A DNA stretch of 64,000 bases, taken from Myxococcota bacterium. Lineage in GTDB: Bacteria > Myxococcota_A > UBA9160 > JAFDDA01. The notes under the pieces were generated by a model. That model was not told the DNA's origin. It saw only the letters and a list, made by a program, of their open reading frames with translations, and did no database searches. Shown here one piece after another: positions 1 to 64,000 of the stretch (within the stretch, counting starts at the first letter, position 1; every line of letters starts with the position of its first letter). The translations under genes were made by a program, and so were the position numbers. The stretch spans positions 4,928,001 to 4,992,000 of the forward strand of contig OZ245817.1 in assembly GCA_965228475.1 (NCBI GenBank), in the 5' to 3' direction.

Positions 1-37
1 GAACGATCTGGAAGAGTCGGTCGGCTCGACGCACGTT

Positions 38-517
38 CTAGGTATCTGCCCGTACCTCTCGGCGCGCAAGGGGAATGATCACCTGGGTGGCCGTGGCCTT
101 CGCGGCGATGCGGCCGTCCTCCTGGGTGAAGACGACTTCGGCGTGGATCCGCGACCGGCCGCGGTGGACGACCTTGGCCTCGATCCGGACCTCACCCGCC
201 ACGACCGGCCGGAAGAAGTGGATCTGGAGCTCGGAGGTCGTGAAGCCGTCGGCCTCGCTGAGGACGGAGCAGGTCGCCATGCCGAGGGCGTGGTCGGCCA
301 GGGCGGCCAGGTAGCCGCCGAAGGCCGTGCCCGCGCCGTTTGCCATCGCCGGGTCCATCTTCCAGCGCAGCCAGACCTGGCCTGCGTCGTAGCCCTCGGC
401 GCGCGGCATGCGGAGCGGCTCGACGTAGGGGGGCGGCGTGCCTCCACCGGAGACGATGGCTCGCATCACCTCGTGCCGCGCCCCGCCGAGCTCATCCTGC
501 CGTTGCCAGACTCGCAT
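38..517 (-). CDS. PaaI family thioesterase (hotdog fold)
   Basis: NGAGTAFGGYLAALAD motif, then TSELQIHFFRPV...GRSR; RBS-like GAGGAGGG upstream. Confidence 0.85.
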   Translation of the reverse strand: MRVWQRQDELGGARHEVMRAIVSGGGTPPPYVEPLRMPRAEGYDAGQVWLRWKMDPAMANGAGTAFGGYLAALADHALGMATCSVLSEADGFTTSELQIHFFRPVVAGEVRIEAKVVHRGRSRIHAEVVFTQEDGRIAAKATATQVIIPLARREVRADT

Positions 518-603
518 CTCGTTTCCCTCCTCGGTTCCGCCGCCCGGTGGAGGCTGGGCGCGGGGTTCGTTTCCTCTCGCCCCTTCTTGTACGGCACCCC
601 TGG

Positions 604-653
604 TGACAGCCTCCTGTCAGGGTCCTTTTCCCCTGCTGACACCGAGATGTCAG
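604..653. promoter_or_regulatory. Two TGACA-N6-TGTCA palindromes in the divergent intergenic region
   Basis: tgacagcctcctgtca (604-619) and tgacaccgagatgtca (637-652), 33 bp apart. Confidence 0.55.
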
Positions 654-682
654 GAGACCTCGCGCGGGGGTAGAATCGCGCC

Positions 683-1546
683 GTGACTGAGGGGCAAGCG
701 TGGAGCGTCGAGGGGAAGCGTTGCGTCGTGACCGGCGCGACCTCGGGCATCGGGCGCGCGACCGCGGTCGCCCTGGCCGAGGCCGGCGCTCGGGTCGCCA
801 TCGTGTGCCGCAACCCGGTCCGCGGCGAGGAAACCGTGGCGGAGATCCACGAACGGACCGGCTCGACGGCGGTCGAGGTCTTCCTGGCGGACCTGTCCTC
901 CCAGGAGGCGATCCGCCAGGTCGCGCGGGAGCTTCTGACGCGCTGCCCGCGGATCGACGTGCTCGTGAACAACGCCGGGACCGTGGAGCTCAACCGGAGC
1001 ACCACGGTGGACGGGATCGAGACGACCTGGGCCGTGAACCACCTCGGCTACTTCCAGCTCACGAATCTGCTGTTCGACCGGATCCGCGAGAGCGCGCCGG
1101 CGCGCATCATCAACGTCGCCTCGGACGCGCACAAGTTCGTGCGTCATTTCGACCCGGAGGAGAGCGAGGAGCCGCCCTTCCGCTGGTGGCAGGTCTACGG
1201 GCGCTCGAAGCTCGCCAACCTTCTCTTCACCCGGGAGCTCGCGCGGCGGCTCGAGGGCAGCGGCGTCACGGCGAACGCCGTGCACCCCGGCGCGGTTTCG
1301 ACGCGCCTCGGCCACCAGAACGGTTGGTGGGCCCGGCCGCTCACTGCTGCGCTCGGTCTCTTCTTCAAGAGCCCGGCCCAGGGAGCCGCGACCTCGGTGC
1401 ATCTGGCGACGGCCGCAGAGCTGGCCGACACCAGCGGCGGGTACTACGCGAACTCGAAGCCGCATCGGTCGAACGCCCTGGCTCGCGATGACGCACTGGC
1501 CAGGCGCCTCTGGGAAGTGAGCGCCTCTGCGGTCGGGGTTTCATAA
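683..1546 (+). CDS. SDR family oxidoreductase (retinol dehydrogenase-like)
   Basis: TGATSGIG, NNAG, YGRSK, HPGAV motifs. Confidence 0.92.
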   Translation: MTEGQAWSVEGKRCVVTGATSGIGRATAVALAEAGARVAIVCRNPVRGEETVAEIHERTGSTAVEVFLADLSSQEAIRQVARELLTRCPRIDVLVNNAGTVELNRSTTVDGIETTWAVNHLGYFQLTNLLFDRIRESAPARIINVASDAHKFVRHFDPEESEEPPFRWWQVYGRSKLANLLFTRELARRLEGSGVTANAVHPGAVSTRLGHQNGWWARPLTAALGLFFKSPAQGAATSVHLATAAELADTSGGYYANSKPHRSNALARDDALARRLWEVSASAVGVS

Positions 1547-1579
1547 TCCGTAACCATTTCAGTCGATTAAGGGTCAAAT

Positions 1580-1720
1580 CAAGCGATCGCTTGGTTAGTT
1601 CTGTGCGTTCTCGGCCGGCCGACCCGGGGATCTGAATCCGTCCAAGGCATAACAAGCAATCGCTTGGTATAGAGAACGGCTGGAGGCGAACCGTCGAAAC
1701 CGCTACAAAGCATCTGCTTG
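1580..1720. promoter_or_regulatory. Three CAAGC-N4-GCTTG palindromes, candidate operators of the downstream TetR
   Basis: caagcgatcgcttg 1580-1593 (perfect), caagcaatcgcttg 1653-1666, aaagcatctgcttg 1707-1720 (overlaps the TTG start). Confidence 0.65.
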
Positions 1721-2314
1721 GTACGCGAAACCAAAGACGCTCGCCCTCGGATCCTCGAGGCGGCCCTCCGCGTCGTGGTCGACGAAGGCCCGGAGGCTGC
1801 GTCGCTGCGCCGGATCGCCGCCGCCGCGGATCTCCACAACAGCAGCCTCTTCCATCATTTCCCGAGCAAGCAGGCCATCCATGACGCACTGGCCCGCCAG
1901 ATCATCGACGCGGCGGCGGCACAGCTGACACCGCCGCTTTCCGTGACGCCACCGCGAATCGAGGCGCTCCTGCTGGCCCTCGGCGACCTGGCCGAGCACC
2001 TGGCCGAACGCCCGGATGCGGCGGTCTACCTGACCCACGCCCTGGTCGGCGGCTCGGGCGGACCCTTCCGCACGGCCCGGGAGCGCGCGACGCAATCCCT
2101 GCTGCGTCCCGTCTGGGAGTGGCTCCTCCGCGCGCGCGACGCCGGCGAGATCCGCTCGGTCCGCCCTCAGCCCGCAACGCTTCAGCTCCTCGGCCTCGTG
2201 CTCCTCGAGCCGGCCTTCACCGGGCCGGCCCGCGGCGGCGGCCTCCGCCCCGCCTCCCGCGCCCGCCGGCGCGAGATCGAGGCCTGGGTGCGCGCGAACC
2301 TCTCGCGCCGATAG
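1718..2314 (+). CDS. TetR/AcrR family transcriptional regulator
   Basis: N-terminal HTH: ILEAAL...SLRRIAAAADLHNSSLFHHFPSK. Confidence 0.88.
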   Translation: MVRETKDARPRILEAALRVVVDEGPEAASLRRIAAAADLHNSSLFHHFPSKQAIHDALARQIIDAAAAQLTPPLSVTPPRIEALLLALGDLAEHLAERPDAAVYLTHALVGGSGGPFRTARERATQSLLRPVWEWLLRARDAGEIRSVRPQPATLQLLGLVLLEPAFTGPARGGGLRPASRARRREIEAWVRANLSRR

Positions 2315-2315
2315 C

Positions 2316-3953
2316 ATGGCGCCCATGCCCCGACCCATCTCGGCCGCCGCCCCGCTCTTCCTGGCGGCCTGTCTCCTGGCCCCGGCCGCGCCCGCGGCGG
2401 AATACGATCTCGTGCTGCGAGGTGGAGAGCTCTACCGCGGCGGCACGACGATGGCCGGCGCCGGGGACGTGGCGATTCACGGCGATCGGATCGTCGCCGT
2501 CGGCGAGGTGCCCGGAAAGGGCCAGCGCGAGATCGACGTCACGGGCCGCGTCGTCGCGCCGGGCTTCATCGACGTCCACAACCACACCGACGAGATCTAC
2601 CGCTTCGCCGGCCGCTGGCCCCTGCCGGGCGCGATCCACGAGAACCGCAACTACGTCACCCAGGGCGTGTCGACCATCGTCACCGGGAACTGCGGGAGCG
2701 GGCCCGCCACCCCCGAGGCCGTCACGCGCTGGCTCGATCGCGTCGACGATCTTCCCTACGGGACGAACGTCGCCCACCTCGTGCCGCACGGTCAGCTCCG
2801 CGTGGAGGCCATGGGCAGCGGACAGGCCGACCGCGAGAGCCCGCACCCGACGCGCGAAGAGATGGCCCGCATGAAGGAGATGGTCGACGGGGGCATGCGC
2901 GCCGGCGCCTTCGGCCTCTCGACCGGCCTGATCTACGACCCGGGCGCGCGTGCCGGCACGCTCGAGATCGTCGAGTTGGCGCGTGTGACCGCGCCCCATG
3001 GCGGCGTCTACGTCTCGCACACGCGCCACGAGGGCCCGGACCCCGTGCGCATGTTCGCTTCCTACGCCGAGGCGATCACGATCGGCGAGCAGGCGGGTGT
3101 GCCCACGCACATCTCGCACATCAAGCTCGCCGGCAAGCGTGCCCACGGCCTGACGCCCGAGGTGGTGGCGCTCGTCGAAGCGGCCCAGGCGCGCGGCCAC
3201 ACCGTGACCGCCGACCACTACCCCTACGCCGCCTCGAGCACGACGCTCGCCGTGATGGTGCCGGCCGAGCTGCGCGACGGGCTCGTCGCCCACGATCGGT
3301 TCTGCGACAGCCCGGAAGGGCGCGCCGACCTGCGCCGCGGAGCGGAGCGCTTCCTCCGGGAAGAAACGCCCGCGAAGTCCGTACAGATTTCGGTGTACCC
3401 CTGGCGCTGGAGCTGGCAGGGCAAGCGCCTCTCGGAGGTCGCGGAAGCGGAGGGCAAGGCACCGGGCGAGCTGGCCGTCGAGATCGCCTGCGGCTGGCCC
3501 GGCGCCGGCATCTACCACGGCCAGAGCGAGGAGGACGTGCGGGCCTTCGCGCGCCAGGAATGGGTCGCGACGGCTTCGGACGGCTCGGCCATGATCGACT
3601 TCCTCGGACGCTTCGTTCATCCGCGTGCCTACGGCACGTTCCCGCGCAAGCTCCGCCACTACGCGATCGATCGCCTCGACGTGACGCTGGCCTTCGCCCT
3701 GCGCAGCATGACCGAGCTCCCGGCGGAGATCTTCGGCTTCGAAGGCCGCGGCCGGCTCGAGCCGGGCGCCTTCGCGGACGTCGTGGTCTTCGACCCGAAG
3801 ACGGTCCGCGACCTCGCCACCTACGAGAACGCGGCCCAGCACAGCGAGGGGATCGAATATCTGCTGGTGAACGGCCGGTTCGCGATCGAAGAAGGCGCGC
3901 CGACCGGAGAACGCTCCGGCCGCGCCCTGCGAAACCCGCGCGCCAGGCCGTGA
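2316..3953 (+). CDS. N-acyl-D-amino-acid deacylase family amidohydrolase with signal peptide (alternative start 2325)
   Basis: PGFIDVHNHTD, GNCG, GLSTGLIY, HPRAYGTFPR, ADVVVFDP. Confidence 0.88.
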   Translation: MAPMPRPISAAAPLFLAACLLAPAAPAAEYDLVLRGGELYRGGTTMAGAGDVAIHGDRIVAVGEVPGKGQREIDVTGRVVAPGFIDVHNHTDEIYRFAGRWPLPGAIHENRNYVTQGVSTIVTGNCGSGPATPEAVTRWLDRVDDLPYGTNVAHLVPHGQLRVEAMGSGQADRESPHPTREEMARMKEMVDGGMRAGAFGLSTGLIYDPGARAGTLEIVELARVTAPHGGVYVSHTRHEGPDPVRMFASYAEAITIGEQAGVPTHISHIKLAGKRAHGLTPEVVALVEAAQARGHTVTADHYPYAASSTTLAVMVPAELRDGLVAHDRFCDSPEGRADLRRGAERFLREETPAKSVQISVYPWRWSWQGKRLSEVAEAEGKAPGELAVEIACGWPGAGIYHGQSEEDVRAFARQEWVATASDGSAMIDFLGRFVHPRAYGTFPRKLRHYAIDRLDVTLAFALRSMTELPAEIFGFEGRGRLEPGAFADVVVFDPKTVRDLATYENAAQHSEGIEYLLVNGRFAIEEGAPTGERSGRALRNPRARP

Positions 3954-3972
3954 CCTCCGAAAGGCTCCGCTC

Positions 3973-4722
3973 TTGATTCCGCTTCGCGACGACAACCCGA
4001 CGCTTGCGACCTCGGTCGTCACCTATGCGCTGATCGCGGCGAACGTCGCGTGCTGGTTCTTCGTGCAGGGCTTCGGACTCTCGCCGAAGCTCGCCGAATC
4101 CGTCTGCACGCTCGGCGTGATCCCCGGCGAGATCCTCGGGACGATCGCGGCCGGCACCCAGGTTCCCCTCGGCAACGGGACGGCCTGCGTCATCCAGGAG
4201 GGGCCCGCCTACGCGACCCTCGTGACCTCGATGTTCATGCACGGCGGCTGGATGCACCTCATCGGGAACATGTGGTTCCTCGCCGTCTTCGGGGACAACG
4301 TCGAAGACTCGATGGGGCGCGGGCGCTTCCTCGCCTTCTACCTGCTGTGCGGCATGGCGGCGGCGCTCGCCGAGGTCTTCGTGCAGTCGGACAGCGCCCT
4401 GCCGATGGTGGGCGCCTCGGGAGCGATCGGCGGCGTGATGGGCGCCTACGCGGTGCTCTACCCGCGCGCGCGGGTCGAGATGCTCTGGATCATCATCCTC
4501 TACATCGCGCGCATCCCGGTGCCGGCGATCGTGGTGCTCGGCTACTGGTTCTTCATCCAGCTCGTGTCGGGATACGGAAGCCTCGGCGCCGCCGGCGGGG
4601 GGACGGCCTTCTGGGCCCACGCCGGAGGATTCCTGGCCGGCGTCACGCTGATCTTCCTGTTCCGGGACCCGGCCCTCGTGGAAGCGCATCGCGCGCGCCA
4701 CCGCCTGGGGTTCCGGCGCTAG
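3973..4722 (+). CDS. Rhomboid family intramembrane serine protease
   Basis: MIPLRDDNP start, HGGWMHLIGNM, GASG, AHAGG. Confidence 0.93.
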   Translation: MIPLRDDNPTLATSVVTYALIAANVACWFFVQGFGLSPKLAESVCTLGVIPGEILGTIAAGTQVPLGNGTACVIQEGPAYATLVTSMFMHGGWMHLIGNMWFLAVFGDNVEDSMGRGRFLAFYLLCGMAAALAEVFVQSDSALPMVGASGAIGGVMGAYAVLYPRARVEMLWIIILYIARIPVPAIVVLGYWFFIQLVSGYGSLGAAGGGTAFWAHAGGFLAGVTLIFLFRDPALVEAHRARHRLGFRR

Positions 4723-4729
4723 CCGCGCG

Positions 4730-6439
4730 CTACCAGCTCCCGCCGCCGCCCCCGCCGAAGCCTCCGCCGCTGAACCCGCCTCCGCCGAAGCCGCTGCTGC
4801 CGCTTCCGCCGCTGCTCGGCTGGGAGGTCAGAGCCTGGCCGATGGTGTCGAGGCCGCGTCCGACGTCGCTCACGAAGCGGTGGGCGCGGAAGCCGTCGAG
4901 GCCGTCGTAGCCGTGGTACCACGCGGGCGGTTCGGTGTAGATCTCGGCGAAGGCGTCGGCCCAGGCGTCGGCGGTCCCGAGCACGATGGCGTAGGGGAGG
5001 AGGCTCTCGAACTGCTCGCGCGTGTCGACGCCCATGCGCGCGAGCCGGTCGCGGTCCACGCGTTCCATGAACTCGCGCAGGCCGAGGATCTCTTCGTAGG
5101 CCCGCCGCCCCTTGCGCGTGCGGCGCGGCATGGCGTTCGCGAACAGGAAGAGGACGACGCCCGTCGCGGCGATGTACGCGCCGCCCGCCGCGCCGAGCAT
5201 GGCGATGGCGAAGACGCCGATGCCGAACACGAGCCCGCCGCCGATGCGCCAGCGCGTGCGCACCGAGTCCGGCGACGCGGCGAAGTGGGCGCCCCGGCCC
5301 GAGAGGCCTTCGTAGAGCGCCTCGCGGATGGCCGGGAGCTCGCGGTAGAACTCGTTCTTCAGGTCCGAGACGAGCACGCGGTCGCGGCCGTCGAAGAGCG
5401 CCGAGAGCAGCTTCGTCTGGTAGGGCTTGAGCGCGCCTCCTCCCTCGCGCTTCACGAGTTCGTAGTCCTTGCGCTCGAAGAAGAGGAAGCGCGTGGCCTC
5501 CTGCTCGTGGATCTCGATGTGCCCGAGCACGGCGAGCTGGAGGATGGTGGCGGTGACGTCGTTCAGGTCGGCCGTCTCGTCGAGCAGGGTCCCGACCTCG
5601 GCGGGTTCGAGCCCGGCCGGCGGCTCGTAGCGCACCGGGACCGCCGCGCCCGGTGCCGGGTCGCGTCCGTTGCGGCGCCAATGGCCGTAGAGGCCGAACA
5701 GCGCGGCGAAGGGGAGCGCGAGCCAGCCCGAAAGGAACGGGGCGAGGCGCGCGAGCCAGCGGTCGGCGTCGCTCGGCTCGCGGACGTGGCCCTTCGGCAG
5801 GGCGACGACCACGGTGAGGCCCTCTCCCGGAGCGAGCCCGGCCCTCGTCCGGAAGCGCGCGCCGTCCGGTTCGCGCAGGGCTTCGCAAGCGGTGCGCGTC
5901 GATCCCATCGGCCCGGTGAAGCAGGCCACGTCGTCGACGGCGTTCGGGGCGTTTCGCAGGGCCACGTGGACGCTCGCGGCGTCGATCGGGACGCGCCAGC
6001 CGTGCCCGGTCGCGTTCCAGTAGACCTCGTCGTGGGCGTCGAAGTGGAGCATCGCGAGCCGCGCCCGGTAGTGGATCCGGTACGTGTGGCGGCCGCGCAC
6101 GGTCTTGTTCGCGTCGCCGATGCGGATGCGGCGCGCGGCGTTCGTGCGCGAGACGCGGTAGGGAACGGGCAGGCCGTTGCCGTCCCGCACTTCGAGGACG
6201 TCGAGCACGATCCCGTGGTCCGGCGCCCCGCGCCGCGAGTAGCGGACGGGGATGTCGCGGAAGATCCCGTGCCGCTCCGCGCCGCCGAAGTCGTAGGCGA
6301 TGGTCTCGGTGACGTCGAAGGAGGCGTCCTCCTCGACCACGACCCGCACGTCGAAGCGCTCGATCCGCTCCTCGGCGCGGCCGTCGGCCGCCGGCAGGAG
6401 CACCGCGGCGGCGGCCAGGAGCGCGGCGAAGGCCTTCAT
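4730..6439 (-). CDS. DUF2207 family membrane protein
   Basis: Signal peptide, HGIFRDIP, YWNATG, LPYAIVLG, Gly-rich GGGGGGSW C-terminus; lies downstream of lemA as is typical. Confidence 0.88.
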   Translation of the reverse strand: MKAFAALLAAAAVLLPAADGRAEERIERFDVRVVVEEDASFDVTETIAYDFGGAERHGIFRDIPVRYSRRGAPDHGIVLDVLEVRDGNGLPVPYRVSRTNAARRIRIGDANKTVRGRHTYRIHYRARLAMLHFDAHDEVYWNATGHGWRVPIDAASVHVALRNAPNAVDDVACFTGPMGSTRTACEALREPDGARFRTRAGLAPGEGLTVVVALPKGHVREPSDADRWLARLAPFLSGWLALPFAALFGLYGHWRRNGRDPAPGAAVPVRYEPPAGLEPAEVGTLLDETADLNDVTATILQLAVLGHIEIHEQEATRFLFFERKDYELVKREGGGALKPYQTKLLSALFDGRDRVLVSDLKNEFYRELPAIREALYEGLSGRGAHFAASPDSVRTRWRIGGGLVFGIGVFAIAMLGAAGGAYIAATGVVLFLFANAMPRRTRKGRRAYEEILGLREFMERVDRDRLARMGVDTREQFESLLPYAIVLGTADAWADAFAEIYTEPPAWYHGYDGLDGFRAHRFVSDVGRGLDTIGQALTSQPSSGGSGSSGFGGGGFSGGGFGGGGGGSW

Positions 6440-6449
6440 CGCGCGGACG

Positions 6450-7001
6450 CTAGAAGCTCACCTGCGGAGCCGTGCGCTCGGCTTCGTCGTCGAGCTCGAA
6501 GTAGTCCTTCTTCGTGAAGGAGAAGAAGTTGGCGACGAGGTTGCTCGGGAACGCTTCGCAGAGCGTGTTCAGATCGCGGACGACGGCGTTGTAGTAGCGG
6601 CGCGCGTTCTGGATGGCTTCCTCGATCCGGTTCAGGTCGGCCTGGAGTCCGAGGAAGTTCTCGTTCGCCTTGAGGTCCGGGTAGGCCTCGGCCACCGCGA
6701 AGAGCCCCTTCAGCGCGCGGGTGAGGCCGGTCTCGGCGCTCGCCTTGTCCGTTGCGCTCTCCGCACCCATGGCGCGCGAGCGCATCTCGGTCACCTCGCG
6801 CAGCGTCTCCTGCTCGTGTCCCGCGTAGCCCTTCACGGTTTCGACGAGGTTCGGGATGAGGTCCCAGCGCCGCTTGAGCTGGACGTCGATGTCGCTCCAC
6901 GCGCTCTCGGACGAGTTGCGCAGCGCGACCAGGCGGTTGTAGAGGCTCGCCGCGTAGAACGCGACCAGCACGATGCCCCCGAGAACGACCCAACCGATCA
7001 T
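6450..7001 (-). CDS. lemA: LemA family protein
   Basis: N-terminal TM, IDVQLKRRWDLIPNLVETVKGYA, AEAYPDLKANENF, ARRYYN, FPSN; start placed at ATG 7001 after GGGAGG. Confidence 0.95.
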   Translation of the reverse strand: MIGWVVLGGIVLVAFYAASLYNRLVALRNSSESAWSDIDVQLKRRWDLIPNLVETVKGYAGHEQETLREVTEMRSRAMGAESATDKASAETGLTRALKGLFAVAEAYPDLKANENFLGLQADLNRIEEAIQNARRYYNAVVRDLNTLCEAFPSNLVANFFSFTKKDYFELDDEAERTAPQVSF

Positions 7002-7013
7002 GGCGCCTCCCTT

Positions 7014-7049
7014 CCTCGAAGCGGATGTTCGCCTCGACGCGGATGTTCG
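7014..7049. repeat. 18-bp tandem duplication (1 mismatch) between mfd and lemA
   Basis: cctcgaagcggatgttcg / cctcgacgcggatgttcg. Confidence 0.7.
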
Positions 7050-7090
7050 CGAGGGAGCCCTGCCCGCGTCAATGGGGCGCGGGCGCGCAT

Positions 7091-10687
<3,597 letters not shown>

Positions 10688-10763
10688 CGGGAAGCAAGGT
10701 AACGGACGTCCGGGAACGCCCCATCCGGCATTCTCAATCTCAACGAATCCAAACACTTGCAAT

Positions 10764-10786
10764 ACTGGTCATACCAGGTGACCAGT
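10764..10786. promoter_or_regulatory. FadR/GntR-type operator
   Basis: actggtca-N7-tgaccagt with perfect 8-bp arms, containing ctggtcataccag (TGGT-N3-ACCA), 15 bp before the GntR ATG. Confidence 0.75.
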
Positions 10787-10801
10787 GCTAGGGTCTCCGC
10801 C

Positions 10802-11524
10802 ATGGCAGGCCTCCAACCCGTCCCGCGCCGTTCGCTCTCGGACCAGGTCTTCGACCAGCTCCGGGGCCAGATCCTCGCCGGGCGCTACGCGCCGGGGGAG
10901 GCCCTGCCCGGCGAGCGCGAGCTCTGCCAGACCTTCGAGGTGAACCGCGGCGCCCTGCGCGAGGCCCTGAAGCGGCTCGCGCAGGCGGGTCTCGTGCTCG
11001 TGCGCCACGGCGAGAGCACCCGCGTCGCGGACTACCTCGAGCTCGCGGGCCTCGATCTCCTCCCGGAGCTGCTGCGCGACGAAGCCGGCCAATGGGATCC
11101 CGACGTCGCCCTCGCCGTGATGGAGATGCGCTCGGCCCTCGCCCCGGACGTCGCGCGCCTGGCCGCGCTGCGCGGCGACGCCGAGCTCGCCCTCGCCCTC
11201 GACGGGATCGTCGCGCGCATGCAGCAGGCGGAGGACGACCTGCCGGGGCTCCAGCGGATCGCGCTCGAGTTCTGGTCGGAGCTCGTCCGCGCCTGCGGGA
11301 ACATCGCCTACCGGCTCGCCTTCAACTCCCTGCGCGCCGCCTACGCACGGAGCCTCGAACTCCTCACCGACGTGATGGCCGACGAGTTCCAGGACGTCGG
11401 CCGCTACGCATCGCTCGCCCGGGCCGTGAGCCTCGGCGAGTCGGAAGACGCCGAGGCCGAAGCGCGCTTCCTCGTCCGCCGCGGTGAAGCGCGGGTCCGT
11501 GCCGCCCTGGAGAACCTGTCATGA
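10802..11524 (+). CDS. GntR family (FadR subfamily) transcriptional regulator
   Basis: LPGERELCQTFEVNRGALREALKRL wHTH plus FCD-like C-terminal domain. Confidence 0.92.
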   Translation: MAGLQPVPRRSLSDQVFDQLRGQILAGRYAPGEALPGERELCQTFEVNRGALREALKRLAQAGLVLVRHGESTRVADYLELAGLDLLPELLRDEAGQWDPDVALAVMEMRSALAPDVARLAALRGDAELALALDGIVARMQQAEDDLPGLQRIALEFWSELVRACGNIAYRLAFNSLRAAYARSLELLTDVMADEFQDVGRYASLARAVSLGESEDAEAEARFLVRRGEARVRAALENLS

Positions 11525-11566
11525 ACTCGACGGAAGCTCGTTCATGAACTCGACGGAAGCTCGTTC
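11519..11566. repeat. Perfect 23-bp tandem duplication at the GntR stop / desaturase start
   Basis: atgaactcgacggaagctcgttc at 11521-11543 and 11544-11566. Confidence 0.95.
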
Positions 11567-12200
11567 GCAGGGCCCCCGTACGCTCGCAGCCGCGCTGCGG
11601 GTGTTCTTCTCCCACTTGAGTCCGCGCATCCTGGCCGCGACCGTTCTCACTGCGCTCGCGGTACGCCTTGCCCTCGGCGGTTTCGGATGGATCGACCTCG
11701 CGCCCTTCGCCGTGCTGCTCGCGATCTGGCCGCTCCAGGAGTGGCTGATCCACGTCTTCATCCTGCACTACCGCCCCGTCCGCTTCGCAGGCCGCACCTG
11801 GGACTTCGCCGTTCCCCGGAAGCACCGCGAACATCACGCCGACCCCTGGCGGCTCGATCTCCTCTTCATCCCGACCCACGTCTTCTCCTACGGCTTGCCG
11901 CTGCACGCGCTCTTCTGGTTCGGCGTCATGCCGACGCCCGAGCTCGCCTGCTCCGGCCTCGCCGCCTACTTCACGCTCGCCCTCCACTACGAGTGGGTGC
12001 ACTACCTCGCCCACGTTCCCTACACGCCCCCGCTCGAGCGCTACCGGCGTCTGATCAAGCTCCACCAGCGTCACCACTTCAAGAACGAGCACTACTGGTA
12101 CGGCGTGACGATGACCTCGGCGGACTACTGGCTCGCGACCACGGCCGAACCGGAGCACGTCGAGACTTCGCCGACCGCGCGGGAGCTGCTCGCTTCCTAG
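11544..12200 (+). CDS. Sterol desaturase / fatty acid hydroxylase superfamily protein
   Basis: His boxes HVFILH, HREHH, HYLAH, HQRHH plus TM segments. Confidence 0.88.
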   Translation: MNSTEARSQGPRTLAAALRVFFSHLSPRILAATVLTALAVRLALGGFGWIDLAPFAVLLAIWPLQEWLIHVFILHYRPVRFAGRTWDFAVPRKHREHHADPWRLDLLFIPTHVFSYGLPLHALFWFGVMPTPELACSGLAAYFTLALHYEWVHYLAHVPYTPPLERYRRLIKLHQRHHFKNEHYWYGVTMTSADYWLATTAEPEHVETSPTARELLAS

Positions 12201-12324
12201 CGAGTGTGGCTGGGGTCGCTTCCCCTGCCCGAGAACGCGTCATTTCGTACCCCGAGTCCGCGCTCGGCCGGAATCCGCTCCGACCCACACGTCTCGCACC
12301 GATGTTCCGCACGACGCGTGCCCT

Positions 12325-12370
12325 GCGGGCAGGCTGTGTGGCGCCCTCGCGGGCATGCTGTGTTGCGCCC
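12325..12370. repeat. 22-bp direct repeat (24-bp period) just upstream of the adhesin-like gene
   Basis: gcgggcaggctgtgtggcgccc / gcgggcatgctgtgttgcgccc. Confidence 0.7.
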
Positions 12371-12386
12371 CTGCTGAAAGTGCTGA

Positions 12387-14300
12387 ATGCGGAAGCTGTT
12401 GCGGTGGAACCCGGGGGGCGCGCGTCCTCTTCTCTGGCTGGTCTTCGCGCCGGCGTTCGCGCTGGCCTTCATGTTGGGCGCGGTCGCGGAAGCACGCGCC
12501 GTCGAGCGGTACCAGGGCCACATCGAGTTCGGCGCCCGTCCGGGAAGCGACCGCCTCCTCGGTGAAGGCGAGCTCTTCATCCCCGTCTGGCAGAACGAGC
12601 GCTCCCTCGCCTTCTTCAACGTGATCGGCCGCCTCGACGACGAGGACTCCCGGGAGGGCAACTGGGGCCTCGGCTTCCGCCGCATCGTCGCGGACGAGGT
12701 GATCGTCGGCGGCTACGGATTCTTCGACCTGCGGCGCACGCCGAACGGCAACGCCTTCCGGCAGGGCACGATCGGTTTCGACCTGCTCACCCGCACCCTC
12801 GATCTGCGCCTGAACGTCTACCTGCCCGAGGCCACCCAGCGCGAGGTCGACGGCACCGCCAGCGCGAACGTCTTCGCCGCGGGCACGGGCTTTCGCATCA
12901 CGAGCCAGGCGGAGACGCGCGAGCGCGCGCTGCCCGGCGTCGACTTCGAGATCGGCTCGCGCGTGCCGCTCCTCCCGACCGACACGCGCGTCTACCTCGC
13001 CGGGTTCCACTTCGACGCGGACGGCTACGAACACATGACCGGCGTGCGCGGCCGGATCGAGACGCGCCTGCTCGACCTGCCGTTCCTCGGCTACGGCTCG
13101 GAGCTCGTGGTCGGGTTCGAAGGCCAGTGGGACACCGTCCGCCACGCCGACGTGCGCGGGCTGACCCGCATCCGCATCCCCTTCGGCCGCCTGCGCGGGC
13201 CGAAGACGCCGCCTCCCTCCCAGGAGCTCTCCCGTCTCGAGCGCCGCATGACGACCCGGGTGGTGCGCGACGTCGACGTCGTAGCCGGGCTGCGCGAGGC
13301 CCCGGTGGTCGAAGAGGCGGCGCGGATCTCGCTCGGCGGGAAGCTCTTCGCCGGTTTCGACGGCACGCTCGTCGCCGGCGATCCGCTGACGGCCGACGTC
13401 GCGGCCGCCGGCGCGGGCGCGCTGCTGCTCGTCGACGGCAGCGCCGGCACGCTCACGACCGCGAGCCGGATCGACCTGCAGCCCGGCCAGACCCTGGTGG
13501 GAGGCGGGAGCGTCCTGTCCATCGTGGGTGCGGCGAGCGGAAGGACCTTCTCGGTCTTCGCGCCCGGCAGCCGGCCGACGATCCTCGGGACGGCCGGGAA
13601 CCGCGAGATCTTCCGGACCGCGGACGGAACGCGGCTCGAGGGCCTCGACCTGCGCGGCGGGCGCGACGGGATCGACGTGCGCGCCTCGGACGGCGTGACG
13701 CTGCGCGATCTCACCGTCGCCGGAACCGGCCGCCGCGGCGCGATCGTCCGCACCAACTCGAGCAACGTCCTCTTCCAGGACGTCCGCTTCTCGAACACCG
13801 GGAACGAAGGGCTCCGCGTCGTGAGCTCCACCGGGGTGACCCTCGACGGCGTGAGCATCTCGGGTGCGGGGGGCTCGGCCGGGCTCCGCATCCAGAACGC
13901 GACGAACCTCGCGATCCGGAACCTCGCGATCGAGAACACCAACCAGCGGGGCCTCTGGGTGCGGAACGCGACGAACGTCTCGCTCCTCGGCGCGAGCGTC
14001 CGCAACACGAACAACGAGGGCGTCCGCCTTCAGGGAAGCAACGGCGTGACGCTCGACGGCCTGACCGTCTTCGGTGCCGGCGGCGCCGCCGGCCTGCGCA
14101 TCCACGCGACCGACGCCGTCGTCTTCCGCAACGGCTCGATCACCGGCTCGACGAACCGTGGCATCCGCTTCAGCGGCACGAGCAACGGCATCTCGGGGAG
14201 CGGGAACACCGTCACCGGCAACGGCTCCCAGGACTGCTTCAACGGCGGGACGGTGAACGCCTCGACGCTCACGATCAACGGCGGAACGCCCTGCCCCTAG
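12387..14300 (+). CDS. Inverse-autotransporter-like beta-barrel plus right-handed beta-helix passenger
   Basis: Signal peptide; EGNWGLGFRR, GGYGFFD, LRLNVYLP, G(V)DFEIG, RMTTRVVRD (intimin/invasin barrel-like); C-terminal ~23-aa N/G-rich repeats. Confidence 0.72.
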   Translation: MRKLLRWNPGGARPLLWLVFAPAFALAFMLGAVAEARAVERYQGHIEFGARPGSDRLLGEGELFIPVWQNERSLAFFNVIGRLDDEDSREGNWGLGFRRIVADEVIVGGYGFFDLRRTPNGNAFRQGTIGFDLLTRTLDLRLNVYLPEATQREVDGTASANVFAAGTGFRITSQAETRERALPGVDFEIGSRVPLLPTDTRVYLAGFHFDADGYEHMTGVRGRIETRLLDLPFLGYGSELVVGFEGQWDTVRHADVRGLTRIRIPFGRLRGPKTPPPSQELSRLERRMTTRVVRDVDVVAGLREAPVVEEAARISLGGKLFAGFDGTLVAGDPLTADVAAAGAGALLLVDGSAGTLTTASRIDLQPGQTLVGGGSVLSIVGAASGRTFSVFAPGSRPTILGTAGNREIFRTADGTRLEGLDLRGGRDGIDVRASDGVTLRDLTVAGTGRRGAIVRTNSSNVLFQDVRFSNTGNEGLRVVSSTGVTLDGVSISGAGGSAGLRIQNATNLAIRNLAIENTNQRGLWVRNATNVSLLGASVRNTNNEGVRLQGSNGVTLDGLTVFGAGGAAGLRIHATDAVVFRNGSITGSTNRGIRFSGTSNGISGSGNTVTGNGSQDCFNGGTVNASTLTINGGTPCP

Positions 14301-14306
14301 GTCCGG

Positions 14307-15101
14307 CTAGACCTCGATGCCCTGGACGCCCGGCTGGTCGTAGCGGCCGTGCAGGAACGGCAGCAGCCAATCGCCCGGGACGCTTCGCAGCACCCGGCCG
14401 TTGCTCTTCGTCGTGCCTTCCTCGTACTCCATGCGCACGATCCGATGGACCGGCAGGTCCGCCACCGGGTCGAAGGGCGAATCGCGCAGGACGACCTCCC
14501 CCTCCATCTGCGCGCTGCGCGTGTGTTCGTGCTGCCATTCGAGCTGCACGAGGATCGGGTCGCCGTCGAAGTCGCGGCCCGGGTCGCAGGACGGCAGGGC
14601 CTTGAAGCAGAAGGCGTGCTCCGAGAACTTGCGCGGCCCGATGGCGTCGCCGATTCGCCCGCGCACGGCGATGTACGGGATGCCCATGCGCGTGACGCGG
14701 CCGCCGATCTCCGGGCCGTCGAGATCGAACTCGATGTCCGCGATCTTCTTCGGCTCCCCGTAGGTCTCGCGCCCGCCGATCACCGCGGCCTCGGAGGTCA
14801 TCGGCATCGTGAGCAGATAGAGGCCTTCGCTGCCCTCATACCGGGCCGTGACGCCGAAGATCGTCGAGCCGATCTCGATGGTCATCTCCGGCGAGACGTG
14901 GATCGAAACCTGCGAGAGGGTGACCTGCACCTCGGGCCGCGGGCCGGGCTCGAGCGGCTGGGGGATCACGGCCTTCACCACCGCGGGCTCCGTTTCGTAG
15001 ACGGTCCGGATCGAGCGCACGGTGCTGCGCAGGAACTCCGGGTCGTTGTCCTTGGCCTTGGCGAGCTCCTCAGCGCCCTTCACCCAGCGAACCTGACTCA
15101 T
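14307..15101 (-). CDS. Acetoacetate decarboxylase-like family protein
   Basis: GGRETYGEPKK Schiff-base Lys motif, SPFDPVADLP. Confidence 0.85.
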   Translation of the reverse strand: MSQVRWVKGAEELAKAKDNDPEFLRSTVRSIRTVYETEPAVVKAVIPQPLEPGPRPEVQVTLSQVSIHVSPEMTIEIGSTIFGVTARYEGSEGLYLLTMPMTSEAAVIGGRETYGEPKKIADIEFDLDGPEIGGRVTRMGIPYIAVRGRIGDAIGPRKFSEHAFCFKALPSCDPGRDFDGDPILVQLEWQHEHTRSAQMEGEVVLRDSPFDPVADLPVHRIVRMEYEEGTTKSNGRVLRSVPGDWLLPFLHGRYDQPGVQGIEV

Positions 15102-16297
15102 GACGTGGCTCCTTTCGAAGATCCGAACGTTCCCTTTTCCGGCCCGATGCTCGCGACGATGGGCGCGAGCTTCTCTTCGTCGAAGCCGTAGACCCGCGCG
15201 GCGTTGCCGCCGAGCATGGCTTCGAGCTCGTCCTCGGGCAGGCCGTCGAAGGTCTCGTGCAGCTGCTCCGATGTCTCGGGCCAGGTGCCTTCGGGGTGCG
15301 GGAAGTCGCTTCCCCACATGATGTTGCCGACGCCGATTTCATGGCGGAGATCCGCCTCCCGGCGCGGCATGCAGGAGGCGCCGTAGAAGACGTTGCGCCG
15401 GAAGTACTCCGACGGCTTCATCGAGAGGTGCGAGCGGTAGTCGCCGAGCTTCGCCGCGTAGTGGGTTTCCTCGTAGCGGAAGTCGAGCAGCCGCATGAGC
15501 TCGGGCGCCCAGATGCAGGTGCCCTCGGTGATGGCGACCTTGAGGCGCGGGAAGCGCTCGAAGACGCCGGCCCAGACGAGATGGGTGAGCGGCCGCGCCG
15601 TCCACCAGGCGACCTCGGAGATGTAGATGCCGACCATGCCCGGGCCTTCGCCGAAGTCCTTCATCGGTGCGCCGCCCGAGTGGAAGTTCACGACGAGATC
15701 GTGGTCCTGGCAGGCGGCCCAGAGCGGGTCGTAGCGCGGGTCCTGGTAGGACGGGTTCGACCCCCAGTGGCACGGGAAGAGCACCGAGCGGAGCCCGTTC
15801 TCCCGCGCCCAGGCGATCTCGCGCACGGACTCCTCGACGTCCCAGAGCGCCGGCACGATCGCCACGCCCGCGCGCCGCTCGGGCGCCATCTGACAGAACT
15901 CCGCGAGCCAGCGGTTGTGCGCCCGCGCACCGGCCCACTGGAGCTCCGGCACGACCTCGTCGACCGGGAGCGAGAGGCCCGCGCCGAAGGGCGGCATGTT
16001 CATCTCGGTGATGCCGTCCGGGAAGATCACCTCCCCGGCGATGCCCTCGGCGTCCATCACCTTCGTGCGCTGGTCGTGGTCCCACGCGCCGGAGAGCGCT
16101 TCGTCGGCGAGGCCCGAGCGCCAGGCGTCGTTGGCTTCGTCGACGAGGAACTTCTTGGCCGCTTCCTTGGTGCGCTCGATCTGGATCGGCAGCGCGACGT
16201 CGAAGGCGTCCCGGTACTTCGGGTCGACGTACTCGCGGTAGCGGTCGGGCAGGAGGCCGGCGTGGCCGTCGGAGGAGAGGACGAGGTAGCGGTTCAT
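15098..16297 (-). CDS. Amidohydrolase family protein (amidohydro_2-like)
   Basis: SSDGHAG, RAHNRWLAEFC, GVFERFPRLK, MWGSDFPHPEG. Confidence 0.9.
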   Translation of the reverse strand: MNRYLVLSSDGHAGLLPDRYREYVDPKYRDAFDVALPIQIERTKEAAKKFLVDEANDAWRSGLADEALSGAWDHDQRTKVMDAEGIAGEVIFPDGITEMNMPPFGAGLSLPVDEVVPELQWAGARAHNRWLAEFCQMAPERRAGVAIVPALWDVEESVREIAWARENGLRSVLFPCHWGSNPSYQDPRYDPLWAACQDHDLVVNFHSGGAPMKDFGEGPGMVGIYISEVAWWTARPLTHLVWAGVFERFPRLKVAITEGTCIWAPELMRLLDFRYEETHYAAKLGDYRSHLSMKPSEYFRRNVFYGASCMPRREADLRHEIGVGNIMWGSDFPHPEGTWPETSEQLHETFDGLPEDELEAMLGGNAARVYGFDEEKLAPIVASIGPEKGTFGSSKGATS

Positions 16298-17256
16298 GTG
16301 ACGGGCTCCGAGTAGAACTGCTTCGTCCACTGACGGAAGTGGGCGAGGTAGGTGTCGGCTTCGCAAAGCACCGGCCGGGCCCGGTGCACCTTGTTCTTCC
16401 AGATGCGCAGGTCTTCGAGGACGCCCTTCGTGAGCCCCGTCATCCACTCCTCGCCCGCGACGTCGGCCATGTTGTTCGTGACCGTGAGCGCCCAGCGCGA
16501 GATGCAGTTCTCGGCGTCGATCGGCGTGGTCGAGGTGAACATCAGGAGGCCCGCGCCGGGGATGCCCTTCGTGCGCACGCTCGAGATTCCGATCTGCCAG
16601 GTGTCGCGTTCGAGCACCGTGTGGAACGTTCCGAAGGGCGTCTTCCGCTCGCCCTCGTCGGTGATGCGGAAGAAGCGGCTGTCCTCGCCGAACTCGATCT
16701 TCGACTGCTCGGGCAGGTCCTGCATGCTGTGGACGTAGTGGAAGTGGACCGGATCGCAGTTGTTCTCGCTCATCTCCTGGAGATGGGCGGGGACCTCCAT
16801 CTCGTGGAGCCGCGGCTCCGTCCACTCGGCGTCCGAGAACTCGGGCATGATCGGGACGTCCCACTCGGGCGCCTTCCCCTCGGCGTGGTACCAGACGAAG
16901 ATCATCCGGTTCGCCTCGAGCACCGGCCAGGCGCGCACGCGCGCGCGCGGCGGGATCTTCTCGCAGTAGGGGATCTCGACGCACTCGCCCGTGTCGCCAT
17001 CGAAGCGCCAGGCGTGGAACGGACAGCGCAGCGTGTTGCCGTGCACTCGCCCGCCTTCGCCGAGGTGGGCGCCGAGGTGCGGGCAGTAGGCGTCGAGCAC
17101 CTTCGCTTCGCCTTCGCGCGAGCGGAAGAGCACCAGGTCTTCACCGAAGACGCGCGTCGGCTTCACGTCGCCCGGCAGGAGATCCCGGCTCCACCCGACG
17201 GCGAACCAGCCGTTGGGCAGGGGCAACGCGGTGTGGTGTCGGCTCTCGGTGTTCAT
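16294..17256 (-). CDS. Rieske oxygenase, KshA/Neverland-like
   Basis: PNGWF, DAYCPHLGA...CPFHAW, ENNCDPVHFHYVH, DLRIWKNK, FRQWTKQFY. Confidence 0.88.
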   Translation of the reverse strand: MNTESRHHTALPLPNGWFAVGWSRDLLPGDVKPTRVFGEDLVLFRSREGEAKVLDAYCPHLGAHLGEGGRVHGNTLRCPFHAWRFDGDTGECVEIPYCEKIPPRARVRAWPVLEANRMIFVWYHAEGKAPEWDVPIMPEFSDAEWTEPRLHEMEVPAHLQEMSENNCDPVHFHYVHSMQDLPEQSKIEFGEDSRFFRITDEGERKTPFGTFHTVLERDTWQIGISSVRTKGIPGAGLLMFTSTTPIDAENCISRWALTVTNNMADVAGEEWMTGLTKGVLEDLRIWKNKVHRARPVLCEADTYLAHFRQWTKQFYSEPVT

Positions 17257-17882
17257 GCCTGTTCTCCGTCGAGGGCGATGGCGCTGGCGAGAAAGCGGCC
17301 CGCTGCGGTGGCGCGCTCGCGCAGCGGATAGCCTTCGAAGTTCGTCCAGGAGAGCATCAGCGCGTAGTACGCGCCGAGGAGCATCTCGACGAGGGTCTCC
17401 TCGTCGTGTTCACGGGTCACGTCGCCGGCCTCGAGTCCGTCGCGGACGATGCCGGCCAGGGAGTCGTGGAGCTTCTGCGCGACGCCCTCGGGGTGGTTCG
17501 CGTGGGTGAAGCGGATGATCTCGTGGACGAGCTCCGGGCGCAGGGCGCCGGCGTCCTCGCAGCGATCGGCGAGCCACTCGAAGAAGCAGCGGATGCGCTC
17601 GCGCGAGGTCATCGGCTGCTTGCGCAGCTCCTCGACCCCGGCGAGGTGCTCGTCCATGGCGAAGCGCGCGATCGCTTCGAGCAGGTGCTGCTTCGAGGGG
17701 AAGTGGTTGAAGAAGGTCTTGTGGGCGACGTCCGCGCGTTCGCTGATCTCGCTGACCTTGGTGGCTTCGAAGCCCTGCTCGTCGAACAGGGCGATGGCGG
17801 CGGCGACGATGCGCCCGCGCACCTCGAGCTTGCGTCGTTCGCGGCGCGAGAGGGTCGGGTCCAGGGCGTCGAGGTCCGTCAT
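17253..17882 (-). CDS. TetR family transcriptional regulator
   Basis: RRERRK...ISERADVAHKTFFNHFPSK. Confidence 0.92.
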   Translation of the reverse strand: MTDLDALDPTLSRRERRKLEVRGRIVAAAIALFDEQGFEATKVSEISERADVAHKTFFNHFPSKQHLLEAIARFAMDEHLAGVEELRKQPMTSRERIRCFFEWLADRCEDAGALRPELVHEIIRFTHANHPEGVAQKLHDSLAGIVRDGLEAGDVTREHDEETLVEMLLGAYYALMLSWTNFEGYPLRERATAAGRFLASAIALDGEQA

Positions 17883-17903
17883 CGCCGGGATCCTGACACT
17901 GCC

Positions 17904-17935
17904 TGCACTCGATTGCAAGAGTATATTCGAGTGTA
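17904..17935. promoter_or_regulatory. Tandem imperfect palindromes (~TRCACTCGAGTGYA), candidate TetR operators
   Basis: tgcactcgattgca 17904-17917 and tatattcgagtgta 17922-17935 in an AT-rich promoter region. Confidence 0.55.
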
Positions 17936-17989
17936 ACTATGTCCCCGGCAGGGAAATTTCCGCTGCAAAAACGGAACCTTGGACGATGG

Positions 17990-19066
17990 CTAGGGCGCCG
18001 TGCCGGAGGGGCCGGGGAGGCCCGAGGTGAAGCCCGGCAGGAATTTGATGAAGTCGTCGACGTTCACGAAGCCGTCGCTCGTCATGTCCGTGCCGGATCC
18101 GGAGTCGAAGCCGCTCTGGAAGTCCGGGAGGAAGACGAGGAAGTCGTCGACGTTGCAGAACCCGTCGCCGGTGAAGTCGCAGTCGCAGCAGTCGCCGTAC
18201 TGGTCGCCGTCCGCGTCGTCCTGGTTCGGGTTGAACTCGTTGATGCAGTTGTCGTCGGCGTCGCTGACGCCGTCGCCGTCGGAGTCCGAGAAGGGCATCA
18301 CCGAGATGGCGTCGAGGTTGGCCCCCGCCCAGGCGCCGTGCTCGGCGTCGCCGTCGTAGCTGAGCTCCCAGGTTCCGCCGACCGGGTCGTACTCGAGCAC
18401 GTCCTCGTCGGCAAAGGTCACGCCGCCGACGGTCCCGCCCGTGTCGAAGGAGAGCAGCAGGTTGCCGTTGATCGAAAGGCGATCCGCTCCGTCGAGGTCG
18501 AGGGCCGTGCCGACGCCCGCCGCCGAGCCGTCGAAGAACAGGCTGAAGGCGCCGGTTCCCGCGTCGAAGCGCACGAGATCCTCGTCGTGGGCCACGACGC
18601 CGCCCGCGAGGGCGACGGTGATGTCGAAGGAGAGGAGCAGGTCGCCGTCCTCGGCGCGAGCCACGGCGTCGACGCGCGCGCCGGCGGGCACGCCGTTGGC
18701 AGCTGCGTCGAACTCGAGGGAATAGGTGGCGCCGTCCCAGCGCGCGACGTCCGCTCGCGTGGTGACGCCGGCGCCCGGCAGGTTCGTCGTGATGTCGAGG
18801 GAGAGCAGCCGGTCGGTGCCGCCGCCGTCGTGGGTGGCATCGAGATCCGCGGCGCCGGGCACGGGGCCGACGTCGAGCAGGTTCACCGTGCCGGCGAGGT
18901 CATCCTCGGCGACGTCTTCGTGCATGACGGTCTGGCCGCCGAGGTTCACCGTGATGTCCGGCGAAACGTCGAGGGCGGGAAGCGATGTGGCCGCGGTCGC
19001 CGGGGATGCCACGGAAAGCGCGAGCGCGGCGAGAGCGGAGAGGGACCAACCTTGGAGCTTCGACAT
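17990..19066 (-). CDS. Secreted acidic repeat protein with a TSP3-like Ca-binding repeat and a dockerin-like C-terminus
   Basis: Signal peptide; repeated LLSFD...DEDL; DSDGDGVSDADDNC...NPNQ; two DxTxDGxxNVDDF motifs; ends GLPGPSG. Confidence 0.72.
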   Translation of the reverse strand: MSKLQGWSLSALAALALSVASPATAATSLPALDVSPDITVNLGGQTVMHEDVAEDDLAGTVNLLDVGPVPGAADLDATHDGGGTDRLLSLDITTNLPGAGVTTRADVARWDGATYSLEFDAAANGVPAGARVDAVARAEDGDLLLSFDITVALAGGVVAHDEDLVRFDAGTGAFSLFFDGSAAGVGTALDLDGADRLSINGNLLLSFDTGGTVGGVTFADEDVLEYDPVGGTWELSYDGDAEHGAWAGANLDAISVMPFSDSDGDGVSDADDNCINEFNPNQDDADGDQYGDCCDCDFTGDGFCNVDDFLVFLPDFQSGFDSGSGTDMTSDGFVNVDDFIKFLPGFTSGLPGPSGTAP

Positions 19067-19107
19067 CAGGGCCTCCAGCCGCCGGGTCGGCCCGGCTTCC
19101 AGGCCCC

Positions 19108-20283
19108 TCAATCTATCATGGATGGCCGAGCCGCCTCGCGGTCCGATTCCCCTGCGTCGACGAGGGTTTCGAGGAGCCCGAGGGTGCGCTCGGCCAGCTC
19201 CGGCCAGGCGTGGTGGCGCTCGAGATGGGCGCGCCCGGCCGCGCCGAGCCGCCGCGCGAGGCCACGGTCTTCGAGCAACAGGCAGAGGGCGTCGGCCCAG
19301 TCCTCGGCGCCGGCCGTGTCCGGGAGCAGCCAGGCCTCGCGTGCGTGGGTGAGGCCCGCGGCCACGCCGGCGTGCGCGAGCACGGGGCGCCCCGCCTCCA
19401 GGTAGTTCAGGAGCTTGATCGGGAAGCCGCCGGGGAGTCGGCGCGGAAGCACGGCCGCGCCGCAGGCGTGCAGCAGTGTGCGGACCTCCCGGGGGTTTGC
19501 GATCTCGAGAACCTCGAGGTGGGCGAAGTCCGCACCCTCCGCGTCGTGGGTCGCGACGACGACGCGCGTCTCGGGGATCCGCGCCGCCGCCGCGTCGAGG
19601 GTGGCGAGGTCCTGGTAGCCGTCGACGTTTCCCGCATAGAGCACGAAGGCGCCGGGCTCGAGGCCATGCCGCTTGCATGCGCCGAGCTGCTCGTCGCTCC
19701 CGATCTCCGGGCCGGGCACCAGACCCGGAGGGATGCATTCGACCGGCCCCCGCGCGAAGGGAGCCAGGGCAGCGCTCGCGGCTTCGCACAGCGTCACGAC
19801 CGCGTCGGCGCGCCCGGCCAGGAAACGCTCGAGCTTCCCGCCCGCGGAGGCGAGTGCCCGCGCCGCGGAGGCCCGCCCGTAGGTCGGCAGCTCGTGACAC
19901 AGGAGCGTGTGGGCGAGATAGACCACCGGTGCATCGAGGAAGCGCCGCACGAGCAGGGCGGCCGCGGTGGCCTCGGCGTTGTGGGCGACGACGGCGTCGA
20001 AGGGTTCACGCCGCGCGCTGCGCAGGAGGTGCCTCGCGAGGGCGAGGTCCGCGATCGCCTTCTTCGGGTGCGGACGCGAGCGCAGGCCCTGCGGCGTCAC
20101 CGCCGCCGAGGTCCGCACCGTCGGAAGATCCGTCTCCCCGCGCGAGGCCTCGCCCGTCGCGCCGTAACAGAAGAGCGTCACGTCCGCGCCCGTTTCTTCG
20201 AGGGCGCGCGCCTGTTCGGCGACGAAGACCTGGGAGCCCTGGTGCGAAGGGAACGGCGCCGCGAGGACCAGCGCGATGCGCAC
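19108..20283 (-). CDS. Glycosyltransferase family 4 (GT-B)
   Basis: LYAGNVDGYQ, GFPIKLLNYLEAGRP; GTG start inferred. Confidence 0.85.
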   Translation of the reverse strand: MRIALVLAAPFPSHQGSQVFVAEQARALEETGADVTLFCYGATGEASRGETDLPTVRTSAAVTPQGLRSRPHPKKAIADLALARHLLRSARREPFDAVVAHNAEATAAALLVRRFLDAPVVYLAHTLLCHELPTYGRASAARALASAGGKLERFLAGRADAVVTLCEAASAALAPFARGPVECIPPGLVPGPEIGSDEQLGACKRHGLEPGAFVLYAGNVDGYQDLATLDAAAARIPETRVVVATHDAEGADFAHLEVLEIANPREVRTLLHACGAAVLPRRLPGGFPIKLLNYLEAGRPVLAHAGVAAGLTHAREAWLLPDTAGAEDWADALCLLLEDRGLARRLGAAGRAHLERHHAWPELAERTLGLLETLVDAGESDREAARPSMID

Positions 20284-20285
20284 GG

Positions 20286-21089
20286 CTAGCGGCGTCGCGA
20301 CACGCGCGCCAGGCGGCGTCGCGGCGCGCGGCCGAGTTCCCGGCGGAAGCGCACCAGCTCGTGGAGCGCGCGCCAGATCACGCGGGGCCGTGCGCCGCTC
20401 TGGCGCCCGTGGCGGCGCGGGCGGTGGGAGACCGGCACCTGGTGGATGCGGAAGCCCGCGAGCTGCGCGCGCAGCAGGATCTCGGTGTTCACGAAGGCGC
20501 CGACCGAGCGCAGGTCGATCCCGTCGAGCACTTCGCGGCGGAAGAGCTTGAAGGCGCAGTCGATGTCGCGCACGCGCAGGCCGAAGACGATCCGCACGAG
20601 GCTTCCCCAGCCGAAGGCGAGGAAGCGGCGCGGCCAGGGGTCGCGCCGGGGCGCGCGGTAGCCGGCGACGACGTCGAACTCGTCGGCGTGGTCGAGGAGC
20701 TCGCGGAGCTCGGCGAGGTCGAACTGGAGGTCCGCGTCGCTGAAGAAGACGAGCCGCCCGCGCGCCGCGCCCAGGCCCGTGCGCAAGGCGGCGCCATAGC
20801 CGCGGTTCGCCGCGTGGGAGACGAGCCGGACGCGCGGGTCGCCGCCGCGGGCGCGCTCCACCGCCTCCCCGCTGCCGTCGCGCGAGCCGTCGTCGACGAT
20901 CACCACCTCGAAGCTCGCCGCGAGCTGCGGCGCGAGCTCGCGGGTGTGCGCGAGCAGGGGCACGACGTTCGGGGCCTCGTCGAACATCGGATAGATGATC
21001 GAGAGCTCGGGGGCTTCGGCGGCGGGGTCCGGCGTCGCGGGCGCGGCGGCGCCGGCGACGCCGGCCAGCGCTCGGGAGGGCTCCGTCAT
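20286..21089 (-). CDS. Glycosyltransferase family 2 (polyprenol-phosphate glycosyltransferase-like)
   Basis: VDDGSRDGS, NRGYGAA, DADLQFD, DIDCAFKL. Confidence 0.92.
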   Translation of the reverse strand: MTEPSRALAGVAGAAAPATPDPAAEAPELSIIYPMFDEAPNVVPLLAHTRELAPQLAASFEVVIVDDGSRDGSGEAVERARGGDPRVRLVSHAANRGYGAALRTGLGAARGRLVFFSDADLQFDLAELRELLDHADEFDVVAGYRAPRRDPWPRRFLAFGWGSLVRIVFGLRVRDIDCAFKLFRREVLDGIDLRSVGAFVNTEILLRAQLAGFRIHQVPVSHRPRRHGRQSGARPRVIWRALHELVRFRRELGRAPRRRLARVSRRR

Positions 21090-22723
21090 TCGATGTAGCC
21101 GAGGGCGCGCAGCCGTGCGGCCACCTGCGCCTCCTCCTCTTCCGTATAGGGCGCGGCGTCGGCGCCGGGGCCCTCGTTCTCGTCCTGCCACGCGAGCCCC
21201 ATCGCCCGCGCGAGGACCGGCGCGCAGCCCGCCAGGCCCGCAGGCAACGTAGCAACCGCCGCCTCGCTGCCCGCCGCAAACCAGATGCCGTCGCGGCGGT
21301 GGGTGCCGTTCATGCCGTAGCCGCGCCCGCCGGCGAGGGCTTCGCCCTCGAGGCTCGTGACGCTCCCGGCCGCCGGATCGTTCCAGGGCGTCGGGACGAG
21401 GGAGTGGGCATAGCCCCCTTCCAGGGCGAGCTCGACGACGACGTCCGGCGCGCGCCCGACGTGCGGGCCTTCGTAGACCTCCTCGCGCCGGCGCGCCCGC
21501 TCGACCACGCGTGCGCCGCCCGGGAGCTTCCAATCGAGGAGGGCGGCGACCACGTCGTCGCGCACGCGCTCGTAGTCGCCCGCGGCGACCGAGCCCTCGG
21601 CCTCGCGCCCCGCGAGGTTGATCCAGACCCCGGGCTGGGTGTTCACCTCCTCGGAGAAGGCCACGGTCTTCGCCCAGTCGTTTCCGGCGAAGCGCACCGC
21701 GCTCTCCCAGCGAGCGGCGGCGCCCCGCGCGCGCCGGAAGGTCCACTGGGCGAGGCGGGGTGGCAGGTGGCGCACCACCGCATCCCGCGCGAGGCGCGCC
21801 ACGCCGTCGAAGCGCCCCGCCGCGCCCGGCGCCCGGGTGAGGAGGCCGCAATCCGCGAGGTACCGGTTCGCGTGGACGACGCGCCGGGAGGCGCCGCCCG
21901 TCCCGTGGTCCGAGACGACGAAGCACGCCGCGTCCTCGCCGAAGCGCGCGCGGATCTCGCCACAGGCCGCATCGAGGGCCACGTAGACGTCTTCGACGGC
22001 GCGCTTGCGCGCGGCGCTCGCGCCGGGGTCGTGGCGCGGCGAGTCCGGGTCGTGATCGCGCCAGTAGTGGTGCGCCACGGTGTCGCTCTCGGCGAAGACG
22101 ATGCAGGCGAGGTCCGGCCGCTCTCCCATCTCGTCGAGCGCGGCAAGGGTGAAGTCCCTCTTGCGCTCGATCCGGGCGAGCAGCGTTTCCCGGGCGCGCT
22201 CGTGCCAGGCGGCCTCGTCGGCGTCGTCCCCGAGCGGGGTCTCCATCCAGGGCCCGACCCGGGCGGCGATGCGCCGGTAGAGGGCCGGGTCGCTCGCCCG
22301 GGAGGGGTCCGTCCCGGCCGAGACCGGCGCGTCGAAGCCGGCGACGAGCAGCCCACGGAGCGGCTCCGGCGGGTGGGTCGCCGGCATCCCGAGCACGAGG
22401 ACCCGGCCGCCGGCCCGGCAGACCCGGGTGAAGAGGCTCGCCCCGTCCCGGTCCGCGGCGTTCACGAAGCGGACCCGGTAGGCGCCCGGGACCTTCTGGG
22501 TGAAGTCGAAGATCCCGTGCCGGCCCGGGCTCCGGCCCGTCATGAAGCTCGACCAGGCCGGGAAGGTCATGGGCGGGACGGTGCTCGGGAGGGGGGCTGC
22601 GGCCCCAGCCCGGCGCCAGGCGGCCAGGTTCGGCAGCCGCCCCGCCGCGATCAGCGGGTCGATCACGTCGAAGGTGGCCCCGTCCAGGGCAAGCACCAGG
22701 GCGGGGGCGAGGCGGCTCGACAC
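21086..22723 (-). CDS. Alkaline phosphatase superfamily / type I phosphodiesterase-nucleotide pyrophosphatase
   Basis: LDGAT, STVPPMTFPAWSS, HGIFDF, VSDHG, GTHRRDG, RLRALGYI C-terminus. Confidence 0.85.
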   Translation of the reverse strand: MSSRLAPALVLALDGATFDVIDPLIAAGRLPNLAAWRRAGAAAPLPSTVPPMTFPAWSSFMTGRSPGRHGIFDFTQKVPGAYRVRFVNAADRDGASLFTRVCRAGGRVLVLGMPATHPPEPLRGLLVAGFDAPVSAGTDPSRASDPALYRRIAARVGPWMETPLGDDADEAAWHERARETLLARIERKRDFTLAALDEMGERPDLACIVFAESDTVAHHYWRDHDPDSPRHDPGASAARKRAVEDVYVALDAACGEIRARFGEDAACFVVSDHGTGGASRRVVHANRYLADCGLLTRAPGAAGRFDGVARLARDAVVRHLPPRLAQWTFRRARGAAARWESAVRFAGNDWAKTVAFSEEVNTQPGVWINLAGREAEGSVAAGDYERVRDDVVAALLDWKLPGGARVVERARRREEVYEGPHVGRAPDVVVELALEGGYAHSLVPTPWNDPAAGSVTSLEGEALAGGRGYGMNGTHRRDGIWFAAGSEAAVATLPAGLAGCAPVLARAMGLAWQDENEGPGADAAPYTEEEEAQVAARLRALGYIE

Positions 22724-22845
22724 GGAAGGGGCTTCCTCCTATATTCCGCGGCCTTCCGGAGCTTCGAGGCATCTGCATGCGCCTCGCCGCTTCCCTTTAC
22801 CGAGAGCTCGCAGCGAGCTCCTACCGCCGAATTCCGGAGCACAGC

Positions 22846-23490
22846 GTGGCCATCGAACTCCTCTGCCGCAAGGTCGGCATGACCCAGATCTACGACGAGC
22901 AGGGAAATTGCATCCCGGTGACCGTGCTCGACGCCGCCGACAACCAGGTCGTCCAGAAGAAGACGGTCGAGACCGACGGCTACAGCGCCGTCCAGCTCGG
23001 CGGTGCCGGCTCGCGGCCGAACCGCGTCGTCGCCAAGGGCGAGCTCGGCCACTTCGAGAAGGCCGGCGTCGCGCCCACGCGCGCCGTCGTCGAGAGCCGC
23101 CTGACCGAGGAGGAGGTCGCCGGCTACGAAACCGGGCAGGCGATCGCCGCGCCGGACCTCTTCGAGAAGGGCCAGCGCGTCGACGTGATCGGCACCTCGA
23201 AGGGCCGCGGCACCGCGGGCGTCGTGAAGCGCCACAACTTCGCGGTGAAGCGCCGCACCCACGGTACCCACGAATACTTCCGCCACGGCGGTGCCATCGG
23301 CGCCGGCGCGTACCCCGGCAAGGTCATCAAGGGCATCGGCATGCCCGGCCGCTACGGGAACGAGCGCGTCACCGTGCGGAACCTCGAAGTCGTCGAGATC
23401 GACGGCGACAAGAGCCTGCTCTTCGTGCGCGGCGCCGTGCCGGGCCACCGCAACGCGGTGGTGCGGGTGCGCAAGGCCCTCGCGGGCTAG
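22846..23490 (+). CDS. rplC: 50S ribosomal protein L3 (uL3)
   Basis: KVGMTQ, DGYSAVQLG, GTSKGRG, THGTH, MPGRYG, RGAVPG; GTG start after GGAG. Confidence 0.97.
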   Translation: MAIELLCRKVGMTQIYDEQGNCIPVTVLDAADNQVVQKKTVETDGYSAVQLGGAGSRPNRVVAKGELGHFEKAGVAPTRAVVESRLTEEEVAGYETGQAIAAPDLFEKGQRVDVIGTSKGRGTAGVVKRHNFAVKRRTHGTHEYFRHGGAIGAGAYPGKVIKGIGMPGRYGNERVTVRNLEVVEIDGDKSLLFVRGAVPGHRNAVVRVRKALAG

Positions 23491-23508
23491 CGCCGCTCCG
23501 GCCCCGCC

Positions 23509-24105
23509 ACGGCCTACGACCGCAAGGACGCCTACCACCAGCGCGCGAAGCGCGAAGGCTTCCGCTCGCGCGCGGCCTACAAGCTGCAGGAGATCCAGAA
23601 GGCCCAGCGCGTGCTCGCGCGCGGGAACCGCGCGGTCGACCTCGGCTGCTGGCCGGGCGGCTGGCTCCAGGTCGCGTCGCAGCTCGTCGGCCCGAAGGGC
23701 CGCGTCGTCGGCATCGACAAGGCCGAGATCGACCCGCCGCTCGGGCTCGAGAACGTCACCGCCCTCACGGGCGACCTCGAAGAGCCCGAAACCGCCGCCA
23801 CCCTGCTCGACGCCCTCGGCGGCCCCGCCGACGTGCTCCTCTCCGACGCCGCCCCGAAGCTCACCGGCATCCGCGACACCGACCGCGCCAACGAAGAGCG
23901 CCTGCTCGAGGCGATCGAAACCCTCGTCCCGGCGCTCCTGCGCCCGGGCGGCAGCCTGCTCGTGAAGATCCTCGAAGGTCCGGAAGCCCAGGCCATCGAC
24001 AAACGCATCCGGCGCGGCTTCGACCAGGCCCGCACCGTGAAGCCCAAGGCCAGCCGCAAGGGAACGACCGAGCGCTATCTGCTGGCGCGGGGGCGGAAGG
24101 CGTAG
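23509..24105 (+). CDS. rlmE: 23S rRNA Um2552 2'-O-methyltransferase; start codon non-canonical (ACG) or missing
   Basis: AYDRKDAYHQRAKREGFRSRAAYKLQEI, VDLGCWPGGW, LSDAAP, LVKI, KPKASR...ERY. Confidence 0.9.
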   Translation, partial: TAYDRKDAYHQRAKREGFRSRAAYKLQEIQKAQRVLARGNRAVDLGCWPGGWLQVASQLVGPKGRVVGIDKAEIDPPLGLENVTALTGDLEEPETAATLLDALGGPADVLLSDAAPKLTGIRDTDRANEERLLEAIETLVPALLRPGGSLLVKILEGPEAQAIDKRIRRGFDQARTVKPKASRKGTTERYLLARGRKA

Positions 24106-24219
24106 GGCGCTTTCCGCCGGGGACGAGTGTGGGGTTCCGCCCATGTCCTCTGAGTGACTTATCGACCGCGCTCGATCACACTAGGATGCTTCGTGTGCTT
24201 CGGAACATGGGGGAATGCC

Positions 24220-27186
24220 ATGCGTCATCTCGGGTCAGCGAACTGTCAACGTGCGAGCCGGAGCCGCCGCCGCGTTCGCTCCGCCCTTTCCTGGTGCGCC
24301 GCGTCGATCGCTGCGAGCGCCGTGCTGCTTTCCGGCGCAGGCGATTCTCGAGCGCAGGCCGCTCCCGGCGGACCCACGCTCTACGGGGACGCCCACGCCG
24401 GCGCACATCCTGGACCCCATCCGCACGACGCGTTGAAGCGCTCCGAGCATCATGCGCTCATGGATCTGGTGGCTTCCGAAAAAGCCACCGCGGTGGCAAG
24501 CCGTAGCGGCGCATGGACCGATGAAGCGACGTGGAAGCAGGGCCGCGTTCCGAGCCACGATGCGAGGGTCTGGATTCCGGCCGGACACGAGGTCACGCTC
24601 GCCGAGCAGGTCGACGATCGTTCCTTCGACTGGATCCGCATCGATGGAGCGCTGAAGTTCCTTCCCGACCGCGACACGCGGCTGCGGGTCGGCACGCTGG
24701 TGGTCGGTGAGCCGGGGCGGCTCGAGATGGGCACACCGGAACGCCCCATCCGCGAGGACCGCAGCGCCGAGCTGATCTTCGCGGACCGTGGGCCTCGCGA
24801 TCGCGGCGAGGACCCGAAAGACATCGGACGTGGCCTCGTCTGCCACGGCGCGCTCGCGGTCCACGGGAGCCCGAGATCCGCCCATGCGATCGCAGAACAC
24901 GCGCTCGTTGCCGGGCTTTCGCGGCTGTCCTTTGCCGAGCCGCCGGCGCACTGGCGCCCGGGCGATCGACTCGTGTTTCCCGGAAGCGATCTCCAGGCCG
25001 ACCGCGACGAGCTGCGCGAGATCACGGCGGTCTCGAGCGACGGGCGCACGATCGAGCTGGATCGACCGCTCGAGGCGGACCATCCGGCACCGGCGGGGAG
25101 CCACGTGCCGGTGGGCAATCTGACGCGGAACGTCGTCTTCCGCTCGGAGAACGCGGCCGAGCTGGATCGGCGCGGCCATTTCATGGTGATGCACACGCAT
25201 CACCCGGTCACGATCGACGGCGCTGCCTTCATCGACCTCGGACGCACCGACACCCGGCGCGCCCACACGATCCCCGACGTCGATCACGAGGGTCGAGTCG
25301 TGCCCGGCTCCGATGCGAACACCCAGGGCCGCTACGCACTCCACTTCCACATGCGATCCGGCGCGAGCCGCGACCGGCCGCCGCACGTCGTCCGCAACAG
25401 CGCGATCGTCGGGAGCCCCAAGCACGGACTCGTGAACCACGGGGGCTACGTCGTCGCCGACGGCAACGTCGGCTACGCGATCGACGGAAGCCACTTCTTC
25501 TCGGAGAACGGCACGGAGATCGGCCGCTTCGCGAACAACCTCGCCGTGCGCTCGCTGGGCTCGGGCGACACCATCAGCAGCCGCGAGGGCACGCACGACT
25601 TCGGCCACCAGGGCCACGGCTTCTGGGCCCAGAGCGCCGGCGTCACCATGGAGGGCAACTTCGCCTTCGGCCACGCCGACGCTGCCTTCGCCATCTTCAC
25701 CCGCACGATCGAAGAGGCCGGCCGTTGGGTGCGGTTCCCGCGTGAGCTGGTGGAGGACCCCGCCGTTCATGCTGGACGCGATCACTTCAACCCCGGCGAC
25801 CTGCCCTTCCGGTTCGTCGGCAACGTGGGCGCTGCTTCGAACAGCGGTCTCGAGGTCTGGTACAACAAGGTCTACGCGCCCCACGACGTCTACAGCGAGG
25901 TGGAGGACTCGACCTTCTGGGCGCTTCGCGAGCACGGCCTCTTCGTTCCCTACGCGCGAAAGCTCGTCCTCCGCAACGTGCGCGTGCTCGGAGACGTCGC
26001 GAGCCCGGTCGGAATCGGCATCCGGGTGAACGACATGACCGACACGCTCCGGATCGAAGGGGTTCGCATCGAGGGCTTCCACGTCGGCATCGAGGCACCG
26101 CCGCGCGGCGACAACCGCATCGCCGACTCGGATCTCAACAACACGATCGACGTATGGGTGGCGAGCCCGAACCGGAACGGCCGGCGGCTCGAGCTCGTGG
26201 ACAACCGCCACGGCGTCCTCGCTCCGGACGCCCTTTCGCGCAGCCGGCACGCGTCGGCCGGTTCGCGTCTCGAGCGGGGACTTCGTGCGGTCGGACTCCT
26301 GCCCGTGCCGGAGCAGGCGCGGGTGTGGATCGCGGCGCCGCGCATTCCGCTCAACGGCGACGTCTCGGTCCTGTTCTCTCCGGACACCGTGATCGAGACG
26401 CGCGGGGACGAGACCCAGCAGATCTACTCGCTCGCCCAGCAAGGCGATGCCTTGCCCTTCCGGGAAACCGGTCACCCGGGCTTCGACTGCCGGACGGTGG
26501 CCGAGATCCATGAGGAGTTCGGCCTGGCCGTCGGCGGCGCGCTGGCCCCGGAAACCGCGCAGCGGGTGGCCGGCGTCCATGGCCTGGTCGGGCCGGTCGG
26601 CGGTGGAACGACGGCCGAGCCGCGGAGCCCGAGGACGACGCCGGGGCCCTACGGAGCCACGTTCAGCGTCCTCGCGCCCGAACCCGGGCGCGAGGAGTGG
26701 CTCATCCAGCCGGCCGCGGGGCCCGAAGCACGGCAGGTCGTGATGGCGTTTCACGACAGCGTGCCCCCGGTCTTCCATCCGAACGACACCATGCGATTCG
26801 AAATCCATCCGGATGACGTGAAGCACGGCTACCGCGTGGATGGCCTGCTGCACGATCAGGTGGGCGCCATGACCGCCAAGACCGCGTTCTCACACGATTT
26901 CCGGAACCTCCACGCCGACAGCGACGGGTTCGTACGGATTCCGATCGTGTTCGAGGACGACGCCGGGAATCAGGGGCGGCAGACGATCGAGATCCGGGTC
27001 ACGGAGACGGCGCAGAGGCGCGGGGCGAACACGACCTATTTCTTGCAGCAGGAGCACTGCCCGGGCTGCGGTGAACCGAGCATGGCCGAGCGGCTGCGCT
27101 CGCTGACCGACCGGGTCCGGTCGTGGTGGCCGCAATCCGACACCTGCACCGAGCTGCGAGCGTCGGGTCCGGTCGCGACGAGCTAG
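24220..27186 (+). CDS. Secreted G8-domain / beta-helix protein (TMEM2/CEMIP/fibrocystin-like architecture)
   Basis: Signal-like N-terminus; SGAWTDEATW...VP...VWIPAGHEV (G8), NLTRNVVF, GRYALHFH, beta-helix repeats. Confidence 0.75.
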   Translation: MRHLGSANCQRASRSRRRVRSALSWCAASIAASAVLLSGAGDSRAQAAPGGPTLYGDAHAGAHPGPHPHDALKRSEHHALMDLVASEKATAVASRSGAWTDEATWKQGRVPSHDARVWIPAGHEVTLAEQVDDRSFDWIRIDGALKFLPDRDTRLRVGTLVVGEPGRLEMGTPERPIREDRSAELIFADRGPRDRGEDPKDIGRGLVCHGALAVHGSPRSAHAIAEHALVAGLSRLSFAEPPAHWRPGDRLVFPGSDLQADRDELREITAVSSDGRTIELDRPLEADHPAPAGSHVPVGNLTRNVVFRSENAAELDRRGHFMVMHTHHPVTIDGAAFIDLGRTDTRRAHTIPDVDHEGRVVPGSDANTQGRYALHFHMRSGASRDRPPHVVRNSAIVGSPKHGLVNHGGYVVADGNVGYAIDGSHFFSENGTEIGRFANNLAVRSLGSGDTISSREGTHDFGHQGHGFWAQSAGVTMEGNFAFGHADAAFAIFTRTIEEAGRWVRFPRELVEDPAVHAGRDHFNPGDLPFRFVGNVGAASNSGLEVWYNKVYAPHDVYSEVEDSTFWALREHGLFVPYARKLVLRNVRVLGDVASPVGIGIRVNDMTDTLRIEGVRIEGFHVGIEAPPRGDNRIADSDLNNTIDVWVASPNRNGRRLELVDNRHGVLAPDALSRSRHASAGSRLERGLRAVGLLPVPEQARVWIAAPRIPLNGDVSVLFSPDTVIETRGDETQQIYSLAQQGDALPFRETGHPGFDCRTVAEIHEEFGLAVGGALAPETAQRVAGVHGLVGPVGGGTTAEPRSPRTTPGPYGATFSVLAPEPGREEWLIQPAAGPEARQVVMAFHDSVPPVFHPNDTMRFEIHPDDVKHGYRVDGLLHDQVGAMTAKTAFSHDFRNLHADSDGFVRIPIVFEDDAGNQGRQTIEIRVTETAQRRGANTTYFLQQEHCPGCGEPSMAERLRSLTDRVRSWWPQSDTCTELRASGPVATS

Positions 27187-27194
27187 CCCAGGGC

Positions 27195-28559
<1,365 letters not shown>

Positions 28560-28632
28560 CGCGCCGGGAGGTTACCTGGCGGCGGCGGGTCGAGGTACCC
28601 TCCGCCGCCCCATCCATCCGAGGAGACCGACC

Positions 28633-29115
28633 GTGTCCGACCGTCCGTTCCGCATCCTGGGCCTGCAGCAGATCGCCGTCGGAGGCCTCGACAAGGGGCC
28701 CCTCCGCAAGCTCTGGATCGAGACCCTGGGTCTCGAATCCCACGGGAGCTACCGCGGCGAGAAGGAGAACGTCGACGAGGACATCGCCGTCTGCGGCGCC
28801 GGGGCCTTCCAGGTGGAGGTCGATCTGATGCAGCCGATCGATCCGGAGAAGCGGCCGAAGGTCCAGGACCCGGCGCTGAACCACGTCGGCCTGTGGGTGG
28901 ACGATCTCGCCACGGCCGTCGAGTGGCTGGCCGGCCAGGGCATGCGCTTCACCCCGGGCGGCATCCGCAAGGGCGCCGCGGGCCACGACGTGACCTTCAT
29001 CCACCCGAAGGGGAACGAGGAGTTCCCGCTCTGCGGCGAGGGCGTGCTGATCGAGCTGGTCCAGGCGCCGGCCGAGGTCATCGCCGCCCACGACCGCGAA
29101 GCCGCCGCGAGCTAG
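28633..29115 (+). CDS. VOC/glyoxalase family protein (methylmalonyl-CoA epimerase-like)
   Basis: [40 protein letters not shown]. Confidence 0.82.
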
Positions 29116-29118
29116 GCC

Positions 29119-29763
29119 GTGGCGCGCACCGTCGGGATCCTGCTCTTTCCGGACGCGGAGGAGCTCGATTGGGCCGGGCCCTACGAGGTCTTCGGCATGG
29201 CGGCGGACCTCGCCGCCGACCGCGATTCCCAGCCCGGGCCGATCGCCGACGAGACCCGCGCCGGGGACGATCTCCGCCTCGTCACGATCGCCCAGACCAA
29301 GGACCCCGTGCGCTGCCGCAAGGCCCTGCGCGTGCTGCCGGACCATTCCTTCGCCGACGCCCCGAAGCTCGACGTCGTGCTGGTCCCCGGCGGCCAGGGC
29401 ACGCGCACCGAGGTGAACAACCCCGTTCTGATCGAGTGGCTCCGCACGGTGGGCGCCGGCTGCGAATGGGTGACGAGCGTCTGCACTGGTGCCCTGCTCC
29501 TCCACGAGGCCGGCTTCGCCCGGGGCAAGCGCGTCACCACCCACTGGGCCTTCGTCGAGCAGCTCGCGGCCCGGGGCGACGTCGAGGTGCTGAAGCGGCG
29601 GCGCTACGTGCGCGACGGAAACCTCGTCACCGCGGCCGGCGTTTCGGCAGGAACGGACATGGCGCTCTGGCTCCTCGGCCAGCTCTACACGCCGGACTTC
29701 GCCCGCATGGTGCAACGCGCCATGGAGTACGACCCCGCGCCCCCTTACACTGCAGAGACCTGA
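29119..29763 (+). CDS. DJ-1/PfpI family protein
   Basis: EELDWAGPYEVF, VPGG, SVCTG, TTHW, AAGVSAG. Confidence 0.9.
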   Translation: MARTVGILLFPDAEELDWAGPYEVFGMAADLAADRDSQPGPIADETRAGDDLRLVTIAQTKDPVRCRKALRVLPDHSFADAPKLDVVLVPGGQGTRTEVNNPVLIEWLRTVGAGCEWVTSVCTGALLLHEAGFARGKRVTTHWAFVEQLAARGDVEVLKRRRYVRDGNLVTAAGVSAGTDMALWLLGQLYTPDFARMVQRAMEYDPAPPYTAET

Positions 29764-29780
29764 ATCACCGAGGAGAGTCC

Positions 29781-30908
29781 GTGGCCAACCCCCTGGTCGA
29801 CGTGCAGCAGCACGGGCAGAGCATCTGGTACGACAACATCAGCCGCGGGCTCGTGACCTCGGGTGAGCTCGCGCGCATGGTCGCCGAAGACGGGCTGCTC
29901 GGCGTGACGTCGAACCCGGCGATCTTCGAGAAGGCGATGGCGGGGAGCGAAGACTACCTGCCCGCGACGCGCGCGCTGATCGCGAGCGGCATCGAAGACG
30001 CGACGGAGATCTTCGAGCGGCTCGCCGTCGAAGACATCCAGCTCGCCGCCGACGTGCTCGCCCCCGCCTACGAGCGCACCGGAAAGCGCGACGGCTACGT
30101 GAGCCTCGAGGTCTCGCCGCACCTCGCGAACGATACGGAGGGGACGCTCGCGGACGCACGGCGCCTGTGGGCCGCGGTCGGGCGGCCGAACCTGATGATC
30201 AAGGTCCCGGCCACGCCGGCCGGAGTTCCGGCGATCGAAGCGCTCATCGCCGAGGGCGTGAACGTGAACGTCACCCTGCTCTTCGCCGTCGACGCCTACG
30301 CGGACGTGGCGGAGGCCTACCTGCGCGGGCTCGAGCGGCGCGCGGAAGCGGGCGGCGCGCTCGATCACGTGGCGAGCGTGGCGAGCTTCTTCGTCTCGCG
30401 CATCGACAGCCTGCTCGACGGCCAGATCGCCGAGAGCGGGAAGCCCGAGATCGCGGATCTCTCCGGCCGCATCGCCATCGCCAACGCGCGGCTCGCCTAC
30501 GCCCACTACAACGGGGTCATCGCGAGCGAGCGCTGGCAGGCCCTGGCCGCGAAGGGCGCCCAGGTGCAGCGCGTGCTCTGGGCGAGCACGAGCACGAAGA
30601 ACCCGGACTACCCGACCACGCTCTACGTCGACGAGCTCGTCGGGCCGGACACCGTGAACACGCTCCCCGGTGAGACCTTCGAGGCCTTCGCCAAGGAGGG
30701 CACCGCGGCGAACGTGCTCGGCAGCGGCTTCGATGCCCAGCTCGCGGAAGCGCGCGGGCAGATCGCGCGGCTCGAAGCGGCGGGCATCTCCCTCGAAGGC
30801 GCCACGACCCATCTCCTCGAAGAGGGCGTGCGCAAGTTCGTCGAGCCCTTCGATTCGCTGCTCGCCACGATCGAGCGGCGCAAGCAGGAGATCCTGGCCT
30901 CCTCATGA
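29781..30908 (+). CDS. tal: Transaldolase
   Basis: GQSIWYD, GVTSNPAIF, VSLEVSP, MIKVPAT, ASFFVSRID, LWAST; GTG start after AGGAG. Confidence 0.96.
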   Translation: MANPLVDVQQHGQSIWYDNISRGLVTSGELARMVAEDGLLGVTSNPAIFEKAMAGSEDYLPATRALIASGIEDATEIFERLAVEDIQLAADVLAPAYERTGKRDGYVSLEVSPHLANDTEGTLADARRLWAAVGRPNLMIKVPATPAGVPAIEALIAEGVNVNVTLLFAVDAYADVAEAYLRGLERRAEAGGALDHVASVASFFVSRIDSLLDGQIAESGKPEIADLSGRIAIANARLAYAHYNGVIASERWQALAAKGAQVQRVLWASTSTKNPDYPTTLYVDELVGPDTVNTLPGETFEAFAKEGTAANVLGSGFDAQLAEARGQIARLEAAGISLEGATTHLLEEGVRKFVEPFDSLLATIERRKQEILASS

Positions 30909-31567
30909 GCGCGGCGGAGAAGGCGCTCGAGTTCGTCGAAGACGGGAACGTGGTCGGTCTCGGGACGGGCCGCGCCGCCGCCGCCTTCGTGCGCGCCCTC
31001 GCCATCCGCATGAAGGAAGGGGGGCTCTCGGTGCGCGGCGTTCCGACGTCGCACGCCACCGAGGAGCTCGCGAAGGAGCTCGGCATTCCGCTCGTGGCCA
31101 TGGAGGAGGTCGAGGAGATCGACGTGACCTTCGACGGCGCCGACGAGGTCGACCCGGCCCTCGACGTCATCAAGGGCTACGGCGGCGCGCTCGTGCGCGA
31201 GAAGATCGTCGCCGCCGCCTCGCGCAAGCTCGTGATCCTGGTCGGCCACGAGAAGCTCGTCTCGCGCCTCGGCCAGCGCGGGAAGCTCCCGGTCGAGATC
31301 GTGCCCTTCGCCGCGGCCTTCTGCCGCCGCCGCTTCAAGACCCTCGGCTTCGAGGCCGCGCTTCGCCCGGACGATTCCGGCCAGCCGCTCGTGAGCGACA
31401 ACGGCAACTGGATCCTCGACTGCGAGGTCGAGCGCATCCCGAACCCCGCCCAGCTCGATGCGGCGCTGCTCGGCATCCCCGGCGTGATCGGGACGGGCCT
31501 GTTCGCCGACATGGCTGACGCCGTCATCGTCCAGGACGGCGACCGCATCGAGGTACGCGAGCGCTAG
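30905..31567 (+). CDS. rpiA: Ribose-5-phosphate isomerase A
   Basis: GLGTG, DGADEVD, IKGYGGAL-REK, DNGN. Confidence 0.96.
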   Translation: MSAAEKALEFVEDGNVVGLGTGRAAAAFVRALAIRMKEGGLSVRGVPTSHATEELAKELGIPLVAMEEVEEIDVTFDGADEVDPALDVIKGYGGALVREKIVAAASRKLVILVGHEKLVSRLGQRGKLPVEIVPFAAAFCRRRFKTLGFEAALRPDDSGQPLVSDNGNWILDCEVERIPNPAQLDAALLGIPGVIGTGLFADMADAVIVQDGDRIEVRER

Positions 31568-31634
31568 GGCGGCCCGCCCCGCATCGTCCCGCCCAGCTGC
31601 CCAGCTGCCGGGCCTCCCGTGATAGGCTCGGACC

Positions 31635-33449
31635 ATGTTCGAAGGCATCCGATTCCTCGCGCGGGCGCTTCCGCACCTGCCGCGTTTCGCGAGCTACAAG
31701 CCGACGGGGAAGGACTGCGTCCCCCAGCTCCTCGAGGAGCGGGCCGAGGAGTTCGGCGACCGGCCCTTCCTCCATTTCGGCGAGCGGACGGTCTCGTACC
31801 GTGAGCACAACGCGGCGGCCAACCGGGTCGCCCACTGGGCCCACGAGCAGGGGCTTCGCCGCGGCGATTCCGTCGCGCTGCTCATGGAGAACCGGCCCGA
31901 GTATCTCGCCACGTGGATGGGGCTCTCGAAGCTCGGTGTGGTGACGGCGCTGATCAACACGAACCTCACCGGGAAGACGCTCCGCCACGCGCTCGCGACC
32001 TCGAAGGCGGCGCACCTGATCCTCGGTGCCGAATGCGCCGACCGCTTCGCCACCACCGCCGACGATCTCGAGCGCATCCTCTCCGTCCACGTCTACGAGG
32101 ATGCGGACCAGCCCGAACTGCCCGACGCCAGCGGCTGGGGGAGCGACTTCGCCGCCGCCCTCGAGGGCCGGCCCGACGCGAACCCCCCGGCCTCCTGGCG
32201 CGAAGGCCTCGTCTCGGGCGACGACCTCCTCTACATCTACACCTCCGGCACCACCGGGCCGCCGAAGGCCGCGCGCTTCAGCCACCTGCGGTTCTTCTCG
32301 ACCGGCGATCTCGCCGCCTGGGCCCAGGACATCGCGCCGACGGACGTCCACTACTGCGCGCTTCCGCTCTACCACACGGCCGGCGGCGTGATGCAGGTCG
32401 GCGCGACGCTCTTCGGCGGCGCGAGCCTCGCGCTGCGGCGCCGCTTCAGCGCCAGCGCGTTCTGGGACGACGTGCGCAAGTACGAAGCGACGCACTTCCA
32501 GTACATCGGCGAGTTCTGCCGCTACCTCGTCGCGCAGCCGGAGCGCGCGAACGACCGCGATCACCGCATCCGCGTCGCCGTCGGCAACGGCCTGCGCCCG
32601 GACATCTGGCCGACCTTCCGCGACCGCTTCGCGATCCCGCAGATCCTCGAGTTCTACGGCGCGACGGAAGGCAACGTCGCCTTCGTGAACTTCGAGAACA
32701 AGGAAGGCTCGGTGGGCCGCTACCCGAGCGCGCTCCTGCGGCGCCTGATGTCGAACGCGCGCATCGTGCAGTACGACGTCGAGAACGAAACGCACCCGCG
32801 CGGCGAGGACGGTTTCCTGATCGAATGCGCCGCCGACGAGCCCGGCGAGCTGATCGGCCGCATTCCGAAGGACAAGGCCCAGGCCGCCGGGCGCTTCGAG
32901 GGCTACACGTCCGAGGACGCCACGGCGAAGAAGATCCTGCGCGACGTCTTCGAGCCCGGCGATGCGTGGTTCCGTACCGGCGACCTCATGCGCTGCGACG
33001 CCCAGGGCTTCCACTACTTCGTCGACCGCATCGGGGACACGTTCCGCTGGAAGGGCGAGAACGTCTCGACCCAAGAGGTCGCCGAGGTGCTCGCCGGCTT
33101 CCCGGGCCTCGACATGATCAACGTCTACGGCGTCGAGGTGCCCGGCGCCGACGGGCGCGCCGGGATGGTCGCCTTCGTCCCCGTCCCCGGGAGCACCTTC
33201 GACCCGGCGGCGTTCAACGACTACGTCGCCGAGCGCCTGCCGGCCTACGCCGTGCCGGCCTTCGTGCGCGCGCTCCACGACGTCGAGGTCACGGGCACGT
33301 TCAAGCTGCGCAAGGTCGAGCTTCGCCGGGAGGGCTTCTCCGAGGCGGTCCGCGACCCGCTCTGGGTCCGTGACGCCGGGTCCGGCAGCTACGTCCCGTT
33401 GACCCCGGAGCGCCGCGCGGAGATCCAGGCCGGCAAGTTCCGGCTCTAA
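31635..33449 (+). CDS. Long-chain acyl-CoA synthetase, FATP/FadD6-like
   Basis: YIYTSGTTGPPKAA, YIGEFCRYL, GNGLRPD, DRIGDTFRWKGENVST. Confidence 0.92.
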   Translation: MFEGIRFLARALPHLPRFASYKPTGKDCVPQLLEERAEEFGDRPFLHFGERTVSYREHNAAANRVAHWAHEQGLRRGDSVALLMENRPEYLATWMGLSKLGVVTALINTNLTGKTLRHALATSKAAHLILGAECADRFATTADDLERILSVHVYEDADQPELPDASGWGSDFAAALEGRPDANPPASWREGLVSGDDLLYIYTSGTTGPPKAARFSHLRFFSTGDLAAWAQDIAPTDVHYCALPLYHTAGGVMQVGATLFGGASLALRRRFSASAFWDDVRKYEATHFQYIGEFCRYLVAQPERANDRDHRIRVAVGNGLRPDIWPTFRDRFAIPQILEFYGATEGNVAFVNFENKEGSVGRYPSALLRRLMSNARIVQYDVENETHPRGEDGFLIECAADEPGELIGRIPKDKAQAAGRFEGYTSEDATAKKILRDVFEPGDAWFRTGDLMRCDAQGFHYFVDRIGDTFRWKGENVSTQEVAEVLAGFPGLDMINVYGVEVPGADGRAGMVAFVPVPGSTFDPAAFNDYVAERLPAYAVPAFVRALHDVEVTGTFKLRKVELRREGFSEAVRDPLWVRDAGSGSYVPLTPERRAEIQAGKFRL

Positions 33450-33505
33450 CGCGCCCCCGCGGCTCGAAGCCCGGGCCACCCTCAAGCGGGCCTCCTGCGA
33501 GGTCG

Positions 33506-34093
33506 ATGACGAAAAGGATGGCACGGGAACCGCGCATCCTCGCTGGCTTCGTCCAGGGAACGCTCGAAGCGATCGACGCCCTCGACGCCGAGCTCGGCGC
33601 GCGCACCCGCGAAGCGCTGAAACCCGAAGTCCTTGCGCAGATCGACGAGGCCTGGGCCGCGAGCTGGCTGCCCATCGAGTGCGATGCGGCCCTCACCGAA
33701 GCGCTCTTCGAAGTCGCCGGCGAGCGGCGCGCATGCGAGGTCATGCGGGAGAATCTCGTCGCGACCTTCCGCAAGCCCATCCTTGAGACGCTCGTCCTGG
33801 CCTCGCTCCGCACGTTCAAGGCCAGCCCGGCGGGCCTGCTGCGCGTCGCACCGCGCGTCTGGGGGCTGCTCCTCCGGGATGCGGGAACCATGACCGTCGA
33901 GGCGGGGGAGCAGAGCGTCCGGGTCCGCATGACCGGCCTCCCTCCCGAGGTCGCACAGAGCCGCCCCTACCTGCTGGGCATCGAGGCGTCGATCTCGGCG
34001 ATCTTCGAGCTGGTGGACGTCTGCGGCACGAGCCGGCTCGAATCCCACGAGGGAAGCGAGGCGTGCTTCCTCGTCGAGTGGGAGCCAAGCTAG
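33506..34093 (+). CDS. Hypothetical protein
   Basis: Fills the gap with host-like codon usage; no family recognised with confidence. Confidence 0.65.
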   Translation: MTKRMAREPRILAGFVQGTLEAIDALDAELGARTREALKPEVLAQIDEAWAASWLPIECDAALTEALFEVAGERRACEVMRENLVATFRKPILETLVLASLRTFKASPAGLLRVAPRVWGLLLRDAGTMTVEAGEQSVRVRMTGLPPEVAQSRPYLLGIEASISAIFELVDVCGTSRLESHEGSEACFLVEWEPS

Positions 34094-34107
34094 GGTACTC
34101 TCGCGCC

Positions 34108-34908
34108 ATGGAGAGCGAGGCCCAAAGCCCCGACCGATCGCTCCGCAGCTCGGCCTCCCCGTGGACGCTCCTGCGCACGGCGCTCGGCGGCCCCCGCGAG
34201 ATCGCCGGAAAGCTCCGCCGTCTCGGCCGCACCGTCCGGCTCTACGTCTCCCCGGGCGAGGTGCGTGGCCGGCTCGAGAACCTGCGCGCCGCGGGCCTCA
34301 TCGACGAGATCCCGGGCCGCGCGCAGATCTTCTTCGGCGGCCTCGACATGCTGCGCTTCGTGATCTCTCCCTTCGCGCGGGAGTACTACGAGCAGCAGGG
34401 CATCTCCTTCGGATTCCATCAGCTTCTGCGCGTGCTCGACGATCCGGTCTCGATGATCGACCCGACCGGGTTCCTCTCCGAGCGCGACACGATCATCGGC
34501 CACGTGATGCAGGTCGTTCATCTGAACCCGATCTACGACCTCCAGCTCATGACGATGTTCGAGGGCGGCCTCGAGGAGTTCGAGCGGCAGGTCGAGCAGA
34601 TGGTCGAGGGCACGCATCCGCGCCACCGGACGATCTCGGCGATCGTCGAGGAGCCCGGGTACCACGCGGATCTGCTCACCTACGTGCGCCGCTACCGGGC
34701 GGATCCGAAGGCGGCGCCGATCGTCCGCGAGCAGGGGCCCCTGCGCTCGGACCCCCGCGCGGCGGCCGCCGAGCGGACCTTCGCCACCCTCCCGGGCTTC
34801 GTGCGGTATTGCCACCGGCTGCCCACCGGGTTCGCGGCCAACCTGGCCCGGCTCCGGCGGGTCGACGGTTTCCCCATCGAGTGGGCGGAGCCCGAAGCCG
34901 CGGCCTGA
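34108..34908 (+). CDS. Hypothetical protein
   Basis: Protein-like composition, strong G/C bias at codon position 3; function not recognised. Confidence 0.7.
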   Translation: MESEAQSPDRSLRSSASPWTLLRTALGGPREIAGKLRRLGRTVRLYVSPGEVRGRLENLRAAGLIDEIPGRAQIFFGGLDMLRFVISPFAREYYEQQGISFGFHQLLRVLDDPVSMIDPTGFLSERDTIIGHVMQVVHLNPIYDLQLMTMFEGGLEEFERQVEQMVEGTHPRHRTISAIVEEPGYHADLLTYVRRYRADPKAAPIVREQGPLRSDPRAAAAERTFATLPGFVRYCHRLPTGFAANLARLRRVDGFPIEWAEPEAAA

Positions 34909-34998
34909 GCCCGGCCCCGCACGAGCCCGGGGCGGGGTGCAGGCTGCAGCTTGCAGCGGAGCCCCGGCCTTGCAGGACCGCCGCGGGCGCGTGTCTTG

Positions 34999-35011
34999 CA
35001 AGTACCTGATT
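34999..35011 (-). promoter_or_regulatory. IHF-binding site
   Basis: Reverse strand AATCAG-GTAC-TTG matches WATCAR-N4-TTR, ~30 bp upstream of the sigma54 site. Confidence 0.65.
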
Positions 35012-35039
35012 TCATTGCGATTCGGATGGCCGAGGGGCG

Positions 35040-35055
35040 CGGCACGGCGCTTGCT
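35040..35055 (+). promoter_or_regulatory. Sigma54 (-24/-12) promoter
   Basis: cGGcacggcgcttGCt with exact GG-N10-GC spacing. Confidence 0.8.
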
Positions 35056-35097
35056 ATCCGCAAGGGTCATGCGAGACCCTAGAATCCCGAGGAAGTC

Positions 35098-36272
35098 ATG
35101 AACCGCCACCACCGATCCCGCCGGGCCTCCCGTCGCACGCGCCGAGCCGAGCGAGCCGGCCGAGGCCGCGGGCCCGAGCCGCCCGAGGGCTCCGAGTGGC
35201 TCGACACGCTCTCGGACCACGAGGTCGAGCGGGAGCTCTCCCGCCGCGAGCGGGAGGAGGCCCGCGCCGCCCGTCGCGCCCGCCGGGGCCGGCGCAGCCG
35301 CGACCTCTCTCCCGAGGAGCGCGCCTATCTCGAGGCCCGCCGGAAGGCCAACGCGCGCCTCGGTTTCCTCTTCCACTTCATTCCCTACGCCGCGACGTGC
35401 TTCTTCCTGCTGCTCGTCGCCGGCTTCCGGGCGTTCCTCTCCGTCGCCGTCTTCTGGGGCATCGGCGTCGCGTGCCACTGGTTCGCGATGCAGGGGCCGG
35501 AGCTCCGCCGGCGCTGGGTCGAGGACGAGGTGAACAAGAAGCTCACGAGCTCGGTGCATCAAGAGCGGCGGGTGATGAAGACCCAGCACAACCGCTCGAT
35601 GGAGGAGCTCACGGCGAGCATCGCCCACGAGATCCGCAACCCGATCACCGCGGCCAAGAGCCTCGTCCAGCAGATGGGCGAGGATCCCGCCGCGGACGAC
35701 AACATCGAGTACGCGAAGGTGGCCCTCGAGGAACTCGACCGTGTCGAGCGCTCCGTCTCCCATCTCCTGAAGTTCGCGCGCGACGAGGACGTGCACATGT
35801 CGGACATGACCATGTCCGACGTGATCGAAGCCGCCCTCGACACGTTCCAGGACCGCATCCAGAGCCTCGGCGTCGAGATCCACAAGGAGCTCGACGCGGA
35901 AGGCGCCATGCGCGGCGACCCGGAGAAGCTCCGCCGCGTGATCATCAACCTGTTCGGCAACGCGCTCGACGCCCTCGAGCAGTCCGGCACGCGCAACCCG
36001 AGCGTCGCGATCCAGGCCGGCGAGAATCTCGCGGGGACGGAGGTCTGGGTGCGCATCCGCGACAACGGCCCCGGCATGGAGCCCGAGCGCGTCGACAAGA
36101 TCTTCAAGCCCTTCTACACGTCGAAGGCGAACGGGACGGGCCTCGGCCTCGCCATCACGAAGAAGCTCGTCGATGCGCACGGCGGCACGATTGAAGCGGC
36201 CTCGCGGCCGGGCGACGGGGCGGAGTTCCTGCTGACCTTCCCGAAGTCCGGCGGCACGAACGAGGCTTCCGT

Positions 36273-36276
<4 letters not shown>
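35098..36276 (+). CDS. Sensor histidine kinase with a 2TM-like N-terminal membrane hairpin
   Basis: AHEIRNP, NLFGNALDA, DNGPG, FYTSK, GTGLGL. Confidence 0.92.
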
Positions 36277-37678
<1,402 letters not shown>

Positions 37679-37682
<4 letters not shown>

Positions 37683-38092
37683 GATCGACGGTGGATGCAG
37701 TGGACGATTGGCTCGAAGAGAACCTGCACGGCGGGCGTACGGACGCGGCGCGCATGCGGCGCCGGCGCGAGCGACTGGGCCTCCTGCGCTCGCGCGACGA
37801 GCTGCGCCGGGCGGCGGCGAGCGTGCTCTTCCTGCGCAACAAGCTCGAAGCGGAGCAGACCGAGCGCCGGGTGCGCATGGCGCGCGCGTGCCACGCCATC
37901 CTGCGCGCGGCGCGCGACGAGGACGACGCCACGGCCCTGCCCCTGCTTCGCTACCGCGACATGCTGCGGGAGAGGGCGAAGGCCGCGGAGGAAGAGCTCG
38001 CCGGGCTGCGGACCCAGGCGGCCGACGCCAAATCGGCCCTCGCCCGCATCACGCGGCAGCTCGGACGCTTCGACCGGGCCCGCGGCGAGTGA
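37679..38092 (+). CDS. Hypothetical coiled-coil protein
   Basis: ATGA overlap with the regulator stop; E/R/L/A-rich helical sequence. Confidence 0.6.
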
Positions 38093-38123
38093 GGCGCGCC
38101 CCCTCGACCCCCGGCCCCGGCGC

Positions 38124-38873
38124 GTGAAGCTCCACCGCCTGGCCTGCGGCTGGCTCACGGGGCCGGCGCCCGCGTTCCTCGAGAACGGCGAAGGGCGGCT
38201 GCGCGTCCCCGTTCCTGCCTGGCTGATCGAGCACCCGCGCGGCACGGTGCTCTTCGACGCGGGCATGCACCCCGACGTCGCAACGGACGCGCCGGCCCGC
38301 CTCGGCCCCCTCGCGCAGATCTTCGACGCCGAATACGCCCCCGCCGACCGCTGCGCGGCGCGCATCGAGGAGCGCGGCTTCGACCCCGGCCGCATCGACT
38401 TCCTCGTGAACTCGCACCTGCACTTCGACCACGCCGGCGGGAACGAAACGGTTCCGAACGCGCGCCTCGTCCTCCAGCGCCGGGAGTGGGAGGCCGGGAA
38501 CGACCCGGACCTCGCCGCGAGCAACGGCTATGCGAAGCACGACTTCGACCACGGCCACGATCGCCTGCTCGTCGACGGCGAGCACGACCTGTTCGGTGAC
38601 GGCAGTGTCGTGTGCATCCCGACCTACGGCCATACGCCGGGGCACCAATCGCTGCGCGTGCGCCTTCCCACGGGCGGCGAACACATCCTCACCGCCGACG
38701 CCTGCTACCTGCGCGAAACCCTCGACGCGCTCCACCTGCCCGGCGTGAGCCACGACCGCGAACAGATGCTCGCGACGCTCCACCGCCTCCGCGCGCTCGA
38801 AGCCGCCGGAAGCACCCTCGTCTTCGGCCACGACCCGGAACAATGGGCGACCCTGCCCGAAACCCTCGTCTGA
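38124..38873 (+). CDS. N-acyl-homoserine-lactonase-family metallo-beta-lactamase
   Basis: SHLHFDHAGG, DGEHDLFGDGSV, GHTPGHQS, ADACY, GHD; GTG start inferred. Confidence 0.85.
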   Translation: MKLHRLACGWLTGPAPAFLENGEGRLRVPVPAWLIEHPRGTVLFDAGMHPDVATDAPARLGPLAQIFDAEYAPADRCAARIEERGFDPGRIDFLVNSHLHFDHAGGNETVPNARLVLQRREWEAGNDPDLAASNGYAKHDFDHGHDRLLVDGEHDLFGDGSVVCIPTYGHTPGHQSLRVRLPTGGEHILTADACYLRETLDALHLPGVSHDREQMLATLHRLRALEAAGSTLVFGHDPEQWATLPETLV

Positions 38874-38893
38874 CCACCGAACAGGGAGCCGCC

Positions 38894-39328
38894 ATGCCCA
38901 CCGTCTCGGAACGTCTCTCCGCCGCCTTCGCCGGGCGTCCCGTGTGGATGAACGCGCTCATGCTCTTCTGCGCGTACATGGCCATCTTCTACTGCCCGTG
39001 GGACATCTTCGTGAAGCCGGTGGCGACGGACGAAGAGGTCTGGTTCGGCGTCATCTTCCACGGCGAGATGGCCAAGTGGCTCGCCATCCCGCACTGGATC
39101 GTGTACGCCGCCATGGCCTACGGCTTCTTCGGGATGCGCTCGTGGATGCACCCCTTCGCCGCGATCTACTGGGCGCAGGTCACCATCTCGATGCTCGTCT
39201 GGCCCATCCTCTACCGGGACGGCGCGGGCGCCTACGCCGTGGGCCTCGTCTCCTTCAGCCTGTTCGCGGCACTCACGCTCGCGATCTGGCGCGCGAAGCC
39301 GCTGTTCACCGGGGGGCGCCCCGGTTAG
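38894..39328 (+). CDS. Hypothetical membrane protein (~4 TM)
   Basis: GGGAG RBS, hydrophobic segments, DEEVWFG motif. Confidence 0.75.
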   Translation: MPTVSERLSAAFAGRPVWMNALMLFCAYMAIFYCPWDIFVKPVATDEEVWFGVIFHGEMAKWLAIPHWIVYAAMAYGFFGMRSWMHPFAAIYWAQVTISMLVWPILYRDGAGAYAVGLVSFSLFAALTLAIWRAKPLFTGGRPG

Positions 39329-39353
39329 GCTCTGGCGCCCAAGGGAGGCATCC

Positions 39354-40127
39354 GTGCCCGAGTTCTGCACCGCCGAGCGCGACGGTCACCTGACCGTCGT
39401 GACGATCAACCGTCCGGACGTGATGAACGCGCTGCATCCGCCCGCCTGCGCCGAGCTCGCCGAGGTCTTCGACGCCTTCGAGGCGGACCCGGACCAGTGG
39501 GTCGCGATCCTGACCGGCGAAGGCGACCGCGCCTTCTCCGCCGGCAACGATCTCAAGTTCCAGGCCGCGGGAGGCGACCTCTCCTGGCCGCCTTCGGGCT
39601 TCGGGGGAATCACGAGCCGCTTCGAAATGGAGAAGCCCGTCATCGCCGCGGTGAACGGCCTCGCTCTCGGCGGCGGCTGCGAGATGGTGCTGGCGTGCGA
39701 CATCGCCGTCGCCTCGGCCAACGCGAGCCTCGGGTTGCCGGAACCGCGCGTCGGCCTGCTGGCCCTCGGCGGCGGCCTCCATCGCATCCCGCGCCAGGTC
39801 GCGAGCAAGCATGCGATGGGAATGCTGCTGACCGGACGGCGCGTGCCTGCGGAGGAGGCGCTCGCCATGGGTCTCGTGAACGAGGTCGTACCGGAGGGCG
39901 AAGCGCTCGCCGGCGCGCGCCGCTGGGCGGAGATGATCCTCGAGTGCGCGCCGCTCTCGGTCCGGGCGAGCAAGCGCGTCGCCCAGGAGACGCTGGCCCA
40001 CGCGACCCTCGAGGCGGCGGTCGAGAGCTCCTACCCGGCGGTCCGCACCGTGCTGAAGAGCGACGACTTCCAGGAGGGCCCGCGCGCCTTCGCGGAAAAG
40101 CGCAAGCCGGATTGGAAGGGCCGCTAG
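39354..40127 (+). CDS. Enoyl-CoA hydratase (crotonase family)
   Basis: AFSAGNDLK, NGLALGGGCE, LPEPRVG, EGPRAFAEKRKP. Confidence 0.93.
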   Translation: MPEFCTAERDGHLTVVTINRPDVMNALHPPACAELAEVFDAFEADPDQWVAILTGEGDRAFSAGNDLKFQAAGGDLSWPPSGFGGITSRFEMEKPVIAAVNGLALGGGCEMVLACDIAVASANASLGLPEPRVGLLALGGGLHRIPRQVASKHAMGMLLTGRRVPAEEALAMGLVNEVVPEGEALAGARRWAEMILECAPLSVRASKRVAQETLAHATLEAAVESSYPAVRTVLKSDDFQEGPRAFAEKRKPDWKGR

Positions 40128-40226
40128 CCGGGGCCGGCCGGGGATCTGCGGAAAGGCGCTCGCCGCCGCCATTTTCGCCGGTTCGCCGCCACTCAACTCC
40201 GTGCACCTCGATGCATCGGAGTCCCC

Positions 40227-40856
40227 ATGCGGAAGCCTCTCCTCCTGCTCTGTCTCCTGCTCGGCCACGCCGCCGCGGCCCAGGCCGGAACGCTCACCTT
40301 CTACACGGACCGCGCCGCCTGGCTCGCGGATGCGGCGACGGCCGGCCTGACCGTGACGGTCGAGGACTTCGCGAGCGATCCGGGTTCCCTGGCGGCGCTC
40401 GACGTCGGCGGCGTCGAGATCGCCATCACCTCGACCCGCGCGGTCTGGGACGCTGGGAACGAGCGCATCGGCTACCTCTCGGGTGGCGGGCGCCTCCTCA
40501 CCTTCGACGTGGTGTCGAGCCTCTCGCCGCTGTTCGGCTTCGGTCTCGATCTCGGTCCGACCATCGGGAACATCGGCACCACGGACGTCGACGGCGTGAG
40601 CCTCGCCGAGGGCGCCGGTGGCGGCGATCCGCACTTCCTCGGCGTGCTCGGCACCGCGGCGCTCGACCCGGCGAACCCCTTCCCCTCGAACCCCGCCCTT
40701 TCCTTCGACGACGAGTTCCTCACTTCGGGTCTCGCCCTGAGCGTGCACCTGGATGATCTGAGCGTCGCGACGGGCGTGCCCGAGCCGGGCCGGCTCGGGC
40801 TGCTCGCGTTCGCTTCTGCGGCGCTGGCCGCGAGCCGTCGCTCGCTCCGCCGCTAG
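40227..40856 (+). CDS. PEP-CTERM sorting-domain protein
   Basis: Signal peptide; C-terminal VPEP, hydrophobic helix, then RRSLRR. Confidence 0.85.
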   Translation: MRKPLLLLCLLLGHAAAAQAGTLTFYTDRAAWLADAATAGLTVTVEDFASDPGSLAALDVGGVEIAITSTRAVWDAGNERIGYLSGGGRLLTFDVVSSLSPLFGFGLDLGPTIGNIGTTDVDGVSLAEGAGGGDPHFLGVLGTAALDPANPFPSNPALSFDDEFLTSGLALSVHLDDLSVATGVPEPGRLGLLAFASAALAASRRSLRR

Positions 40857-41899
40857 GCCCAGCAGACCGCCACGGTGCGCGGCCCGCGGTAGGGCAGCCG
40901 TCCGTGGGAGGTGCTGTGGTTGTCGATGGCCACCACGTCGCCCTGCTGCCAGCGCTCGATCACCAGGTGACGCCAGACGACGTCGCGCACGTGGTCGAGG
41001 TCCGCGTCCGGGATCTCGCGGCCGTCGAGGTAGGTGCACTCCATGGCCCGCCGCTCGACGGGGGTCCGGCGCTGCAGCACGGAGAGCACGCGCGCCACGC
41101 CCACCAGCGCCCGGTTGCGCCAGCTCGGCCGGAGTTCGGCGATCTTCCGGTACTCGCCCTCGGCCTGGGAGCTGTGGAAGCTCGTCACGTGGTTGTGCCA
41201 CACGGTCTCGCCGGTCGCCGGATGGGTGCGGGTGACGGGCTGGGTCGAGACGAGCCGGAGACCGTCCTCGTCAACCCACTCGGCGCGGAACCCCTGCTCG
41301 GCGCATTTGGCTTCGACCGCGGCGCGGTCCGTGGTGAGGAACATCTCGTGCCACGGCTTGAGCCGCCAGAGATCGAAGCGGCTTCCGCCCGAGGGCCCCG
41401 AGTAGTTGCGAACGATGCGGAGCCCGCCCTCTTCGAAGCGCTTCTTCACGCCGGGGTCGAGGTCGCGCCAGACGCGACGGAAGTCGCAGAGCGGCGTCTC
41501 ACCGCCCTCGCCTTCGTTCGGCTCGAGGGCGCTGAAGAACACGCGGCGCGGCGGGTCCGCCGTGAAGCTCATCTCGCAGTGCTGCGGGATGGGGAAGAAC
41601 GGCGGTAGCTCGCTCGCCGAGAAGACGTATCCGGATTCGGTGATTGCGTCGCGGGGAGACGTGCCGAGATACTCCCTCGCGAGTTCCGGCTCGATCGCAC
41701 GCGCGACGGTCTCGAAGTCGTCGCCGCTACGCACGGAGAAACCGCGAAAGAGCAGCGCGCCGTGGGCGGTCAGCTGCTCGGCCACCCACTCGGGGCGTTC
41801 GCGGAGCCACCCCGCCAGGCGGGCGACCGAGCCGTCCTGCCCGGCGCGAATGGCGAGGGGAAGCCCGCTCTCGGTGAGCGGCGCGATTTCGTAGCTCAT
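40853..41899 (-). CDS. TauD/TfdA family Fe(II)/2-oxoglutarate dioxygenase (SyrP-like)
   Basis: HGALLFRGF, QHCEMSF, GGETP, WQQGDV...DN...HGRLPY. Confidence 0.88.
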   Translation of the reverse strand: MSYEIAPLTESGLPLAIRAGQDGSVARLAGWLRERPEWVAEQLTAHGALLFRGFSVRSGDDFETVARAIEPELAREYLGTSPRDAITESGYVFSASELPPFFPIPQHCEMSFTADPPRRVFFSALEPNEGEGGETPLCDFRRVWRDLDPGVKKRFEEGGLRIVRNYSGPSGGSRFDLWRLKPWHEMFLTTDRAAVEAKCAEQGFRAEWVDEDGLRLVSTQPVTRTHPATGETVWHNHVTSFHSSQAEGEYRKIAELRPSWRNRALVGVARVLSVLQRRTPVERRAMECTYLDGREIPDADLDHVRDVVWRHLVIERWQQGDVVAIDNHSTSHGRLPYRGPRTVAVCWA

Positions 41900-42024
41900 G
41901 GACCGATTCTCCCACCGCGGACGGGGCCACCACAAGGGCTGCTTGGTGCCCGCGATCCGGCAGTTGCTTGGTGCCGCCCGTCGGTCAGTTAAGATGGCGG
42001 CCGCGCCCACGGAAAGGATTCCAA

Positions 42025-42642
42025 GTGAAACTCTATGACAGCATCGGCCCGAACCCCCGGGTCGTGCGGATCTTCGCCGCCGAGAAGGGCATCGAGCTCG
42101 AGAAGGAGACCGTCGATCTCCGGGGCGGCGAGAATCGCCAGGCGGAGCACCTCGCCCGCAACCCCGCCGGCCAGACGCCCTGCCTCGAACTCGACGACGG
42201 CAGCTTCCTCTCGGAGATCACCGTGATCTGCGAGTACCTCGAAGAAAAGAAGCCCGAGCCGGCTCTCATCGGGACGACGCCCGAGGAGCGTGCGGAAACC
42301 CGCATGTGGACCCGCCGCATCGACCTGAACATCGCGGAGAACACGCTCAACGGCTTCCGCTTCGCGGAGGGGCTCGGCCTCTTCAAGGATCGCATCCGCG
42401 TGATCCCCCAGGCCGCGGACGACCTGAAGGCCACGCGCCAGGACAAGCTCCTCTGGCTCGACGGTCTGCTCGAAGGCCGCAACTGGGTCTGCGGCGATCG
42501 CTTCACCCTGGCCGACGTGCTGCTGTTCGCCATGTGCGAGTTCGGGAACCAGGTCGGGCAACCGCTTCCCGAGGGCGCGAGCTGGCTGCCCGGCTGGTAC
42601 GAGCGCGTCTCGAAGCGTCCCTCGATCGAGGCCTCGCAATGA
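42025..42642 (+). CDS. Glutathione S-transferase family protein
   Basis: [29 protein letters not shown]. Confidence 0.9.
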
Positions 42643-43310
42643 TCGAGCTGCTGACGGCGCCGACGCCCAATGGGTGGAAGGCGTCGATCGCGCTCGAGGA
42701 GATGGCCCTGCCCTACGAGGTCCGGGCCATCGACCTCGGCGCGCTCGAGCAGAAGGAGGAGTGGTTCCTCGCGACCAACCCGAACGGCCGCATCCCCGCG
42801 ATCATCGACCACGGTGAAGGCGACTTCGCCGTGTTCGAATCCGGCGCCATCCTCGTGTACCTGGCCGAGAAGACCGGCCAGTTCCTGCCGAGCGACGCCA
42901 AGGGGCGCTCCGTCGTCCTCCAGTGGCTGATGTTCCAGATGGGCGGGCTCGGCCCGATGCAGGGCCAGGCGAACGTCTTCTTCCGCTACGCGGAGGAGAA
43001 GATTCCCTTCGCCATCGCGCGCTACCAGAACGAGACGCGGCGGCTCTACGAGGTGCTCGACCGCCGCCTCGGCGAAGCCGAATACCTGGCCGGCGACTAC
43101 TCGATCGCCGACATGGCGGCCTGGCCGTGGGTCTCGCTGCACGGCTGGGCGGGCGTCGAGGTCGAAGGCCTCGGCAACCTCGAGCGCTGGCTCGAGGCGG
43201 TCGGAGGCCGCCCCGCGGTGCAGCGCGGCCGCGCCGTTCCCCAGCCGCCCGAAGCGCGGCCCGACCCCGACGCGATCGTCAAGGCCGGCTCGAAGATGCT
43301 CGGGAAGTAG
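42639..43310 (+). CDS. Glutathione S-transferase, YfcG/Nu-class-like
   Basis: [34 protein letters not shown]. Confidence 0.92.
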
Positions 43311-43312
43311 CC

Positions 43313-43972
43313 GTGCCGATCGAACTCGAACGCGACGGCGACGTCTTCGTGCTCCGCATGCGCGAGGGGGAGAACCGCTTCAACCGGAACTTCATGGACG
43401 CGCTGTGCTCGGCGCTCGACGAGGTCGAGCGGAGCGAGGGAGCGGCGGCGCTCGTCACCGTCGGGGAGGGCAAGTTCTATTCGAACGGGCTCGATCTCGC
43501 CTGGATGGGCGGCGAAGGCAAGGATCAGGCCGACGACCTGCTCCGTGACGTCCACAAGATGTTCGCGCGCTTCCTCGCCTTCCCGCTGGTGACCGTCGCC
43601 GCGATGAACGGCCACGCCTTCGCGGGCGGCGGGATGATGGCGCTCGCCCAGGACTTCCGGGTCATGCGCAGCGACCGCGGTTACTTCTGCCTGCCCGAAG
43701 CGGACCTCGGCCTGCCGCTCACGCCCGGCATGAACGCGGTGGTGACGGGCAAGCTCCCGAAGGTGACCGCCCACGAGGCGATCGTCACCGGCCAGCGCTA
43801 CGGCGGGGAGGACTGCGCACGCCTCGGCATCGTTCACGAGGCCGTGCCCGAGGCCGAGGTGTTGCCGCGCGCGCTCGAGCGGGTCCGCCCGCTCGTGGGC
43901 AAGGACCGCGGCACGCAAGCCGCGCTGAAGCGCCGCCTCTACGAGGCCGAGCTCGCGATCCTCGAGGGCTGA
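43313..43972 (+). CDS. Enoyl-CoA isomerase/hydratase family protein
   Basis: ENRFN, KFYSNGLDL, NGHAFAGG, FCLPEADLG. Confidence 0.88.
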   Translation: MPIELERDGDVFVLRMREGENRFNRNFMDALCSALDEVERSEGAAALVTVGEGKFYSNGLDLAWMGGEGKDQADDLLRDVHKMFARFLAFPLVTVAAMNGHAFAGGGMMALAQDFRVMRSDRGYFCLPEADLGLPLTPGMNAVVTGKLPKVTAHEAIVTGQRYGGEDCARLGIVHEAVPEAEVLPRALERVRPLVGKDRGTQAALKRRLYEAELAILEG

Positions 43973-43974
43973 CC

Positions 43975-44724
43975 GTGCGCTTCGAGGGAAAGGTCGCCTG
44001 CGTGACCGGCGCCGGGTCGGGGATCGGCGAGGCGGTCGCCCTGCGCCTGGCGCGGGAGGGCGCGCGCATCCACGGCGTCGACGTCGACGGCGGGGAGCTC
44101 GAGCGGGTCGCGGAAGGCGTGAGGGCCGCCGGCTCGGAGCTTCGCGCGTTCACGGCGGACGTGTCGGACCGCGAGGCCTGCTTCGCCGCGGTGGCGGACG
44201 CCGTTTCCGGCTTCGGCGGCGTCGACGTCCTGTGCAACATCGCCGGGATCTTCCGTTCGGCGCGCGCGCACGAGATGGCCGCCGAAGACTGGGAACGCGT
44301 GCTCGCCGTGAACTTGAACGGCGCCTTCTACATGAGCCAGGCGGCCATCCCGCACCTGATCGAGCGCGGTGGCAACATCGTCAACATGGCGAGCAACGCC
44401 GGGCTCATGGGCCAGGCCTACACGGCGGCCTACGGCGCGAGCAAGGCGGCGCTCATCAACCTCACGAAGTCGCTGGCCATGGAGTACATGAAGGACGGGA
44501 TCCGCGTGAACGCGCTCGCGCCCTCCGGGACCGTCACCAAGCTCGCGATCGGCGTGAAGTTCCCGGACGACCCGGACCCCGACCTCACCGCGCGCTACTC
44601 CGGCATGCGCGGGGTCAGCCTGCCCGAGGAGGTCGCCGAGGCGGTCGCCTACCTCGCGAGTGACGCCGCCAGCTCCGTTCACGGCGCGGTCTGGACCCTC
44701 GACAACGGAGTGACCGCGGGCTGA
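43975..44724 (+). CDS. SDR family oxidoreductase
   Basis: TGAGSGIG, CNIAG, YGASK. Confidence 0.92.
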   Translation: MRFEGKVACVTGAGSGIGEAVALRLAREGARIHGVDVDGGELERVAEGVRAAGSELRAFTADVSDREACFAAVADAVSGFGGVDVLCNIAGIFRSARAHEMAAEDWERVLAVNLNGAFYMSQAAIPHLIERGGNIVNMASNAGLMGQAYTAAYGASKAALINLTKSLAMEYMKDGIRVNALAPSGTVTKLAIGVKFPDDPDPDLTARYSGMRGVSLPEEVAEAVAYLASDAASSVHGAVWTLDNGVTAG

Positions 44725-44744
44725 GCCACGGCCCCGCCCGCTCT

Positions 44745-45788
44745 TCAGAGGAACCGCGCGAGAAGCGCCCCGAGCAGCGCCTTGATCGCCCAGGTCGAAA
44801 TGGGGATCAGCAGATAGGCGGCGAACCGGCGCCACCCTTCGTTGGCGATGGGCCATTCGCGCAGGCCCTCGATCGTTCGCTGGTAGCTGAGGAGTTCGGG
44901 GGTCGAGAGCCGGTCGGCCTCGGCCGCGAGCCGGGACGAAGCGAGGGCCGAACGATCCCCGCCGAGCGCCCGCACGACGCGCTTCACCTCGGCACGCTTG
45001 GCCTCGACGATCCGTTGCCGCACGCCCAGGGAGGGCAGCAGCAGCGCAGCGAGCGACATGCCGCCGATCACCAGCGTCGCGACCACGACGCCGCCGACGT
45101 GGATGTTCGTGCCGACGCCGAGCGCCAGGCCGAAGACCCCCAGCGGCACGAGGGAGGTGCGAACCCCGAAGCGGCCGAAGGGCGCGAGGGTTCCGAGCTC
45201 GAAGAGGTCGATGCGCGTCGAGTCGAGACCGATGCGGCGGAGTCCGCGCGCGAGCTGCAGCATCAGCAGGAGCGGCCCCGCGATGATGAGCATCGTGAGG
45301 AGCGAGATGCTCACGATGTAGAAATCGAGCGGCGTGGCCTCGGACCCGAAGATCGTCGAGATGCGGCCGACGTTCGCCTCCATGCCGACCACGGCCGCGA
45401 GCAGCAGGAAGCTCGTGAGCCCCGCGGTGTGGCGCAGCGGCAGGCGCTCGAGCTCTTCGAGTTCGGTCTCGCCCGTCGTGAGGTGGGGCCGGAGCTTCTG
45501 GAGGTCACCCCGGGCCATGCGCGCGCACCAGGCCACACCGATCGGTCCGAAGGAGAGCACCACGCCGAAGAACATCATCGGGCGAAGCTCGGCTTCGCCG
45601 AGGGCGACGGGGAAGCCGAGCCACCGGGAGACGGCGACCCAGGCCGCGAGCTGCAGACCGAACACGAGGAAAGCCCCGGCGACGGCCGTGGAAATGGGGC
45701 CGAGCGGGGACCGCTCGAGCAGCCGGACGAACCACGGCGCCGAGGGCGGCGCCACGGCGAGCGCGTCTTCGAAAACGGGGTCGACCAT
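44745..45788 (-). CDS. Hypothetical polytopic membrane protein
   Basis: About 7 hydrophobic segments; C-terminal EWP motif; no family recognised. Confidence 0.75.
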   Translation of the reverse strand: MVDPVFEDALAVAPPSAPWFVRLLERSPLGPISTAVAGAFLVFGLQLAAWVAVSRWLGFPVALGEAELRPMMFFGVVLSFGPIGVAWCARMARGDLQKLRPHLTTGETELEELERLPLRHTAGLTSFLLLAAVVGMEANVGRISTIFGSEATPLDFYIVSISLLTMLIIAGPLLLMLQLARGLRRIGLDSTRIDLFELGTLAPFGRFGVRTSLVPLGVFGLALGVGTNIHVGGVVVATLVIGGMSLAALLLPSLGVRQRIVEAKRAEVKRVVRALGGDRSALASSRLAAEADRLSTPELLSYQRTIEGLREWPIANEGWRRFAAYLLIPISTWAIKALLGALLARFL

Positions 45789-45803
45789 GGTGTCGTCGGC
45801 AGC

Positions 45804-46286
45804 CTACTTCCGGAGCCCGCGCTTCGCTTCGGGCCGGAGGTCGTGCTCCGCTGCGGGTACCGCAGACCGGGTCGCCGCCGGCTTCCGGACGGCTGCAGGG
45901 GCAGCGGCCGCGGGTTCGCCGCCGCCGCCCGTCCGGTACTGCCCGGCCACCGGGTTCTTGCCCGCGGGAGGCCTGCGGCCCGTCGTGCCGTCGCCGAAGC
46001 GGACCGGACCGGTGGCCGGGTCGAGTGCGGAGGCGCCGGGGTCGCTAGCCGCGGGGTTCGTCCACTCCGGGGTGTGGACGGGGATCCGGCCGGCGCCTTC
46101 CTCGACGAGTTCACCCCGGAGCGAGCCGTAGCTCCGGTCGTCGAGCACCGGCCGGTGGATGGCCCGGTTCTCGCCCTCGGTCCGGGTCCCGAGCTTCGAT
46201 CCCGCAGTAGACTCCGCGGTCGAGGCCGGGGCATTTACGAGCAAGGCCACCCCGAGCAGGGCGGGCCAGGAGCGATGGGGTCGCAA
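45804..46286 (-). CDS. Small secreted protein carrying baseplate-J/Afp11-like motifs
   Basis: TTG start after GGGGAG; signal peptide; LDDRSY...RIPVHTPEWTN...SDPG and LDPATG-VRFGDG--G--PP-G...YRTGGG. Confidence 0.7.
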   Translation of the reverse strand: MRPHRSWPALLGVALLVNAPASTAESTAGSKLGTRTEGENRAIHRPVLDDRSYGSLRGELVEEGAGRIPVHTPEWTNPAASDPGASALDPATGPVRFGDGTTGRRPPAGKNPVAGQYRTGGGGEPAAAAPAAVRKPAATRSAVPAAEHDLRPEAKRGLRK

Positions 46287-46294
46287 CGCTCCCC

Positions 46295-46798
46295 CTAGAG
46301 GCGCCGGGCGGCGCCGACGTCCTCGGCCGGGGCCCGCGGGTAGTCCGGGTAGACGTGGGTGCGGCTCCGGCGGACGCCGAGCTGCTCCATGGCCCCGAGG
46401 ACGTCCCGGCGGCTCACCTGGCCGATCAGTGTGCCGTTTTCGACCACCGGCAGGCGGCGGACGGCGTGGGTCTGGAAGGTCTGGGCCAGGGCGTAGAGGT
46501 CGACGCCCGGCTCGATCGTCAGGCAGTCGCGGGACATGTAGTCGCCCACGTGGCCCTCTTCGCGGTGGTCGTCCGAGTAGAACTCGCCGGCGGAGAGGAT
46601 CCGCAGGCAGTCGAGCTCCGAGAGCATCCCGGCCAGGCGGCCCTGGGCGTCCACCACCGGGGCCCCGGAGATCTTGTTCTTCAGCAGCGTGCGGATCGCC
46701 GCGGAGATCTCCATCTCCTGGGTGAAGGTCACGAGCTTCCGGGACATGATGTCGCGGGCGGTGGGGACCTGATGGGCGATGCGGCTGACGTCTCGCAT
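46295..46798 (-). CDS. CBS domain-pair protein
   Basis: ARDIMS, ISGAPVVD, GMLSELDC, RRLPVV, GQVSRRD; AGGAGG RBS. Confidence 0.92.
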   Translation of the reverse strand: MRDVSRIAHQVPTARDIMSRKLVTFTQEMEISAAIRTLLKNKISGAPVVDAQGRLAGMLSELDCLRILSAGEFYSDDHREEGHVGDYMSRDCLTIEPGVDLYALAQTFQTHAVRRLPVVENGTLIGQVSRRDVLGAMEQLGVRRSRTHVYPDYPRAPAEDVGAARRL

Positions 46799-46992
46799 GG
46801 GTGCCTCCTGGCTTCGGGCCGGGGAGCCTTCGAGACACCTACCGGTGTCCGGGCCCGGCAGCTAACATCCTATCACTCGAAGCCGGCGGGCCCGGCTCGA
46901 CGTCTGTCCCCTCGGGGAACACGATCTGACATCATCCTTTTCCCGGGCGGCGACCATGGCCGCAGGCCCGTGTAATCGCTAGAGAAACGACC

Positions 46993-48372
46993 GTGACGGT
47001 TCACGAGATCTCCAAGGGCCTCGACCTCCCGATTCAGACCGAGCTGAAGCAGATCGTGCGATCGACGGTGTGGCCCAACCGGGTCGCCGTCATCGCCGAC
47101 GACTTCCCCGGCATGAAGCCCGCGATGAAGGTCGAAGAGGGCCAGACCGTGAAGCGCGGTCAGGTGCTCTTCGAAGACCGGAAGTGTCCGGGCGTTCTGC
47201 ACACCGCGCCGGGCGCCGGCCGCGTGATCGGCGTGCACCGCGGCGCGAAGCGCGTGCTCCAATCCGTGGCGATCGATCTGACGGACCGCGAGCGCGCCGG
47301 CGAGTTCGACGAAGAAGAAGCCGTCGCCTTCGGCACCTACACGGGCAAGTCTCCGGGCGAGCTCACGCGCGAGCAGATCGTGGCGCTGCTCGTCGAGTCC
47401 GGGCAGTGGACGGCGCTTCGCACGCGGCCCTTCAGCAAGACGCCGAGCCCTTCTTCGACGCCCCACTCCATCTTCATCAACGCGATGGACACGAACCCGA
47501 TGGCACCCGTGCCGGACGTGGTCATCGAGAAGCGCCGCGAGGACTTCGCCCGGGGCGTCGCGATCCTGACGCGCCTCACCGAAGGCAAGACCTACCTCTG
47601 CCTGGCGGCGGATTCCGAGGCCGACGCGGGCATCGACGCCCCGGTCACGGTCGAGCGCTTCCGGGGACCGCACCCGGCGGGCAACACCGGCCTCCACATC
47701 CATCTCGTCGACCCGGTCCACCGCGAAAAGACGGTCTGGACGATCGGTTACCCGGACGTGATCGCGATCGGCCGGCTGTTCGCGACCGGCCAGCTCGACG
47801 TCGAGCGCATCGTCTCGATCGCGGGGCCGCCGGTTCCCGAGGAGCGCCTGGTCCGCACGCGGCTCGGCGCCTCCACCGACGACCTCGCCGGCGGCGTCGA
47901 CTACGGCGGCGAGGTCCGGCTGATCGCGGGTTCCGTGATCTCCGGGAAGAAGGCCATGGGCGACGCCTTCGGCTACCTCGGCCGCCACGACCGCCAGGTC
48001 AGCGTGCTGCGGGAAGGCCGCGAGCGCGTCTTCATGGGCTGGCTCACGCCGGGCTGGGACGCCTTCTCGACCCTGCCGATCTACCTCTCGCGCCTCTTCC
48101 CGAGCCGCCGCTTCGACTTCACGACCAGCACGAACGGTTCCCGGCGCGTCATCATCGCCATCGGCGCCTTCGAGCGCGTCATGCCCTTCGACATCGAGCC
48201 CTCCTATCTGATTCGCGCCCTCGCCGTCGGCGACGTGGAAGAGGCGGAGAAGCTCGGCGCGCTCGAGCTCGACGAAGAAGACCTCGCCCTCTGCTCGTTC
48301 GTCTGCTCGAGCAAGAACGACTACGGCCCGATGCTGCGTCGCAACCTCGAGATCATCGAGAAGGAAGGCTGA
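46993..48372 (+). CDS. nqrA: Na+-translocating NADH:quinone reductase subunit A
   Basis: KGLDLPI, RTRPFSK, MDTNP, GPHPAG, LGALELDEEDLALC, IEKEG. Confidence 0.96.
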   Translation: MTVHEISKGLDLPIQTELKQIVRSTVWPNRVAVIADDFPGMKPAMKVEEGQTVKRGQVLFEDRKCPGVLHTAPGAGRVIGVHRGAKRVLQSVAIDLTDRERAGEFDEEEAVAFGTYTGKSPGELTREQIVALLVESGQWTALRTRPFSKTPSPSSTPHSIFINAMDTNPMAPVPDVVIEKRREDFARGVAILTRLTEGKTYLCLAADSEADAGIDAPVTVERFRGPHPAGNTGLHIHLVDPVHREKTVWTIGYPDVIAIGRLFATGQLDVERIVSIAGPPVPEERLVRTRLGASTDDLAGGVDYGGEVRLIAGSVISGKKAMGDAFGYLGRHDRQVSVLREGRERVFMGWLTPGWDAFSTLPIYLSRLFPSRRFDFTTSTNGSRRVIIAIGAFERVMPFDIEPSYLIRALAVGDVEEAEKLGALELDEEDLALCSFVCSSKNDYGPMLRRNLEIIEKEG

Positions 48373-49592
48373 TGAAGTGGCTGCGTGACATTCACGACCA
48401 GGTCGACCCGCTCTTCGCCAAGGGCGGCAAGTTCGAGAAGGTCCACGCGCTCTGGGAAGCGCACGATACGGCCATGTTCACGCCGGGCGAGGTCACCCGG
48501 ACCGCGCCCCACGTGCGTGACGGCCTCGACATGAAGCGGCTGATGATCACCGTCGTGGTCGCCCTTCAGCCGTGCCTGCTCTGGGCGCTCTACAACACGG
48601 GCTACCAGTCGCTGCTCGCCATCGAGAACGGTGCGCTCCCGCGCGACGACTGGCAGATGGCGCTCTACCAGTTCCTCGGCCTGGCCTTCGACTCGGGCAA
48701 CGTCGGGCTGTGCGCGATCTTCGGCGCCCTCTACTTCCTCCCCATCTACATCACCGGCATGCTGGTCGGGGCGGTGATCGAGTTCGGCAACGCGATCCTC
48801 CGCCACGAGGAGGTGAACGAAGGTTTCCTCGTCACCGGGATGCTGCTGCCCCTGACGCTTCCCCCGACGATTCCGCTCTGGATGGTCGGCCTCGGCATGG
48901 CCTTCGGTCTGATCTTCGGCAAGGAGGTCTTCGGCGGTACGGGCATGAACTTCCTGAACCCGGCGCTCACCGCGCGGGTCTTCCTGTTCTTCGCCTACCC
49001 CGCCTACATGAGCGGCGACGCGCCCTGGATCGCCGCAGACCTGACCACCACGGTCGACTCCTACACCGGCGCCACCTGGCTCGCCCAGGCCGCCGTGGTG
49101 CCCAACGTCCTCCAGGACGCGAGCTGGAGCGACGCCTTCTTCGGCTTCGTCCCGGGCTCGATGGGGGAGACGTCGGCCTTCGCCTGCCTATTAGGGTTGG
49201 TGATCCTACTCGTCATGCGGATCGCGGCCTGGCAGACCGTCGCAGGCGTGACGCTCGGGACGATCGTGCTCGCGGCCTTCTTGAACACCGTGGGCTCGAG
49301 CACGAACCCGCTGTTCGAGGTGCCGTTCTGGTGGCACATGGTGCTCGGGGGCTGGGCCTTCGGGATGGTCTTCATGGCGACCGACCCGGTTTCCTCGGCC
49401 TACACCAACGTCGGGAAGTTCTGGTACGGAGTCGGGATCGGCGTGCTCGCCATCTTGGTGCGCGTGGTGAACCCCGCGTACCCGGAGGGCATGATGCTCG
49501 CCATCCTCTTCATGAACATGTTCGCGCCGCTGATCGACCACTTCGTGCTGCGCGGCAACATCGAGCGGAGGCTCGCGCGGAATGCAGCATAG
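48372..49592 (+). CDS. nqrB: Na+-NQR subunit B
   Basis: HVRDGLDMKR, GKEVFGGTG, YTGAT (FMN-Thr), GSMGETS, MATDPVS. Confidence 0.96.
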   Translation: MKWLRDIHDQVDPLFAKGGKFEKVHALWEAHDTAMFTPGEVTRTAPHVRDGLDMKRLMITVVVALQPCLLWALYNTGYQSLLAIENGALPRDDWQMALYQFLGLAFDSGNVGLCAIFGALYFLPIYITGMLVGAVIEFGNAILRHEEVNEGFLVTGMLLPLTLPPTIPLWMVGLGMAFGLIFGKEVFGGTGMNFLNPALTARVFLFFAYPAYMSGDAPWIAADLTTTVDSYTGATWLAQAAVVPNVLQDASWSDAFFGFVPGSMGETSAFACLLGLVILLVMRIAAWQTVAGVTLGTIVLAAFLNTVGSSTNPLFEVPFWWHMVLGGWAFGMVFMATDPVSSAYTNVGKFWYGVGIGVLAILVRVVNPAYPEGMMLAILFMNMFAPLIDHFVLRGNIERRLARNAA

Positions 49593-50361
49593 TAGTCGCT
49601 ACATCGTGCTCTTCGCCCTCGCCGTCTGCGGCGTGTGCTCGGTCTTCGTGGCGAGCGCCGCGGTCTCCCTGAAGGACCGCCAGATCGAGAACCAGCGCCT
49701 CGACGTCCAGAAGAAGGTGCTGGGCGTGGCCGGGCTCATGAAGCCCGGCGAGAGCCTCGAGCGCGAAGAGATCACCCGGCTCTTCTCGGAGCGCGTCGAA
49801 GCCCGCGTCGTGGATCTCGAGAGCGGCTCCTATGCGGAATCCATCGCGGCGGACGATTTCGACCAGCGCGTCGCGAGCAAGGACCCGGAGCGCAGCCGCC
49901 CGGCGCCCCCGAACGGCGCGAAGGTCCTGCGCGTCCCGCATCACGGGAAGGTCTTCGAGGTCAAGGAAGGCGGGGACGTCGTCTCCCTGATCCTGCCCAT
50001 CGAAGGCAAGGGCCTCTGGTCCACGCTCTACGGCTTCATCGCGCTCTCGGCGGACACGCGCACCATCCTGGGGATCACCTTCTACGAGCACGGCGAGACG
50101 CCGGGGCTCGGCGGCGAGGTCGACAACCCGCGCTGGAAGGCGCTCTGGGAGGGCCGGAAGGCCTTCGACGCCCAGTGGGAGCCGAAGATCGCCGTCAAGA
50201 AGGGCGCGGCCGGGCCGGTCGAGAGCGACCCGTATCAGGTCGACGGCCTCTCCGGCGCCACGGTCACCAGCCGCGGCGTGACGTATCTCGTGCGCTTCTG
50301 GCTCGGCGAGGACGGGTTCGGCCCGTTCCTGGCACAGCACCGCTCCTCGAGGGGAATCTGA
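49582..50361 (+). CDS. nqrC: Na+-NQR subunit C
   Basis: [25 protein letters not shown] (FMN-Thr). Confidence 0.96.
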
Positions 50362-50362
50362 G

Positions 50363-51031
50363 ATGTCGAAAGAACGCGAGGCGCTGCTCGACCCGCTCTT
50401 CAACAACAACCCGATCGCGCTGCAGGTGCTGGGCATCTGCTCGGCGCTCGCCGTCACGACCCAGCTCAAGCCCTCGGTCGTGATGTCGGTGGCCGTGATC
50501 GCAGTGCTCGTGGCTTCGAACGTCGCGGTGAGCCTGATCCGGAACTACATCCCGGCGAGCATCCGCATCATCGTGCAGCTCACGATCATCGCCTCGCTCG
50601 TGATCATCACGGACCAGGTGCTGAAGGCCTTCGTCTACGACGTCAGCAAGCAGCTCTCGGTCTTCGTCGGCCTGATCATCACGAACTGCATCGTGATGGG
50701 GCGCGCCGAGGCGTTCGCCATGCAGAACGGGCCGAAGCTCTCGATGATCGACGGCATCGGCAACGGCCTCGGCTACGGGCTGATCCTCGTGGTCGTGGGT
50801 TTCCTCCGCGAGCTCTTCGGCTCGGGGAAGGTTTGGGGATACACGGTGCTCAAGCCCGTGACCGAAGGCGGCTGGTACGAGCCGAACGGTCTCATGGTCT
50901 TGGCCCCGGCAGCATTCTTCCTGATCGGTGGCTTCATCTGGGTCGTCCGCAGCTGGAAGACCGAGCAGGTGGAGGAGGACTTCCATGTTGGAGCACTATT
51001 TGAGCCTGGCCACGAAGGCAATCTTCGTTGA
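50363..51031 (+). CDS. nqrD: Na+-NQR subunit D
   Basis: [34 protein letters not shown]. Confidence 0.96.
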
Positions 51032-51596
51032 GAACATGGCTCTGGCCTTCTTCCTGGGGATGTGCTCCTTCCTAGCCGTCTCCAAGAAGGTCGAAACAGC
51101 AATCGGGCTCGGGTTCGCCGTCATCTTCGTGTTGGCGGTGACGACGCCGTTGAACCAGGTCCTGACCGAGACCTTGATCTCGCCCGGCGCGCTGGCGTGG
51201 GCCGGCCTGCCGGACCTCGACCTCTCCTTCCTCTCGTTCCTGACCCTGATCGGCACGATCGCGGCGACGGTGCAGATCGTCGAGATGGCCCTCGACCGCT
51301 ACTCGCCCGCCCTCTACAACGCGCTCGGCGTGTTCCTCCCGCTGATCGCGGTGAACTGCGCGATCCTCGGCGCCTCGCTCTTCATGGTCGAGCGCGACTA
51401 CACGCTCGGCGAGGCGACGGTCTTCGGCCTGGGCTCCGGCATCGGCTGGGCGCTCGCCATCGTGGCCCTGGCCGCCGTCCGCGAGCGCCTCAAGTACAGC
51501 AACGTGCCCGAGCCCCTGCGCGGCCTCGGCGTGACCTTCATCGTCGTGGGCCTCATGTCCCTCGGCTTCATGGCCTTCTCCGGCATCCAGCTCTAG
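50985..51596 (+). CDS. nqrE: Na+-NQR subunit E
   Basis: [28 protein letters not shown]. Confidence 0.96.
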
Positions 51597-51608
51597 GCGG
51601 GTCTTCTC

Positions 51609-52832
51609 GTGGAAACGATCCTCTTCGGCGTCCTTGGCTTCACGGTGGTGATCGTGGCGCTCGTGCTCGTGTTGATGGTAGCGAGGGCCCGGCTGGTCCC
51701 GAGCGGCGAAGTCACGATCAGCGTCAACGACGACCCCGATGCCGCCATCACCTGCGCGAGCGGCAGCACGCTCCTGAACACCCTCGCGGCCGAGAAGATC
51801 TTCATCCCCTCGGCCTGCGGCGGGAAGGGGAGCTGCGGCGTCTGCACCGTCACCGTGAAGGAAGGCGGCGGCGCCATCCTGCCGACCGAGACCAGCCACA
51901 TCTCCCGGGGTGAGGCACGCGAGGGCGTCCGGCTCTCCTGCCAGGTCAAGGTCAAGAGCGACATGAAGATCGAGATCCCGTCCGACGTGCTCTCGGTCCG
52001 CAAGTGGACGTGCAAGGTCCGCAGCAACCACAACGTCGCGACCTTCATCAAGGAGCTGATCCTCGAGCTCCCGCCCGGCGAAGACGTGCCCTTCCGCGCC
52101 GGCGGCTACATCCAGATCGAGTGCCCGCCCCACGAGGTGGCGTACAAGGACTTCGACGTCGAGGAAGAGTACCGCGAGGATTGGGACCGCTTCGACCAGT
52201 GGCGCTACGTCTCGAAGGTCACCGAAGAAGAGCAGCGCGCCTACTCGATGGCGAACTACCCGGAAGAGCACGGCATCATCATGCTGAACGTGCGCATCGC
52301 CTCGCCGCCGCCGCGCACGCCGGACGTGCCGCCGGGCATCATGTCCTCCTACATCTTCAACCTGAAGCCGGGCGACGAGGTCGTGATCTCGGGCCCCTTC
52401 GGCGAGTTCTTCGCGACCGAGAACGACACGGAGATGATCTTCATCGGCGGCGGTGCCGGCATGGCGCCCATGCGCTCGCACATCTTCGACCAGTTCCGCC
52501 GCATCCACACGGACCGCAAGGTGAGCTTCTGGTACGGCGCGCGGAGTCTGCGCGAGGCGTTCTACGTCGACGATTTCAACACGATCGCGGCGGAGAACGA
52601 CAACTTCGAGTGGCACCTCGCGCTCTCGGAGCCCCAGGAAGAGGACAAGTGGACGGGCCTCACGGGTTTCATCCACCAGGTGCTCTACGACAACTACCTG
52701 AAGGACCATCCGGCCCCCGAGGATTGCGAGTACTACATCTGCGGGCCGCCGATGATGAACGACGCCGTGTTCAAGATGCTCGAAGACCTCGGCGTCGAGC
52801 CCGAGAACATCCGCTTCGATGACTTCGGCTGA
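51609..52832 (+). CDS. nqrF: Na+-NQR subunit F
   Basis: [35 protein letters not shown]. Confidence 0.97.
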
Positions 52833-52863
52833 TCGCCTCGGCGACGACCTCGGTTGATCTCGA

Positions 52864-53925
52864 ATGGCCCAGCCGGGAGCGCTCACCCGCCGCGCGCGGT
52901 TCGCTCTGCCCATCCTGATCCTGCTCCTGGTGCTCTTCTCGTGGCACCGGCTGCGCCAGCCGGCGCCGCCCGGGGAGCGCCCGTTCGTGGCGCTCTCGGG
53001 CCAGACGATGGGCACCACGTGGAGCGTGAAGCTTGCCACGGCCGAGTTCTCGCCCGCCGACGCGCGCGCCGCGAAGGCGGCGATCACCGGCCGGCTCGAT
53101 CGCGTGAACGCGCTCATGTCGACCTGGCGGGAGGATTCGGAGCTCTCGCGCCTGAACCGGCATGCGGCGGCGACGCCGTTCCCGCTCTCCTCCCAGACCG
53201 TCCGCGTACTCGAGATCTCGCGGGAGGTGAGCGAGGCAACGTCTGGGGCGTTCGACGTCACCGTCGGCCCGCTCGTGCGCGCCTGGGGCTTCGGTGCCGG
53301 GGCTGCGCTGACCCCGCCGGCCGCGGGCGAGCTCGAAGCGCTTCGGGAGCGGGTCGGGTTCCGGAAGCTCACGCTCGAGCCGGCCGCAGCGCGCAAGCTT
53401 CACTCCGATCTCACCGTCGACCTCTCCGCCGTCGCCAAGGGCTACGGCGTCGACCAGATCGCCGAGGCCCTCAGCGGACTCGGCCACGAGAACTTCCTCG
53501 CCGAGATCGGCGGCGAGCTGCGCGCGCGCGGCGGCCACCTCGACGGCTCGTCCTTCCGCGTCGCCATCGAAGAGCCGCGCGAGGAGGGCCGGGCCATCCA
53601 CCGCGTCGTCGCCCTGCGCGATGCCGCGATGGCCACCTCCGGCGACTACCGCAACGTCTACGAGCTCGAGGGCCGCCGCGTCGCCCACATCATCGACCCG
53701 CGCACGGGCCGCCCGGCCGAGCACGGCCTGGCCTCGGTGAGCGTCGTCCACGAGGAGGCCGCCTGGGCGGATGCCTGGGCCACCGCCCTCCAGGTGCTCG
53801 GCCCGCAGGAGGGCCTCGCCACGGCCACCGAGCGCGGTCTCGCCGCCTACTTCATCGAGCGCAGCCCGGACGGCCGCTTCACCACCGCCATGACCCCCGC
53901 CTTCGAGCCCTGGCTCGCGCGATGA
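52864..53925 (+). CDS. apbE: FAD:protein FMN transferase
   Basis: TMGT, FDVTVGPL, DLSAVAKGY, ATSGDYR, HIIDPRTG. Confidence 0.95.
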   Translation: MAQPGALTRRARFALPILILLLVLFSWHRLRQPAPPGERPFVALSGQTMGTTWSVKLATAEFSPADARAAKAAITGRLDRVNALMSTWREDSELSRLNRHAAATPFPLSSQTVRVLEISREVSEATSGAFDVTVGPLVRAWGFGAGAALTPPAAGELEALRERVGFRKLTLEPAAARKLHSDLTVDLSAVAKGYGVDQIAEALSGLGHENFLAEIGGELRARGGHLDGSSFRVAIEEPREEGRAIHRVVALRDAAMATSGDYRNVYELEGRRVAHIIDPRTGRPAEHGLASVSVVHEEAAWADAWATALQVLGPQEGLATATERGLAAYFIERSPDGRFTTAMTPAFEPWLAR

Positions 53926-53957
53926 CGCACCCGGAGCGGACGAGCTAGACTCCCCCC

Positions 53958-54137
53958 ATGGCGACCTTCATCGGCACCCTCTTCGTCTTCGCGCTGGTCG
54001 CCGGGGCCATGGCGCTCGGCGTGATGGTCACCGGCCGCGCGCTCCAGGGCTCCTGCGGCGGCACCGGCAAGGCCTGCACCTGCACCCGCGCCGAACGCCG
54101 CTCCTGCGAGCTCGCCAAGGCCACGCGCAAGAGCTGA
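53958..54137 (+). CDS. nqrM: Na+-NQR maturation protein NqrM (DUF539), 59 aa; not in the ORF track
   Basis: MATFIGTLFVFALVAGAMALGVMVTGRALQGSCGGTGKACTCTRAERRSCELAKATRKS; TM plus GSCGG and a Cys cluster, directly after apbE. Confidence 0.85.
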   Translation: MATFIGTLFVFALVAGAMALGVMVTGRALQGSCGGTGKACTCTRAERRSCELAKATRKS

Positions 54138-54727
54138 TGAAGGACCGCCCGGCCGTCCGCGCCACGGACGCCTCCGAAGCCGATCGCATCACCGCCGTTC
54201 TCGCCCTGGCCTTCGCGGGGGATCCCGGCATCCGCGCCACCTACCCGGAGCCCGAACGCTTCCTCGCCCGGTTCCCGGCGTTCGTCGCGGCCTACGGGGG
54301 GAGCGCCTACGAGCACGGCACGGCCCTCGTCGCCGGCGATTTCCTGGGAGCTGCGCTTTGGCTCCCACCCGGGGTCGAGCAGGACGCGAAGGCCCTGGCC
54401 GAAGCCGTGATCGACGGCGCCCCGCAGGCGATGCTCGACGGTGGCTTCGAGGTGATGGGCCGGGCGGCCGCCTTCCATCCGAAGGAGCCACACTGGTATC
54501 TCGCCATGCTCGGGGTCGATCCGCGCCACCAGGGCTGCGGTGCCGGGTCCGCGCTCCTGGCTGCGCAGCTCGAGCGTATCGACGCGGAGGGCCTCCCGGT
54601 CTTTATCGAGACGACCGGCCGCCAGAACCTGCCGCTCTACGAGCGCTTCGGGTTCGAGATCCTGGACGAGTTCCAGGCGCCCGACGGCACCTGGTCCGTC
54701 TGGCCGATGCTCCGCCCGGCGCGCTAG
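54137..54727 (+). CDS. GNAT family N-acetyltransferase
   Basis: GAALWLPPG, HWYLAMLGVDPRHQGCG, NLPLYERFGF. Confidence 0.9.
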   Translation: MKDRPAVRATDASEADRITAVLALAFAGDPGIRATYPEPERFLARFPAFVAAYGGSAYEHGTALVAGDFLGAALWLPPGVEQDAKALAEAVIDGAPQAMLDGGFEVMGRAAAFHPKEPHWYLAMLGVDPRHQGCGAGSALLAAQLERIDAEGLPVFIETTGRQNLPLYERFGFEILDEFQAPDGTWSVWPMLRPAR

Positions 54728-55212
54728 CGCTCCCGCAGGTACGTGTTCGAGAGCGCGTCGGCGTACTCGTTCCAGCGGCTGCCGTCGTGGGCGCGGATCC
54801 AGGCGAGGGTGACGTTCGGGTGGGCGAGGTGGAGGGCGTAGAGCTCCTTCACCAGGTCGAGGTTCGCGATCGGGCCGCTCTTGCGCTTCCAGCCGCGCCG
54901 GGCCCAGCCGGGCGCCCACTCGTTGACGGTGTTCACGCAGAGCTGGCTGTCGGAGTAGATGGTGACGTCGGCGTCTTCGGGCAGGAGCTTGTAGGCCTCG
55001 ATGAGGGCCGTCGCCTCCATGCGGTTGTTCGTGGTGTCCGGGTCCGCGCCGTGGGCCTCTTCGACGATCTCGTCGTCGCGCACCCAGACGAGGCCCCAGC
55101 CACCGGGCCCCGGGTTCCCCTCGCAGGAGCCGTCGGTGAAGACGCCCGTCTTCGGGCCGTCGGTGTAGCGGCGCAGCACCTGCGCCGGTGAAAGCAGATC
55201 GCCCCGAGCCAT
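54724..55212 (-). CDS. rnhA: Ribonuclease HI
   Basis: TDGSCEGNPGPGGWG, TTNNRME, SDS, WIRAH, NEYAD. Confidence 0.93.
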   Translation of the reverse strand: MARGDLLSPAQVLRRYTDGPKTGVFTDGSCEGNPGPGGWGLVWVRDDEIVEEAHGADPDTTNNRMEATALIEAYKLLPEDADVTIYSDSQLCVNTVNEWAPGWARRGWKRKSGPIANLDLVKELYALHLAHPNVTLAWIRAHDGSRWNEYADALSNTYLRER

Positions 55213-55300
55213 TGGGCCCTCTCCCCCTTCGTTCAGATCCGGACCGGGGGATACACCACGTCGGGGCGTCGCACCATGGCGGCCTCGCCGCGGCGCCGCG

Positions 55301-55972
55301 TCACTGCATGCGGCAGGTGTAGCTGTACCGAATGGCGAAGTCGCCGCCGCCCCATCCGCTTTGGGACGAGCCTTCCTTGCGGGTCGCGCCCGTCGTCCGC
55401 GTGGCTCCGTGCGCGCACAGGAGGGCGCCGGAGGTGCAGGAGTAGCCGCGGCTCGTGCCGGCGCGCGTCCAACCCGAGGGGCACGGGTGCGAGATCGTAT
55501 CGTCGAGGTACTCGTAGCACTCGTAGCGGAACTGGTGCGGCGCGCTCAGGTTGGAGAGCTCGGTCATGCCGTAGCCGGCGGAGCAGGCGGGGCTCGCGAC
55601 CTGCCCGCAGGAGTAGAAGCCGTGGGGATGATCCGGCCGGAGCTCCTTCGTGAAGCCGGGCGAGCACTCGCCGACGAGACCCAGGGGCCGGTTCGGGAGA
55701 GCCGGTCCGGCCTGGGGGCTCGCTTCGAAGGCCCGGGCGTCGCCGCGCATCGGCTGGGGGCGGTGGGCCGGGATCTGCCGGCCGGGCCGGACCGCTTCGC
55801 TCTTCGGGCTCACGCTTCGCTCCATCGCGGGCTTCTTCTCGACCGGCTCGAGCTCCTTCGAGGCGGAGGGCGCCGCGCCCATCCGGGGCTGGGCCTGCGC
55901 CGAGCCGGCCAGCGGGGCCGCGCCGAGCGTCGAGGCCAGGGCGAGGGCCAGGGTCGTCGTCGTCCATCTCAC
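55301..55972 (-). CDS. Secreted Cys-rich hypothetical protein
   Basis: Signal peptide, Pro/Ala-rich linker, four C-x2-G...Y-x-C modules. Confidence 0.7.
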   Translation of the reverse strand: MRWTTTTLALALASTLGAAPLAGSAQAQPRMGAAPSASKELEPVEKKPAMERSVSPKSEAVRPGRQIPAHRPQPMRGDARAFEASPQAGPALPNRPLGLVGECSPGFTKELRPDHPHGFYSCGQVASPACSAGYGMTELSNLSAPHQFRYECYEYLDDTISHPCPSGWTRAGTSRGYSCTSGALLCAHGATRTTGATRKEGSSQSGWGGGDFAIRYSYTCRMQ

Positions 55973-56060
55973 GGGGGTCCTCCGGGCGAGCGGCCATCAT
56001 GAACCGCAGGAGTGTAGACGTCGAGCCCGGTCTCGGGATTCAGGCCCGGCGAGGGGGCCC

Positions 56061-57155
56061 TTAGGCGCCCGTCCGGAAGTAGACCACGTCGCCGTCCCTC
56101 ACGACGTACTCCTTGCCCTCGATGCGGGTCTGGCCCCGGGACTTGGCCTCGGCCTCGCTGCCGGCGGCCACGAACTCGTCGTAGGCCGTGACCTCGGCGC
56201 GGATGAACTTCGCCTCGAAGTCGCTGTGGATGGTCCCGGCGGCGGCCGGGGCGGCGGTGCCGCTGCGGATCGTCCAGGCGCGGGTTTCCGTCGGCCCGGT
56301 GGTGAGGAAGGTGATCAGGCCGAGCAGTTCGTAGGCGGCGTGGATCAGGCGATGGAGGCCCGGTTCAGCGACGCCGAGCTCGGCCAGGAACTCGCCCTTC
56401 TCTTCGTCGTCGAGGGCGGCGAGCTCGGCTTCGATCTTGCCGCACAGGCGCACCGTGCCCGCGCCCTGCTTCTGGGCGAACTCTTCGAGCCGGCGGCTCG
56501 TGTCGTTCCCTTCGGCGAGGCTGCCTTCGTCGACGTTCGCGACGTAGAGCACGGGCTTCGCCGTCAGCAGGTGACAATCGCGGAAGAGCTTGCGCTGCGC
56601 GTCGGGGACGGAGAAGGTGCGGGCGGGTTTGCCGTCGCCGACGTGGTCGCGCAGGCCCTGGAGGAAGTCCGCCGCGGCGCGCAGCTCCTTGTCGCCGCTC
56701 TTCGCGCCCTTCTTGGTTCGGTCGAGGCGGCGCTCGAGGGTGTCGAGGTCCGCGAGGCCGAGCTCCGTCTCGATGGTCTCGACGTCGCGCAGCGGATCCA
56801 CGCTGCCCTCGACGTGGACGACGTTCTCGTCCTCGAAGCAGCGCACGACGTGGGCGATGGCGTCGACCTCCCGGATGTGGGAGAGGAACTGGTTGCCGAG
56901 CCCTTCGCCCTGGCTCGCCCCGCGCACGAGGCCGGCGATGTCGACGAACTCGACGGTGGTCGGCACGACCTGCGCGGACTTCGAGATGCCCGCGAGCACC
57001 GCGAGCCGTTCGTCCGGCACCGGGACGACGCCCGTGTTCGGCTCGATCGTGCAGAAGGGGTAGTTCTCGGCCGCGATCTCGTTCGCGGTGAGCGCGTTGA
57101 AGATGGTGCTCTTCCCCACGTTGGGGAGGCCCACGATGCCGCATTGAAGGCTCAT
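56061..57155 (-). CDS. ychF: Redox-regulated ribosome-binding ATPase
   Basis: [42 protein letters not shown]. Confidence 0.97.
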
Positions 57156-58291
57156 CCGGCGTCCTGCCCTCGCTGTTGCTGCTGGTAGTTCTCGAGGAAT
57201 TCCTTGCGCCAGGCATCGTAGCGCCCGGCCAGAATCGCGTCGCGCGCGCCCTCCATGAGGCGCTGGTAGAAGCGGACGTTGTGCACCGCCGTGTAGACGG
57301 CGCCGAGGATCTCGTTCGTGTTGAAGAGATGGTTCATGTACGCGCGGCTCACGCCCGCCGCGCAGGTCGTGCAATCGCAGGAGAGGTCGATCGGGTACTT
57401 GTCCCGGCGGTAGCGGCGGTGGGTGAGCCGGATGCGCCCGCGCGACGTGAAGGCCGTGGCGCTCCGCGCATAGCGGGTGGGGATGACGCAGTCGAACAGA
57501 TCGATGCCGTAGCCGATCGCCGCGACGAGATCCTCGGGCAGGCCGACGCCCATCAGGTAGCGCGGCTTGTCCTCGGGCAGGAGCGGCGCGGCGTACTCGG
57601 TGATCTCGCAGAGGAGCTCGTGCCCCTCGCCGACGGAGACGCCGCCGATCGCGTAGCCCGGGAAGTCGAGGGCGGCGAGCGAAGCGGCGCAGGATTCGCG
57701 CAGGCCGCGGAAGGTGCTGCCCTGGACGATCGCGAACAGCGCCTGGTCCTTCCGGGTATGCGCCGCCTGGCAGCGCTGGGCCCAGTCGATCGTGCGACGC
57801 ACGCCCTGGGCGGCGAGCTTCTCCGTCGCCGGGTAGGGCGTGCACTCGTCGAAGGCCATGATGATGTCCGCGCCGAGCTGCTCCTGGATCTGCATGGAGC
57901 GCTCGGGCGTGAGGTTCATCTCCTTGCCGTCGACCTCGTTGCGGAAGACGACGCCCTCGTCGCTGAGCTTCTTCTTCTTGTCGGGGAGGCTGAAGACCTG
58001 GAAGCCGCCCGAGTCCGTGAGGATCGGGCCGTCCCAACCCATGAACGAGTGAAGGCCGCCCATCTTGGCGACGAGGCCCTCGCCGGGCCGGAGGGCCAGG
58101 TGGTAGGTGTTGGCCAGGACGACCTGGGTGCCCGCGGCCCGCACCTGCTCCGGCGCCAGCCCGCGCACGGCGGCGTTCGTGCCCACCACCATGAAGGACG
58201 GGGTGCGGACGGGACCGTGGGGAGTGGTGAAGGTGGCGGCCCGGGCTCGCCCCGACCGGCCCTCGAGCGCCAGCCGGAAGGAATCGGACAC
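57152..58291 (-). CDS. tgt: Queuine tRNA-ribosyltransferase
   Basis: LANTYHL, TDSGGFQVFSL, PRYLMGVG, DLFDCVIPTR, CDCTTC...HN. Confidence 0.96.
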   Translation of the reverse strand: MSDSFRLALEGRSGRARAATFTTPHGPVRTPSFMVVGTNAAVRGLAPEQVRAAGTQVVLANTYHLALRPGEGLVAKMGGLHSFMGWDGPILTDSGGFQVFSLPDKKKKLSDEGVVFRNEVDGKEMNLTPERSMQIQEQLGADIIMAFDECTPYPATEKLAAQGVRRTIDWAQRCQAAHTRKDQALFAIVQGSTFRGLRESCAASLAALDFPGYAIGGVSVGEGHELLCEITEYAAPLLPEDKPRYLMGVGLPEDLVAAIGYGIDLFDCVIPTRYARSATAFTSRGRIRLTHRRYRRDKYPIDLSCDCTTCAAGVSRAYMNHLFNTNEILGAVYTAVHNVRFYQRLMEGARDAILAGRYDAWRKEFLENYQQQQRGQDAG

Positions 58292-58354
58292 GGGGAGGCC
58301 TAGCCGGCCGTCTTGCGCGAGGCGGACACGGGAGGCCTAGCGGTAGGTCTTGCG
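58285..58354. repeat. Degenerate ~32-bp direct repeat at the small-gene/tgt junction
   Basis: cggacacggggaggcctagccggccgtcttgcg / cggacacgggaggcctagcggtaggtcttgcg. Confidence 0.7.
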
Positions 58355-58465
58355 GACGCCCGAGCTCTGGCGCTTGCGGCGGCGCTGGTGCTTGGCCTTC
58401 TGCTTGGCGCGGTAGCGCGAGGACTTGCCCCGGTTTCGGTGGGGAAGCGGCTTGGCCTTCTTCAT
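58337..58465 (-). CDS. 42-aa highly basic small protein
   Basis: MKKAKPLPHRNRGKSSRYRAKQKAKHQRRRKRQSSGVRKTYR; GGAG upstream; AAG-rich codons. Confidence 0.7.
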   Translation of the reverse strand: MKKAKPLPHRNRGKSSRYRAKQKAKHQRRRKRQSSGVRKTYR

Positions 58466-58616
58466 GGCGGAGGCTCCGTCGGACGACTCAAAAGGGTTCT
58501 GGGGGCGGGGCCGCTGGCCTCGCCTGGGGCGCCGGACTCTAGGGGAGACCCCGGCTAAAGTCCACCACATGGCCCCCACGACCCCCGAGGCGCCCGGCGC
58601 AGCCGCGCTCGAGCGC

Positions 58617-59777
58617 ATGATGGATTTCGAGCTCAACGAGGACCAGCGCCTCGTCCGCAAGACCGTCCGTGAGTTCGCCGAGAAGGAGCTCCTCCCCCAC
58701 GTCGAGCGCTACGAGGAGGAGGCCCGCTACCCGGTCGAGCTGATCGCGAAGCTCCCGCCCCTGGGCCTGATGGGCCCCATGATCCCCGAGCAGTACGGCG
58801 GCTCCTTCAGCGACGTCCTCACCTACGGGGTGATCTGCGAGGAGCTGGCCCGGGTCGACTGGGTCGTGGCCTCGGTGGTGAGCGTCGCGAACTCGCTGCT
58901 GGCGAGCAGCCTGCTCGGCCACGGCACCGAGGAGCAGAAGGAGAAGTGGCTCCCGAAGATCGCCTCGGGCGAGGTGCTCTGCTCGGCGTGCCTGACCGAG
59001 CCCGGCGGCGGGACCGACCTCGGCAACCTGCGCACGACGGCCCGCAAGGTCGAGGGCGGCTGGCGCCTCGACGGCACGAAGGTCTTCATCTCCCATGCCG
59101 CGCACGCCGGGCTCTTCCTGGTGGTGGCGAGCGTCGACCTCGCGAAGAAGCACAAGGGCGTGACGGCCTTCCTGCTCGACCCGCACGAATCCGCCGAGGG
59201 CCTCACCATCGGCGAGTTCCCGATGCGGACGCTGAAGCGCGACAACCTGGCCGAGGTCCACTTCGAGGATTGCTTCGTGCCGGATGCGAACCTGCTCGGC
59301 GAGCCGGGCCGCGGCTTCCCGATCCTCGGCGGCGCCCTCGATACCGGCCGCTTCTCGGTGGCCGCCCGCTGCGTCGGCCAGGCCCAGCGCTGCCTCGACC
59401 TCGCCGCGCCCTACGCGATGGAGCGCGAGGCCTTCGGCCAGAAGATCGGCGACTTCCAGATGATCCAGGAGAAGGTCGCGGACATGGTGGTCCGCACCGA
59501 GGCGGCGCGGCTGCTCGTCTACCGCCTCGGCCGCATGAAGGACGCGGGCGTTCCGCGGGCCTCGCTCGAATCCTCGATCGCGAAGCTCCACTCGAGCCAG
59601 GCCGCCGTCGCCAACGCGCTCGACGCGATCCAGATCCACGGGGGCTACGGCCTCTCCGCGGAGTACGAGATCGGGCGGCTGCTCCTCGAGGCGAAGTCCC
59701 TCGAGTTCGGCGAGGGAACGAGCGAGCTGCACAAGAAACTGATTGCCGAGTTCGCCCTCGGCCTGCGCAAGCAATAG
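58617..59777 (+). CDS. Acyl-CoA dehydrogenase (start uncertain; 58569 possible)
   Basis: MDFELNEDQ, LTEPGGGTD, GTKVFIS, REAFG, IQIHGGYG, EGTSE. Confidence 0.93.
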   Translation: MMDFELNEDQRLVRKTVREFAEKELLPHVERYEEEARYPVELIAKLPPLGLMGPMIPEQYGGSFSDVLTYGVICEELARVDWVVASVVSVANSLLASSLLGHGTEEQKEKWLPKIASGEVLCSACLTEPGGGTDLGNLRTTARKVEGGWRLDGTKVFISHAAHAGLFLVVASVDLAKKHKGVTAFLLDPHESAEGLTIGEFPMRTLKRDNLAEVHFEDCFVPDANLLGEPGRGFPILGGALDTGRFSVAARCVGQAQRCLDLAAPYAMEREAFGQKIGDFQMIQEKVADMVVRTEAARLLVYRLGRMKDAGVPRASLESSIAKLHSSQAAVANALDAIQIHGGYGLSAEYEIGRLLLEAKSLEFGEGTSELHKKLIAEFALGLRKQ

Positions 59778-59791
59778 AGGTGGGGGAAATC

Positions 59792-60349
59792 GTGTCTCTC
59801 GAAACGGCGCGCCGCGAACTGCTCGATCTGATCGTCGAGCTCTCCTTCGAGCGGCGGAAGGTCACCCTCGCGAGCGGCAAGGAGAGCGATTTCTACCTCG
59901 ACCTGCGCAAGACGCTGATGCACCCGCGCGGAATGCGGCTCGCGGGTCAGCTCGCGCTGGCGAAGCTCATGCAGGGCGGGACGTTCGTCGACAGCGTCGG
60001 CGGCATGGCCGTCGGTGCGGTGCCCTTCGTCTCGGCGGTGCTCGCCGCGGCGTCCGAGGACGAGTCGAGCCCGCTGCGCGGGTTCTTCGTGCGCAAGGAA
60101 GCGAAGAAGCACGGCCTCGGCCGCCAGATCGAGGGAAGCTTCGCGCCCGGCCAGACCGTGGCGCTCGTCGAGGACACTACGACCACCGGCGGCTCGACCC
60201 TCGACGCGGTCACCCTCGTCGAGGAAGCCGGGGGCAAGGTCGCCCGCGTCCTGTGCATCGTCGACCGCGGCGAGGGCGCCGTCGAAGCCTTCGCCGAGCG
60301 CGGGCTCACGCTCGAGCCGATCTTCCTGCGCGAAGACCTGCCCCTCTGA
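59792..60349 (+). CDS. pyrE: Orotate phosphoribosyltransferase
   Basis: TLASGKESDFYLD, VRKEAKKHG, LVEDTTTTGGS, VDR. Confidence 0.93.
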   Translation: MSLETARRELLDLIVELSFERRKVTLASGKESDFYLDLRKTLMHPRGMRLAGQLALAKLMQGGTFVDSVGGMAVGAVPFVSAVLAAASEDESSPLRGFFVRKEAKKHGLGRQIEGSFAPGQTVALVEDTTTTGGSTLDAVTLVEEAGGKVARVLCIVDRGEGAVEAFAERGLTLEPIFLREDLPL

Positions 60350-60356
60350 AGCGCCC

Positions 60357-60895
60357 ATGGAAGCCGGTGCGGAGATCCCGGAATCCCTGCTCGCGGAAGA
60401 CGTCGTCGGTGTGAACCTCGCGCCGGGGACGCTGACCGATCAGCTCGCGCCGGGCCCGAACCTCTTCGTCTTCCTCCGCCACCTCGGCTGCGTCTTCTGC
60501 CGGGAGCAGGTCGCCCGGCTGCGCGAGGCCTCCGAGGCCGACCCGGACTTCCCCTCGGTGCTCTTCTTCTTCCAGGGCACGAGCACCGAAGGCCGCGTCT
60601 TCCTCTCCCGCTTCTGGCCCGGCGCGCGCGCGGTCGCCGACCGGCCGCTGCGCTTCTACGGGGCGTTCGGCATCACGCGGGGCAGCCTTCGTCAGACCCT
60701 CGGCCCCGCCGTCTGGAGCGCGCAGCGACGCGCCCGCGCCGCCGGGTTCGAGCAGGGCGAGCGCTCCGGGACGTCTGGATGATGCCCGGCCTCTTCTGGG
60801 TCGAGGGCCGCCGCGTCCGCTGGCGCTACGAGTACCGCCACGCCGGCGACGCTCCGGACTACGCGAGCCTGCCCGTCACCGTCGCCGCTGGGTAG
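60357..60895 (+). pseudogene. AhpC/TSA-like (SelL-related) redox protein with a 1-nt frameshift near 60770
   Basis: FLRHLGCVFCRE; the natural continuation GDVWMMPGLF...YRHAGD-PDY lies in another frame. Confidence 0.75.
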
Positions 60896-60904
60896 GGGTT
60901 CGTT

Positions 60905-62343
60905 CTAGCCGCGTCGCCAGAAGCTCGGCAGGAGCAGCAGGATCACGGTGTAGATCTCGAGGCGGCCGGCGATCATGCAGAACGAGAGCGCGAGCTTCGC
61001 GTAGGCCGGAAGCGCGTGGAACGATTCCGTCGGTCCGGTCTGGTTGAGGCCGGGACCGACGTTGCCGATCGCGGTCAACGCCGCCGTGAAGGCGCTCACG
61101 AGGTCGTACCCGGCGACGGACATCACCGCCGTCGCCCCCACCGCGATCAGGACATAGGCCAGCAAGAAGGCCCATATCCCATCGAGGACGTCCGCGGGGA
61201 CGGGCTGGCCGTCGTGTTTCACGCGGCCGATGGAGCGGGGGTGGAGGGCTCGGCGAAGGGCCTGGCGCAGCACGCGCACGCCCATGATCACGCGGATGTC
61301 CTTCACGCCGCCGCTGGTCGAGCCCGCCATGCCACCGAGCACCATCAGCTGCAGCAGGATCACGAGGGCGAGAGGAGGCCAGGGGTCGAAGTCCGCGGTG
61401 GCGAAGCCCGTCGTCGTCATGATCGAGACGACCTGGAAGACGGCGCTGCGGATGACGTGGCCCTCTTCCATGCGCCCGTGGAACAGGATGGCGGCGATCG
61501 CCACGCTCGCGCCCGTGACCACGCCGAGGAAGTAGCGGAGCTCACGGTCTTTCGTCACGCGGCGGAAGTCGCCGGCGAGCGCGCGGTAGTGCAGGCTGAA
61601 GTTGATTCCGCCGAGCAGCATGAACGCGATCACGATCCACTCGATCGTGCTGGATTCGAAGGCGCCGACGGAGGCGTTCCGCGTGGAGAAGCCGCCGGTC
61701 GATACGGTGGTCAGCGCGTGGCACGTCGCTTCGTAGACGGAGAGACCTGCATGCCAGAGGAGCAGGCCTTCGACCGCGGTGAACCGACGTAGATGAACAT
61801 CAGTCGGCGCGCCGTCGAAGCGATGCGGGGCCGGAGCTTGTCCGTAGTGGGTCCGGGGATCTCGGCCTTGAACAGCTGCATCCCGCTCACGCCGAGCATC
61901 GGCAGGATGGCCATGCCGAAGACGATGATTCCCATGCCGCCGAGCCACTGGGTGATCGACCGCCAGAGCAGGAGCGAGTACGGCACCGCTTCGATGTCGT
62001 CGAAGACCGTCGACCCGGTGGTCGTGAAACCCGAGACGGCTTCGAAGAGCGAATCGACCGGTTCGAGCACGTCGGCGATGGCGTAGGGCAGCGCGCCGAA
62101 GGACGAGACGAGGATCCAGCCGAGGGTCACGACGAGGAACCCGTCGCGGCTGCGCAGGGTGGCATCGCGCGGGCGGACCGAGGCCGCGACCGAGAGCCCC
62201 GTCACCAGGCAGGCGAGCGAACTCGCGACCAGGGGGAACGTCCGCTCGTGGAAGAGGAGCGCCGCACCGATCGGGATCCACTGGATCACGCCGACGGCGG
62301 CGAGCAGCGAGCCCAGGATCCGCAGGTCGAGCAGCGCGTTCAC
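60905..62343 (-). pseudogene. trkH: TrkH potassium uptake permease with a 1-nt frameshift near 61784
   Basis: SGFTTTG and QWLGGMG in the 5' ORF; STGGF, TTTGF, GSTSGG, GNVGPG, GRLEI in the 3' ORF. Confidence 0.9.
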
Positions 62344-62470
62344 GGAGACTCTCCTCCCGGAGGGACCCTCCGGGGTAGGCGGAATCTACCGCTTTTCACG
62401 GGGATGCGCGGCGCGGGCCGCGGCCACGAAACCCGGTCCGACGGAGTAGAATGCCCGGCCAGGAGGCCTC

Positions 62471-63964
62471 ATGACGCTGAATCTCGGAACCATCCTGCAG
62501 GCGAGCGCCAAGGCGCGGCCGGACCACCCGGCGATCCGCCTGAACGACTTCGCGCTCACCTACGCCGAGCTCGATCGCGCCGCGCGGGGCGTGGCTCAGT
62601 CCCTCCTCGACCGCGGCATCGCCCCGGGCTCGAGCATCGCGATCATGATCCCCAACGTTCCGGAGTTCAGCGTCGCCTACTACGGCATCCTCTACGCCGG
62701 CTGCACGGTGGTCCCGCTGAACGTGCTGCTTTCGGCCCCCGAGGTGCAGTATCACCTCGAAGACTCGGAGTCCCAGCTGCTGTTCGCCCATCCGATGTTC
62801 ACCGAGCCCGCGGCCGAAGGTGCGTCGGCGGCCGGTGTTCCGGTGGTCACCGCCGGCGGCGAAGGCGACGGGACCCTCGCGGCGATGACCGAGGCGGAGC
62901 CGGTGCCCGCCCTGCACCCGACGGGCGCCGAGGACACCGCCGTCATCCTCTACACCTCGGGGACCACCGGGAAGCCCAAGGGCGCCGAGCTCACCCACTC
63001 GAACCTGCTGCTCAACTGTGCGGTGGTCGTGCCGAAGCTCATGCCCCTCGGTCCGGACGAAGTCGCCCTGGCCACGCTGCCGCTTTTCCACTCCTTCGGG
63101 CAGACCTGCATCCAGAACGCGATGATCTCCCTCGGCGCGACGATCACGCTGCTGCCGCGCTTCACGCCCGAGGACGCCCTCGGCGTGATCCAGCGCGACA
63201 AGGTCACGCTCTTCGCCGGCGTGCCGACCATGTACTTCGGCATCCTGAACCACGAGGGCGCCGACGCCTTCGACACCTCGAGCGTCCAGTGGTGCATGTG
63301 CGGCGGCGCGCCCATGCCCGTCGAGGTGATGAAGGCCTTCGAGGCGAAGTACGGCGTCAAGATTCTCGAGGGCTACGGGCTCTCGGAGACGTCCCCGGTG
63401 GCGAGCTTCAACGTGCTCGATCGCCCGCGGAAGGTCGGCTCGATCGGCTACCCGGTCTGGGGCGTCGAGATGTGCATCATGAACGAGAAGGACGAGCCGC
63501 TGCCCGACGAGGAGGTCGGCGAGATCTGCATCCGCGGCCACAACCTGATGAAGGGCTACTGGCGCAAGGGCGAGGCCACGGCCGAGGCCATCCGCAACGG
63601 CTGGTTCCACTCGGGCGACGTCGGCAAGCGCGACGCCGACGGCAGCTACTTCATCGTCGATCGCAAGAAGGACATGATCATACGCGGCGGTTTCAACGTG
63701 TACCCGCGCGAGATCGAAGAGGTGCTCTACGCCCACGAGGCGATCGTCGAGGCCGCGGTGATCGGCGTCCCCCACGAGAGCCACGGCGAAGAGGTGAAGG
63801 CCGTGGTGGCGCTTGCCGCCGGAAAGACGCTCACCGCCGAGGAGGTGATCGCCTTCGCGAAGGAGAGCCTCGCCGCCTACAAGTACCCGCGCGTCGTCGA
63901 GTTCGTCGACGAGCTTCCGAAGGGCCCGACCGGGAAGATCCTGAAGCGGGCGCTCAAGGACTAG
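62471..63964 (+). CDS. Long-chain fatty-acid--CoA ligase
   Basis: YTSGTTGKPKG, EGYGLSETSP, GWFHSGD, DRKKDMI, LPKGPTGK. Confidence 0.94.
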   Translation: MTLNLGTILQASAKARPDHPAIRLNDFALTYAELDRAARGVAQSLLDRGIAPGSSIAIMIPNVPEFSVAYYGILYAGCTVVPLNVLLSAPEVQYHLEDSESQLLFAHPMFTEPAAEGASAAGVPVVTAGGEGDGTLAAMTEAEPVPALHPTGAEDTAVILYTSGTTGKPKGAELTHSNLLLNCAVVVPKLMPLGPDEVALATLPLFHSFGQTCIQNAMISLGATITLLPRFTPEDALGVIQRDKVTLFAGVPTMYFGILNHEGADAFDTSSVQWCMCGGAPMPVEVMKAFEAKYGVKILEGYGLSETSPVASFNVLDRPRKVGSIGYPVWGVEMCIMNEKDEPLPDEEVGEICIRGHNLMKGYWRKGEATAEAIRNGWFHSGDVGKRDADGSYFIVDRKKDMIIRGGFNVYPREIEEVLYAHEAIVEAAVIGVPHESHGEEVKAVVALAAGKTLTAEEVIAFAKESLAAYKYPRVVEFVDELPKGPTGKILKRALKD

Positions 63965-64000
63965 GGGCGCCGGCCCGCCCGGCGCTGGCCTGGCGAGGTG

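Follow-up and report, generated by a model that had tools for sequence, protein, structure and literature searches.

Hcp, VgrG and tube proteins also exist in orphan or specialised forms. They resemble the protein that we describe here in being parts of injection systems which are found away from the machine and have been given export signals. These orphans, however, keep a whole folded domain, whereas our protein and its relatives keep short words of sequence that are reordered and mixed across genes. In eukaryotes conserved linear segments are recognised as MAMP peptides, flg22 and elf18 among them. In bacteria, Lit and CapRel offer a precedent for motif-based sensing, as according to the available part of PMC13581612 they detect the capsid via short motifs. 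There the recognised unit is a conserved linear segment of an essential foreign protein, a logic that we also propose here, but these sensors are cytoplasmic and read the capsid. We found neither a baseplate-peptide sensor nor an exported bacterial mimic of this kind in the open-access literature. A biomimetic cyclic peptide directed at the T6SS TssK-TssG wedge interface (PMC8406304, excerpt) indicates that contractile machines are open to inhibition by peptides taken from the wedge; it is synthetic and concerns another interface and another machine.

By sequence the closest described proteins are those of the baseplate wedge. In the contractile injection system (CIS) of Streptomyces coelicolor the wedge holds two Cis11 and one Cis12, and since the baseplate chain of PDB entry 9GTP is present in 12 copies we take this chain to be Cis11 (PMC12237407, as far as the excerpt goes). 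Our protein shares two sequence blocks with TIGR02243 proteins and the 9GTP chain but has only 160 aa, a predicted signal peptide, neither helix 2 nor the rest of the fold, and no CIS locus. Phage wedge proteins of the T4 gp6 / P2 gpJ type are also close, the model of a full-length parent being matched by Foldseek with phage baseplate entries; our gene differs from theirs in being chromosomal and signal-bearing. We refer to the protein as the collage protein. Its gene lies in a stretch of 64,000 nucleotides from a Myxococcota bacterium that was analysed as a whole (the window), and positions are counted from its first letter.

The gene and its product

A first-pass annotation of the window had described an ORF of about 160 aa with a TTG start. 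This frame and the peptides quoted from it proved exact; the gene is on the minus strand, and no strand had been given. The features of the locus are as follows.

46295..46798, minus strand: CBS-domain gene (PF00571), co-oriented; the collage gene starts 8 nt after its stop
46287..46297, minus strand: stop codon of the CBS gene, then a purine-rich run resembling a ribosome binding site (read from the sequence)
46286-45804, minus strand: collage gene; reads from TTG to TAG and encodes 160 aa
46215..46286, minus strand: predicted Sec signal peptide, residues 1-24 (hydropathy rule; same layout in homologues)
46158..46214, minus strand: polar linker of variable sequence, residues 25-43 (in the flanks 2 of 83 columns are invariant)
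46035..46157, minus strand: N-block, residues 44-84 (TIGR02243 model 2-36; 9GTP 3-45)
46089..46100, minus strand: 4-residue insertion in the N-block, residues 63-66 (among five aligned proteins in this species only)
45918..46028, minus strand: F-block, residues 87-123 (TIGR02243 model 411-452; 9GTP 353-406)
45807..45917, minus strand: Ala/Pro-rich low-complexity tail, residues 124-160 (varies between strains and homologues)
44745..45788, minus strand: gene for a 347-aa hydrophobic protein, co-oriented, beginning 15 nt beyond the collage gene

The ribosome binding site that had been proposed is plausible rather than textbook: the 8 nt that separate the CBS stop from the TTG include a purine run, GGGGAG, and its spacing is short. 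Translational coupling to the CBS gene may be possible. No sigma-70 promoter was found for the collage gene. The codon bias is gene-like, with GC3 of 0.86 against GC2 of 0.65 over the whole ORF and GC3 of 0.90-0.92 in both blocks.

The identical protein is recorded in NCBI and ENA together with two close variants, and the frames are open in all variants. In Logan contigs from run X2 of another study, one contig covers the whole 2.3 kb with 0 differences; being near-identical, this run may be the source of this DNA. A contig of run X4, a marine metagenome from a different study, crosses the gene with 37 differences and a 3-nt deletion over 2.2 kb at a depth of about 2. Run X3 covers the stretch in pieces and run X6 reaches the CBS gene only. 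As the strain variant of X4 spans the gene in one contig, the junction is real DNA and no assembly chimera. The gene is real and intact.

Export is predicted by a crude hydropathy and charge rule alone, which sees a positive n-region followed by an uncharged hydrophobic stretch (KD 2.5) and so agrees with the signal-like N-terminus noted earlier. By the same rule 13 of 15 exported carriers of the blocks have such an N-terminus, as against 0 of 180 full-length baseplate proteins; the two tested PEP-CTERM carriers fail on the charge term alone. Cleavage would take place after A21 or A24. The predicted signal peptide contains no cysteine, for want of which the protein should not be a lipoprotein.

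Origin of the two blocks

The resemblance of both blocks to baseplate proteins, which had been proposed from recall, is borne out by profile searches. TIGR02243 is the sole NCBIfam family matched by the collage protein (E 7.4e-10, 38 bits). The match falls into two stretches, model positions 2-36 and 411-452, and about 370 model positions between them are gone. With a cut-off of 155.8 bits for about 650 positions, 38 bits over 160 aa fall short of family level. Profiles cut from the blocks of full-length proteins score 44.6 bits (N-block) and 47.7 bits (F-block) in the collage protein, against at most 9.3 and 10.9 bits in 5000 shuffles; the query itself had served to find these full-length proteins, a bias towards the match from which the independent, curated TIGR02243 model is free. 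A profile of five collage proteins (A1) matches the 9GTP baseplate chain (652 aa, 12 copies) at residues 3-45 and 353-406. Both the N-terminal LDDR...PEWT...DPG motif and the internal FGDG...YRxGGG motif are present. That motifs which are normally distant have been joined was also correctly seen: the distance from the W to FGDG is 22 residues here and 334-725 residues in 91 full-length proteins. Both blocks derive from TIGR02243-type baseplate proteins. The collage protein is, judged from these matches, not a member of the baseplate family, yet it is built of that family's signature peptides.

The blocks have not drifted far from their parents. Their identity to the family consensus is 0.82 and 0.70, compared with medians of 0.76 and 0.70 in the full-length proteins. 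When the top non-overlapping 20-residue windows of 78 full-length proteins are ranked by conservation, those at 8, 30, 360 and 390 take ranks 5, 1, 3 and 6. A third (RAV) block ranks 7th; it is absent from the query, so the search bias is smaller for it. Equally conserved windows, 55-74 and 519-538, are missing from the collage protein, as is most of the helical half of 30-49.

No Pfam family, Baseplate_J (PF04865) included, and no significant PHROG was matched by the collage protein, and tblastn against 50,697 annotated phage records gave no match. Of 180 longer relatives the best 120 measure 723-836 aa, as full-length baseplate proteins do, and none of these 120 reaches a junction-level score. 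Eight related loci were found in viral contigs, all of them long baseplate-type frames. One viral contig (L148) has the F-block within a 601-residue frame that we take to be a T4-like gp6. A match on a Paraburkholderia plasmid turned out to be an ordinary full-length locus, and another (L005), presumably within a formate-dehydrogenase-like gene, was due to chance.

Structure prediction

The model of a full-length parent is confident (pTM 0.82); its best Foldseek match is 9GTP, and baseplate entries of T4-type, P1, Mu and pyocin are matched as well. In this model the N-block comprises helix 1 and the following PEWT...DPG loop and ends just before helix 2. The parent helix 39-59, the second N-terminal helix of the core bundle, has no counterpart in the collage protein. 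The F-block comprises a beta-hairpin, the FGDG loop and the YRxGGG strand of a larger internal beta-domain, most strands of which are missing. The blocks are Gly/Pro/Asp-rich loops.

For the collage protein itself AlphaFold yields a model with one helix and a pTM of 0.16; the input held 5 sequences only, and at this depth low confidence does not prove disorder. The model gave no Foldseek match. Disorder-promoting residues make up 81% of the protein, which is likely unstructured, as far as such models tell. Since the blocks are incomplete pieces of a fold and no fold is predicted, we infer that there is no miniature baseplate domain, and the idea of a baseplate mini-protein with a fold of its own is not supported.

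A family of reshuffled proteins

Carriers of the blocks were gathered from collections of 5.8 and 1.8 billion proteins and by a pattern scan of metagenomes. We found 13 signal-bearing carriers. Eleven have two blocks, among them the protein described here and the close pair L039/L057, and two have the N-block only. Short signal-bearing homologues, which had been suggested as something to look for, thus exist: ten others with both blocks and two with one. Together with the intact variants they show that the gene is no lone remnant. The metagenome scan gave 30 matches, of which three were real (L039, L054 and L057) and 27 were dropped as out of frame or unrelated; the scan of all species gave 7 matches and the viral scan 1, none of them real, and such exact-pattern scans miss variants. 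The same two-block architecture recurs in unrelated sources.

Five of the proteins (P0003-P0007) have an exact 22-residue junction in common, with 34 of 77 core columns but only 2 of 83 flank columns invariant; the homologues were found through the blocks, which inflates the conservation of core versus flank and would leave captured segments that are not conserved invisible. The flanks of these five are 13-20% identical. Six carriers have a third baseplate block added, and the block orders NF, RNF, NFR, RN and RFN all occur. Because of this varied order a single deletion cannot account for the collages.

Pieces of other genes of the machine are found as well. P0122 contains a CIS_tube piece at the cut-off (27.1 bits), and P0092 a weak gp25 piece (7/10 identical; E 0.013 in a small database). 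Pieces of an AAA ATPase (E 2e-24) and of DUF6519 (E 2.5e-4) are found in P0014 and P0133, where hydrophobic segments stand in for a signal peptide. VgrG-like, Hcp-like and PAAR-like words may be present in P0092, P0122, P0156 and P0007; PDB searches gave no confirmation of the VgrG-like and Hcp-like words. DUF6519 is a tail-fibre anchor domain (PMC12923769, available part).

A second class consists of short block-bearing proteins in which one or two hydrophobic segments take the place of a cleavable signal (P0014, P0050, P0133, P0129 and P0118). In P0050 the N- and F-blocks would fall on opposite sides of a membrane, and P0014 contains an AAA-ATPase piece besides its baseplate block. Signal-less, internally shortened baseplate proteins are fused to a CIS13-like domain in P0144, P0157-P0159, P0161 and L012 (genome G035), with NF053767 matched in P0144 and P0161; possibly these fusions are an intermediate or a separate family. 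L039 (5156-5593, minus strand) and L057 have a Cys-rich C-terminal tail, a shortened F-block and a background of 51-55% GC unlike this genome. In L054 (3442-4251, plus strand) the blocks follow each other as N, F, R, and the N-terminal region is CC_3452-like (38.6 bits against a cut-off of 40). No CIS gene is evident in 7-10 kb around L039 and L054, where the genes are, we assume, of housekeeping type; the contig stretch of L057 measures 1.7 kb.

Within the order, PEP-CTERM proteins carry a single block, F in genomes G041 and G047 and N in G068 and G030. The PEP-CTERM assignment is confirmed by profile for L004 only, and the copies of G047 and G030 are cut by contig ends. In all four (L004:1099-1941 of G041, L006 of G047, L018 of G068 and L023 of G030) the block sits after a similar N-terminal strand pattern. 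The collage protein itself has no C-terminal PEP-CTERM match, in contrast to the single-block carrier L004. Among 72 candidates in the genome we found no block-free paralogue of the PEP-CTERM scaffold, so that an origin by insertion into a display loop is not supported.

ESM Atlas matches were to unnamed or DUF8360 clusters with 156-170 shared features and are leads only. The motif surface protein MiiA (NF053582) was tried as a candidate and dropped, with no match in the genome and 17.4 bits for P0104 against a cut-off of 24. The anti-phage profiles of PADLOC matched 0 of the 13 proteins.

Tail machinery in the genome and the order

The first reading had seen no tail genes around the collage gene, and this extends to the whole genome, a single contig that is 96% complete. 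TIGR02243 and the motif profiles match only the collage ORF in it. None of the tube, sheath, VgrG and Hcp families (PF06841, PF17482, TIGR03361, PF05638) was found, and tblastn with the eCIS loci of four relatives from the order gave, among CIS genes, only LysM and generic AAA matches. The bacterium is without a detectable contractile machine, sheath, tube, gp25 and spike genes having been looked for at the locus and in the genome. A search for a full eCIS locus elsewhere on the chromosome, as had been advised, came back empty, which leaves an adaptor for contractile tails, another of the earlier proposals, with no tail machine in the genome to serve. Three profiles and 12 short motifs found no second collage gene in the genome.

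Full baseplate proteins score above the cut-off in 4 of the 193 genomes of the order; with 5 carrier genomes among the same 193, the lack of overlap between the two groups is expected by chance. No second junction was found in these 193 genomes. At the level of the phylum the N-block was matched in 170 of 401 genomes; the 29 loci that were fetched are ordinary baseplate N-termini where the motif is readable, and no other genome of the 401 has a junction-level score.

Injection-system proteins with signal-like N-termini occur elsewhere in the order. This holds for 7 of the 18 tube loci examined, two of them in the same-genus genome. Whole tube domains (PF06841) stand behind signal-like N-termini in L153, L156-L159, L164 and L165 (G001, G035, G041, G189, G047 and G052). 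The Hcp domain (PF05638) is above the cut-off in 40 of the 193 genomes, and several of 25 Hcp loci have a signal-like N-terminus (L184, L186-L189 and L192). The Hcp protein of L192 ends in a PEP-CTERM-like tail, and the tails of L187 and L188 have the short word LRESPT in common.

Genomic neighbourhood

The neighbours are as first described: the CBS gene (PF00571) and the gene of the 347-aa hydrophobic protein flank the collage gene, and nqrA, assigned by Pfam, is divergent from this row of three. We take 46993-52832 (plus strand), which includes nqrA, to be the nqr operon, followed at 52864-53925 by a presumed ApbE-like flavin transferase gene. The 347-aa protein has no significant Pfam or NCBIfam match; its family is matched in 78 of the 193 genomes of the order, often in multiple copies.

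Conserved synteny with the CBS gene, the membrane gene or nqr could not be upheld. In the same-genus genome (89% complete) the CBS gene adjoins nqrA, the collage gene is absent at the site, and a search with the collage protein gave no match. The gene that follows nqrA and CBS there is, we presume, universal-stress-like. No baseplate block lies within about 1.5 kb of the membrane gene's four closest relatives, and the arrangement is not kept around L039 and L054 either. The collage gene is thus accessory, its neighbours incidental.

In the long contig of X4, the differences listed number 0 in the CBS gene (46295-46899), at least 25 in the membrane gene and at least 9 in the collage gene. Elsewhere in the window, 40227-40856 (plus strand) encodes a 209-aa ORF with a signal-like start and, by eye, a PEP-CTERM-like tail. 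The genome is metagenome-derived, with 70% GC and many long spurious frames.

Selection

Three related pairs of loci, which are unbiased by the block search and none of which is this gene, give dN/dS values of 0.19, 0.32 and 0.30 for the core and 0.33, 0.45 and 0.53 for the flank. Pooled, the core pN/pS is 0.30 (p 0.002 versus neutral) and that of the flank 0.46, a difference in constraint that is not significant (Fisher p 0.41). Synonymous divergence is alike in core and flank. The constraint is therefore on the protein and not on DNA or RNA, and a function at the latter level is disfavoured. The PEP-CTERM single-block pairs (G041/G047 and G068/G030) both have dN/dS below 1.

For the gene described here, the differences listed to X4 include at least 5 synonymous and at least 4 non-synonymous changes, and with one further change from P0008 pN/pS is about 0.4, on few changes. 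Within the blocks G54D is the only amino-acid change, and D is what both variants have at this residue; this copy has G54. Purifying selection acts on the protein in the family, and for this copy alone the evidence is suggestive.

Discussion

We tentatively favour the view that the collage protein is an exported, likely disordered mimic or decoy which shows conserved peptides of contractile tails to a putative recogniser. The export signal would carry it by Sec to the periplasm or the medium, and there the two baseplate peptides would be displayed on a chain that is probably unstructured. Retention of the blocks would reflect their being read as linear epitopes. The putative reader could be a sensor, a receptor or a protease, and could belong to a neighbour, to a predator or to the envelope of the cell itself; the collage would saturate or distract it, or set it off falsely. 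Linear mimicry seems to us the best reading because the words are short, reorderable, incomplete as folds, drawn from several genes, placed after export signals and near consensus, and because the machine appears to be lacking. Since pieces of tube, gp25, ATPase and DUF6519 occur in the relatives, we think of mimicry of peptides from the whole cluster rather than of an inhibitor specific for the wedge. Of the earlier pair of suggestions, decoy or inhibitor, the decoy survives; a wedge-specific inhibitor fits the relatives less well. Against mimicry speak the rarity of the collages as well as the 4-aa insertion and G54 in this copy. In addition, the Avs sensors are intracellular and mostly read whole folds, and 0 of the 13 targets given in the available part of PMC13581612 is a baseplate wedge protein. 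It is doubtful whether the idea can be widened to several lineages which build exported epitope collages, from peptides of baseplate, gp25, tube, ATPase and fibre anchor, and so deceive a putative extracytoplasmic pattern-recognition system.

The blocks could instead have been exapted as adhesive, ion-binding or self-associating parts of an envelope module, with no role in conflict, in a lineage with a habit of exporting domesticated tail parts. The signal-like N-termini on 7 of 18 tube loci and on several of 25 Hcp loci, one of these with a PEP-CTERM tail, are in line with such a habit, as is the presence of the blocks on PEP-CTERM, CC_3452-like and weak CARDB carriers, and Gly/Pro/Asp-rich loops would suit the purpose. 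We nevertheless hold this to be unlikely, as no tube or Hcp partner gene was found in the genome, the blocks are incomplete as fold pieces with no fold predicted, and the recurrence of the most conserved words from several genes of the cluster would be left unexplained. Somewhat less probable still is a direct antagonist of contractile tails, which would replace the native segment at its docking site on the wedge partners or on gp25 and would block assembly, jam firing or set it off prematurely. The F-block is shared with the viral-contig protein L148 (presumably gp6 of T4 type). The N-block corresponds to the beginning of the wedge protein; the core bundle of that protein is where the gp25-like sheath initiator docks, and it tilts when the system fires (PMC13314943, in part). 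Cis11 is peripheral and surface-exposed in the Streptomyces baseplate (PMC12237407, same excerpt), and a designed wedge-mimicking peptide stops T6SS assembly (PMC8406304, same excerpt). Assembly, however, would go on in the cytoplasm of another cell, out of reach of an exported protein, and in finished particles the sites are probably occupied, the blocks being integral to the parent fold. The AAA-ATPase pieces of the related proteins also fit poorly, since the ATPase is not known to be part of the released contractile particle. Direct jamming of the particle is in our view less likely than mimicry.

It is quite improbable that the collages are near-neutral debris, scraps of a lost eCIS which were fused behind signal peptides, are harmlessly exported and can be recognised only where the parent is conserved. 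The proteins are indeed rare and of patchy occurrence; in the same-genus genome (89% complete) neither the site nor a search yields one. Their neighbours are not conserved, an insertion and a residue off the consensus mark this copy, and the ascertainment bias is real. But debris would hardly keep an exact junction in five proteins whose flanks are 13-20% identical, nor open frames in all variants, nor pN/pS below 1 in three pairs; and the blocks are reordered and combined across genes while their consensus identity equals that of working full-length proteins. An artefact of assembly or gene calling comes to mind with a metagenome-derived genome of 70% GC and many long spurious frames. Its probability is negligible given the single-contig span in two runs of different studies, one with strain differences, and the same architecture in unrelated sources.

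The collage architecture fits none of the families of Pfam, NCBIfam, PHROGs or PADLOC, and our searches of the open-access literature gave no description of it. Conserved words of an injection machine, reshuffled behind an export-type signal, are thus a new architecture as far as these sources go. For annotation this is a warning, as a partial match to "baseplate assembly protein" need not mark an eCIS. Blocks of 35-40 residues are cheap to synthesise, which makes a search for partners and tests as natural peptide inhibitors of eCIS and myophage baseplates feasible. If it is true that the words are kept because they are read, the collages reveal an extracytoplasmic recognition system for contractile-tail proteins, in contrast to the described bacterial sensors, which in the available part of PMC13581612 are intracellular and mostly fold-based. 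In that case the collages would spell out which epitopes such a system reads, and could serve as bait in the search for it.
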